A stretch of DNA of 32,000 nucleotides from an archaeon (GTDB taxonomy: Archaea > Asgardarchaeota > Thorarchaeia > Thorarchaeales > Thorarchaeaceae): positions 1-32,000 of the forward strand of contig JAJRZD010000127.1 in assembly GCA_024275415.1 (NCBI GenBank). The letters are read 5' to 3'. Within the stretch, counting starts at the first letter, position 1. Every line of letters begins with the position of its first letter. Position numbers and translations under genes: made by a program. Positions 1 through 32,000 of the stretch are shown here, piece by piece. The notes beneath the pieces were generated by a model. The model did no database searches. It had not been told where the DNA came from and was given only the letters and a program-made list of their open reading frames with translations.

Positions 1-1
1 T

Positions 2-2662
2 GATATATACCAATCAAATAACGTAACAGTTACGGATACAACAGCCACTAATCTTGGTATGTATGGGATTTACATCGAGGTTTCTGATCTACTGGTATTC
101 GAGAACATCTCCATTTCTGAAACGGGTCAAGAAGCGTTCTATGCTTGGACAAGCCATAACGGTTCATTGACCAATTCAAAAATCAGCCATGCGCAGGATT
201 CAGGAGCTTACGTGGACACAGGTGCCAATTGGACTATAGCAAACAACGTCGTGGTAGATACAGACGACTATGCAATTGGGATAACTAACGGTGCAAACGC
301 AATATTGACCGGGAACGTGATAGATGAATCCCTTGATGGCATTTATGTTGATACCATACCTGATGCAATAGTCACCAACAATCAGGTAACGGGCTCGAGT
401 GGAGGTAGCATCAGTATTGGTAGCAGTGACAGGAGCGTAGTGCAAGATAATGTCATCACGAAAGGCTCCGAAGGAATATATGTCAGTTCATCAGAGAATG
501 CCACGATTCTAGGAAACATCATTGGCGTGGACGGACAGTATGGCATTGGTATTGACACTGCTGACAATGCATTGATAGAAGATAATGTGATCAGCAATTC
601 ACCTAATGATGGCATTAGAATCTTAGTCAGTCAAAACTTACGAGTCATCAACAACAGCCTGACAGATTGTGGTTTCTATCTCGAACCGACAGCTGGGGGT
701 TGGCCACCAGGGCTTCCGTTATCCTATGTTTTCTTCAACCATACGTTCTCTGGGAATACTATCAACGGCAAAGACCTCTATTATTCAAGGGATCTTCAGA
801 ATCTGGTTCTAGATGCTGATGACTATGCCCAGTTTATCCTGTTGAATGCGACGAATGTCGTGATCCAAGATGGTTCGTTCGGTATGGTGACCACTCCAGT
901 TGAAGCTCTGCATTCTGATAATGTCGTCATCGACGGAGTTACGTCAAGCAATTCGTATAGAGGACTTGTCTTCGCTACCAGTAGTAATGTGTCAGTAGTT
1001 GATTCATTCATATCAGGTCTTAATGGGTTCGGTGGAATAACTGCCAACAATATAGACCAGTTAGAGGTTCGCAATTCTACTCTAACTAGGGGTAGAGCTC
1101 TATCGGTGTATTACTCAGAACCTGTGAATGTGATTGACAGCACTTTTTCATACTCCTATCGTGGAATACATAGTTATGACTCAAATAATTTCACGATTTC
1201 AGGATCCACTTTTGAGAACATCCAATATGAAGCAATCTATACGGCGCCAGGAGGTCAGTATTCTACGATTGAGAACAACCTCATACGGAATGTAACATAT
1301 GGGGTCTATACTTACGGGTTCAATAGCACTATTCGGAACAACGAGATATATCATGCGTCAATTAACGGTATCGCACTCTGGAGCAATGCAAGATTCTGCA
1401 ATATCACTGAGAACTATATTGAGAGCTCATATAATGGAATCTATGTCAGTTTTGCTGATGATTTGAGAATTCAAAACAACACTGTGTTGTACAATGACAA
1501 CTATGGTATCTATGCTTCATACTCAACAGGCTCATTGATCTACTACAATGTCTTCGCATTGAGCGGAACAGCGAATGCATGGGATAGGAACAGTGCTACC
1601 TACTATAAAGCATGGAACGACAGTGTTGACACAGGAAACTGGTGGGATGACTACACGCCTCCTGGTGTGTACAATATCAGTGGAGGCGCGGGTTCAATAG
1701 ACTACTACCCGATGGTGTATCTGCCCACTTCACCTATCGTTGACCACCCGCTTGATTTGTACTATGCAGAGGGTTCAGGAGGCAATACGCTCACATGGCG
1801 GCCTTTTGACGATTCGCTTCGAGATTGGGAGCTATACATCGATGGGACACTATGGGAATCTGACGCATGGGACTTTGTTGATGTGACTGTTAACGTTGAC
1901 GGGCTGGCATACGGGACACATGAGGCAAAGATAATCATCTATGATGTGGACCAGAACAATGTGACTGATACCCTTATGATACATGTCTACGACCACACCC
2001 CTCCGGCCATCAGCAACGTCCCCAACGCATGGGCATTTGTCGATGGGTCTGGTCAGACCTTGACCTGGGATGTTTCAGACCTTCATCCAGACACTTACGA
2101 AGTGTTGCTGGATGACGAGAGTTTTGATAGTGGATCATGGACGACAGGAACGCTCGATGTGAATATCGATGGTCTTACCGAAGGAGAGCATACACTCATC
2201 ATAACCATCAGAGACCTCGATGGTAATACTGCATCTGATACGGTCATTATCCGTGTCATCAAGGATGACACCAGTCCCGTATTGACAGGGTCTGCTGATA
2301 TCACATACATCGAAGGGGAAATCGGCAACATCATCGTATGGGACGCGGTAGAAGAGTATCCGGACAGCTTTGCCGTGTCGTACAATAGCTCAGAGATCCT
2401 GTCTGGGTCTTGGGGTGGAGCCCGCATCGTGGTCAGCGTGGATGGACTGCCTGTTGGCTCTCATGTCTTTGTCCTCACTGTCAGCGATGGAAGTGGAAAT
2501 ACAGCGAGCGACTCGGTTACTGTCACGGTCTTACAAGCTGTAGGTGGCGAAACTCCTCCAGAGCTTCTTGACCTCGGATGGTTGTTACCGGTCGCTGCGG
2601 GAATCGGGGTTGTCGCTATAATTGTGATAGTAGTATTCCTCTATCGGAAGAGAGTGACATAA
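2..2662 (+). CDS. Cell-surface protein with right-handed parallel beta-helix (NosD-like) repeats, three Ig-like repeats and a C-terminal TM anchor; 5'-truncated
   Basis: Frame 2 is open from the window edge (DIYQSNNVTVTDTTATNLG-MYG...), so the true start lies upstream. Many 'I.NN.I....GI.' beta-helix rungs, a 'GNWWDDY' motif, three ~90-aa repeats (EG..GN.L.W / DGL..G.H / D..GN...D.V), and a hydrophobic tail followed by YRKRVT. Confidence 0.85.
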   Translation, partial: DIYQSNNVTVTDTTATNLGMYGIYIEVSDLLVFENISISETGQEAFYAWTSHNGSLTNSKISHAQDSGAYVDTGANWTIANNVVVDTDDYAIGITNGANAILTGNVIDESLDGIYVDTIPDAIVTNNQVTGSSGGSISIGSSDRSVVQDNVITKGSEGIYVSSSENATILGNIIGVDGQYGIGIDTADNALIEDNVISNSPNDGIRILVSQNLRVINNSLTDCGFYLEPTAGGWPPGLPLSYVFFNHTFSGNTINGKDLYYSRDLQNLVLDADDYAQFILLNATNVVIQDGSFGMVTTPVEALHSDNVVIDGVTSSNSYRGLVFATSSNVSVVDSFISGLNGFGGITANNIDQLEVRNSTLTRGRALSVYYSEPVNVIDSTFSYSYRGIHSYDSNNFTISGSTFENIQYEAIYTAPGGQYSTIENNLIRNVTYGVYTYGFNSTIRNNEIYHASINGIALWSNARFCNITENYIESSYNGIYVSFADDLRIQNNTVLYNDNYGIYASYSTGSLIYYNVFALSGTANAWDRNSATYYKAWNDSVDTGNWWDDYTPPGVYNISGGAGSIDYYPMVYLPTSPIVDHPLDLYYAEGSGGNTLTWRPFDDSLRDWELYIDGTLWESDAWDFVDVTVNVDGLAYGTHEAKIIIYDVDQNNVTDTLMIHVYDHTPPAISNVPNAWAFVDGSGQTLTWDVSDLHPDTYEVLLDDESFDSGSWTTGTLDVNIDGLTEGEHTLIITIRDLDGNTASDTVIIRVIKDDTSPVLTGSADITYIEGEIGNIIVWDAVEEYPDSFAVSYNSSEILSGSWGGARIVVSVDGLPVGSHVFVLTVSDGSGNTASDSVTVTVLQAVGGETPPELLDLGWLLPVAAGIGVVAIIVIVVFLYRKRVT
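1730..2532 (+). repeat. Three tandem ~90-aa Ig-like protein repeats
   Basis: Repeated VNVDGLAYGTH / VNIDGLTEGEH / VSVDGLPVGSH and DQNNVTD / DGNTASD / SGNTASD in the translation. Confidence 0.75.
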
Positions 2663-2684
2663 TAGAACCATCTTAGCGTTCTAA

Positions 2685-2729
2685 ATGGCAGCCGGTGTTA
2701 TATCACCGGATTGCCATCTTTTTCTTTTC
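2685..2729 (+). terminator. Hairpin plus T-rich tract after the beta-helix gene
   Basis: ATGGCAGCCGGTG-TTATAT-CACCGGATTGCCAT followed by CTTTTTCTTTTC. Confidence 0.55.
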
Positions 2730-2874
2730 AAACAGGTTATACTGACCTCTAGAATCAAAATCTGAGGTCATCCGAAAGTGGAGATCCAGTTGTACCTCAC
2801 GGTTCGATTATGCTAGATGTAAAATTTAAATTAACCCACTATTTAGCGGGTTTATTGCTTGGAGGTCTTGTTGC

Positions 2875-3708
2875 GTGCACGCCACAAATGACACAAGTGA
2901 AAGACAAATCACACATATACAGGTGTATGGAGTTTCTGGTTCTTGTGTTGCAAGACACAGAAATGAGATTATGGATATTGAAGCGGGGATTAACCCTGTA
3001 AAAACAAAAGAAACAGGTATTGTGAATGTAGCTCCTGAACTACTTGCTGGAGTGTCTGGCTGCAAGGGAATAACAAGTGGTATATCAAGCGACGATGCGT
3101 TGTTCTGTCTTCTGATTTCTGTAGTGGCACTGGCACTCTTCGCTATCGTTTGGGCAGTTGTAATGATTGTGTTTTCTATTGTAACATTAGGCGGATTTGT
3201 TAGACGGCGTTTCCGTACTTTAGTCGAGATCGAGAATGAAAATAAGGAATTCCTAGGACGACTTGCAACCAGTGTGGTCAGTGATGAGGGCGTAATGAAC
3301 TACCCCCTTGGCATTCCAGAATATGACAATTGGATGCATTCGACGTTTGCACTCTTCAACCAAGCGAAGCTTGTACGTCAAGTAAGCTTGTTGATCGGTT
3401 CTCTATGGGGATTTACCGAGATTGGTTTCAAGCTGTATCAGGTATTCAGGCCTTCCTTTACGTATGACCTCTGGCCTTTTCGGTTTGTTATGATTCTCAT
3501 TTTCACACCGCTGATTCTTTATAGTCCCTTCCTCGAATGGAGAATGAGAAATGCCTTTTCCGAGGGGCGAGAGGTTGTGCAAGCTATACAGTCTGTAAAT
3601 CCGACATACCATCCTGATAATCCTATGAGATTCAGTGAAAAGCCCGTGGTAGTAGAATTGCCACTTGAGCCCAACGAATCGGATGTGTCACAAGAGGATT
3701 CTCCGTAG
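2875..3708 (+). CDS. Hypothetical multi-pass membrane protein; start uncertain
   Basis: 277-aa ORF with about 3-4 hydrophobic segments. The GTG start is uncertain (alternative ATG at 2968) and the 5' region looks degenerate. Confidence 0.6.
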   Translation: MHATNDTSERQITHIQVYGVSGSCVARHRNEIMDIEAGINPVKTKETGIVNVAPELLAGVSGCKGITSGISSDDALFCLLISVVALALFAIVWAVVMIVFSIVTLGGFVRRRFRTLVEIENENKEFLGRLATSVVSDEGVMNYPLGIPEYDNWMHSTFALFNQAKLVRQVSLLIGSLWGFTEIGFKLYQVFRPSFTYDLWPFRFVMILIFTPLILYSPFLEWRMRNAFSEGREVVQAIQSVNPTYHPDNPMRFSEKPVVVELPLEPNESDVSQEDSP

Positions 3709-3794
3709 GACAAAGCAGCACTTCGACCTTTCGGACAACCCTGTCAAAAGTGACAAATGACGAAGCACATTTGCTGCATACATAGTGTAAACCA

Positions 3795-3842
3795 ATGAAA
3801 ACAAAGACAAAGGAGTTGAGAGACCCTTGTCAAGAGTCTCTC
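3795..3842 (-). terminator. Hairpin plus T-rich tract downstream of kbl
   Basis: Minus strand GAGAGACTCTT-GAC-AAGGGTCTCTC followed by CTCCTTTGTCTTTGTTTTC, just after the kbl stop. Confidence 0.5.
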
Positions 3843-3852
3843 TACTTGCGGA

Positions 3853-5043
3853 CTAGAGTATGTTGAGCTGCTTGCCGACTTTCTCGTATGCACTCAGGGC
3901 GATATCCAGTTGCTCCTTGGTGAGCCCACTGTTCATCATGTTCCTAATTCGGGCTTTATCGCGGGCGACCATTGGGAACACGATTGGCAGAGCTAAGATT
4001 CCCTCCTTGAACAGTCCTTCGCTCAATGCAACCGCCTTTGCACTCTCTCCAACTATTGCAGGGATGATGGGGGTCTGGCTGAAACCCGTGTCGTATCCGA
4101 GGTCTTGTAGTCCTTTCACAAAGTATTCTCTATTCTCCCAAAGGGTTCTAACATGCTCTTCTTCAGTTTCAAGCACATCAATTGCAGCGATACATGCAGC
4201 AGCCGTAGCAGGCGGGTGTGACGCACTAAGAAGCCATGATCGGCTCTTGTTGAGCGCATAGTTCACCATGTCCCTGCTTCCTGAAACATGACCTCCCATT
4301 ACACCAAATGCCTTACTGAATGTGCCCATCTCAAAGTGGACATCTTCGTGTGTGAGATTGAAATGTGAAACGATGCCTCGTCCACCTTTCCCAAGCACGG
4401 CTTCACCGTGTGCATCATCCACGTAGATCATCGCGCCGTGTTCTTTTCCAGCCTTGACGATTTCATCCAAAGGTGCTATGTCTCCATCCATAGAGAACAC
4501 ACCATCAGTTATGATGAGCATCTTCTCGGGTTTATCTTTTTCAGCCTCGTTGAGGACACGCTCAAGGTCAGCGACATCATTGTGTTTGTAGACGAACCGT
4601 GTGGCCTTGGTCAATCGGACACCGTCGATAATGCTGCCGTGATTTAGTTCGTCTGAGATGATCGCATCACCTTTTCCGACCAATTGAGGGATTAACCCCT
4701 CGTTTGTTGTAAAGCCTGCACTATAGGTGAGTGAAGCCTCAGCTCCTTTGAACTGTGCAAGTCTTCGTTCAAGCTCAAGGTGTACATCCATTGTACCCGC
4801 AATGGCGCGAACCGAACCGGAGCCAGCGCCATGAGTTTCAATTGCCTTGATTGCCGCTTCTTTCAGTTTGGGATGGTTTGAGAGGTTGAGGTAATTATTG
4901 CTACAAAGCATTATGACCTCATGACCATCAATCTTCGCTTTTGGAGTACTTGGTCCTTGGAGCTCGCGGATAACCCAATTGAGCTTCTGATCGACAAGTT
5001 TCTGATACTCTTCACGCATCCATCCGATAGGATCTCTTTTCAT
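3853..5043 (-). CDS. kbl: Glycine C-acetyltransferase (2-amino-3-ketobutyrate CoA ligase) / AONS-family PLP enzyme
   Basis: Motifs CSNNYLNL, GSGSVRAIAGT, SDELNHGSIIDG, ITDGVFSMDGD, VDDAHG and TFSKAFG (PLP lysine). Start moved from the track's 5253 to ATG 5043 (MKRDPIGW), which has a GGGTGA RBS-like element upstream. Confidence 0.85.
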   Translation of the reverse strand: MKRDPIGWMREEYQKLVDQKLNWVIRELQGPSTPKAKIDGHEVIMLCSNNYLNLSNHPKLKEAAIKAIETHGAGSGSVRAIAGTMDVHLELERRLAQFKGAEASLTYSAGFTTNEGLIPQLVGKGDAIISDELNHGSIIDGVRLTKATRFVYKHNDVADLERVLNEAEKDKPEKMLIITDGVFSMDGDIAPLDEIVKAGKEHGAMIYVDDAHGEAVLGKGGRGIVSHFNLTHEDVHFEMGTFSKAFGVMGGHVSGSRDMVNYALNKSRSWLLSASHPPATAAACIAAIDVLETEEEHVRTLWENREYFVKGLQDLGYDTGFSQTPIIPAIVGESAKAVALSEGLFKEGILALPIVFPMVARDKARIRNMMNSGLTKEQLDIALSAYEKVGKQLNIL

Positions 5044-5249
5044 TTTCGTCACCCTTCTGAGCCCGAAAACGGGGCTGAATCTGTTCGGGGCGCTTTTTTT
5101 TGAGTATTTATGAGTATTCATTCCTTCATAGAACCTGTTAACATTGTGAAAAATCATAAAGTGACTGTAAGTTTGAAGGTAACATGTCATCTGGAGAGGA
5201 GGATGGTGCGTGCATTCCCAATACGGGATGAGGGAATACTGTTCAAATA

Positions 5250-6566
5250 TCACTCTGCCTGCTGGTATGGCAGCACATCTCGATTTCGCTCTATTCGGAT
5301 TCTAGCATTCCTCCGTACAGCAAGATACAGGGGAATGACAGAGATCGGATACATTAGCATGGCTACTGGAAAGACGAGTTTTCCATATTCGACAATATCA
5401 GCGAAATATGCAAGGAGAAAAGCGGTAAGAAGAGTACCTGTCTGTCGTGGGAATTGCCACATGACTCGAGTTATGGAGAAAGCCCTGGCCCTGCGTGAAA
5501 CTGCGACCTCGTCCATGAAGAGCGAGTTGAAGGCTGGTCTATTCATATTGGCAATGGCGTTTCGTGCAACGTAAAAGACAAGCATCAACAGGAACCATGG
5601 GCTATACACGATTCCCACCATGAGTATCGGAGCCAAGAAGTATAGGCTACCAATCATCCGAACTTTTCCGACTCGGTCGCTGAATAACCCCACTGCGAGT
5701 GTTCCTGTCGCTAGTGTGATGTTTGCAATAGCAGGGACACTTCCCAGAACAATCGGGTCAGGACTAAAGGCTGCATAGATGAAGGGAATCAAATACGGTA
5801 TAGTCATCCCAGAACTGATGCCCATCATCAGTTGGGTGGTGCCAAATAGTAGCGCAGTTTCAGTGTCTTGTTTCTCGGTCGTTTCTTCTTCCAGAAATGT
5901 GGGCTCGACATCTTCTGTTGTTTCTATCACTGTACCATCATTGCCGTTCTGCCGGAGCCATTTCTCGGAGTAGAGCCCAAAGACACCAGTCATGATCCTG
6001 AAATAACCCATCATCCAGAAGAGAATCGCGTATCTGAGCATCTCAATAGAGATGTACGGGAATGCCACTGGATCCAAGAAATATCCCGCGAAGAATGAAC
6101 CGAACATCGCAGCTAGAATCGCGACGGCAGTAGTGTAACCGTAGGAGCGAGTTCGTTCATCGCCTTTCCGAGTATGGTCGGCAATGAGAGAGTCGATTGA
6201 GGTACGTGAGAAGCCTGTACCTACTCCGCTCAGCCCATATATTATCAAGATAAACAGGGGATCTGTAGTGAATGGGATAAGGAGCAGACATATGCCAGCA
6301 AAGGAACCTCCAATCAGTATTGCGGTGCCTCTCCCCTTGCGGTCACTAAACCATCCTGCTGGAAAGAGAAAGATGCCTTGCATATATCCTGCCGCAGCAA
6401 CGAGGAATCCATAGAATGCCTCATCACGCCCAATGGCCAGAGCGAAAAGAGGCAATGCAATTTGCGTCAGTGACATAGTAAGTCTGCTTAATGCAGAGAG
6501 TATCGAAAGGCGTGCTATCTTGGCAGTGTGCTGTGGGTCGATGTCAAATGGCACATTCAGGTTCAT
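5250..6566 (-). CDS. MFS transporter
   Basis: About 12 TM segments in two halves, with MFS motif A-like GWFSDRKGR and GLFSDRVGK. Confidence 0.88.
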   Translation of the reverse strand: MNLNVPFDIDPQHTAKIARLSILSALSRLTMSLTQIALPLFALAIGRDEAFYGFLVAAAGYMQGIFLFPAGWFSDRKGRGTAILIGGSFAGICLLLIPFTTDPLFILIIYGLSGVGTGFSRTSIDSLIADHTRKGDERTRSYGYTTAVAILAAMFGSFFAGYFLDPVAFPYISIEMLRYAILFWMMGYFRIMTGVFGLYSEKWLRQNGNDGTVIETTEDVEPTFLEEETTEKQDTETALLFGTTQLMMGISSGMTIPYLIPFIYAAFSPDPIVLGSVPAIANITLATGTLAVGLFSDRVGKVRMIGSLYFLAPILMVGIVYSPWFLLMLVFYVARNAIANMNRPAFNSLFMDEVAVSRRARAFSITRVMWQFPRQTGTLLTAFLLAYFADIVEYGKLVFPVAMLMYPISVIPLYLAVRRNARIRIERNRDVLPYQQAE

Positions 6567-6790
6567 TGCTCGGTCACGATCCCAGTAGGATGACAGGAGA
6601 TTTTATTTTGCTAGATAAGTTATTCTTCTGAGGCATCGCGGGAGATGTGGGATCAGTTCCGAGTCCTAGCGTAATTCTTAGTAATATCGACGTTTCAGAT
6701 GCCAATGCCAACTCCCTGCGGTGGTAACATATCCGATTCCCATGGATCCACCATGATATCTCGATTAGCCTACCTGAATTCTAATCATGC

Positions 6791-6918
6791 TCAGTCGTTG
6801 AAAATTTCAGCTATGGTACAGTCAAGTTCTCACTCTGTACAGCCATATCGAAGTCCAGTGGGATTCCATTCAACGACACGAGGAGCCACGAGCTCTGCTA
6901 GCAGTCACTACATTTCAT
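6791..6918 (-). pseudogene. Probable disrupted small zinc-ribbon (CxxC...CxxC) gene
   Basis: ATG 6918 gives MKCSDC, then after a frameshift AELVAPRVVEWNPTGLRYGCTE*(TGA)ELDCTIAEIFND*; reconstructed by hand. Confidence 0.4.
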
Positions 6919-6932
6919 CCTTTCGAATATAT

Positions 6933-7508
6933 TTATCCGTGACTTTCGGTTTCTCCCTCAGAGTCCGATACATCTTGCTCCTCGTCGTCCTTGCAAGCAT
7001 ATTCTGGGACAACTAAGATAGCGATGAAAATGACCGCCATGACCGCGATTCCCACTTCAGACCTAAGGAATAGGCTGATGTTCCCGACAGCTGGTATCCT
7101 ACTAACCATGACGCCAATAATCTCATCATATGTCCTTTCGCCAGGGTCGCGCATCGCGTTGTTATCGCCTTTCGTATAGTAGTAATACTCGCCATCAACA
7201 ATCTGTATCTCTACGACCCGATGAACAACCGGGCCTGTATTGTGAAACAAATTGTCTTGAAAGACAATGATATCCATAAGATGTATGTCTTCCGGAGCTC
7301 TTGCTTGTAGAATTAGGAGGTCTCCACGGTAAAGGGTGGGTTCCATTGAATCGCTGATGACCACGACCAAAGGACTTGTCGTACCCATTGCGACCATAAA
7401 GAGGCCGTATCCTGCAAGGGTTCCGCCTACAACGATCCCAAGGAGGAATGCGGTCTTCGCCCACTCAGAGCGCTCATTCCACTTGAGTTTTTGACGTATC
7501 CGCTCCAT
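6933..7508 (-). CDS. sec11: Signal peptidase I, archaeal/ER type (S26B)
   Basis: N-terminal TM, catalytic Ser in SDSMEPTLYRGD, His in VVHRV, TKGDNN, and a C-terminal TM. Confidence 0.92.
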   Translation of the reverse strand: MERIRQKLKWNERSEWAKTAFLLGIVVGGTLAGYGLFMVAMGTTSPLVVVISDSMEPTLYRGDLLILQARAPEDIHLMDIIVFQDNLFHNTGPVVHRVVEIQIVDGEYYYYTKGDNNAMRDPGERTYDEIIGVMVSRIPAVGNISLFLRSEVGIAVMAVIFIAILVVPEYACKDDEEQDVSDSEGETESHG

Positions 7509-7690
7509 ATTAGTGCCTCATACTCGAGTGATTTTCTCAGTCTAATAAAACTGACGTTGCGGGCTGAGCGCTTTCGGCAACAGTCGGTCAATCCTGTGCA
7601 TTGGTATCAATCGATATGTTTACAATATCAGTTTCGAGTGATTTTGAAGAGGCTATTTCGGTGAGTAGCATATGGACGAAATCTGCTTAA

Positions 7691-8794
7691 GCAAGTCCAC
7701 AGTTTGACTGCGGATTGTGTGGATACCCAAAGTGTTCTAATTTCACAAAGGCGGCTATAGTCGGTCTGGTCGAAATTGATGCTTGTCCTGTCCTAAAACT
7801 GTCCTCATTTCAAGAAGTTCGTCAGAAGCTATGCGATCTTGTTTCAAAAAAAGCTGGATTGCGTTTCAAGACAGCAACAGAACTGCCAGAAGGTGGGGTT
7901 CTTCTTACTCGCCCTTGTAAAGACACAGATCAGAAGGTCATGGCCGAGCTGAGGATTCACAATGGTGTGAAACCTGGTGAACGAGTTGTGTTCGGCGTGT
8001 TTGACCCAAGCCTCCTGTGCGACCTTTCGGAATGCTTGAAACAGGAGTTCGAAGCGGTAAAGTGCAGCAAAGATCTAGGGTATGGACGAGCGGATACGGG
8101 TGAGATGAGCATAACCATTCTTCAAGATGGGCGCGTCAATATGAGAAGGGTTGATAACAAGGAACAAGTCCTCAAGGTATTCGCGAAAATAGAACGAGTA
8201 ATTCTAGGTTCGACCATCTGTAATTGCTGCGGCAATGACCTTATCTCAATCGCATCGGGGCTGGTCGAACATAACCATAGACACACCGTACTGGACTGCG
8301 GATCCATGGCGAAGATTGATTGTGACCTACTCAAGCCAAAGCTCACAAAAAGTCTTGTGAAAGACATCTTTGGTTCTATGGAGCTACTCGATGAACTTGA
8401 CTCTCTCGCAATGGCATTCCTTAACGTGCTTGATAAACCACTTGAAATACACAAACTGATAATACCAGAAGTGTCAAGCGATCTTATGTGCCGTATCGTA
8501 TCGTTGGTTGATGAGAACGGCTCCAATGCCAAGATGGCCTTGCTACTACGGCTTCTGGGATTTGAATGGATACTTCGAAGTACATCGAATGCTATAGAGA
8601 AGGTGCATCAACTCGCCCAAGGACTGCATGGTGAGAAGTTGAAGCAAGTGAATGTACTGTTGGACGCAGTGCGCACTGGAAAATCCTCACAACCTCCGTC
8701 TTTAGATGACGATGTGCTATTCAGAGCATTTGCGTTGTCCAAATGTTTGGTCAGAGGGCTGGACGCAATCACTGATTGGCTATCAGAATCTTAG
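7691..8794 (+). CDS. Fe-S cluster-binding protein (N-terminal CxxCxxxxC...CP domain); 5' end disrupted or ambiguous
   Basis: DCGLCGYPKC...DACP motif and a further ICNCCG. The first Cys (7709) lies upstream of the track's TTG start (7715), and there is an in-frame TAA at 7688-7690. Confidence 0.65.
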   Translation, partial: ASPQFDCGLCGYPKCSNFTKAAIVGLVEIDACPVLKLSSFQEVRQKLCDLVSKKAGLRFKTATELPEGGVLLTRPCKDTDQKVMAELRIHNGVKPGERVVFGVFDPSLLCDLSECLKQEFEAVKCSKDLGYGRADTGEMSITILQDGRVNMRRVDNKEQVLKVFAKIERVILGSTICNCCGNDLISIASGLVEHNHRHTVLDCGSMAKIDCDLLKPKLTKSLVKDIFGSMELLDELDSLAMAFLNVLDKPLEIHKLIIPEVSSDLMCRIVSLVDENGSNAKMALLLRLLGFEWILRSTSNAIEKVHQLAQGLHGEKLKQVNVLLDAVRTGKSSQPPSLDDDVLFRAFALSKCLVRGLDAITDWLSES

Positions 8795-9246
8795 TGCCCG
8801 TACCTTTTGGAAGCATCTCGTATTATCCGTAAAATCCTGTCAGCATCCTCGAGGGCATCCGGTTGCCAGTCCTCCACTTGTTTCACAATATAACCCCCCG
8901 CTTCTCGTGAGAGGAATTCCTTGATCAGCTTGAGTTTCTTGGTTTCTGCAGCAGCGACTCTCATCGCGTCCTTTGTTGTGGGAAAGCCCGATTCTGGGAC
9001 TTCAGTTGAACTCATCAAGTACCACTGATCATCACCAATCTTGGCAGCGATTATCTTTGCAGGCATAGTAGTGATGTTCTCTTTGAAGACTATAGTGTCA
9101 CCTATCTCGACGCTCTCAATCACAGCGCAGTGGTTACCCACTAGCGATTCGCAAGATTCGCTAAAATCAAAAAGCACTTTCTCGATGGCTTTCCGTAGAA
9201 CATCCAATGTTGCATAAACGATGATTCCTTCACTGGTTCCTGGCAT
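8791..9246 (-). CDS. Hypothetical protein
   Basis: 151-aa ATG ORF with globular composition, overlapping the convergent neighbour's stop by 4 nt; no motif recognised. Confidence 0.7.
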   Translation of the reverse strand: MPGTSEGIIVYATLDVLRKAIEKVLFDFSESCESLVGNHCAVIESVEIGDTIVFKENITTMPAKIIAAKIGDDQWYLMSSTEVPESGFPTTKDAMRVAAAETKKLKLIKEFLSREAGGYIVKQVEDWQPDALEDADRILRIIRDASKRYGH

Positions 9247-9335
9247 GACGATTCACTACAGGCATCAACATACACCGAATTAACCTTTGCTGTATTCTAA
9301 TCCCAGTGGTGCGCGTTCCTATCAGACCTGATATC

Positions 9336-9341
9336 TTAAAA
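9336..9341 (+). promoter_or_regulatory. Putative archaeal TATA box for the MBL-ggt-aspA run
   Basis: TTAAAA about 27 nt upstream of GTG 9368. Confidence 0.4.
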
Positions 9342-9367
9342 GCAGAGGATTCAGCTCGTGTGTCGAA

Positions 9368-10753
9368 GTGGTCTTCTTGAAGATAACTACAGTTCGTTCT
9401 GAAGGTCTAGCGCACCTGTCTTACTTTGTCAGCTCTGATGGAGAAGCTATGGTCATTGATCCACGCCGTGACTGTGATATCTATATCGAACTGGCGACCA
9501 TCGAGTCAGTTGACATCACATATATCCTTGAAACCCACAGGAACGAAGATTACGTCATCGGCTCGCTCGAGTTACAGAACCTAATCCCATCGGTTCGGAT
9601 TGGACATAGTGCCGCAACGAACTTCAAATATGGGGACGACCGATTGCAAGACGACGAGACCTTAAGAGTAGGCAAGCTGGTCGTCCGTTCGATCCACACT
9701 CCAGGTCATACTGATGACAGCATGTGCTTTGTTGTTTCGGACTCAGAGGTTGGAAGTGATCCCTTGCTTGTTTTCACGGGGGACACGCTCTTTGTCAATG
9801 AGGTCGGGCGAACCGACCTTGTGGATCCCAAGAAACACTCAGAGATGTCATACAAGCTGTGGCACAGCTTACATGAGAAGGTCTTGCCACTTGGTGATGG
9901 AGTGATAATCTATCCGGGCCATGGTTCGGGGTCGGTATGTGGAGGGGCCATCGGCAGTCGTGAGTTCTCGACAATTGGCTATGAGAAACGAAACAATTAC
10001 TGGCTCCGCATGGATGAAGAGTCCTTTGTAGAACACAAGACCCGTCAAGAACTGACACTCTCGTCCTATTTCAAACGATGTGAGAAGCTGAACACGGACG
10101 GGCCTCCATTGATTGCCGACCTCGATCCTTTACAGATGCTTAACACCGAGGCGTTTGCGGAGAGAATCGAGTCAGAAGATTCTGTTGTGATTGATACAAG
10201 ACTTGCCCACAAGTTCGTGAGCGAGCATATCCCTGACTCCATAAGCATGGACATCGATAATATGGGTCTCTATGTGGGATGGGTCTTGTCTCCAGATGAT
10301 AGTCATCTTCTTGTTCTAGACTCTCCTATGGATTTGGACGAGGCTGTAGGAATGCTCTATCGTGTCGGGATTGATTGTGTTGTCGGTTATCTTAATGGTG
10401 GCTTTGAGGCATGGAAAAGCACTGGGAAACCTGTCGGATCAGTCCCAGTCTATGATATCCAATCGGTTCAGATAGGTCTCAATGATGGTAGTATCAGGCT
10501 TGTGGATGTCAGGCAACCCCATGAAACAATTGGAGATCGCATTGAGAACTCGACAAACTTGCCGCTGTCAGATATGCTCATGGAAATTGACGACCTCGAC
10601 CCAGACCTGCCGATAGCTACAATTTGTCCTGCGGGAGTGCGGAGCACAACTGCTGCAAGCATCCTGCAACGTGAAGGATTTGAACAGGCGGGTATCTCTG
10701 AAATTGGGCTGAAAGAATGGAAGCTGCAAGGGCTTCCCACGAGCAGCAAGTAG
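9368..10753 (+). CDS. MBL-fold metallo-hydrolase fused to two rhodanese domains (persulfide dioxygenase/sulfurtransferase-like)
   Basis: THRNEDY (variant HxHxDH), HTPGHT, FTGDTLF, YPGHG and SVCG; the C-terminal rhodanese keeps the active-site loop CPAGVRS. Confidence 0.88.
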   Translation: MVFLKITTVRSEGLAHLSYFVSSDGEAMVIDPRRDCDIYIELATIESVDITYILETHRNEDYVIGSLELQNLIPSVRIGHSAATNFKYGDDRLQDDETLRVGKLVVRSIHTPGHTDDSMCFVVSDSEVGSDPLLVFTGDTLFVNEVGRTDLVDPKKHSEMSYKLWHSLHEKVLPLGDGVIIYPGHGSGSVCGGAIGSREFSTIGYEKRNNYWLRMDEESFVEHKTRQELTLSSYFKRCEKLNTDGPPLIADLDPLQMLNTEAFAERIESEDSVVIDTRLAHKFVSEHIPDSISMDIDNMGLYVGWVLSPDDSHLLVLDSPMDLDEAVGMLYRVGIDCVVGYLNGGFEAWKSTGKPVGSVPVYDIQSVQIGLNDGSIRLVDVRQPHETIGDRIENSTNLPLSDMLMEIDDLDPDLPIATICPAGVRSTTAASILQREGFEQAGISEIGLKEWKLQGLPTSSK

Positions 10754-10768
10754 GAAGGTATGTAAGCG

Positions 10769-12355
10769 ATGTATTGGAGAAGGCCTACAGGCCGTTCGGA
10801 TGTGTTGGCTCACAATGCGATGGTCGCCTCATCACAACCCCTTGCGACACAGGCAGGGATTGATACTCTACGTAAAGGTGGAAATGCAATAGACGCGGCC
10901 ATTGCTGTTGCAGCAGTCTTGGATGTCGTCGAGCCCTTCAGCACTGGGTGTGGTGGAGATGCCTTTGTACTGATGCATATACCAGGTCGGAGCAGACCGC
11001 TTGCCTTCAACGGCTCTGGTCGGTCGGGGTCTCTTGCAACATTGGAGGATCTGCTTGCAAAAGGATGGACAGAGATGCCTCTCAGGGGAGGCCCTAGTGT
11101 AAGTGTTCCTGGGGCGATGCATCTGTGGCACACGCTGAGCAAGGAATATGGAAATCTCGAATTCGGGGAGGTGTTGGAACCTGCAATCAACTACGCGAAA
11201 GAGGGATTCCCAGTGTCCCCTGTTATCGCCCAGCAGTGGATATCGGTTGTGTCCGTCCTACGGAATAATGATGCACGCAGAATCTTTACTATAGATGGTC
11301 GGGCACCTGCGATGGGAAGTCGTATGCGGAATGTAGAACTCGCCCAAGTATTCGAGGAAGTAGCATCCGAGGGTGTTGAGATCTTCTACAAAGGCTGGAT
11401 CGCTGAAGCGATCGTGGATACGGTGCAAAGGGATAGGGGTTTCCTTACCCTCGACGATCTCGCCTCGCACTCAACAGAGCGGACAGAAGCAATCTCAACG
11501 GGATATCATGGCGTGGATGTGTATGAACACATTCCCAACGGCCAAGGATTCGCTGCACTCATAATGTTGAACATCATGGAGCAGTTCCAAATGTCAGACT
11601 ATGGGCCGCTGTCACCCGAACGCTATCATCTTATGATTGAAGCAAAGAAGATTGCATATGATGACCTCTACCGTCACAATGCAGATCCCTCACACTATGA
11701 CATACCACTCGAAACCCTTCTCTCCAAGGACTATGCCACCTCAAGATCCGCGTTAATCCAGCACGATTCGGTTCTTGACACTACGAAGTTTGACACATCA
11801 TATACTTCTGATACTGTGTACCTGTGTACCGCTGATTCGGACGGGATGGCTGTGTCTTTCATCAACAGTCTCTACCGAGGGTTTGGGAGTGGACTGGTCG
11901 CTGAGGGAACAGGCATCAAACTCCAGAACAGGGCGAACCTGTTCTCTCTGAATCCAAAGCATCCAAATTGTTATGCGCCCAAGAAACGCCCGTTTCACAC
12001 TATCATCCCTGGGGCTCTCTATCAGGATGGACAATTCCTTGCGGTCTTTGGTATCATGGTAGGAGCCCATCAAGCCCAAGCACACGCCCAGTTCGTTAGC
12101 AACATTGTGGATTTCCAGATGGGTCCACAACAGGCACTTGACCATCCACGATTCAACCATGATCAGTTCGCGAATACTGTAAGCATTGAGAACGGTGTGC
12201 CTCCTGATGTACAAGGAATGCTACAACGTCTAGGTCATCGATTGATCCATGAAACAATGTCAGGCTTCGGGGGCGGTCAGTCCATCTTTCATAGGAGCGA
12301 TTATTACATTGCGGGATCAGATTATAGAAAGGATGGACAAGCTTGCGGGTTTTAG
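10769..12355 (+). CDS. ggt: Gamma-glutamyltransferase family (Ntn hydrolase)
   Basis: GGNAIDAA, EPFSTGCGGDAF, nucleophile Thr in SDTVYL, SLYRGFGSG, KRPFHTIIP, GSDYRKDGQA. Confidence 0.92.
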   Translation: MYWRRPTGRSDVLAHNAMVASSQPLATQAGIDTLRKGGNAIDAAIAVAAVLDVVEPFSTGCGGDAFVLMHIPGRSRPLAFNGSGRSGSLATLEDLLAKGWTEMPLRGGPSVSVPGAMHLWHTLSKEYGNLEFGEVLEPAINYAKEGFPVSPVIAQQWISVVSVLRNNDARRIFTIDGRAPAMGSRMRNVELAQVFEEVASEGVEIFYKGWIAEAIVDTVQRDRGFLTLDDLASHSTERTEAISTGYHGVDVYEHIPNGQGFAALIMLNIMEQFQMSDYGPLSPERYHLMIEAKKIAYDDLYRHNADPSHYDIPLETLLSKDYATSRSALIQHDSVLDTTKFDTSYTSDTVYLCTADSDGMAVSFINSLYRGFGSGLVAEGTGIKLQNRANLFSLNPKHPNCYAPKKRPFHTIIPGALYQDGQFLAVFGIMVGAHQAQAHAQFVSNIVDFQMGPQQALDHPRFNHDQFANTVSIENGVPPDVQGMLQRLGHRLIHETMSGFGGGQSIFHRSDYYIAGSDYRKDGQACGF

Positions 12356-12415
12356 TCACTTTGCATAAACCTAATACACATAAGACTCTTCTGCGAAGCA
12401 TAGCGAGGTATCTGT

Positions 12416-13849
12416 ATGCCAGAGCAGTCTGAAGCTTTCAGGATCGAAAGCGACCTTCTTGGAGAGAGAAAAATCCCAAAGGATGCATATTGGGGAGTCC
12501 AAACGCTGAGGGCCCAGGAGAACTTTGGAGTTTCACTGGTTCGGCTATTCAAGTTCTCAACATTGGTTCAAGCATTGGCCATGGTAAAGAAGGCTTGCAC
12601 TCTTGCCAATCGGGATCTAGGACATCTCTCTACAGAATACGCAGATGCGATAATTCAGGCATGTAACGAGGTTATCGAAGGGAAGATGGAGGATCAATTC
12701 GTCGTAGATATGCTTCAAGGTGGTGCAGGCACATCAACCAATATGAATGTGAACGAGGTGCTCGCCTCTAGAGCCAATGAGATTCTCGGGTTTGAAAGGA
12801 ACTCCATGTCCCCAATCTCGGCAAACGACCATGTCAACATGAGCCAGTCCACAAACGATGTCTATCCAACTGCTATAAAGGTCGCCGCTATATTCGGACT
12901 GAGAGACCTCGTAATGAACCTCAAGGTTCTCATTGTAGCCCTTGACGAAAAGGCGGAGCAGTTCAAGGACACGTTGAAGTTAGGACGTACAGAGATGCAG
13001 GATGCAGTTCCTATAACCCTAGGACAAGAGTTCTCCGCATGGTCTGCTGCATTGAAACGTGACATGGACAGGATTGTGATGGCAATCAAAGTTCTTCGGA
13101 CTCACAATATTGGAGCCACTGCGATTGGGACATCATTGAACGCGGATACCGAATACATCAAACTAGCAGAGGAGTACCTGAAAGAGGTCACGTTCCTCGA
13201 TATGGTCACTGCCGAAAACTTGGTCGATGAAACACAGAACTCTGACGAGTTTGTCCATGCCTCAAGCCTGCTAAAAGTATTGGCCACGAACTTGGCAAAA
13301 ATCGCAGGAGACCTCATCATCCTTTCATCAGGTCCAATTGGGGGCTTTCACGAAATTATCCTCCCCCCGGTTCAACCAGGGTCATCAATCATGCCAGGGA
13401 AAGTAAACCCCGTCATCCCAGAGATGATCACTCAAGTGGCATATCAGGTCATAGGTCACGACCTGACAATCTCATTGGCCGCTCAGGCAGGACAGCTAGA
13501 ATTAAACGCATTTGAACCAGTCCTGGCCTATAACTTCTTCCAAGCATTGAAGGTGCTGAAGAACTCGATTCCAATCTTTGCTGAGAAATGTATCGTCGGG
13601 ATAAAAGCGAATCCCGTGGGACTTGATATTGTCCATAGAAGTGTTGGACTGGTGACGGCACTGAACCCACTCATAGGCTACAAGGCTTCTACAAGGATTG
13701 CAAAGAAAGCACTGGCGACGGGAAAGACGATAAAGGAGCTGGTTCTTGAAGAAGGCATCCTAGATACTGAAACTCTTGACCAAGTGCTATCCCCTGATAG
13801 AATGACTCGCGCTGGGAGCGTTGGACACGAGCACAGAAAATCTAAATGA
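12416..13849 (+). CDS. aspA: Aspartate ammonia-lyase (fumarase/aspartase superfamily)
   Basis: YWGVQTLRA, QGGAGTSTNMN, HVNMSQSTND, GRTEMQDA, and the signature GSSIMPGKVNP. Confidence 0.9.
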   Translation: MPEQSEAFRIESDLLGERKIPKDAYWGVQTLRAQENFGVSLVRLFKFSTLVQALAMVKKACTLANRDLGHLSTEYADAIIQACNEVIEGKMEDQFVVDMLQGGAGTSTNMNVNEVLASRANEILGFERNSMSPISANDHVNMSQSTNDVYPTAIKVAAIFGLRDLVMNLKVLIVALDEKAEQFKDTLKLGRTEMQDAVPITLGQEFSAWSAALKRDMDRIVMAIKVLRTHNIGATAIGTSLNADTEYIKLAEEYLKEVTFLDMVTAENLVDETQNSDEFVHASSLLKVLATNLAKIAGDLIILSSGPIGGFHEIILPPVQPGSSIMPGKVNPVIPEMITQVAYQVIGHDLTISLAAQAGQLELNAFEPVLAYNFFQALKVLKNSIPIFAEKCIVGIKANPVGLDIVHRSVGLVTALNPLIGYKASTRIAKKALATGKTIKELVLEEGILDTETLDQVLSPDRMTRAGSVGHEHRKSK

Positions 13850-14155
13850 CCAAATCTCTCAAAAACTAGTTGGGGTGGGGCACTCCTTTCTGTTTTCAGA
13901 CTTGGTCTGATCCCTCTCAGATGTTGTTCAGAGCGCCCAACTCGTGAACACCATCGGAAACAACCAACAACTTCAGGCGTTCACGAATCATTCATTCACC
14001 CCGTTCTCTCTCTAGTTCTTCCAGTGCTCCTACAATGCCAAAGGTGCATTACACTCTTGTTGTGCATCAGGATACACATTCAAAACTCCTGGTTAGTGCC
14101 TCTCATCAAAACTTATCAAGCATGAATTCGCTCTTTGTCTTTGGGTGTTAAAATC

Positions 14156-15010
14156 ATGGGTGATGCAAAGAAACGAGGCGGAAAAACAGTATACAGGATG
14201 CTATCACAGGATCTTTACAGGACAGGTCTGCACGGTGACGAAATTGGTATCCGTCAAGTCGAACAGTGGAGGTCTCGAAGTAGACAGTTCACAAAGGATG
14301 CGGACATTATCGGTAGAATCTCTGAATCACGTATCAAAAGCAAGGACGAGAAACTGCCAGCATTGAAGAAGTCAGGGTTCATCATTCTCAGACAGTCACT
14401 GTGGAAAGATGAAGCAAATGAGATGAACAAGCGATTCGTCATCAAACTGTTCACTGATTCTGGAGGGTGGTTAGCGTCTTTAGAGGAAATGGTTGCTGAT
14501 TCCGTCGCGCTAAGTTTTGCTTTGGATGAACCTATCCTTTCTTTTGCAGTTATCACCAAGGAGAACGAGCTTGTGACCTATATTCGTGAAATGTATCGAG
14601 GTGGATTCGCCACTGAAACCTATGGGTTCTTTCTCGTTGGCCCGGACGGCAATTTCGAGGTGTTCAGAATCGAAGGCAAGCGTGGAACAGCAGGCGATGA
14701 TTTCAAGGTGGTTCTCCTTTCGCACAAGACTGAAGTCGCAGAGATTGACAGCAAGTTTGGTGATATAGGTGGCGAGTTTGTCGTGAAAATCAAGGACGAT
14801 GTGCTGGCGCGTAATGAATGGTTTTGCCGGATCCTTCAATGCTTCTCTGTCATAATTCGCTACCGGCGAGAGATGAAGGAACGATTGAAGCGAAATATCG
14901 AACGCTGGGCAAAGACCGGAGAAGGTCCCAGACAACATCGGCATGAGCTCTCCCTGCTGGCAAATCCAAGGAAATTGACCCTAAGCCGAGACGAATTCGA
15001 ACAAGTCTAG
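14156..15010 (+). CDS. Hypothetical protein with a possible Tubby-C/LURP-one/scramblase-like C-terminal barrel
   Basis: FRIEGKRGTAGDDFKVV...EVAEIDSKFGDIGGEFVVKIKD followed by a helix (ILQCFSVII). ATG 14156 preferred over TTG 14135. Confidence 0.6.
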   Translation: MGDAKKRGGKTVYRMLSQDLYRTGLHGDEIGIRQVEQWRSRSRQFTKDADIIGRISESRIKSKDEKLPALKKSGFIILRQSLWKDEANEMNKRFVIKLFTDSGGWLASLEEMVADSVALSFALDEPILSFAVITKENELVTYIREMYRGGFATETYGFFLVGPDGNFEVFRIEGKRGTAGDDFKVVLLSHKTEVAEIDSKFGDIGGEFVVKIKDDVLARNEWFCRILQCFSVIIRYRREMKERLKRNIERWAKTGEGPRQHRHELSLLANPRKLTLSRDEFEQV

Positions 15011-15076
15011 TAGTTTTGGTGAATAGATGTACTTACACAAAGGTTTTATCCGTTCGTTTACTAGTGGACAGAAGAG

Positions 15077-17461
15077 GTGCGCGTGCCCATGATAAATGGG
15101 AGGAGACAAATACAACTACTCACAATCATCGCAATCACTGTGCTACTTATCGGACCTACACTCATTGTGGCTGATGCGGCGTTTTTGCCTTATGCTAAAG
15201 TCACTAAAACGCAGAGCTTCGATAGGGCTGAAAATAATCATACCTATGTATATGTAGGTGGTTCAACAACCTCTACCATCTCAAATAGCTTTATGATCCA
15301 AGAGGAAGACGTTGATATTACATCATATTCATATGGCCGGACTTCTTGGACCGAATCAATCCAGTCCTACTCAGGTCCTGCGGAACGTGAATACTTCTGG
15401 TCTTCGGGAAGTTCAGCAAATTGGGGGTGGTTGTCAGACCCTATTAACTTGCCCAGATTCTATGACCTAACTACTGAGAAGGACGATACTGAACTCGGTG
15501 CCAAGCAGTTCTATAATGTGTTCCCACTTACAGTCGGCGAAGAGAATACACTCTTCATGGAATCCGGCTATTACTATGTAGGCACTTTCAATGTAACGAC
15601 AGAAGAGTTCTTCCACATGACCCTTACCGGACATCAAGACGAGAACGAACTAATGGGTCTTGTTTTTGACTTCCAATGGCGAGCTGTGACCGAGTTCTAC
15701 CTCGATGGCGGTGACATTGAAGTCGTTCCTTTTGCATCGTATGGTAATGGGACTTACTATGTAATGGTCTGGTTCTACGGAGCGGATCCAGCACCAGCCC
15801 CATTAGATATTCTCATCGAGCCAGTCGTGCCGGAGTCCATTGATTTTGGGGAGATGGTAGAAGGAAATCTACCCGGAAACGAGTTTGTTATTGATGAGGA
15901 TGGCTCGTATATCTATGAAGAGAAACGGCCTGTCATTTATACGTACAAATTCAGTGCCAATGCAACTCAATATGGTTGTTTGAGTTTTCTGCTGAATGAG
16001 CCTGATATCCCCTTGGCAACTTATCAGACTCAGGTCATCATAACTAGCACATTCTACATAGAGTCGAATCCGGATTATGCATGGATGTATATGCCTAATA
16101 CTCCAAGTGACATTTTCTATTATTCGTCTTTCATAAATGAAACATACTATATTACAATTCAAGGGATGGGTAATACGGATTTCGAGATTTACAACCGACT
16201 CGTTGATATTCCTGATTTGCCATTGAATGACGAATTCTTCATCCAGAACTGGCAAGCTGCATTTATCAGAGTTCCATACAAATTGAATCTTGGACAGGAT
16301 TCTGTCCTCCGGATAAATCGGACTGAATGGAACTCAGGCTTTGAGTGGGAGTTGTGGACCATGAAGGACAATGAGAGATGGGATACTTTAATCCTCAGTG
16401 AAGGCTCGACCTTCGAGAGTGCGTCCACGATATATCTTCCAGCAGGTCGCTACCTAATAATAGCAACAAGCAAAAGCCAAACCGCAAGCGGATTGTACGA
16501 GTTCAACCTCGGACCTGTCATTGACGGTGTTGGGAATGTGAATATTGATGTAGACAGAATACTTGGTGTAAGAGTTCCTGTAGAGGATCTCACGTTCTAT
16601 CGCAGTAACTTCACGCTCTTGACCCATGATAACATCACCTTAGACATGGACATTGATTTCATGCACCAAGACGGCTACATCCAATATTCAACCATTGCTA
16701 CATTGGGCAACAGGCAATCTGGCACAGGTTGGGTAGCGTTCGGTGTTAACACTACAAGCTACGAGCTTGGACTGGATGATACAAGCTACAGCCAATTTCT
16801 CACGGGTCATGTGATTATCGCACTGGCCCCGTATAGGGTCACCAACAATACTGGTGGCGGTGGCGGAAACGAACTCTTTGGGCGTTCTGTCGACATCGCA
16901 ATCACATTCGATGAAGACGCCGATAGGATCATCACTGCTGAAAATACGGTAACCGTTGGTAATGACTTCATCTGGAGTAATTTCACGCTTTCAGCAACAG
17001 GCGACACATCCGAACGCTATGCTTTGCGTATGACAATCACTCCGGGCATATGGGTCAACATCTCGCTCCATACGGATGATGTGACCAGTGGTACGATCTA
17101 TATGTATCAAGATATCAATGGACGGCCTATTTACTTGACATCGGGATCAATTGGATACACCTTTACAGGAACTCTAACAGATGAAGGTGCCTTCCAGTTT
17201 GGTAGTGTCGGCAGTGAGATTCTTATCGTGATTGATGTGCAAAGAAGCCTTCTAGACGAAGGAAGGCTTGATATCGGTATCCAGCCCATGACAACTAATA
17301 CATTCGAATCGCCTCCACTGCCTACCTACTATAGCTATGGAGCAACACCCGGTCCAGTTCCACTCGGAGTTGATCCAGCTCTTGCAATTGGAGGAGTGGC
17401 AGTCATCGGAATCGTAGTAGTTGTTGTCGTTATTGTCCTGAAGAAAAAGGGCAAGATCTAG
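15077..17461 (+). CDS. Large secreted/membrane-anchored beta-rich protein
   Basis: N-terminal signal-like hydrophobic segment, beta-sandwich-like repeats (GTYYVMV, ETYYITI, GRYLIIA), and a C-terminal TM followed by KKKGKI. Confidence 0.8.
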   Translation: MRVPMINGRRQIQLLTIIAITVLLIGPTLIVADAAFLPYAKVTKTQSFDRAENNHTYVYVGGSTTSTISNSFMIQEEDVDITSYSYGRTSWTESIQSYSGPAEREYFWSSGSSANWGWLSDPINLPRFYDLTTEKDDTELGAKQFYNVFPLTVGEENTLFMESGYYYVGTFNVTTEEFFHMTLTGHQDENELMGLVFDFQWRAVTEFYLDGGDIEVVPFASYGNGTYYVMVWFYGADPAPAPLDILIEPVVPESIDFGEMVEGNLPGNEFVIDEDGSYIYEEKRPVIYTYKFSANATQYGCLSFLLNEPDIPLATYQTQVIITSTFYIESNPDYAWMYMPNTPSDIFYYSSFINETYYITIQGMGNTDFEIYNRLVDIPDLPLNDEFFIQNWQAAFIRVPYKLNLGQDSVLRINRTEWNSGFEWELWTMKDNERWDTLILSEGSTFESASTIYLPAGRYLIIATSKSQTASGLYEFNLGPVIDGVGNVNIDVDRILGVRVPVEDLTFYRSNFTLLTHDNITLDMDIDFMHQDGYIQYSTIATLGNRQSGTGWVAFGVNTTSYELGLDDTSYSQFLTGHVIIALAPYRVTNNTGGGGGNELFGRSVDIAITFDEDADRIITAENTVTVGNDFIWSNFTLSATGDTSERYALRMTITPGIWVNISLHTDDVTSGTIYMYQDINGRPIYLTSGSIGYTFTGTLTDEGAFQFGSVGSEILIVIDVQRSLLDEGRLDIGIQPMTTNTFESPPLPTYYSYGATPGPVPLGVDPALAIGGVAVIGIVVVVVVIVLKKKGKI

Positions 17462-17472
17462 TATAGTCTAAT

Positions 17473-17515
17473 GAAGGAATCCTTTTTGGGTTCCTTTTCA
17501 CCTTCTTTTTATTTT
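17473..17515 (+). terminator. Hairpin plus T-rich tract
   Basis: AAGGAATCC-TTTTT-GGGTTCCTT followed by TTCACCTTCTTTTTATTTT, directly after the stop. Confidence 0.55.
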
Positions 17516-17643
17516 CATATTGGTAAAATTGCAGGTAAGTGGTAATGGGTATAATTTTGACTCCTGTTGATGCGGACCATCAAATGCAAATCTTGATTCA
17601 TTCAATCGTCAAGTCTTAATCCGGATGTTGTATAGATACTTGT

Positions 17644-17883
17644 ATGAATGACATGAAAAAAGATACAACACTGCGTGATGTGCTCTTGGATGCAGCTCAA
17701 AAGGAGATACGAGTCAGGCTCATAGGTCCTCCTAATACCATTCTTGCAGAAGGATTTGTTGCCTTTGTCAGCGACGAGATTGTGGGAGTAAAACATCAGT
17801 TGAAAGAAGATGTAGACGAGTTCATCTTGATACATAATATCATCAAAGTCCAAATCTTAGGAGAGTCAAGGCAGACATATTGA
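17644..17883 (+). CDS. Small protein with a probable Sm/LSm-like beta-barrel fold
   Basis: Helix (LRDVLLDA) then five predicted strands: EIRVRL, LAEGFVAFV, EIVGVK, EFILIHNI, IKVQI. Confidence 0.6.
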   Translation: MNDMKKDTTLRDVLLDAAQKEIRVRLIGPPNTILAEGFVAFVSDEIVGVKHQLKEDVDEFILIHNIIKVQILGESRQTY

Positions 17884-18014
17884 AAGCTGTTCAGGTATGG
17901 GTTAAGTCGACGTTTTAGTGAGGCTGAGCACTGAATAGTCCTACTACGGAAATAACTGCATCAATAAAAGAGAAGAGGATTGGCCCCAAATCAGAGCACA
18001 ATCCTGTTGCAGAC

Positions 18015-19184
18015 CTAGATTGTCATCCCTCCGAACACGAGCAAGATATACAGCATCATGACAAAGACTGCAATCATAGCGACTGCTTCTAGGTTGTTAA
18101 TCTTTGCATCATCTGTAATCTTGGTTCTAAGGATGAAGAGTGTTGGGAATGCGAACAGCACTAGTACCACAGAATAAAGGTCGATTGGAATTCCATGATG
18201 GACATCGGTTAATCCCTGTAAGTACAGATTCAATCCTGATGCGATTAAAGTATAACCGAATATGACAAAGAAGACCTGCACGATGCCACCAAAAGCATTG
18301 GAAAGGGCAATCTCAATCTCTTCTTTGAGGTGGCTAGAAGCCACAATAATATACTCGGGCATGCCAGCAAAGATGACGAGCAATAAGGCTGCTTGGATGA
18401 AGTTCAGTCCCCAGTTACTCTGTGCAAAGTGTGCAAAGTTAGCAAGTGCTTCGCCTCCCAATAATGCACCTAAAGCTGCAAAGATGAGGAAGATGGCCAC
18501 TCCCTTCTTTGTTACAGGCCCGTGATGGGTATGTGCGGTTTGCTCCTCGTCTGACTCTGGATCACGCTTCCCATAGTATTTGGTGATGGTATAGAGATAC
18601 GCAATGAATACTGCTATGAGTGACCCGCCAAAGACTAGAAGTTCGTCATAGGTGAAATAGAAAGTTTCGCCTGGAAGGATGGGGGAAACGAAGACATGCA
18701 GAAGCAGCATGGAAAATCCGACAGCGAGGCTGATCATGGCACCAACAGTGAGTAGTTCTGAACCTACCCACATGATGGCATCTGGTAAACGGAAATTGCC
18801 TTCCGAGTCCTTGGGGAGAAAAAGACTGTATGTTGCAAAAACTATTGTGTTCACGAATATGGTAGCAAGAGCTAATACCCAAGCAAGCTCGTATTCACCG
18901 CCCAAGATCAGGAATGAAAGGACTGCCAGTTCGGGGATTGTTGCAGCCAAACTCGCGTAGATTCCTGACACGTAGTCAGTCATGTTCATGTTCGCAGATA
19001 TGCCCTCGACTGAGAGGACGAAGGCCTCACTTGAACCTGCGATAAGCATGACACCACCTGCTAGGTCAATGAAAGCAGCTGCATCAGTAGGGAGGTGAAT
19101 GCCAATTGATTCGAGTAACATTACTCCAAGTACTAACAAAAGTCCAATAAGATACACAATTTGCCACTTGGCCATCTTAATCAT
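18015..19184 (-). CDS. CaCA-family cation antiporter (Na+/Ca2+ or Ca2+/H+ exchanger-like)
   Basis: About 10-11 TM segments in two halves, alpha-repeat motifs LAATIPELAV and FAGMPEYII, SNAFGG, and a His/acid-rich central loop. Confidence 0.8.
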   Translation of the reverse strand: MIKMAKWQIVYLIGLLLVLGVMLLESIGIHLPTDAAAFIDLAGGVMLIAGSSEAFVLSVEGISANMNMTDYVSGIYASLAATIPELAVLSFLILGGEYELAWVLALATIFVNTIVFATYSLFLPKDSEGNFRLPDAIMWVGSELLTVGAMISLAVGFSMLLLHVFVSPILPGETFYFTYDELLVFGGSLIAVFIAYLYTITKYYGKRDPESDEEQTAHTHHGPVTKKGVAIFLIFAALGALLGGEALANFAHFAQSNWGLNFIQAALLLVIFAGMPEYIIVASSHLKEEIEIALSNAFGGIVQVFFVIFGYTLIASGLNLYLQGLTDVHHGIPIDLYSVVLVLFAFPTLFILRTKITDDAKINNLEAVAMIAVFVMMLYILLVFGGMTI

Positions 19185-19244
19185 GGTACATACGTCCTGT
19201 CATGCACTCGCGAGTGAGTGATTTTAAAGGTGACTCCTCTTCGC

Positions 19245-19802
19245 CTATGAGCCGTCAACAAAGACAGCCTTCACCACCTTCGTAGCAGTCCTTCCTAATG
19301 CAACGATCACAATCTGGATCAGGAAGGCTACGACAAAGATTCCAAGGGAGATGGACAACATGAAGAAGCTGAGTGACGAAGCTGCTATAGGCGAGAGATA
19401 GTATCGCCAGACGAGCCAATAGCCATAGATCCCCATGATGAGTATCAGCCCGACTGCCAGTCCATAGAGTGTCAGGACTGTTTTGACGCCCTTGCCTGCA
19501 AGGTCAACAGACCCAATCCCTCGGCCGATAACAGCTCCCTGAATCCGGCGGTTGAACCGCACGAAGAACCCGATGGCACCTATGAAGATGAAGAGTGTAA
19601 TCATCGCACCAATGAGCACTAGGAATACTGCGATGTCAGTGTTAAGGTCTTGGGAAAGCGTCCCTCTGCTGAGGATGTATGCAGCCCCAGAACCAAGGAT
19701 CATGATTGCAGACACAATCTCAGCCACGAATGTTATCGTGGCGGTACCTCTGAACAGACCGCCTATGTCAAGGGTATCTATCTCTTCGTGTGGTTCAGCC
19801 AT
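19245..19802 (-). CDS. Hypothetical 4-TM membrane protein
   Basis: 185-aa ORF with four long hydrophobic segments, upstream of and co-oriented with the antiporter. Confidence 0.75.
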   Translation of the reverse strand: MAEPHEEIDTLDIGGLFRGTATITFVAEIVSAIMILGSGAAYILSRGTLSQDLNTDIAVFLVLIGAMITLFIFIGAIGFFVRFNRRIQGAVIGRGIGSVDLAGKGVKTVLTLYGLAVGLILIMGIYGYWLVWRYYLSPIAASSLSFFMLSISLGIFVVAFLIQIVIVALGRTATKVVKAVFVDGS

Positions 19803-19923
19803 TATTCTCCCTCGATTCTAACTAGGCTACTGAAACCATCTAATAAAGCCTTGTCGAAGAACTTTTCCATACGCAATCATTTAACTTGGCACTACCAACG
19901 AGAAAAATGAGGCATGAAAGAGT

Positions 19924-20472
19924 ATGGTAAACTACTGGCAAGACCTCACAGCAGGTGCAGACCCTCCTAGTGAGATAAACGTGGTCGTAGAGATGACTAG
20001 GGCAAGCAAGAACAAATACGAGTACGACTGGAAGAACAATATTTTTCGTCTTGACCGCGTACTGTATACATTTGCTCCTTTTGATTATGGTTTCATCCCT
20101 AGAACACTCGATCAGGATGGGGACCCGCTCGATGTTGTCCTCATGATTACAGAACCTACATTCACTGGCTGCTTGGTTCATGCAAGACCCATCGGTATTA
20201 TGGAGATGGACGATGCAGGAAAGATTGATGACAAGATCATCGCAGTACCGATGAAGGATCCCTATTATCGAGACGCGAAAAGTCTTGTGGATCTTCCAAG
20301 AAGTCGAATCGAGGAACTCAAACACTTCTATGCAACTTACAAGATCCAAGAGGGCGGCCATGTCGAGGTTCGGAAAATGCAGGACTTGGGTGAAGCATAC
20401 AAGACCATCAAACGTTGCATTAATGACTATGAGGATTATTTGAAGAATAAAGAAAACCAAAAAGAAACTTGA
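19924..20472 (+). CDS. ppa: Inorganic pyrophosphatase (family I)
   Basis: NKYEYD, LDRVLY, YGFIPRT, DGDPLDV, DDKIIAVP. Confidence 0.95.
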   Translation: MVNYWQDLTAGADPPSEINVVVEMTRASKNKYEYDWKNNIFRLDRVLYTFAPFDYGFIPRTLDQDGDPLDVVLMITEPTFTGCLVHARPIGIMEMDDAGKIDDKIIAVPMKDPYYRDAKSLVDLPRSRIEELKHFYATYKIQEGGHVEVRKMQDLGEAYKTIKRCINDYEDYLKNKENQKET

Positions 20473-20538
20473 ATCGTCCACCAAAAGCATCTAAAAGCAA
20501 CCCTCTCAGAAACATTCGTACAAAGGGAGCCACATTCC

Positions 20539-21138
20539 ATGACAACAAGACTTCGATGCAAAGCGGTGGTCTTCGACTTCGATGGCACACTGGCTGACAG
20601 TATGCCATTCCTTGAAACAATAGGCGTCCAGGTCATGATGAAATACTATGGCATCAGCTTTGATGATGCGACAAAACGATACCGCACGACAACCGGTCTA
20701 CCCTATGAACACCAGATAGAGATGAACTTCCCTGACGACAAGAGGAACAAGGATGCGACTGAAGAGTTCGAACGATTGAAGATAGAACGGATCTTCGAGC
20801 AGGAACTGTTCGCTGATACAAAGGGCACTCTGGAACGGATCCACACTATGGGTTTGGACATTTTCGTGTCGTCCTCGACATTCCAACCTACCATCGAACG
20901 GTATTTTCATAACAAGGGCCTTGGAATGTATTTCCGCGAGATCCTTGGGTATCGTCCCGGGTTCGAGAAGGGAAGACATCATTTCGAGCATATCGAGAAG
21001 AGGCACCAAATCGCCCTTGATACTGTCGTGTTTGTAGGAGATTCACTAAAGGACTACGAAAGGTCGAGAAACTATTGCCAGTTCATCGGTATCGAAGGCA
21101 TTTTCACTGCAGATGATTACCGTCGCATTGGTCATTAA
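20539..21138 (+). CDS. HAD-superfamily hydrolase; possibly extends to 21195
   Basis: Motif I FDFDGTL, motif II SSS, motif IV FVGDS. The sequence after TAA 21136 continues in frame as a HAD-like tail. Confidence 0.88.
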   Translation: MTTRLRCKAVVFDFDGTLADSMPFLETIGVQVMMKYYGISFDDATKRYRTTTGLPYEHQIEMNFPDDKRNKDATEEFERLKIERIFEQELFADTKGTLERIHTMGLDIFVSSSTFQPTIERYFHNKGLGMYFREILGYRPGFEKGRHHFEHIEKRHQIALDTVVFVGDSLKDYERSRNYCQFIGIEGIFTADDYRRIGH

Positions 21139-21184
21139 GGCTTTGTGGTGGACAGTCTAGGCAAAGTACCTGATCTGCTTGAGG

Positions 21185-22177
21185 CTATAAGCTGATTTTT
21201 GCAGTTTCAGTTACGACCTTCTTTGCCGGGCCCTGTCCCTTCAGCTTGTTCATCTGCTCAAGCACTGTCATTATTTCAACGGCCAGCTCTTCAGAAACTG
21301 TCACCAAGTTCTCTTCAGGTAGTTCTTCCAATACCCGTATGATCTTTTCGAGTGTATGCTTTTTCATCTGCCTGCAAATAGCACCTTCCCAAACAGGGAG
21401 GATTTTCTTGTCAGGATGAGCTTTCTGCAATTGCTGGATCAAGCCCATCTCAGTGGCGATGATGAATGTGTCATTAGGTGAGTTCTCGATGGCTTGTACC
21501 ATCATGCCTGTAGACCCGATTATGTCTGCTGCTTCTTGCACCTCTGGAGGGCACTCTGGATGTGCAATCGTGATTGCGTCGGGGTATTCTTCTTTCAGCA
21601 GCATAAGCTGTGCAATATCAAACTGGTTGTGGACATAACAATGTCCGCGGGGCTCAATGTCAATGATCTCGATATCCGTATGCCTCCGGACGTATTCTGC
21701 CAGATTAGCATCAGGACCGAAAAGCACTGTTTCCGCACCTAGAGACTCGACCACTTCTATCGCGCTCCCAGAAGTACAGATGCGGTCTGTTTCTGTCTTC
21801 GTTTCCGTTGTGGTATTCATGTAAACGACCACTGGTGCTCCAGGATACTCTTCCTTTTTCTTTCGCAGCTTCTCAGGATTAGCATAAGCAGCCAGCGGAC
21901 ACAGAGCCCCTGGGTCAGGAATGTAGACTGGCACTCCATTTGAGAGGACTGCTGCCATCTCAGCCATGAAACGGACACCTGAGAAGACAATCAGGTCATA
22001 TCCGGTAATCTCGGCTGATTTCTGGGCAAGCTGTAACGAGTCGCCAGTGAAATCGGCAATCTCTTGAATCTCTATTCTCTGATAGTTGTGAGCAAATATC
22101 AGCGCGTTCCGTTCCGCCTTGAGTTCGAGGATTCGCTTTTGCAAATCGGTGTACTTTTTGTCCATGGTGGTAAGCAC
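21185..22177 (-). CDS. nadA: Quinolinate synthase
   Basis: AHNYQ, GDSLQLA, GVRFMAE, CPLA, VYMNT, ICTS, CYVH, AHPEC, ATEMG, CRQMK. Start is GTG 22177 or ATG 22165. Confidence 0.95.
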   Translation of the reverse strand: MLTTMDKKYTDLQKRILELKAERNALIFAHNYQRIEIQEIADFTGDSLQLAQKSAEITGYDLIVFSGVRFMAEMAAVLSNGVPVYIPDPGALCPLAAYANPEKLRKKKEEYPGAPVVVYMNTTTETKTETDRICTSGSAIEVVESLGAETVLFGPDANLAEYVRRHTDIEIIDIEPRGHCYVHNQFDIAQLMLLKEEYPDAITIAHPECPPEVQEAADIIGSTGMMVQAIENSPNDTFIIATEMGLIQQLQKAHPDKKILPVWEGAICRQMKKHTLEKIIRVLEELPEENLVTVSEELAVEIMTVLEQMNKLKGQGPAKKVVTETAKISL

Positions 22178-22199
22178 CCTGCAAAGCTATCCGCCTTGC

Positions 22200-22216
22200 T
22201 TTATAATGGAATTCCA
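22200..22216 (-). promoter_or_regulatory. nadA TATA box (TTATAAA) with an abutting 10-bp palindrome TGGAATTCCA
   Basis: Minus-strand TTATAAA at 22200-22206, about 23-35 nt upstream of the nadA starts; palindrome at 22207-22216. Confidence 0.4.
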
Positions 22217-22353
22217 ATCGGCAAATGATGGTTCTGTGTTTATCAACCGGCAACTTTTGCCTGTGTTTCATGGCGCATGTATGATGTTTCAGGTTGATTT
22301 AAGAGGAATAGGAAATAGAATGGCATTACCTCAGATATGGTGGACTTGAAAAT

Positions 22354-23400
22354 ATGAAAGTGGCGATTGTATCAGGTAACACTTCATCAATGATAGAAGA
22401 CGCAGATACAATTGCAGAGTTTCTCAACAACGGGAGCTTCGAGATTGTCAAGAGGGGGACAGTCAGTGCGAGTTCCAAGAGTATCGGACGGGAACTAACA
22501 AAATATACACCTGACATCTTAATTGTGATCGGCTCGGACAGGACACTGTTGAATGTGCTTCTTTCGTTGGGAGAGGTATCAGTCCCTGTTCTGCCGGTGG
22601 CTTCGAGGGGACATCCAGGTTTCCTGTTCGATGTCACATCATCGGACTTTGAACAGATTGTTGATGACATCTCCGAACACAAATGGACTGAAGAACGACG
22701 TACCAGATTCGTTGCAAGTATCGGTAAAAAAAAGACGCCTCCATTCCTCAACGAGATAGCTATCTTTCCCCGGAGGACTGCCACATTGCTTCGATATTCG
22801 CTCTTTCTTGATGACGAGGAATTCTGGCGAGATGGGAGTGATGGTGTGATCGTATCGACTCCCACAGGTAGCACGGCATATGCGATGAGTGGAGGAGGCC
22901 CTATCATTCTGCACCCGGCATGTGTCTTCAATATCGTATCGGTGAACAGCGGCAACCCCGCCCGGAAACCTCTAGTAGTCCCAGATGACATCCGTGTTGA
23001 GATCCGCAACCTTACGAGTTCCGTGTCAATAGATGCAGTTGTTGACGGGCAAACTAGACTCCCTGTGAAAGAGGGCAATGTTGTGTTCCAAAAATCACAT
23101 GCTGATGCAGTATTTGTCAAGTTCACTGATGAGAGAGTAGCAGCGCTTCATGGTAAGTTGATGAGAAAAACTGAGGTTCGAGATGAAAGAGCTTCAGACC
23201 TTCCACCAAGCGCGAAACTTGTGTTGAAAGTCCTTGAATACCAAGGGTCGATGACCCAGAAGCAGATAATTGACGAAACCAATCTACCCCCAAGGACTGT
23301 TAGATATGCTCTGTCCCTCCTAGTTTCAGAGAATCTTGTGAAAAAACAGATTTCGCTTCGAGACAGCAGGCAGGCTCTTTATGCAATCAAAGAGGGATAA
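22354..23400 (+). CDS. nadK: NAD(+)/NADH kinase fused to a C-terminal winged helix-turn-helix domain
   Basis: GSDRT (GGDGT variant), GHPGFL, LNEI, DGVIVSTPTGSTAYAMSGGGP; C-terminal LPPSAKLVLKVL...TQKQI...RTVRYAL...DSRQALY wHTH. Confidence 0.85.
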   Translation: MKVAIVSGNTSSMIEDADTIAEFLNNGSFEIVKRGTVSASSKSIGRELTKYTPDILIVIGSDRTLLNVLLSLGEVSVPVLPVASRGHPGFLFDVTSSDFEQIVDDISEHKWTEERRTRFVASIGKKKTPPFLNEIAIFPRRTATLLRYSLFLDDEEFWRDGSDGVIVSTPTGSTAYAMSGGGPIILHPACVFNIVSVNSGNPARKPLVVPDDIRVEIRNLTSSVSIDAVVDGQTRLPVKEGNVVFQKSHADAVFVKFTDERVAALHGKLMRKTEVRDERASDLPPSAKLVLKVLEYQGSMTQKQIIDETNLPPRTVRYALSLLVSENLVKKQISLRDSRQALYAIKEG

Positions 23401-23429
23401 TTCCCATTGCTGACTGATGATGTGGTTAT

Positions 23430-25571
23430 ATGAATGATGTGAAAGACCTGATACCAAAAACTGAGAACCCAGTGATCCTTGACTTGTTCTCAAATGTGCT
23501 TCGGTCAATGGAATTGATACTAGCAGGGAAGTCATCTGACGAAACCGGGCCATTTAACGAGCCAATCGAATTGCTTTCCTACGCACTCGCAAAAAAAGCT
23601 TCATATGATCTTGAAAAATTCACGACAGCGACCTCAACGGACAAGAGGCTTTCCCTCATATTTAGGAACGCTCTTGATGGTGGCTCTGCCGGGAAGATTG
23701 TAGAAAGCTTGATCCTCGGGACTTATGGGTTCGTTCTCGGCTCCTACAATGATGAGGATTTCAGGTATCTCTATCGCTACACTCTGAAGTTGCAAAGGGG
23801 ATCTCGTAAATTTCAGGATTGGATAAAGAGGGCTCTTTGCTTTGTTGTGGCAATCCAGCACTCGTATCCACAGGAGGTTCTTCATCAAATCAGGGAGTGG
23901 ATCAGGTTCCTAGGGGCACCACTCTATCCTCCATCTGATTTCCAAGACCACTGTGCCACATTTGGCATTGACATCGAACCCATACTTTCTGATGACGAAT
24001 ATCGCTCGGTGCTGTCGCTGCGTTCCCGTCCTGAATACCTGGAGGAGGCAATCCTAAACCGTCCCTTCGATGAAGTGTACAGATCCCTGAAATCGTGGAC
24101 GCCTGATGGACTCCTACGCGATGCTTACAAGATTTCTGAGAAGCGGATGTACGAGAAGTTACAAGACCATATCAACGATGATATGAGCATCGCACAAGTA
24201 CTCGAGGTCTCAGAGCAGTTCTTCAGACAGAAAGGGTTCCAGGTCGATGACTCTACCGCGATTCCTGTGAAGCTTCAAAGGCTCTCCCGACCGCCTCCGC
24301 CAGATGTGATGGATCCTGCAATCTTTGAGCGGATACCACAGAAATTACGTGTCAACCTACTTCCTGCCGTCACATATTCCACCTCGATAAAGGAAGTCGA
24401 GATTATCTTTCTCGGCGGGCCTAGAATTGGACGAAGTGGTATCCTAATCAAGACCTCAACTGGAGGTGTTCTCCTTGACTATGGTATGTCAGTAGCTAAT
24501 CAAATGATTCCGGAATGGGTTCCCGAACTTGAAACCATCGATACGATCTTGGTGTCTCACAGCCACTTGGATCACGTTGGCGGTCTGCCAATTATCTATG
24601 ACACCTTTGAAGGCAAGTGGTGTAGCACAGGCATCACTGGGGCAGTCACAATGAAACTTCTTGAAGATGCCCTGAAAATCGGAACTCCCCTCCCTCCGAG
24701 AAAGACAGACACGCTGGATAGGGTGTCACGCTTTACGAAAGACAATGTAGAGGTGGTTTCTCGAAGCCATGTGACCCTCGAAGTCGGCTCATCCAGCGAG
24801 TTGGCTCCAGGGATACTCGTGACTCCGGTTGACGCATGTCACATCCCCGGCAGTGTGGCATATCTCCTAGACATTGAAGGGCTCAAGATACTGTACACCG
24901 GCGACTTCAACCTCGACCAGTCCGTCCTTTTCCCAGGTGCTTCATTCCCCACTGACCCCGATGTGTTGATCTTCGATGGCACCTATTGGAGTAGGGAGGA
25001 CTTTGATAGGGCTAAGGTCTCTCAACAACTGATGAATATTATCGAGAACTATGGTCCGGTCATCATCCCAACCTTTGCAGTGGGACGCTCTCAAGAAATC
25101 CTGACGATACTTGACAAGCTCGGCATCACGAACACCAGAAACGTGATGGTAGCGGGGATGGCAGAGGCAGTGACCAAGATGACAGGCTTCAAAGGAAAAT
25201 GGCATGGACTGAAGAAGAACAAGGTCAATCTGGAAGAGGAGGATGTTCTTGTGGCTGGTGGAGGCATGATGGACGGAGGTTTCGCAAAACACCATTTCGA
25301 GCAGCACCGTGACAATAGTAAGGCAGCGGTCGTCCTCTGTGGATACCTTGCTCCACGAACTGCAGGATGGAATCTTATTCATGGTTATGAACCACATCAA
25401 TGCCATGTGGAATATGCCCGACTAAGCGCTCATTCGTCGGCATCGAGGCTTGGTGACTATATAGGATCCTGTAAAGGAAAGCGGATCATGGTTCATACTC
25501 CAGTTGCTACAACACCGAAGAATCTGACAATCCCACGATTAGAGGAACGGATAAGGCTCAAGGTGCCCTAG
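23430..25571 (+). CDS. Beta-CASP metallo-beta-lactamase nuclease (CPSF/RNase J-like) with a ~320-aa unrecognised N-terminal domain
   Basis: LLDYG, SHSHLDH, CHIPGS, YTGDF, DGTY, GRSQE, SAHS, VHT. Confidence 0.85.
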   Translation: MNDVKDLIPKTENPVILDLFSNVLRSMELILAGKSSDETGPFNEPIELLSYALAKKASYDLEKFTTATSTDKRLSLIFRNALDGGSAGKIVESLILGTYGFVLGSYNDEDFRYLYRYTLKLQRGSRKFQDWIKRALCFVVAIQHSYPQEVLHQIREWIRFLGAPLYPPSDFQDHCATFGIDIEPILSDDEYRSVLSLRSRPEYLEEAILNRPFDEVYRSLKSWTPDGLLRDAYKISEKRMYEKLQDHINDDMSIAQVLEVSEQFFRQKGFQVDDSTAIPVKLQRLSRPPPPDVMDPAIFERIPQKLRVNLLPAVTYSTSIKEVEIIFLGGPRIGRSGILIKTSTGGVLLDYGMSVANQMIPEWVPELETIDTILVSHSHLDHVGGLPIIYDTFEGKWCSTGITGAVTMKLLEDALKIGTPLPPRKTDTLDRVSRFTKDNVEVVSRSHVTLEVGSSSELAPGILVTPVDACHIPGSVAYLLDIEGLKILYTGDFNLDQSVLFPGASFPTDPDVLIFDGTYWSREDFDRAKVSQQLMNIIENYGPVIIPTFAVGRSQEILTILDKLGITNTRNVMVAGMAEAVTKMTGFKGKWHGLKKNKVNLEEEDVLVAGGGMMDGGFAKHHFEQHRDNSKAAVVLCGYLAPRTAGWNLIHGYEPHQCHVEYARLSAHSSASRLGDYIGSCKGKRIMVHTPVATTPKNLTIPRLEERIRLKVP

Positions 25572-27538
25572 GCTACTATTTCAAGTACACCATCCAAGAC
25601 GAGCATTGTAGCAACGAATTTCATGGCTGCAAAGCTTAGCTTCAGCTTCTTCACTATATCCCCCAGTGGAGTTTTTCCATCACAAAGATTCACGAATTTG
25701 ATGACGATTGGGCCGTAAGGTTTCACATGTTTCTCAGGATCTGGCTCTGATATCTTCTTCAGAATGACACTAGTATCCAAATCGACTTGGAAAGTGATCC
25801 AATCAAACTTCTTCATTATCTGGAGACAGCCGAGAACCTTTTCACGGGGGAGGTCAAGAGAACGCACCAATCCTCCCACAGTCAGTGTGCCATCAATAGC
25901 AGTCTTTACTTCAACAAGAGACCGTCCAACGTCCCTATTGGCAAATGGGAGTCCCCGTCCTGCTTCGCGTGCTCGAACCATATAGTCCAAGCTGATAGGA
26001 ACCAGTGGGATTTCACCGAGTACGTTGAAGACGGATGTTTCAAAGACGGTCATATCCCCATTCCAATCAGCCCAAATTTCATGGAACATATCTTCAATCT
26101 CAACTAGAAGGCCAGCCATCTTCTGACGGTATAATTCTTCTTCATTGTCATTTGTCACGATGAGAGCAAGTACGAAATGCTTTGATTTTTCCACCATGAC
26201 AAGATTCCCTTCATGCTCGATGGTTTCCAAGGCATCAGTGGCGTCTGTGGTTCCTTCTGCGGATGGGTCGATTCCACCAAAGGAATCAAGAGCAGAAATC
26301 AGGGATGCTACCGAGTTCACATCAATCATGTTGTCTGAGTAGTCTAGGTGATAGACAACATTGAACATACCATTTTGTTGGATCAGGAGTATCAAGCTTA
26401 TGACTTTGGTTGGCAATTGGATTGGCTCGACTTCAGAAGCTACTGTGCCATCAGAAGAGGACTCGATGGCGGTATCACTGTCGCCTACTTCTGAAGCTAG
26501 CGGGATGCCACTGGGTTCGTGTGAAGAGGGTGCTTCTCGTCCTGTGTCTGACCCGTCCTCCTGATAGGGAACTGTTTCATAACCACTCTGATCATGAGGA
26601 GTCCTAGCAGAATCCATCCCCGCCTTGTCAACATCCTCGGTCTTTCGGCGAACGGTAATCATCTCACTGATTGGTCGATCGGGGAGTTGAACCCCTACGG
26701 TCTTTGCAGCCACTTCCAACATGAAGCGGATGAACTCCTCTCGTCGGGATTTGTTCGTTGCGACCATGGGAAATGTAGGAGCTCCTAGAAGTCGTTTGAT
26801 CTTCTCAGCTCTCATTGATTCAGGGAGATCCTGCTTATTTGCCACAATGAACAAGGGGACTGCCGGAGCCTCTTTCTTGATATTCCTGAGAAGCGTCTTG
26901 GTCTGCATCACATTTCGAAAAGAGCTATCAGTGATGAGGAATATCACATCGGTTCCCTGGAAATAGAAGCTCCAGAGGTCTTGAAAGACTGCCTGTCCTG
27001 CAAAGTCCCAGATTGTAACCAAAAAAGTGCCGAACTGAATTGTTTCAGACGAGTCCACTGCAACATTGATTGTAGGCACATACCCACCGGGAGCTGGCTC
27101 CCTCCCAAAAAGGAGGCGAAGCAGAGTACTCTTCCCGACACCACCACTTCCAACGAAGGAAATCTTGAAACGGGTGAAAATGAGCTCACCAAGGATGTCC
27201 TCAATGTTGTCCTTGATATAGCTCATCGAGTTGCCTCTCAGCGCGGTGGCGACACGTGCAGAGCCTTCACGAATCTTGTATTGAATCACACGATCCTCAT
27301 CCCGTCCATCAGTGACGAATAGAAGAAGCAGGTCATCACTGACTGGAGCGTGAAATACCTTATGAACCTCGCTCACGAAGACAGGTGTGTCAGGGGACAG
27401 ACCTTCTGTGGTATGTAAGTCGTGGTATCCCCGTAGGAATTCTTGGATGTCCTCCTGCCCGAACTCGATCTTCCAGAACCTTGACCTCACCACAATGTCC
27501 CCAGTTTCAGTTTCTATCAGTATGACATTATGGATCAT
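25568..27538 (-). CDS. Multidomain Arf-like small GTPase: longin-like / GTPase / acidic linker / longin-like / tandem winged helix
   Basis: G1 GSGGVGKST, G2 YVPT, G3 WDFAGQ, Arf-like WSFYF, G4 NKQD. The longin and wHTH calls rest on sequence pattern only. Confidence 0.85.
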   Translation of the reverse strand: MIHNVILIETETGDIVVRSRFWKIEFGQEDIQEFLRGYHDLHTTEGLSPDTPVFVSEVHKVFHAPVSDDLLLLFVTDGRDEDRVIQYKIREGSARVATALRGNSMSYIKDNIEDILGELIFTRFKISFVGSGGVGKSTLLRLLFGREPAPGGYVPTINVAVDSSETIQFGTFLVTIWDFAGQAVFQDLWSFYFQGTDVIFLITDSSFRNVMQTKTLLRNIKKEAPAVPLFIVANKQDLPESMRAEKIKRLLGAPTFPMVATNKSRREEFIRFMLEVAAKTVGVQLPDRPISEMITVRRKTEDVDKAGMDSARTPHDQSGYETVPYQEDGSDTGREAPSSHEPSGIPLASEVGDSDTAIESSSDGTVASEVEPIQLPTKVISLILLIQQNGMFNVVYHLDYSDNMIDVNSVASLISALDSFGGIDPSAEGTTDATDALETIEHEGNLVMVEKSKHFVLALIVTNDNEEELYRQKMAGLLVEIEDMFHEIWADWNGDMTVFETSVFNVLGEIPLVPISLDYMVRAREAGRGLPFANRDVGRSLVEVKTAIDGTLTVGGLVRSLDLPREKVLGCLQIMKKFDWITFQVDLDTSVILKKISEPDPEKHVKPYGPIVIKFVNLCDGKTPLGDIVKKLKLSFAAMKFVATMLVLDGVLEIVA

Positions 27539-27655
27539 TCATTGTTCACCTATCTTCTTGGATTCGATTGCGCTCAAAACGTATATTCAACTGTTCTAGT
27601 AAAACTATCCTAATAATCCACAAGATAGACTATGAAGCTTTGGTCGATGTACCTT

Positions 27656-29341
27656 TCACTCCAGGATCACAATTCCTTTTGAATACAGGTCTGAAATCAC
27701 AGAAATAAGCACACTCTGCTGAATTCCAACTTCCTCACTAATCTCCATAACCGTGTGTTTCCCGTCCATCATTGCCGTAATCTTATCTATATGTGAATAG
27801 AGTTTACGAAGGGATTCATTGACCTCGCCCACCAGCCTCGGCGTATCAGAAGGGTCTAGGTTCAGCTTCAGACCGATGCAGCCCATTGCCTTGAGAAAGT
27901 GAATTGCTCCCAATGTCATATTGGGACCACTGCCAGATGATAGACGTTGGATCTCAATCGAGCCGTCAAGACTCCCCCAGACAGCCTGTAGGAAATCCCG
28001 AACCTCCCTCGATTCAAAGCGATTCCAATCGGGCTCGTGTATCCGCACAGGACACATCTTGCCAGGAATCTCTTCTGGCGGGAGTGTTGCAAGGATCTTG
28101 AGCGTGAACGGAGGTGAAGAATATGGATCCTCTGAACTCTCGACGAACTCAGGAGATTCGTCTTTCCAGAGATCCGGAAGGAACGAGAATTGTCGGCGGA
28201 GTGACTCTACATCATCGACGACCCCAGTGACCAGCGTGAAAATCAGGTCATCGACCTCGATAAGGGCATATACCAAATCCTCGACTTGCACTACTGAGGT
28301 CTTGTCAAACTCTGCACTGCCCATCTTAAAAGAGGTCACTGCTGCAACTATGTTGGGAGCTCTACGATGTGCCTCAGCCTTCGGGACGTAATAATACGTG
28401 AACACAGGGTTACCCGTTGATTTTTTCACAACAAAAAAGGCCTGATGTCCCGTAGGTCCTGCTGGGATAATCGCACTTTCATCTGTTGGTTGTGTGTCAA
28501 TTGAGGCGTCCATGGGCCATCGTTCCAATGCCAGATCAGGATGCATATCAGTCAACCCCATTATCGCCAAGACTGATACCAACAGGTAAGAAGCGTCCTT
28601 GGAAACTGAATCACAGAGTTCGATTTGGAGATCCGTTTCATACCTCCTTGCGTGTTCCAGTTCGTCGTCAGAACCAGGAGCAATAAGGATCGGGACTGAA
28701 ATCTTCGACCTGATACCTTCCACAATCCCCTCAATGACTGACCTGTCAGGTAGAGGCCTCCCAAGAACAAGTATAACTCCTGCGGGATTGTCTTCTACAG
28801 CAATATCTGGGTCAGACACAACTGCTGAGAATGTGTACTTGGCAGCCCTGATATTGTAGGGTCCGATGGCAATATGACCGTGAACCTTCATGTGCTTCTC
28901 AATATTGCTTAGAGCACCACCGGTGATGTTCTCAAAGGACGGCTCTTTATCCGAGATGAAGACCAGATAGAGACCTCTCCTCAATAGGTCGCCAGCCGTA
29001 CTAGAAAAGGTCTTTCTGATCTCACGCATTCCATGTTCCTTTGCAAGATGAGTGAGGCGCGAAGCCAGCTCCGCCACCTGACGTTTTTCTTCTTCAGAGA
29101 ACAAAGAAGTACTGGATACGACAACAAGGAGAGCCTTACCAGCGACCAAGTGGAGACAGACTCCTCGACCATCTTCTAGTTCGAAGACATGGCCGTTCTC
29201 AAATGCCAGCTCCTGAAGTAGCCCAAAATACGACTCGATAATAGGTTGTATAGGGAAACTCTCTGTGTCATTATCCACAAACGAGACCGATGCCCATGGC
29301 TTAGCACCTACTAAGTCGTATAGTATCGATCTCTCTATCAA
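27656..29341 (-). CDS. Paralogue of the downstream GTPase gene with a degenerate (pseudo-)GTPase domain
   Basis: Hand alignment with 25568..27538 is colinear at both termini, but the G1, G3 and G4 motifs are absent. TTG start. Confidence 0.75.
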   Translation of the reverse strand: MIERSILYDLVGAKPWASVSFVDNDTESFPIQPIIESYFGLLQELAFENGHVFELEDGRGVCLHLVAGKALLVVVSSTSLFSEEEKRQVAELASRLTHLAKEHGMREIRKTFSSTAGDLLRRGLYLVFISDKEPSFENITGGALSNIEKHMKVHGHIAIGPYNIRAAKYTFSAVVSDPDIAVEDNPAGVILVLGRPLPDRSVIEGIVEGIRSKISVPILIAPGSDDELEHARRYETDLQIELCDSVSKDASYLLVSVLAIMGLTDMHPDLALERWPMDASIDTQPTDESAIIPAGPTGHQAFFVVKKSTGNPVFTYYYVPKAEAHRRAPNIVAAVTSFKMGSAEFDKTSVVQVEDLVYALIEVDDLIFTLVTGVVDDVESLRRQFSFLPDLWKDESPEFVESSEDPYSSPPFTLKILATLPPEEIPGKMCPVRIHEPDWNRFESREVRDFLQAVWGSLDGSIEIQRLSSGSGPNMTLGAIHFLKAMGCIGLKLNLDPSDTPRLVGEVNESLRKLYSHIDKITAMMDGKHTVMEISEEVGIQQSVLISVISDLYSKGIVILE

Positions 29342-29391
29342 GCTGGCTACCCCGTTGCGCTGCGTTGGTTCTATGAAGACAACACCCTAAA

Positions 29392-30639
29392 TCAACTTTC
29401 TCTTACCTGCTTCCGCAGGAATTCTTCAAAAGTGATATGGCCTCGCATAAAGCGCTGGTAGTTGCTCTGAATCCATTGTACGTCGTATGGCATCTCGTGA
29501 CATCCTTCACCCGACGCTATCTCCGGCAGATCCGAGATTGCCTCACCGACCGAGATAGGATCCATCCTGTCGTCGTCTTCCCTTTGCGAAGCCGGATCAT
29601 TCCTTCGACGGTCTTTGATAGCACTGAACATTGGTCGGGGCGGTTCGAGATAGTCACTAGTCCTGCTAGCAATGATGAATATCCGTCTTCTACGCTGAGG
29701 AACACCGTACTCTTCGGCTCCCAACTGGAACCACTGAGGCAAATATCCAATCTCTCTGAGAGAGGATAGAATCCTATCTAAAGCTGCGCCCTTGTTTCGA
29801 ATTCGGAGACCTGTCACGTTCTCAATCAACACAAACTCAGGACACAGAGATTCCACCATCCTGAACATAGAGAGTATGAGATTGTTCCGGGGATCCTCTT
29901 TGTCCCATTTTCCAGCCATCGAAAAACCCTGACAAGGAGGACCTCCAGCAAGAAGTTGCAATGTCCGTCCTCCAAGATGCGACTCAACCTGTGCAATGAA
30001 TTCCTCTATTTCATGGGCTTTGCTGAAGTCCACATCAATAACCGTTGTCCCCTCATGGTTTGCAGTATAGGTCGCTCGCATGTGAGGCTCTTTCTCTCCA
30101 GCAATGATGACCTCATGCCCTGACTCTCGAAGCCCGCATGACAATCCACCGGCTCCTGAGAACACATCGACACATAACCCGGGTTTTACAAGTCCACCTA
30201 TAGCACGTGCAAGCAATGGTGGGACTGCATTGCCAATCTGTTTGTACATGGACGAGTTACTTCCTAGGAACCTGTAGTCGTCAGGAAATGACTGCAACCT
30301 GGCTGCCTCCCTGAACGAGATTAGACGGTCCTGAGCTGGGTGGATGAACGTGCCATTGCCGGGGCGATTGAAGTAAGTATTAATCGTATAGCTCGGAAGA
30401 TCAGGCCGGAGTCGTCCATAATAGGTCGTGCGTCCGCCCGTACTACGAATCCGCATGACGCGAGCTGACCTCTGTGCAACAGACAAGGGGATGTCCTGCC
30501 AGTTCCCTCCGGGACGAATTGAGCGCACCATTTGGACATCAAGCTCACTAAGATTAGCCGAAACATGATTGTAGAGCACTGTAGACTCGTTTCTTGTCTT
30601 CTGCGACTTGTTAGTGAGCATCATCATCAGATACCACAC
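29392..30639 (-). CDS. Circularly permuted DNA (cytosine-5) methyltransferase
   Basis: The order is TRD, motif IX (REAARLQSFPD), X (QIGNAVPP), I (FSGAGG), IV (GPPCQGFS), VI (ENV), VIII (QRRRRIF). The real start may be an ATG at 30621-30627. Confidence 0.92.
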   Translation of the reverse strand: MWYLMMMLTNKSQKTRNESTVLYNHVSANLSELDVQMVRSIRPGGNWQDIPLSVAQRSARVMRIRSTGGRTTYYGRLRPDLPSYTINTYFNRPGNGTFIHPAQDRLISFREAARLQSFPDDYRFLGSNSSMYKQIGNAVPPLLARAIGGLVKPGLCVDVFSGAGGLSCGLRESGHEVIIAGEKEPHMRATYTANHEGTTVIDVDFSKAHEIEEFIAQVESHLGGRTLQLLAGGPPCQGFSMAGKWDKEDPRNNLILSMFRMVESLCPEFVLIENVTGLRIRNKGAALDRILSSLREIGYLPQWFQLGAEEYGVPQRRRRIFIIASRTSDYLEPPRPMFSAIKDRRRNDPASQREDDDRMDPISVGEAISDLPEIASGEGCHEMPYDVQWIQSNYQRFMRGHITFEEFLRKQVRES

Positions 30640-30719
30640 AACATAGTTTCCTGCATGAAAAGATTTCCTCGATTACTTTCAATGTTACTTAGAGAGAGGA
30701 TTCGACTTTTGATAAGGGG

Positions 30720-31187
30720 TCACAATGAACGCCTAAAGCGATTCATGTCGGGAATGTCAAGAAGGGTATAACCACTCCCATCCCAATGTAAGATACGATA
30801 CTCGGTGCTATGCCCGAGCATTGAGCCGATTATGAATGCTGCAGAAACAGGACAGGCAAGCACAACGGCAAGTGAATGACCTCCAACGCTCTTCCCTACC
30901 TTATGGATCAGGACAGCAGCTCCCTCAGACCATTGTGTGATTTCTGACGGTTTAAGCTGTTTCGGGACTCCAATCTCGCCCACGATACAGTATCCTGCAA
31001 GAGTGACATCTCGCTTTGTGTCATGACTGAAATTGACCACGATCGCAGGGGGACGACTGTCCAAGTCTGAATAGTTGAAAGGAACTAAAACCCCCGTTTT
31101 CAACCGTTTGGCAAGTCCACTGAATCTAGTCTTGAATGTATATATGCTATTCATGATAGAAAGAATGATAGTAATAGCATCAGGCAT
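30720..31187 (-). CDS. Stand-alone SAVED-like (CARF-related) small protein A
   Basis: AIVVNFS..D, then LAVVLACPVSAAFIIGSMLG...RILHWD..GY, matching the C-terminal SAVED pattern (hlflaaP.slAf.lG...v.ly.y....Y). Confidence 0.6.
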   Translation of the reverse strand: MPDAITIILSIMNSIYTFKTRFSGLAKRLKTGVLVPFNYSDLDSRPPAIVVNFSHDTKRDVTLAGYCIVGEIGVPKQLKPSEITQWSEGAAVLIHKVGKSVGGHSLAVVLACPVSAAFIIGSMLGHSTEYRILHWDGSGYTLLDIPDMNRFRRSL

Positions 31188-31339
31188 ATCCCACTAAACT
31201 CCTCATGACAGTGAGATATTCCTTCTCATTAATCTTTTTCTGAACAGCTCACATGGGAATGTGAAGGCGGAAAGTGAAAATCTGTGTCCGGTATCTCCAT
31301 AAGGAAGAAAGCTGATTCAGCATTGACGGAGATACACCG

Positions 31340-31804
31340 ATGTCAAATGATCTTGAACAAGAAAAAGAGAAGATAAAGATAGGACATTTGGAAGTAACGG
31401 GTCTCTCATCCCTTGTTACCTCACTTTCCGATGAAAAGGAATCATCAACTCTGTTGGACACCAATGCGGAGGTTGTAATAGGTGTGAGCCTGTCCAGACC
31501 AGTGCTTCAAGATCTCGAAAGAGAAGGATACAGCGTAATTGCTGACATTGGACCTCCTCGTCAGATAGAAATATCAGAAATGACTGGGCTTGCAGAGGAC
31601 GTAGCAATCATAATAGACAAGCTGAGAAGGATGGTAAAATGCAAAAGCATTACCTTGGTGTTATCATGTCCCACTGCTGTTGCCTTCATGATTGGCAGCT
31701 TGCTAGGACATCAGTTCACTTATCGCCTGTTGCATTGGGACAATGGATATGTACGTGTGCCAGACTATGGCATCAAACGTTACAGGAAAGAAATCAAAGG
31801 ATAG
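31340..31804 (+). CDS. Stand-alone SAVED-like small protein B, paralogue of A
   Basis: VVIGVSLSR..LQD, ITLVLSCPTAVAFMIGSLLG...RLLHWDNGY; GGAGA RBS-like element upstream of the ATG. Confidence 0.6.
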   Translation: MSNDLEQEKEKIKIGHLEVTGLSSLVTSLSDEKESSTLLDTNAEVVIGVSLSRPVLQDLEREGYSVIADIGPPRQIEISEMTGLAEDVAIIIDKLRRMVKCKSITLVLSCPTAVAFMIGSLLGHQFTYRLLHWDNGYVRVPDYGIKRYRKEIKG

Positions 31805-31845
31805 TAGTAACGTTCACTTCAGAACGAACAGCCAATAGAACGGGA

Positions 31846-31998
31846 TTACATTAGTTCTTGGATTTCCTTAACCGTGTTCTTGTCATTCTTACGATAAGCC
31901 AAGACCTTCGAAGCCTCGTTCCTATTGAAACCATAGAGGGACAATACCAACGCCTCAATCATGGGATGTGAGTGGTTAGAGGGTTTTCGAATGGCACC
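31846..31998 (-). CDS. 3' end of a gene entering from the right edge, possibly an N6-adenine DNA methyltransferase / type IIG-like protein
   Basis: Open frame GAIRKPSNHSHPMIEALVLSLYGFNRNEASKVLAYRKNDKNTVKEIQELM*. The IEALVLSLYG helix resembles the 'ID.LVY.LYGL' tail of m6A methyltransferases. Confidence 0.45.
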   Translation of the reverse strand, partial: GAIRKPSNHSHPMIEALVLSLYGFNRNEASKVLAYRKNDKNTVKEIQELM

Positions 31999-32000
31999 CA

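What the first reader, a model, noticed from the sequence alone, without database searches (positions are those of the whole stretch)
25568..29341. Tandem paralogue pair: an active Arf-like GTPase and a catalytically dead pseudo-GTPase twin (candidate heterodimeric signalling module)
Seen in sequence: the 561-aa protein (27656..29341) aligns without gaps to the first 130 residues of the 656-aa GTPase, sharing M1 I2, I6 L7, F21, I31 Q32, L41, L71 L72, V75, E91, R95, M105, I108, G117 E/D118 L119 and F128. Exactly where the GTPase has the P-loop GSGGVGKST, the twin has SDKEPSFEN. WDFAGQ aligns to AKYTFS and VPLFIVANKQD aligns to VPILIAPGSDD. The C-termini also match (IDG/LDG, LG....K, LD.S, K.Y, DGK...I), so this is a whole-gene duplication in which one copy lost nucleotide binding. 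Established: eukaryotic longin-based regulators are often heterodimers of paralogues (Mon1-Ccz1, HPS1-HPS4, Inturned-Fuzzy, NPRL2-NPRL3), and Rag GTPases are obligate heterodimers. Inference: the two proteins form an active/pseudo-GTPase heterodimer in which the dead copy is a scaffold, GEF or GAP. I do not know of a described archaeal system with this layout.
Basis: partly seen in the sequence, partly recalled or inferred. Interest (0 to 1): 0.85.

Follow-up and report, generated by a model that had tools for sequence, protein, structure and literature searches.

The report
GTPase and dead-GTPase twin genes
Two neighbouring genes of a Thorarchaeota (Asgard) genome encode full-length sister proteins, one a highly conserved Arf/Rag-like GTPase and the other a copy that has lost its nucleotide pocket. 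Both carry an NPRL2-like tail, which makes them a plausible but unproven archaeal counterpart of the paired GTPase regulators of eukaryotes.

Summary
Window 25568..27538(-) encodes a 656-aa protein ("A") with an intact small-GTPase domain. Window 27656..29341(-) encodes a 561-aa protein ("B") with no family match. The two families are full-length paralogues (hhalign E 6e-19, 553 columns). Their shared architecture is longin, G domain, longin, then two winged helices.

All 31 aligned A sequences keep G1, G3 and G4; none of 39 aligned B sequences has a P-loop. B's middle domain still models as a G-like fold and matches A's G domain on its own (E 6e-6).

B lies directly upstream of A (93-188 bp) in 58 genomes of 16 genera of one Thorarchaeota family. 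It was found in no other family among 301 genomes sampled from the phylum.

- The C-terminal half of both proteins is NPRL2-like (Foldseek E 1e-7 to human NPRL2).
- G-like domain plus second longin matches whole Rag GTPases.
- A has its own conserved promoter-like element.
- A C5 DNA methyltransferase lies directly upstream of B in 54 genomes.
- A occurs without B in a few genomes.

The heterodimer is inferred only. I rate this a new variant of a known kind, because Asgard longin-GTPase fusions and NPRL2-like proteins are already published. First readers of this scan noted the same stretch of this genome twice more, once in another window; no look-alike turned up in another genome.

The parts
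25568..27538 (-). Gene A: 656-aa multidomain GTPase (longin, G domain, acidic disordered linker, longin, two winged helices).
   Evidence: ORF. Pfam Arf/Roc/Ras at aa 122-253. 243 homologues at 64-75% identity, all Thorarchaeota-type. AF2 secondary-structure order.
27179..27538 (-). A, first longin domain (aa 1-120).
   Evidence: Strand/helix order is beta-beta-alpha-beta-beta-beta-alpha-alpha in the model. hhalign to B's first longin gives E 2e-8. Foldseek matches sigma-adaptin and COPI zeta longins.
26684..27178 (-). A, G domain (aa 121-285). It carries the P-loop GSGGVGKS (130-137), switch I T156, WDFAGQ (177-182) and NKQD (234-237).
   Evidence: All motifs are invariant in 31 of 31 members, and mean identity to the window protein is 92%. 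Best PDB sequence match is Arf1, E 2e-15.
26417..26653 (-). A, acidic variable linker (aa 296-374), predicted disordered.
   Evidence: pLDDT is about 26-30. Identity across the family is 25% and net charge about -9.
25571..26407 (-). A, NPRL2-like half: second longin (aa 378-490) plus two winged helices (aa 491-656).
   Evidence: The top PDB Foldseek hits of the A model are NPRL3, NPRL2 and Npr chains of GATOR1/SEAC, E 5e-6 to 1e-4. hhalign to B's C-terminal half gives E 5e-13. There is a weak Pfam HTH_47 hit.
27539..27655 (-). 117-bp spacer between B and A. It holds a conserved BRE/TATA-like element AAAGCTTCATAG (27630-27641) and a GGTGA Shine-Dalgarno-like site 7 nt before A's ATG.
   Evidence: Alignment of 15 genera. 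The element stays next to A where a foreign ORF separates the two genes. Sequence read.
27656..29341 (-). Gene B: 561-aa pseudo-GTPase paralogue (longin, P-loop-less G-like domain, longin, two winged helices).
   Evidence: ORF. No Pfam or NCBIfam family. 96 homologues at 35-55% identity and only 38 clusters among 1.84 billion representatives. AF2 mean pLDDT is 85.7.
28982..29341 (-). B, first longin domain (aa 1-120).
28547..28981 (-). B, degenerate G-like domain (aa 121-265). SDKEPSFEN replaces the P-loop and PGSD replaces NKxD. Conserved patches are GP (160-161) and PGSD..LE.AR..E......LCDSVS (222-247).
27659..28453 (-). B, NPRL2-like half: second longin (aa 297-425, the most conserved part of B) plus two winged helices (aa 426-561).
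   Evidence: Foldseek against Swiss-Prot models: B 294-560 aligns to human NPRL2 2-325 at E 1.3e-7, with mouse, cow, fly, yeast and S. pombe Npr2 also hit. An ESM Atlas cluster with 100% NPR2 Pfam content also matches. Profile against PDB sequences gives NPRL2 at E 0.03. Per-domain conservation.
29392..30639 (-). C5 DNA methyltransferase directly upstream of B (50-bp gap). It is a conserved neighbour and not shown to belong to the module.
   Evidence: Pfam DNA_methylase E 3e-60. It lies directly upstream of B on the same strand in 54 genomes of 15 genera (with coordinates).

Best explanation
SHOWN. Two co-oriented neighbouring genes encode full-length paralogues with the architecture longin (LD1), G domain, linker, longin (LD2), winged helix, winged helix. 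The LD2 plus winged-helix half has the build of eukaryotic NPRL2/NPRL3. The G domain plus LD2 part matches whole Rag/Gtr GTPases by fold.

Protein A has every nucleotide-binding and catalytic motif, including the Gln of DxxGQ. Its G domain is 92% identical across the family, so it is a working GTP switch under very strong constraint. Protein B keeps the fold, but the P-loop is missing in every member examined and the G3 and G4 motifs in 34 of 39. It has stayed an intact, constrained ORF across at least 16 genera. It is a pseudo-GTPase, not a pseudogene. B is restricted to one Thorarchaeota family and most likely arose there by tandem duplication of A.

INFERRED. B pairs with A domain by domain, through the longin and winged-helix parts. 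Rag CRDs, NPRL2-NPRL3 and the tri-longin GEF subunits pair in this way. The result would be a pseudo-symmetric heterodimer with a single live nucleotide pocket. The longin domains would serve as the platform that sets or reads A's nucleotide state. The neutral-to-acidic winged helices would be protein-binding modules rather than DNA readers. The input and the output of the switch are unknown.
For: - Paralogy: hhalign E 6e-19 over 553 columns. Per domain: E 2e-8, 6e-6 and 9e-14, with controls at 0.027 or higher. Gapless N-terminal alignment z 5.6.
- Active versus dead: G1/G3/G4 in 31 of 31 A sequences. In B the counts are 0 of 39 for G1 and 5 of 39 each for loose matches to G3 and G4.
- Rag-like: B 120-405 aligns to RagA 4-311 and Gtr1 2-301. 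Rag, Gtr and LokiRagO chains are hit at E 4e-6 to 1e-3.
- NPRL2-like.
- Linkage: B is 93-188 bp upstream of A on the same strand in 58 genomes of 16 genera. Six genomes of the family lack both genes.
- Constraint on B: LD2 is 55% identical and 17 columns are invariant.
- Winged helices have net charge -0.6 to -3.2 and both proteins are about -30 overall.
- Precedent in Asgard: a Rag-like operon pair predicted to dimerise through roadblock domains (PMC10933270).
- The same genome holds a second tandem pair of stand-alone NPRL2-like paralogues.
Against: - No physical or predicted interaction was obtained.
- A is present without B in a single-contig genome of the same family (G242, with an MFS transporter gene upstream). 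The same holds in the sister family (G112, with a CUB-PPC-caspase gene upstream). A therefore does not need B everywhere.
- A has its own conserved promoter-like element, and in four genomes a 1.9-3.6 kb insert separates the genes. Co-transcription is not required.
- B evolves much faster than A (33% against 92% identity in the middle domain), unlike the two Rag partners.
- The whole about 12-kb block is syntenic in the family, so adjacency could partly reflect inertia.
Confidence: 0.6

Rival explanations
1. The two proteins work independently. B is a free-standing longin/winged-helix regulator (GAP, GEF or scaffold). It acts in trans on other small GTPases, or has another role. It sits next to A only because it arose there by tandem duplication.
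For: The genome gives 32 matches to A at E 1e-3 or better, most of them over the G domain only. A has its own promoter-like element and tolerates separation from B. A exists without B in G242 and G112. Stand-alone NPRL2-like proteins exist in the same genome.
Against: Adjacency and orientation are kept in 58 genomes across 16 genera, although B has diverged to 35% identity. Both genes are missing together in six genomes, including two of four in one genus.
Confidence: 0.2
2. B and A belong to a DNA-methylation-linked module: N6-MTase, C5-MTase, B, A, possibly with the convergent beta-CASP nuclease. The winged helices would bind DNA. The GTPase would gate an R-M-like, epigenetic or defence activity, taking the place of the missing restriction enzyme.
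For: The C5 MTase lies directly upstream of B on the same strand, mostly 53-112 bp away, in 54 genomes of 15 genera. The block N6-MTase, C5-MTase, B, A, then convergent beta-CASP recurs in distant relatives. The MTase resembles the C5 half of fused type IIS MTases, and no nuclease follows it.
Against: - Three genomes of one genus, and several others, keep B-A without that MTase.
- A and B have no PADLOC match.
- A's 92% conserved G domain, the near-universal presence in the family and the fixed chromosomal place next to NadA and NAD kinase are unlike defence islands.
- The winged helices are neutral to acidic.
- Neither protein shows a nuclease motif.
Confidence: 0.1
3. B's middle domain is a receiver-like (CheY-fold) or other flavodoxin-like domain, not a decayed G domain. 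B would then be an NPRL2-like protein fused to a two-component-type domain rather than a pseudo-GTPase.
Against: - Domain-only hhalign to A's G domain gives E 6e-6 against controls of 0.05 or higher.
- The modelled beta2-beta3 hairpin and six-strand order are those of GTPases.
- GTPases align over 128-142 residues, receivers over 116-123.
- No conserved phospho-acceptor Asp or Lys pattern is present.
- No Response_reg hit appears among the 25 most frequent families in the 39 members.
Confidence: 0.05

Closest known systems
Rag/Gtr GTPase heterodimers (RagA/B-RagC/D, Gtr1-Gtr2), and the Asgard Rag-like longin-GTPase-roadblock proteins including LokiRagO (PDB 8yl2; PMC10933270)
   Same: A G domain is followed by a longin/roadblock domain. 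The proteins come as paralogous pairs encoded side by side; one MK-D1 operon pair is predicted to dimerise. Foldseek aligns B 120-405 to whole RagA and Gtr1.
   Different: - One partner here has no nucleotide pocket, whereas both Rags bind GTP.
- There is an extra N-terminal longin and two C-terminal winged helices.
- By sequence the G domain is closer to Arf (66 bits) than to Gtr1_RagA (22 bits, at the cut-off).
- The second longin has longin topology (beta-beta-alpha-beta-beta-beta-alpha), not roadblock topology.
NPRL2-NPRL3 (Npr2-Npr3), the paired longin subunits of the GATOR1/SEACIT GAP for Rag GTPases
   Same: An N-terminal longin is followed by winged-helix domains, and the two subunits are paralogues that work as a pair. 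NPRL2 is the best Swiss-Prot structural hit of B's C-terminal half (E 1.3e-7). NPRL2/NPRL3 chains are the top PDB hits of both models.
   Different: - Here this module is fused behind a longin-G-domain unit.
- Pfam NPR2 and NPR3 do not match.
- I looked by eye for an Arg-finger equivalent of NPRL2 Arg78 (which I recall as lying between beta4 and beta5) in the longin domains and saw none; this was not tested.
- No DEPDC5 homologue was looked for.
- TM-scores are low (0.18-0.25), as expected for multi-domain models.
Tri-longin-domain Rab GEF heterodimers (Mon1-Ccz1, Fuzzy-Inturned, HPS1-HPS4)
   Same: Paralogous subunits with a longin, middle alpha/beta domain, longin order that act only as heterodimers. 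Foldseek E 5e-6 to 1e-4 over B 4-400. There are weak Pfam Fuz_longin_1 hits in 13 of 39 B members.
   Different: The middle domain is a G or G-derived domain, not a longin. Winged helices are added. The GTPase is part of the same chain rather than a separate substrate.
Eukaryotic pseudo-GTPases of the nucleotide-free class (for example CENP-M, p190RhoGAP pG domains, the AAGAB pseudoGTPase domain; from my own knowledge, and PMC10211241 as a review)
   Same: The G fold is retained without G1-G5 motifs and is used as an interaction module.
   Different: This one is archaeal, it is the tandem paralogue of its presumed partner, and it is embedded between two longin domains. My paper search for 'pseudoGTPase' with 'archaea' returned only two general reviews, and I did not open either of them.
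Bacterial MglA-MglB and actinobacterial conservons (CvnA-D: kinase, roadblock, DUF742 winged helix, Ras-like GTPase; from my own knowledge)
   Same: The same parts list: a small GTPase, a roadblock/longin domain and a winged helix, encoded together. There are weak DUF742 hits in 2 of 39 B members. MglB and MglC are structural hits of both longin domains.
   Different: Those systems use separate small proteins. Here the parts are fused into two large paralogous chains, one with a dead G domain.

Membership tests
Ras-superfamily small GTPase (protein A) | G1 GxxxxGK[ST], G2 Thr, G3 DxxG(Q) and G4 [NT]KxD motifs; Pfam/TIGRFAM score above the curated cut-off. | tested here: met
   GSGGVGKS, T156, WDFAGQ and NKQD are invariant in 31 of 31 members. 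Pfam Arf scores 66.2 bits (cut-off 22.3) and TIGR00231 scores 63.7 bits (cut-off 42.5).
Arf family proper (protein A) | An N-terminal amphipathic helix (often myristoylated at Gly2) directly preceding the G domain. | tested here: not met
   The G domain starts at about residue 122, behind a 120-aa longin domain. The Arf-type W..GQ......W spacing (W177 to W189) is present, and Arf1 is the best sequence hit. A is therefore Arf-like, not a canonical Arf.
Rag/Gtr family (A and B) | A G domain followed by a C-terminal roadblock dimerisation domain. | tested here: inconclusive
   Foldseek aligns B 120-405 to whole RagA and Gtr1. The A model also hits Rag chains. Pfam Gtr1_RagA scores 22.0 bits, exactly at the cut-off of 22. 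The following domain has longin rather than roadblock strand order.
Rag/Gtr family (A and B) | A heterodimer of two nucleotide-binding paralogues. | tested here: not met
   B lacks a P-loop in 39 of 39 members. Dimerisation itself could not be established.
NPRL2/NPRL3 (GATOR1) family (C-terminal halves of A and B) | An N-terminal longin domain followed by C-terminal winged-helix domains (shared fold). | tested here: met
   B 294-560 aligns to NPRL2 2-325 at E 1.3e-7, with orthologues from five other species also hit. NPRL2, NPRL3 and Npr chains are the top PDB hits of both models. An Atlas NPR2 cluster also matches.
NPRL2/NPRL3 (GATOR1) family (C-terminal halves of A and B) | Sequence membership (Pfam NPR2 PF06218 or NPR3 PF03666). 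| tested here: not met
   No NPR2 or NPR3 hit at E 1 or better in A or B. Neither family is among the 25 most frequent in the 39 B members, where there is one HTH_NPRL3 hit at E 0.078. The B profile against PDB sequences gives NPRL2 at E 0.03.
NPRL2/NPRL3 (GATOR1) family (C-terminal halves of A and B) | A catalytic arginine finger in the longin domain, and assembly with DEPDC5. | not tested
   No coordinates were available to me for mapping. By eye, the beta4-beta5 loops of the longin domains carry no Arg in the window proteins (reading). DEPDC5 was not searched for.
Pseudo-GTPase, nucleotide-free class (protein B) | A G-domain fold and descent from a G domain. | tested here: met
Pseudo-GTPase, nucleotide-free class (protein B) | Loss of the nucleotide-binding motifs. 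| tested here: met
   0 of 39 members have GxxxxGK[ST]. NKxD is replaced by the conserved PGSD.
Pseudo-GTPase, nucleotide-free class (protein B) | No nucleotide binding or hydrolysis. | not testable with these tools
   This needs mant-GTP/GDP binding and hydrolysis assays on purified B.
Tri-longin-domain Rab GEF subunits | Three consecutive longin domains. | tested here: not met
   The middle domain is G-like (flavodoxin-like), not a longin. The overall order and the paired-paralogue logic are nevertheless similar.

The most novel reading that the evidence does not exclude
The pair may be a surviving archaeal intermediate that links Rag-type GTPases to the NPRL2/NPRL3 subunits of GATOR1. An Arf/Rag-like G domain is covalently joined to an NPRL2-type longin plus winged-helix module. 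Its tandem duplicate is caught part-way to becoming a pure regulator, with the G domain decayed but still folded. If so, NPRL-type paired longin regulators, or tri-longin GEFs, could have originated from GTPase paralogues through loss or conversion of the G domain. A Rag/GATOR1-like switch would then predate eukaryotes as a single two-chain machine.
Probability: 0.15. Interest if true: 0.85.

Novelty: new variant of a known kind. Interest (0 to 1): 0.6.

Why it matters
Rag GTPases, GATOR1 (NPRL2-NPRL3), folliculin and the tri-longin GEFs form the core of eukaryotic nutrient signalling and organelle identity. How these paired longin regulators arose is unresolved.

This locus combines a Rag/Arf-like G domain and an NPRL2-like module in one chain. 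Next to it lies a naturally "dead" paralogue that is conserved in one Thorarchaeota family. That gives a simple two-protein system for three questions:
- Do such paralogues heterodimerise?
- Does a pseudo-GTPase partner set the nucleotide cycle of the live one?
- What do archaeal longin and winged-helix modules bind?

It would also be the first described prokaryotic pseudo-GTPase paired with its own paralogue, as far as my literature searches show.

The conserved position behind two orphan DNA methyltransferases is unexplained and could point to an unexpected output.

Tried and rejected
1. Complex prediction. I submitted the C-terminal halves (A 375-656 with B 290-561, both as alignments). The verdict was "no answer", with a score of 0.01 against a mark of 0.32, and the controls were not run. 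This is neither support nor evidence against binding. The N-terminal halves and the hetero-versus-homodimer comparison could not be run because the cap is one job.
2. Expression. No sequencing run, RNA or DNA, was listed for the stretch, so nothing can be said about expression or co-transcription.
3. A shared 8-mer. CTTCATAG lies upstream of both genes in the window (5 hits against 1.2 expected). It is conserved across genera only upstream of A, not upstream of B. I rejected it as a shared operator.
4. A possible diverged B in the sister family. The 500-aa ORF upstream of the A orthologue in G112 is a CUB-PPC-caspase protein with no similarity to B.
5. Defence-system membership. A and B have no PADLOC hit.
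6. Pfam or NCBIfam family for B. There is none. Across 39 members only weak winged-helix, Fuz_longin_1 and DUF742 hits appear.
7. B as a decaying pseudogene. Rejected: intact ORFs of about 560 aa occur in more than 60 genomes, with 17 invariant and 43 nearly invariant columns.
8. B's middle domain as a receiver domain. I consider this unlikely (see rivals).
9. Winged helices as DNA readers. They are neutral to acidic, and their recognition helices carry a net charge of only about 0 to +2. This is weak evidence only.
I could not map conserved patches or candidate Arg fingers onto the structures.

Full report
WHAT IS THERE. The window's minus strand carries two co-oriented ORFs. A is 25568..27538, 656 aa, with an ATG start. 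B is 27656..29341, 561 aa, with a TTG start. They are separated by 117 bp. The public gene call for B starts 21 codons later (540 aa). Most homologues align from residue 1, and the N-terminal consensus MIxxAxLxDLxGxK is conserved, so the TTG start is the better one. The named homologues of both proteins are nearly all labelled Thorarchaeota/Promethearchaeota, that is Asgard archaea.

CHECK OF THE OBSERVATION. It has 21 identities in 130 positions against 8.5 expected, and a BLOSUM62 score of +13 against -122 +/- 24 for shuffles. Every other offset from -20 to +20 scores -88 or lower. The P-loop GSGGVGKST of A lies exactly opposite SDKEPSFEN of B.

BLASTP alone sees only the C-terminal similarity (24% identity, E 0.014). 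Profiles settle the matter. An alignment of 31 A homologues against 39 B homologues gives hhalign probability 99.1% and E 6e-19, with 553 aligned columns from end to end.

I then cut the alignments into domains:
- LD1 against LD1: E 2e-8.
- G against the middle domain of B: E 6e-6, probability 85%, 96 columns.
- Winged-helix part: E 9e-14.
- C-terminal half as a whole: E 5e-13.
- The second longin alone is weak: E 0.002.
- Six mismatched-domain controls give E 0.027 to 0.74.
The two genes are therefore whole-length paralogues, and B's middle domain is independently related to A's G domain.

ACTIVE AND DEAD.
- A scores above the curated cut-offs for Arf (66 bits), Roc, Ras and TIGR00231. Its best solved relatives by sequence are Arf1 proteins (E 2e-15).
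- All 31 aligned A sequences have GxxxxGK[ST], DxxG[QH] and [NT]KxD. The G domain is 92% identical on average to the window protein, with long invariant runs.
- None of the 39 B sequences has a P-loop. The NKxD position reads PGSD. The middle domain is only 33% identical across the family.
- B is not decaying. It has 17 invariant and 43 nearly invariant columns. Its second longin domain is its best-conserved part (55%). Intact frames of about 560 aa occur in more than 60 genomes.

STRUCTURE. AlphaFold2 with the family alignment gives B a mean pLDDT of 85.7.
- The tail is two winged helices, with weak HTH_47, ArsR and TrmB hits.
- The A model is poorer (pLDDT 69, shallow alignment) but shows the same order, plus an acidic disordered linker at 296-374.

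WHAT IT RESEMBLES.
- Foldseek against the PDB puts GATOR1/SEAC NPRL2, NPRL3 and Npr chains at or near the top for both models. Rag/Gtr heterodimers follow for both, and for the B model also the Asgard LokiRagO and the tri-longin GEFs Fuzzy-Inturned, Mon1-Ccz1 and BLOC-3. E-values run from 1e-6 to 1e-3.
- The Swiss-Prot model library gives ranges. B 294-560 aligns to human NPRL2 2-325 (E 1.3e-7), and also to mouse, cow, fly, yeast and S. pombe Npr2. B 120-405 aligns to whole RagA or Gtr1. B 4-390 aligns to Fuzzy and Mon1.
- An ESM Atlas cluster with 100% Pfam NPR2 content also appears.
- The B profile hits NPRL2 weakly in the PDB sequence set (E 0.03).
- TM-scores are low (0.15-0.3). That is expected for multi-domain models with uncertain domain packing (pTM 0.52), so I treat these as architecture-level matches.
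- Pfam NPR2 and NPR3 do not match.

In short, each chain overlays two eukaryotic architectures that share its second longin: Rag (G plus longin/roadblock) and NPRL2 (longin plus winged helices).

DISTRIBUTION AND LINKAGE.
- phmmer against 1.84 billion representative proteins finds only 38 clusters for B.
- Among 301 genomes sampled across the phylum, full-length B occurs only in the window's own family (70 of 76). Other families give only weak partial matches to stand-alone longin-WH proteins or to A itself.
- A orthologues are in 69 or so of the same 76 genomes, and in the one sampled genome of the sister family (E 1e-220).
- Putting the coordinates together, B ends 93-188 bp upstream of A on the same strand in 58 genomes of 16 genera.
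- Four genomes of one genus carry a 1.9-3.6 kb insert between them. In G149 this is a 528-aa ORF on the other strand with no Pfam match.
- Six genomes cannot be judged because of contig ends.
- Six genomes of the family lack both genes (completeness 62-93%), including two of four in one genus.
- A without B is seen in G242, which is a single contig with an MFS transporter gene upstream. It is also seen in G290 and G296, though G296 (and perhaps G290) may simply be cut by a contig end. In the sister-family genome G112 the upstream gene is a CUB-PPC-caspase protein unrelated to B.

B thus looks like a family-specific tandem duplicate of A that is usually, but not always, retained.

TRANSCRIPTION UNIT. 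An alignment of the B-A spacer from 15 genera shows a conserved AAAG(C/G)TTCATAG element just after B's stop codon; in one genus it reads ...CTTTATAT. It lies about 75-90 nt before A's start codon, and a GGAG/GGTG site lies 6-10 nt before the start. Where the foreign ORF is inserted, the element stays with A. I read it as a BRE/TATA-like promoter for A (inference). The MTase-B spacer has only a conserved GGAG-like site. The pair is therefore a conserved neighbourhood, and not necessarily one transcript.

WIDER CONTEXT. A C5 DNA methyltransferase lies directly upstream of B, on the same strand and mostly 53-112 bp away, in 54 genomes of 15 genera. In two distant relatives the block is N6-MTase, C5-MTase, B, A, then convergent beta-CASP nuclease, NAD-kinase-wHTH and NadA, as in the window. 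Here two SAVED-like genes are inserted between the MTases. One genus keeps B-A without this MTase. A and B have no PADLOC match. I cannot tell whether this linkage is functional or family-level synteny, so I list it as a rival explanation and as a passing observation.

MECHANISM. Shown: paralogy, the live and dead status of the motifs, the folds, the linkage and the restricted distribution.

Inferred: A and B form a pseudo-symmetric heterodimer through their equivalent longin and winged-helix domains, with one live nucleotide pocket. Four points make this plausible:
- Rag, NPRL2-NPRL3 and tri-longin proteins all work this way.
- Tran et al. predict a Rag-like operon pair in MK-D1 to dimerise (PMC10933270).
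- B's best-conserved part is its second longin.
- The genome holds a second tandem pair of stand-alone NPRL2-like paralogues, 280 and 283 aa and 38% identical. These are full-length homologues of A's C-terminal half, at E 2e-16 and 2e-12, and one of them (280 aa) also of B's, at E 3e-9.

The winged helices are neutral to acidic and both proteins carry a net charge of about -30. This favours protein binding over DNA binding, but only weakly.

Three points count against an obligate dimer: A occurs without B, the two evolve at very unequal rates, and A has its own promoter-like element.

LITERATURE.
- Liu et al. (bioRxiv 10.1101/2020.10.19.343400) describe an NPRL2-like family (a longin plus an NPRL2-specific C-terminal domain) in most Thor MAGs, and Rag-family GTPases fused to longins.
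- Tran et al. (PMC10933270) describe longin-GTPase-roadblock architectures and a predicted Rag-like heterodimer.
- The Traffic 2025 paper (PMC12290439) links Asgard longins to the GAP longins of GATOR1, FLCN and C9orf72.
- I found no paper describing a P-loop-less paralogue paired with its GTPase in archaea, nor a G domain fused to the NPRL2-like module. Only open-access text was searched.

VERDICT. I rate it a new variant of a known kind, with interest 0.6.

Noticed in passing
window 29392-30639 (-), and beyond 31846 (-): A C5 DNA methyltransferase lies directly upstream of gene B on the same strand in 54 genomes of 15 genera. In distant relatives an N6-MTase (Eco57I/TaqI_C type) precedes it. 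The C5 enzyme matches the C-terminal half of a fused type II MTase profile. No restriction nuclease follows; the longin pair does.
   Followed up: partly
window 27630-27641 (-): A conserved BRE/TATA-like element AAAG(C/G)TTCATAG lies just after B's stop codon, 75-90 nt before A's start, in 15 genera. It stays with A where an insert separates the genes.
   Followed up: yes
L010 2826-4412 (+) (G149:C60): In four genomes of one genus, 1.9-3.6 kb is inserted between B and A. In the one I read (G149) the insert is a 528-aa ORF on the opposite strand with no Pfam match. Its nature (a mobile element?) is unknown.
   Followed up: partly
L009 1342-2184 (+) and 2247-3098 (+) (own genome, contig C9): A second tandem pair of paralogues (280 and 283 aa, 38% identical, 62 nt apart). 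Each consists only of the NPRL2-like longin plus two winged helices. hhalign to A's C-terminal half gives E 2e-16 and 2e-12. This is a possible NPRL2/NPRL3-like pair without G domains.
   Followed up: partly
own genome: C127:40562-41455, C107:17784-18665, C28:43435-44235: Three further longin-plus-G-domain paralogues of A (31-41% identity to aa 1-300), of about 285-325 aa. In sister genomes the counterpart of the first lies in frames of 500-670 aa, and here a TAG stop follows it.
   Followed up: no
window 30720-31187 (-) and 31340-31804 (+): Two divergent genes of about 155 aa with SAVED/CARF-like matches (PADLOC SAVED4, E 9e-6 and 5e-11). They sit between the two methyltransferase genes. They are absent from that position in the two relatives inspected.
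   Followed up: partly
window 23430-25571 (+): A 713-aa MBL/beta-CASP nuclease with a long N-terminal extension converges on gene A and overlaps its stop by 4 nt. The same convergent arrangement, followed by NAD-kinase-wHTH and NadA, recurs in distant relatives.
   Followed up: partly
window 26417-26653 (-): A's linker of about 80 aa is acidic (net charge about -9), rich in Ser, Thr, Pro and Glu, predicted disordered and only 25% conserved. B has a much shorter linker (aa 266-296).
   Followed up: no

What the first reader, a model, noticed from the sequence alone, without database searches (positions are those of the whole stretch)
30720..31804. Divergent pair of effector-less, single-lobe SAVED-like genes
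Seen: two head-to-head ~155-aa ORFs separated by 152 bp. By hand they share about 37 identities over ~87 aligned positions, including GY, IG.P.Q, SE.T, VL.CP...AF.IGS.LGH and YR.LHWD..GY. Each has only a ~40-aa unrelated N-terminus and no nuclease, TIR, protease or multi-TM effector, and no CD-NTase or Cas10 is visible in the window. Established: SAVED domains bind cyclic oligonucleotides in CBASS and type III CRISPR, are built from two fused CARF-like lobes, are normally fused to effectors, and some degrade their ligand. Inference: each protein is about one lobe, so they may homo- or heterodimerise into a 'split SAVED' acting as a sensor, sponge or ring nuclease. This is a possible new nucleotide-signalling or defence module, or a CARF-to-SAVED intermediate.
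Basis: partly seen in the sequence, partly recalled or inferred. Interest (0 to 1): 0.8.

Follow-up and report, generated by a model that had tools for sequence, protein, structure and literature searches.

The report
Split SAVED sensor pair, CRISPR-linked
Two small neighbouring genes in a Thorarchaeota-like (Asgard) archaeal genome each encode one half of a SAVED cyclic-nucleotide-binding domain; the halves are predicted to pair into a whole domain and, in related genomes, sit beside type III CRISPR genes, so they most likely bind or destroy the CRISPR alarm molecule.

Summary
ORF A (30720-31187, minus strand, 155 aa) and ORF B (31340-31804, plus strand, 154 aa) are head-to-head paralogues: 38% identity over 117 aa, E 2e-28.

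Both are real SAVED relatives by Pfam, NCBIfam and the PADLOC 'SAVED4--SAVED' model. By sequence, the closest solved structures are AcrIII-2/Crn5 (E 2e-21) and CalpL. Each AlphaFold model (pLDDT 91 and 86) covers only one lobe of solved SAVED domains (Z 11-13.5).

Several results indicate that A and B work together:
- An A:B heterodimer is predicted through the helix that joins the two lobes in CalpL (ipSAE 0.91; best control 0.00).
- One relative is a natural A-B fusion and another has the genes in tandem.
- In a tree, A and B form separate clades, and each of ten loci carries one of each; the eleventh B-type row has no recovered partner.

The family is rare. In the phylum scan it was found almost only in one archaeal family, and it is tied to type III CRISPR. 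It lies 0.7-8 kb from cas genes in five independent loci. Five of six genomes with the pair have Cas10, against 7 of 80 without it.

In this genome the pair is a 1.2-kb insertion between two conserved methyltransferase genes. GGDD-bearing Cas10 genes lie on other contigs, and no CD-NTase was found.

It is most likely a cOA-binding regulator (sponge or ring nuclease). I class it as a new heterodimeric variant of the Csx15/Crn5 kind. The scan has no earlier finding of this on other DNA.

The parts
30720..31187 (-). ORF A (155 aa, P0001). It has an N-terminal hydrophobic/amphipathic helix (aa 4-30) followed by one SAVED-type lobe (aa ~34-155). Notable residues: S54-H55 after beta1, the LACP...AF.IG interface helix (aa 110-124), LHWD (133-136) and the C-terminal R150-F-R152.
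   Evidence: ORF and translation. SAVED HMM matches. AF2 model: pLDDT 85.6 overall, 50-62 in the blocks covering residues 1-30. Residues 34-145 superpose on Cap5 257-379 (Z 13.5, rmsd 2.0, 111 aa) and on AcrIII-2 103-235 (Z 11.9). A-clade orthologues occur in 9 other loci.
31340..31804 (+). ORF B (154 aa, P0002). It has an N-terminal beta-hairpin and helix (aa 9-30) followed by one SAVED-type lobe (aa ~45-153). Notable residues: S52-R53-P54 after beta1 (R53 is invariant in the B clade), the LSCP...AF.IG interface helix (aa 108-123), LHWD (131-134) and the C-terminal R147-Y-R149.
   Evidence: ORF and translation. Pfam SAVED 27.6 bits (cut-off 26.2). PADLOC 'SAVED4--SAVED' E 4.6e-11 over positions 3-98 of 104. 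AF2 model pLDDT 91.1. Residues 13-148 superpose on AcrIII-2 104-235 (Z 11.4, rmsd 2.5, 119 aa) and CalpL 369-496 (Z 9.5). Clade conservation.
31188..31339 (.). 152-bp divergent spacer between A and B, presumably holding both promoters.
   Evidence: Sequence. The divergent arrangement, with a similar spacer, recurs in L016, L018, L022, L023, L040 and L054. No promoter was tested.
30640..31845 (.). A 1206-bp insertion carrying the A/B cassette. It lies between the start of the C5-methyltransferase gene and the stop of the N6-methyltransferase gene.
   Evidence: Congeners G328 and G327 and another genus (G336) keep the same gene order (GTPase, pseudo-GTPase, C5-MTase, N6-MTase). In G328 and G327 the tblastn matches to the two MTases lie about 65 and 105 bp apart, leaving no room for the A/B cassette. 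No terminal repeats were found at the insertion ends.
29392..30639 (-). Circularly permuted C5 cytosine methyltransferase (415 aa). It marks the left boundary of the insertion and is not part of the module.
   Evidence: Pfam DNA_methylase E 3.4e-60. It matches positions 644-1020 of the fused PADLOC model PDLC03237. It is single-copy in 66 of 86 genomes of the family.
31846..32000 (-). 3' end of the Eco57I/TaqI_C-type N6 adenine methyltransferase (729 aa; it runs to contig position 34035). It marks the right boundary of the insertion and is not part of the module.
   Evidence: ORF. Pfam Eco57I, N6_Mtase and TaqI_C. It matches positions 221-634 of the same PADLOC model PDLC03237.

Best explanation
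A and B are the two halves of a split SAVED domain of the SAVED4 (CalpL / AcrIII-2 / Crn5) lineage. Each folds into one Rossmann-like lobe. The lobes pair through their hydrophobic 'CP...AF.IG.LLG' helices into a pseudo-symmetric heterodimer equivalent to a whole SAVED domain.

The heterodimer is an accessory of type III CRISPR-Cas. It binds the cyclic oligoadenylate (most likely cA4) made by Cas10, probably sandwiched between heterodimers stacked head to tail, as in CalpL, AcrIII-2 and Csx15. Because it has no effector domain, it dampens or ends signalling by sequestering or slowly cleaving the messenger. In this genome it would act in trans on cOA from the Cmr locus on contig C83 and/or the Cas10-like locus on C37.

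Shown here: homology, the single-lobe fold, the conserved A+B pairing, the natural fusion, the linkage to type III loci, and the insertion. Inferred: heterodimer formation (predicted only), cOA binding, stacking, and the choice between sponge and nuclease.
For: Homology. SAVED HMM matches come from three libraries. The family profile hits AcrIII-2 (9r8s) at E 2.1e-21 and CalpL (7qda) at 1.9e-9, and in each it matches both lobes separately.

Fold. Both models superpose on one SAVED lobe only, at Z 11.4-13.5, against Z 5.8-7.2 for CARF domains.

Pairing. Complex prediction for A:B scored ipSAE 0.91 (three runs: 0.92, 0.91, 0.91), with the best of 3 controls at 0.00. The runs agree in at least 95% of contacts and the partner's pLDDT is at least 87. 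That mark was reached by 58 of 80 solved complexes and 2 of 110 mismatched pairs. My own alignments were used, so those counts hold only roughly, and solved SAVED and Csx15 structures may help the model from memory. The predicted interface is A 110-127 with B 108-124. These are the helices that follow the CP motif, and they align to the helices flanking the pseudo-two-fold axis of CalpL.

Fusion and tandem forms. P0005 (336 aa) is A followed by B in one chain. L056 has the genes in tandem, A then B.

Phylogeny. The A clade has support 92/82 and the B clade 80/88, and together they separate from the outgroup at 100/100. Ten of the eleven B-type rows have an A-type partner in the same locus; the eleventh (P0016) is a short contig with no DNA or partner recovered. 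Partners show matching branching, and the fusion's halves fall in the A and B clades respectively.

Link to type III CRISPR. The pair lies 1.3 kb from RAMP and Cas10 genes in G384, about 8 kb in G319 and in G315, 4.4 kb in L053, and between cas6 and cas1-cas2 next to cmr genes in L056. Cas10 is present in 5 of 6 genomes with the pair and 7 of 80 without it (Fisher p 1.3e-4; related genomes are not independent).

Signal source in this genome. It has a complete Cmr locus and a second Cas10-like gene, both with GGDD.

Division of labour. This follows my alignment-based mapping, which is uncertain by about one residue. B carries an invariant Arg53 at the loop position of the catalytic His (SsCalpL H392, AcrIII-2 H128). 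A carries an invariant Arg152 at about the position of the bottom-face Arg (SsCalpL R361, AcrIII-2 R96) (residue roles from PMC11417357 and PMC12751052). In the fusion, A occupies the lobe-1 position and B the lobe-2 position, matching where these residues sit in CalpL and AcrIII-2.
Against: No biochemical evidence exists. Ligand binding, stacking and catalysis are all inferred.

The catalytic His of CalpL, AcrIII-2 and Csx15 is not conserved. B always has Arg at that position. A has His in only 2 of 10 members (this window's A is one of them) and otherwise Gln, Arg, Val or Gly. Ring-nuclease activity is therefore doubtful for the family as a whole.

Because A and B are paralogues, homodimers A:A and B:B might score as well as A:B. 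They were not tested, as only one complex job was allowed.

In this genome, and in G324, the pair is not next to cas genes.

A's conserved hydrophobic N-terminal helix is unexplained by a pure sponge or nuclease role.
Confidence: 0.58

Rival explanations
1. The pair is a cOA-activated effector rather than an off-switch. Ligand-driven stacking of A:B heterodimers would cluster A's N-terminal hydrophobic helices in or on the membrane and disturb it, like a minimal version of SAVED-TM, Cap14 or Cam1-type effectors.
For: Every A-clade protein starts with a hydrophobic stretch of about 18 residues followed by a basic amphipathic segment. The Kyte-Doolittle 19-residue mean reaches 1.7-1.9 in 5 of 10 members. 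In the model it is a long helix (aa 4-30) not confidently packed on the lobe (pLDDT 50-62). A and B match the C-terminal parts of PADLOC SAVED_TM models. Csx15 forms fused to transmembrane helices are reported (bioRxiv 10.64898/2026.10.26.761840).
Against: In this window's A the helix scores only 0.98 on the Kyte-Doolittle scale. Several members have charged residues inside the stretch. A single short helix is a weak membrane effector. The PADLOC matches cover only the SAVED lobe, not a transmembrane part.
Confidence: 0.17
2. A and B do not form a heterodimer. Each forms its own Csx15-like homodimer, giving two separate cOA-binding proteins with different ligand specificities or roles (for example one sponge and one nuclease).
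For: Csx15 proteins are homodimers (PMC13148439). The interface helix is nearly the same in A and B, so homodimers are sterically plausible. The complex test cannot separate hetero- from homodimers for paralogues.
Against: A and B occur strictly one-to-one in all ten loci where both could be seen. Partners have matching phylogenies, and there is a natural A-B fusion and a tandem form. Conservation is complementary: R53 only in B, and W86 and R152 only in A. That pattern is what is expected of an obligate heteromer.
Confidence: 0.15
3. The cassette is an anti-CRISPR of a mobile element, like AcrIII-2. It would have been brought in by the insertion and would serve to disarm the host's type III signalling.
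For: The closest solved relative is the viral AcrIII-2. The cassette is a recent insertion in this genome and is patchily distributed, being absent from six congeners. A related ~143-aa single-lobe family lies in runs of small unknown ORFs that look virus-like.
Against: No mobile-element genes, terminal repeats or integrase flank the insertion. In five loci the pair sits beside or inside cas operons, as cellular ring nucleases do. No relative was found in IMG/VR by the close-relative scan.
Confidence: 0.07
4. The pair belongs to the methyltransferase locus, for example as a regulator of the m6A/m5C methyltransferases, and has nothing to do with cyclic nucleotides.
For: It lies exactly between the two methyltransferase genes, and A is co-directional with the C5 methyltransferase, 80 bp upstream of it.
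Against: Relatives keep the two methyltransferases adjacent without the pair. No other locus carrying the pair shows a methyltransferase next to it.
Confidence: 0.02

Closest known systems
AcrIII-2 / Crn5 (stand-alone SAVED ring nuclease; PDB 9R8S; PMC12751052)
   Same: It is the closest solved relative by sequence (profile E 2.1e-21, both lobes matched) and is among the best by structure (Z 11.4-11.9). It has no effector domain and belongs to the SAVED4 lineage. It is associated with type III systems when encoded by the cell (Crn5). Its conserved Ser in the 'SCP' motif corresponds to S194, and basic residues lie in the helix that ends each lobe.
   Different: AcrIII-2 is one chain with two diverged lobes. 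Here the lobes are two separate gene products that are 38% identical to each other. The catalytic His128 position is Arg in B and variable in A (His in this window's A). Both proteins here have ~40-aa N-terminal extensions that AcrIII-2 lacks.
Csx15 (half-SAVED homodimeric sponge or ring nuclease; PMC13148439; bioRxiv 10.64898/2026.10.26.761840)
   Same: Csx15 is a single SAVED-like lobe of ~130-150 aa that must dimerise. It is effector-less and linked to type III CRISPR, and it often acts in trans. It is proposed to bind cA4 between stacked dimers. Natural lobe-lobe fusions exist in that family.
   Different: Csx15 is a symmetric homodimer encoded by one gene. Here two diverged, co-inherited paralogues occur strictly one-to-one and are predicted to form a heterodimer. 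The catalytic His of Csx15 lies at residues 8-13, whereas here beta1 starts after a 35-45-aa extension. No sequence link to Csx15 could be tested, and the existing curated model files this family under SAVED4. Neither Csx15 paper mentions heterodimers, paralogue pairs or archaea.
CalpL (Lon-SAVED4 protease, type III effector; PDB 7QDA; PMC11417357)
   Same: It is of the same SAVED4 sequence lineage: the profile scores E 1.9e-9 with both lobes matched, and Z is 9.5-10.7. The A:B interface helices correspond to the helices at CalpL's pseudo-two-fold axis. The positions equivalent to S451, H474/H345 and R361 are conserved.
   Different: CalpL carries a Lon protease effector and works with CalpT and CalpS, none of which is present here. 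CalpL's lobes are fused in one chain.
CBASS SAVED effectors (Cap4, Cap5, Cap14, TIR-SAVED)
   Same: The lobe fold is the same; Cap5 gives the best Z for A (13.5).
   Different: The genome has no CD-NTase, the proteins have no effector domain, each chain is a single lobe, and the genomic linkage is to Cas10, not to SMODS.

Membership tests
SAVED domain (Pfam PF18145 / NCBIfam NF033611) | Sequence match to the family HMM at or above the curated cut-off | tested here: inconclusive
   B scores 27.6 bits against the Pfam cut-off of 26.2, which passes. A scores 15.6, which fails. Against NCBIfam NF033611, B scores 29.9 and A 15.6, both below the cut-off of 33. The family profile hits solved SAVED proteins strongly.
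SAVED domain (Pfam PF18145 / NCBIfam NF033611) | Two CARF-like lobes fused in one polypeptide (a pseudo-dimer) | tested here: not met
   Each model is a single lobe that superposes only on the C-terminal lobe of solved SAVED domains. The two-lobe state is reached only in the relative P0005, a natural fusion.
SAVED domain (Pfam PF18145 / NCBIfam NF033611) | Fusion to an effector domain | tested here: not met
   No effector family was found in Pfam, NCBIfam or PADLOC. The proteins are 154-155 aa long.
Stand-alone SAVED4 (PADLOC PDLC02008 'SAVED4--SAVED') | Near full-length match to the 104-position stand-alone model | tested here: met
   B scores E 4.6e-11 over positions 3-98 of 104. A scores E 9.2e-6 over positions 4-101 of 104.
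Csx15 | A single SAVED-like lobe that dimerises, with no effector domain | tested here: met
   Single-lobe models. A dimer is predicted; this is a prediction, not a measurement.
Csx15 | Sequence membership in the Csx15 cluster (PSI-BLAST from CsCsx15, or a Csx15 profile) | not tested
   No Csx15 sequence or model was available through the tools. No Csx15-named family appeared in the Pfam, NCBIfam or PADLOC scans at E up to 1-10, but I could not confirm that those libraries hold a Csx15 model.
Csx15 | A symmetric homodimer encoded by one gene | tested here: inconclusive
   There are two co-inherited paralogues and a natural A-B fusion, and a heterodimer is predicted. Homodimers were not tested.
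Csx15 / SAVED4 ring nucleases | A catalytic His in the loop after beta1, plus a bottom-face Arg in the C-terminal helix | tested here: inconclusive
   The His is present in this window's A (H55) but in only 2 of 10 A-clade members. B has an invariant Arg at that position. The Arg equivalent to R361/R96 is invariant in A (R152) and present in half of B. The mapping is by alignment and uncertain by about one residue.
Type III CRISPR ancillary gene | Recurrent physical linkage to cas10 or RAMP genes, and co-occurrence with them in genomes | tested here: met
   Five independent loci lie within 0.7-8 kb of cas genes. Cas10 is present in 5 of 6 genomes with the pair and 7 of 80 without. The pair is not linked to cas genes in this genome.
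CBASS | A CD-NTase (SMODS) cyclase in the locus or genome | tested here: not met
   PF18144 found no match at E <= 1 in the whole genome, which is 92.9% complete.

The most novel reading that the evidence does not exclude
The A/B pair is an obligate heterodimeric SAVED and a living intermediate of domain evolution. Within one archaeal family the same two paralogues occur as divergent genes, as tandem genes and as a single fused chain. They already show the division of labour seen in fused SAVED4 domains: one lobe keeps the top-face ligand loop and the other keeps the bottom-face Arg. If so, SAVED-type pseudo-dimers arise repeatedly by duplication, then heterodimerisation, then fusion. The asymmetric pocket may also recognise a ligand other than cA4, such as an odd-numbered or mixed-linkage cyclic oligonucleotide.
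Probability: 0.35. Interest if true: 0.72.

Novelty: new variant of a known kind. Interest (0 to 1): 0.56.

Why it matters
Stand-alone cOA binders such as Crn1-5, Csx15, Csx16 and Csx20 set the duration and strength of type III CRISPR signalling. In late 2026 the field proposed that SAVED domains arose when a Csx15-like single lobe duplicated and fused.

This family supplies the missing middle step in natural form. It is a conserved pair of diverged single-lobe paralogues, and tandem and fused versions occur in sister genomes. That makes the evolutionary route and the functional asymmetry of SAVED lobes directly testable, using two small proteins that have no effector domain and whose lobe cores model with high confidence.

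It also adds a cOA-signalling accessory to Asgard (Thorarchaeota-like) archaea, and shows such a cassette moving as a two-gene unit into an unrelated, conserved locus.

Tried and rejected
- The search for related loci on genome contigs with alignments A2 and A4 failed because neither has a conserved enough 7-10-column stretch. I used the genome search instead.
- I tried to build an alignment for the natural fusion P0005 with A-types on the N half and B-types on the C half. MAFFT stacked all rows on the N half, even when the two halves were added as anchor rows. The fusion was therefore not folded, and the second structure job went to A.
- The search for homologous proteins with P0005 found only P0005 itself, so the fusion is a singleton lineage.
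- A-only and B-only profiles both score lobe 2 of AcrIII-2 higher than lobe 1. This gives no lobe-specific orthology. The A/B duplication looks independent of, and younger than, the SAVED4 fusion.
- No terminal direct or inverted repeats mark the insertion, so the mechanism of insertion is unknown.
- The look-up of sequencing runs listed no run, and no RNA holder was listed. The insertion junctions could not be checked against reads, and read laying was not used.
- Scans of viral contigs with P0002 and P0033 found no relative by the close-relative method.
- No Csx15 chain appeared in the fold or PDB-sequence searches. The Csx15 entries 9TEU and 9TET may post-date the library copies, so this says nothing about the relationship.
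- Neighbouring genes of the pair in other loci share no conserved third gene, and most have no Pfam family.
- The Makarova 2020 CARF/SAVED classification paper is not held in the library.
- Reading the pair as part of the R-M locus was rejected because of the empty sites in relatives.
Full report
1. OBSERVATION

A lies at 30720..31187 on the minus strand (155 aa, P0001). B lies at 31340..31804 on the plus strand (154 aa, P0002). They are head to head across a 152-bp spacer. BLASTP of A against B gives 44/117 identities (38%) and 65% positives, E 2e-28. The paralogy is therefore real and not a chance resemblance. The first ~40 residues of each protein do not align with the other.

2. WHAT THE PROTEINS ARE

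Sequence matches:
- Pfam SAVED (PF18145) matches B at 27.6 bits (cut-off 26.2) and A at 15.6 bits.
- NCBIfam's SAVED model, 261 positions long, matches only about half of its length in either protein.
- PADLOC has a 104-position stand-alone model, 'SAVED4--SAVED'. It matches B at E 4.6e-11 and A at E 9.2e-6 over nearly its whole length. Both proteins also match only the C-terminal ends of the CRISPR-Lon, SAVED_LON and SAVED_TM models.
- A profile of the family hits the viral or cellular stand-alone SAVED ring nuclease AcrIII-2/Crn5 (9R8S) at E 2.1e-21, and CalpL (7QDA) at 1.9e-9. In each case there are two separate stretches, one per lobe.

Structure:
- The AlphaFold2 models are confident: B has pLDDT 91.1 and pTM 0.85, and A has pLDDT 85.6.
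- Each model is a single beta-alpha lobe.
- With VIA-align, B residues 13-148 superpose on AcrIII-2 104-235 (Z 11.4, rmsd 2.5 A, 119 aa), Cap5 256-382 (Z about 11) and CalpL 369-496 (Z 9.5).
- A residues 34-145 superpose on Cap5 257-379 (Z 13.5, rmsd 2.0 A, 111 aa) and on AcrIII-2 103-235 (Z 11.9).
- CARF domains such as Csm6 reach only Z 5.8-7.2.

The condition 'a single chain already contains both lobes' is not met.

3. DO THE TWO HALVES WORK TOGETHER?

Four independent lines say yes.

(a) Complex prediction. Complex prediction for A:B gave ipSAE 0.91 (runs 0.92, 0.91, 0.91), against 0.00 for the best of three controls. The runs agree in at least 95% of contacts and the partner's pLDDT is at least 87. 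In the tool's calibration this mark was reached by 58 of 80 solved complexes and 2 of 110 mismatched pairs. My own alignments were used, so the counts hold only roughly, and likeness to solved SAVED or Csx15 structures may help the model. The interface is A 110-127 with B 108-124, the hydrophobic helix that follows the conserved CP motif, plus the C-terminal helices. By the alignment these are the helices that flank the pseudo-two-fold axis inside CalpL's SAVED4 domain.

(b) Natural fusion and tandem forms. An exhaustive HMMER search of 1.84 billion representatives found a small family: 16 representatives at E < 1e-25, almost all 146-164 aa long. One protein of 336 aa (P0005) is an A-type half followed by a B-type half. 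Another locus (L056/L057) has the genes in tandem, A then B.

(c) Strict one-to-one occurrence. In a scan of 400 genomes of the phylum, six genomes carry the family. All six belong to one family and to six different genera. Each has exactly one A and one B. Five are divergent pairs and one is fused.

(d) Phylogeny. In a maximum-likelihood tree the A and B sequences form separate clades (support 92/82 and 80/88). Together they are split at 100/100 from a related ~143-aa outgroup. The fusion's halves fall in the A and B clades respectively, and partners show matching branching: G319 with G324, the two SRR contigs, and G315 with L054.

Caveat: because A and B are paralogues, the complex test cannot exclude homodimers.

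4. WHAT SYSTEM IT BELONGS TO

The association is with type III CRISPR-Cas.

Positions of the pair in other loci:
- G384 (= L023/L024): 1.3 kb from RAMP genes, with an 831-aa Cas10 in the same locus.
- G319 (= L022): about 8 kb from a Cmr locus.
- G315 (= L021, the fused form): about 8 kb from Cas10 and RAMP genes.
- L053: 4.4 kb from Cas10.
- L056/L057: between cas6 and cas1-cas2, next to cmr genes.

By my own arithmetic, a random gene in a 3-Mb genome has roughly a 1% chance of lying that close to a given cas locus.

Within the archaeal family, Cas10 is found in 12 of 86 genomes. It is in 5 of the 6 genomes with the pair and in 7 of the 80 without it (Fisher p 1.3e-4; related genomes are not independent).

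The window's own genome has no SMODS/CD-NTase match; it is 92.9% complete. It does have a complete Cmr locus on contig C83: Cmr2 of 633 aa with GGDD, plus Cmr3, Cmr4, Cmr5 and Cmr6. It also has a 479-aa Cas10-like gene with GGDD next to large RAMP fusions on C37. A source of cyclic oligoadenylate therefore exists in trans.

5. WHY IT SITS HERE

Both flanking genes are on the minus strand. One is an Eco57I/TaqI_C-type N6 methyltransferase (contig positions 31846-34035). The other is a circularly permuted C5 methyltransferase (29392-30639). They match the two halves of one fused PADLOC methyltransferase model.

The C5 methyltransferase is single-copy in 66 of 86 genomes of the family. Two congeners and another genus keep the gene order GTPase, pseudo-GTPase, C5-MTase, N6-MTase, and the congeners continue with the 223-aa gene. 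In the two congeners the tblastn matches to the methyltransferases lie about 65 and 105 bp apart, which leaves no room for the cassette.

The A/B cassette is therefore a 1206-bp insertion peculiar to this genome. It is not part of the methyltransferase locus. No terminal repeats or mobility genes mark the insertion. Record titles of the closest methyltransferase relatives identify the lineage as Thorarchaeota-like Asgard archaea.

6. MECHANISM

Known relatives bind cA4 between units stacked head to tail. They use a composite site: a His in the loop after beta1 on one face, and an Arg/Lys helix on the opposite face. The residues are SsCalpL H392 and R361, and AcrIII-2 H128 and R96. Csx15 uses H13 (or H8) and R125. 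(PMC11417357; PMC12751052; PMC13148439; bioRxiv 10.64898/2026.10.26.761840.)

I mapped these positions through the HMM alignments, with an uncertainty of about one residue:
- The loop is S54-H55 in A and S52-R53 in B.
- The 'SCP' Ser (CalpL S451, AcrIII-2 S194) is S109 in B and A111 in A.
- The LHW His corresponds to CalpL H345 and H474.
- The bottom-face Arg is about R152 in A and R149 in B.

Clade-wise conservation is complementary. R53 is invariant only in B. R152 and W86 are invariant only in A. Position 55 of A is variable, with His in 2 of 10 members, this window's A among them. In the fusion, A takes the lobe-1 position and B the lobe-2 position. This mirrors CalpL and AcrIII-2, where lobe 1 carries the bottom-face Arg and lobe 2 carries the top-face loop residue.

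My reading is that a heterodimer binds cOA and probably stacks. Because Arg replaces the catalytic His family-wide, sequestration or slow cleavage seems more likely than fast ring-nuclease activity, though this window's A could supply a His. All of this paragraph is inference.

A's N-terminal helix (aa 4-30) is hydrophobic and then basic. It is modelled with low confidence. Its Kyte-Doolittle score is 0.98 here and up to 1.9 in orthologues. It is unexplained and is the basis of the effector rival.

7. COMPARISON WITH WHAT IS KNOWN, AND NOVELTY

Stand-alone SAVED (AcrIII-2/Crn5) and single-lobe Csx15 are published. So is the proposal that SAVED arose from a Csx15-like lobe by duplication and fusion, together with reports of Csx15-Csx15 fusions. 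Curated resources already hold a stand-alone SAVED4 model. UniProt/AFDB annotates a family member as a SAVED-domain protein.

What I did not find described is a conserved, co-inherited pair of diverged single-lobe paralogues predicted to form a heterodimer, with divergent, tandem and fused states in sister genomes, in Asgard archaea. The Csx15 preprint contains no mention of heterodimers, paralogues or archaea. Literature searches for heterodimeric SAVED found nothing relevant.

Membership in Csx15 proper could not be tested. The family is closer by sequence to the SAVED4 lobes. I rate it a new variant of a known kind.

8. VERDICT

The system it belongs to is type III CRISPR, not CBASS. Function (binding, stacking, sponge versus nuclease) remains inferred. 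Earlier notes of this scan on the same stretch agree on the insertion between the methyltransferases. Nothing similar was recorded on other DNA.

Noticed in passing
window 29392-30639 (-) and contig C115 31846-34035 (-) (L004:1846-4035): A circularly permuted C5 methyltransferase and an Eco57I/TaqI_C-type N6 methyltransferase each match one half of a single fused PADLOC model (PDLC03237). No endonuclease is visible nearby. The C5 gene is single-copy in 66 of 86 genomes of the family and keeps its gene order, so this looks like a vertically inherited orphan m6A+m5C methyltransferase pair of Thorarchaeota-like archaea.
   Followed up: partly
L058:1254-1688; L059:1356-1787; L060; L061 (proteins P0018, P0021, P0023, P0033, P0038): A related family of ~143-aa single-lobe SAVED-like singletons lies within runs of small, co-directional ORFs with no Pfam match, which looks like virus or mobile-element DNA. 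They could be single-lobe anti-CRISPRs. A tandem fusion of this family also exists (P0019, 290 aa).
   Followed up: partly
G000 contig C37 21862-29622 (L020:6862-14622): A second type III-like locus has a very small Cas10-like protein (479 aa, GGDD intact, no N-terminal HD region seen) followed by unusually large RAMP-containing proteins of 705, 556 and 664 aa.
   Followed up: partly
G000 contig C83 17783-18424 (L019:1783-2424, minus strand): A 213-aa protein with HFX_2341_N and MarR domains lies next to the Cmr locus. It could be a Csa3-like cOA-responsive regulator, and so a possible target pathway for the A/B pair.
   Followed up: no
window 25568-29341 (-): A 656-aa Arf/Roc-type GTPase is followed by a 561-aa paralogue with no Pfam GTPase match. 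The pair keeps the same gene order in the three relatives examined (two congeners and one other genus). Other first-stage readers have already noted it.
   Followed up: no
L056:244-2008 (GCA_027101075.1): In this Cmr locus the Cas10 function appears as two adjacent genes, of 289 aa and 300 aa; the palm2 match is on the second. It may be a split or a minimal Cas10.
   Followed up: no
L021:8952-9923 (= L042:11011-11982): A 323-aa protein with no Pfam match is encoded 78 bp upstream of the fused A-B gene, on the same strand. It may be a partner specific to the fused form.
   Followed up: partly
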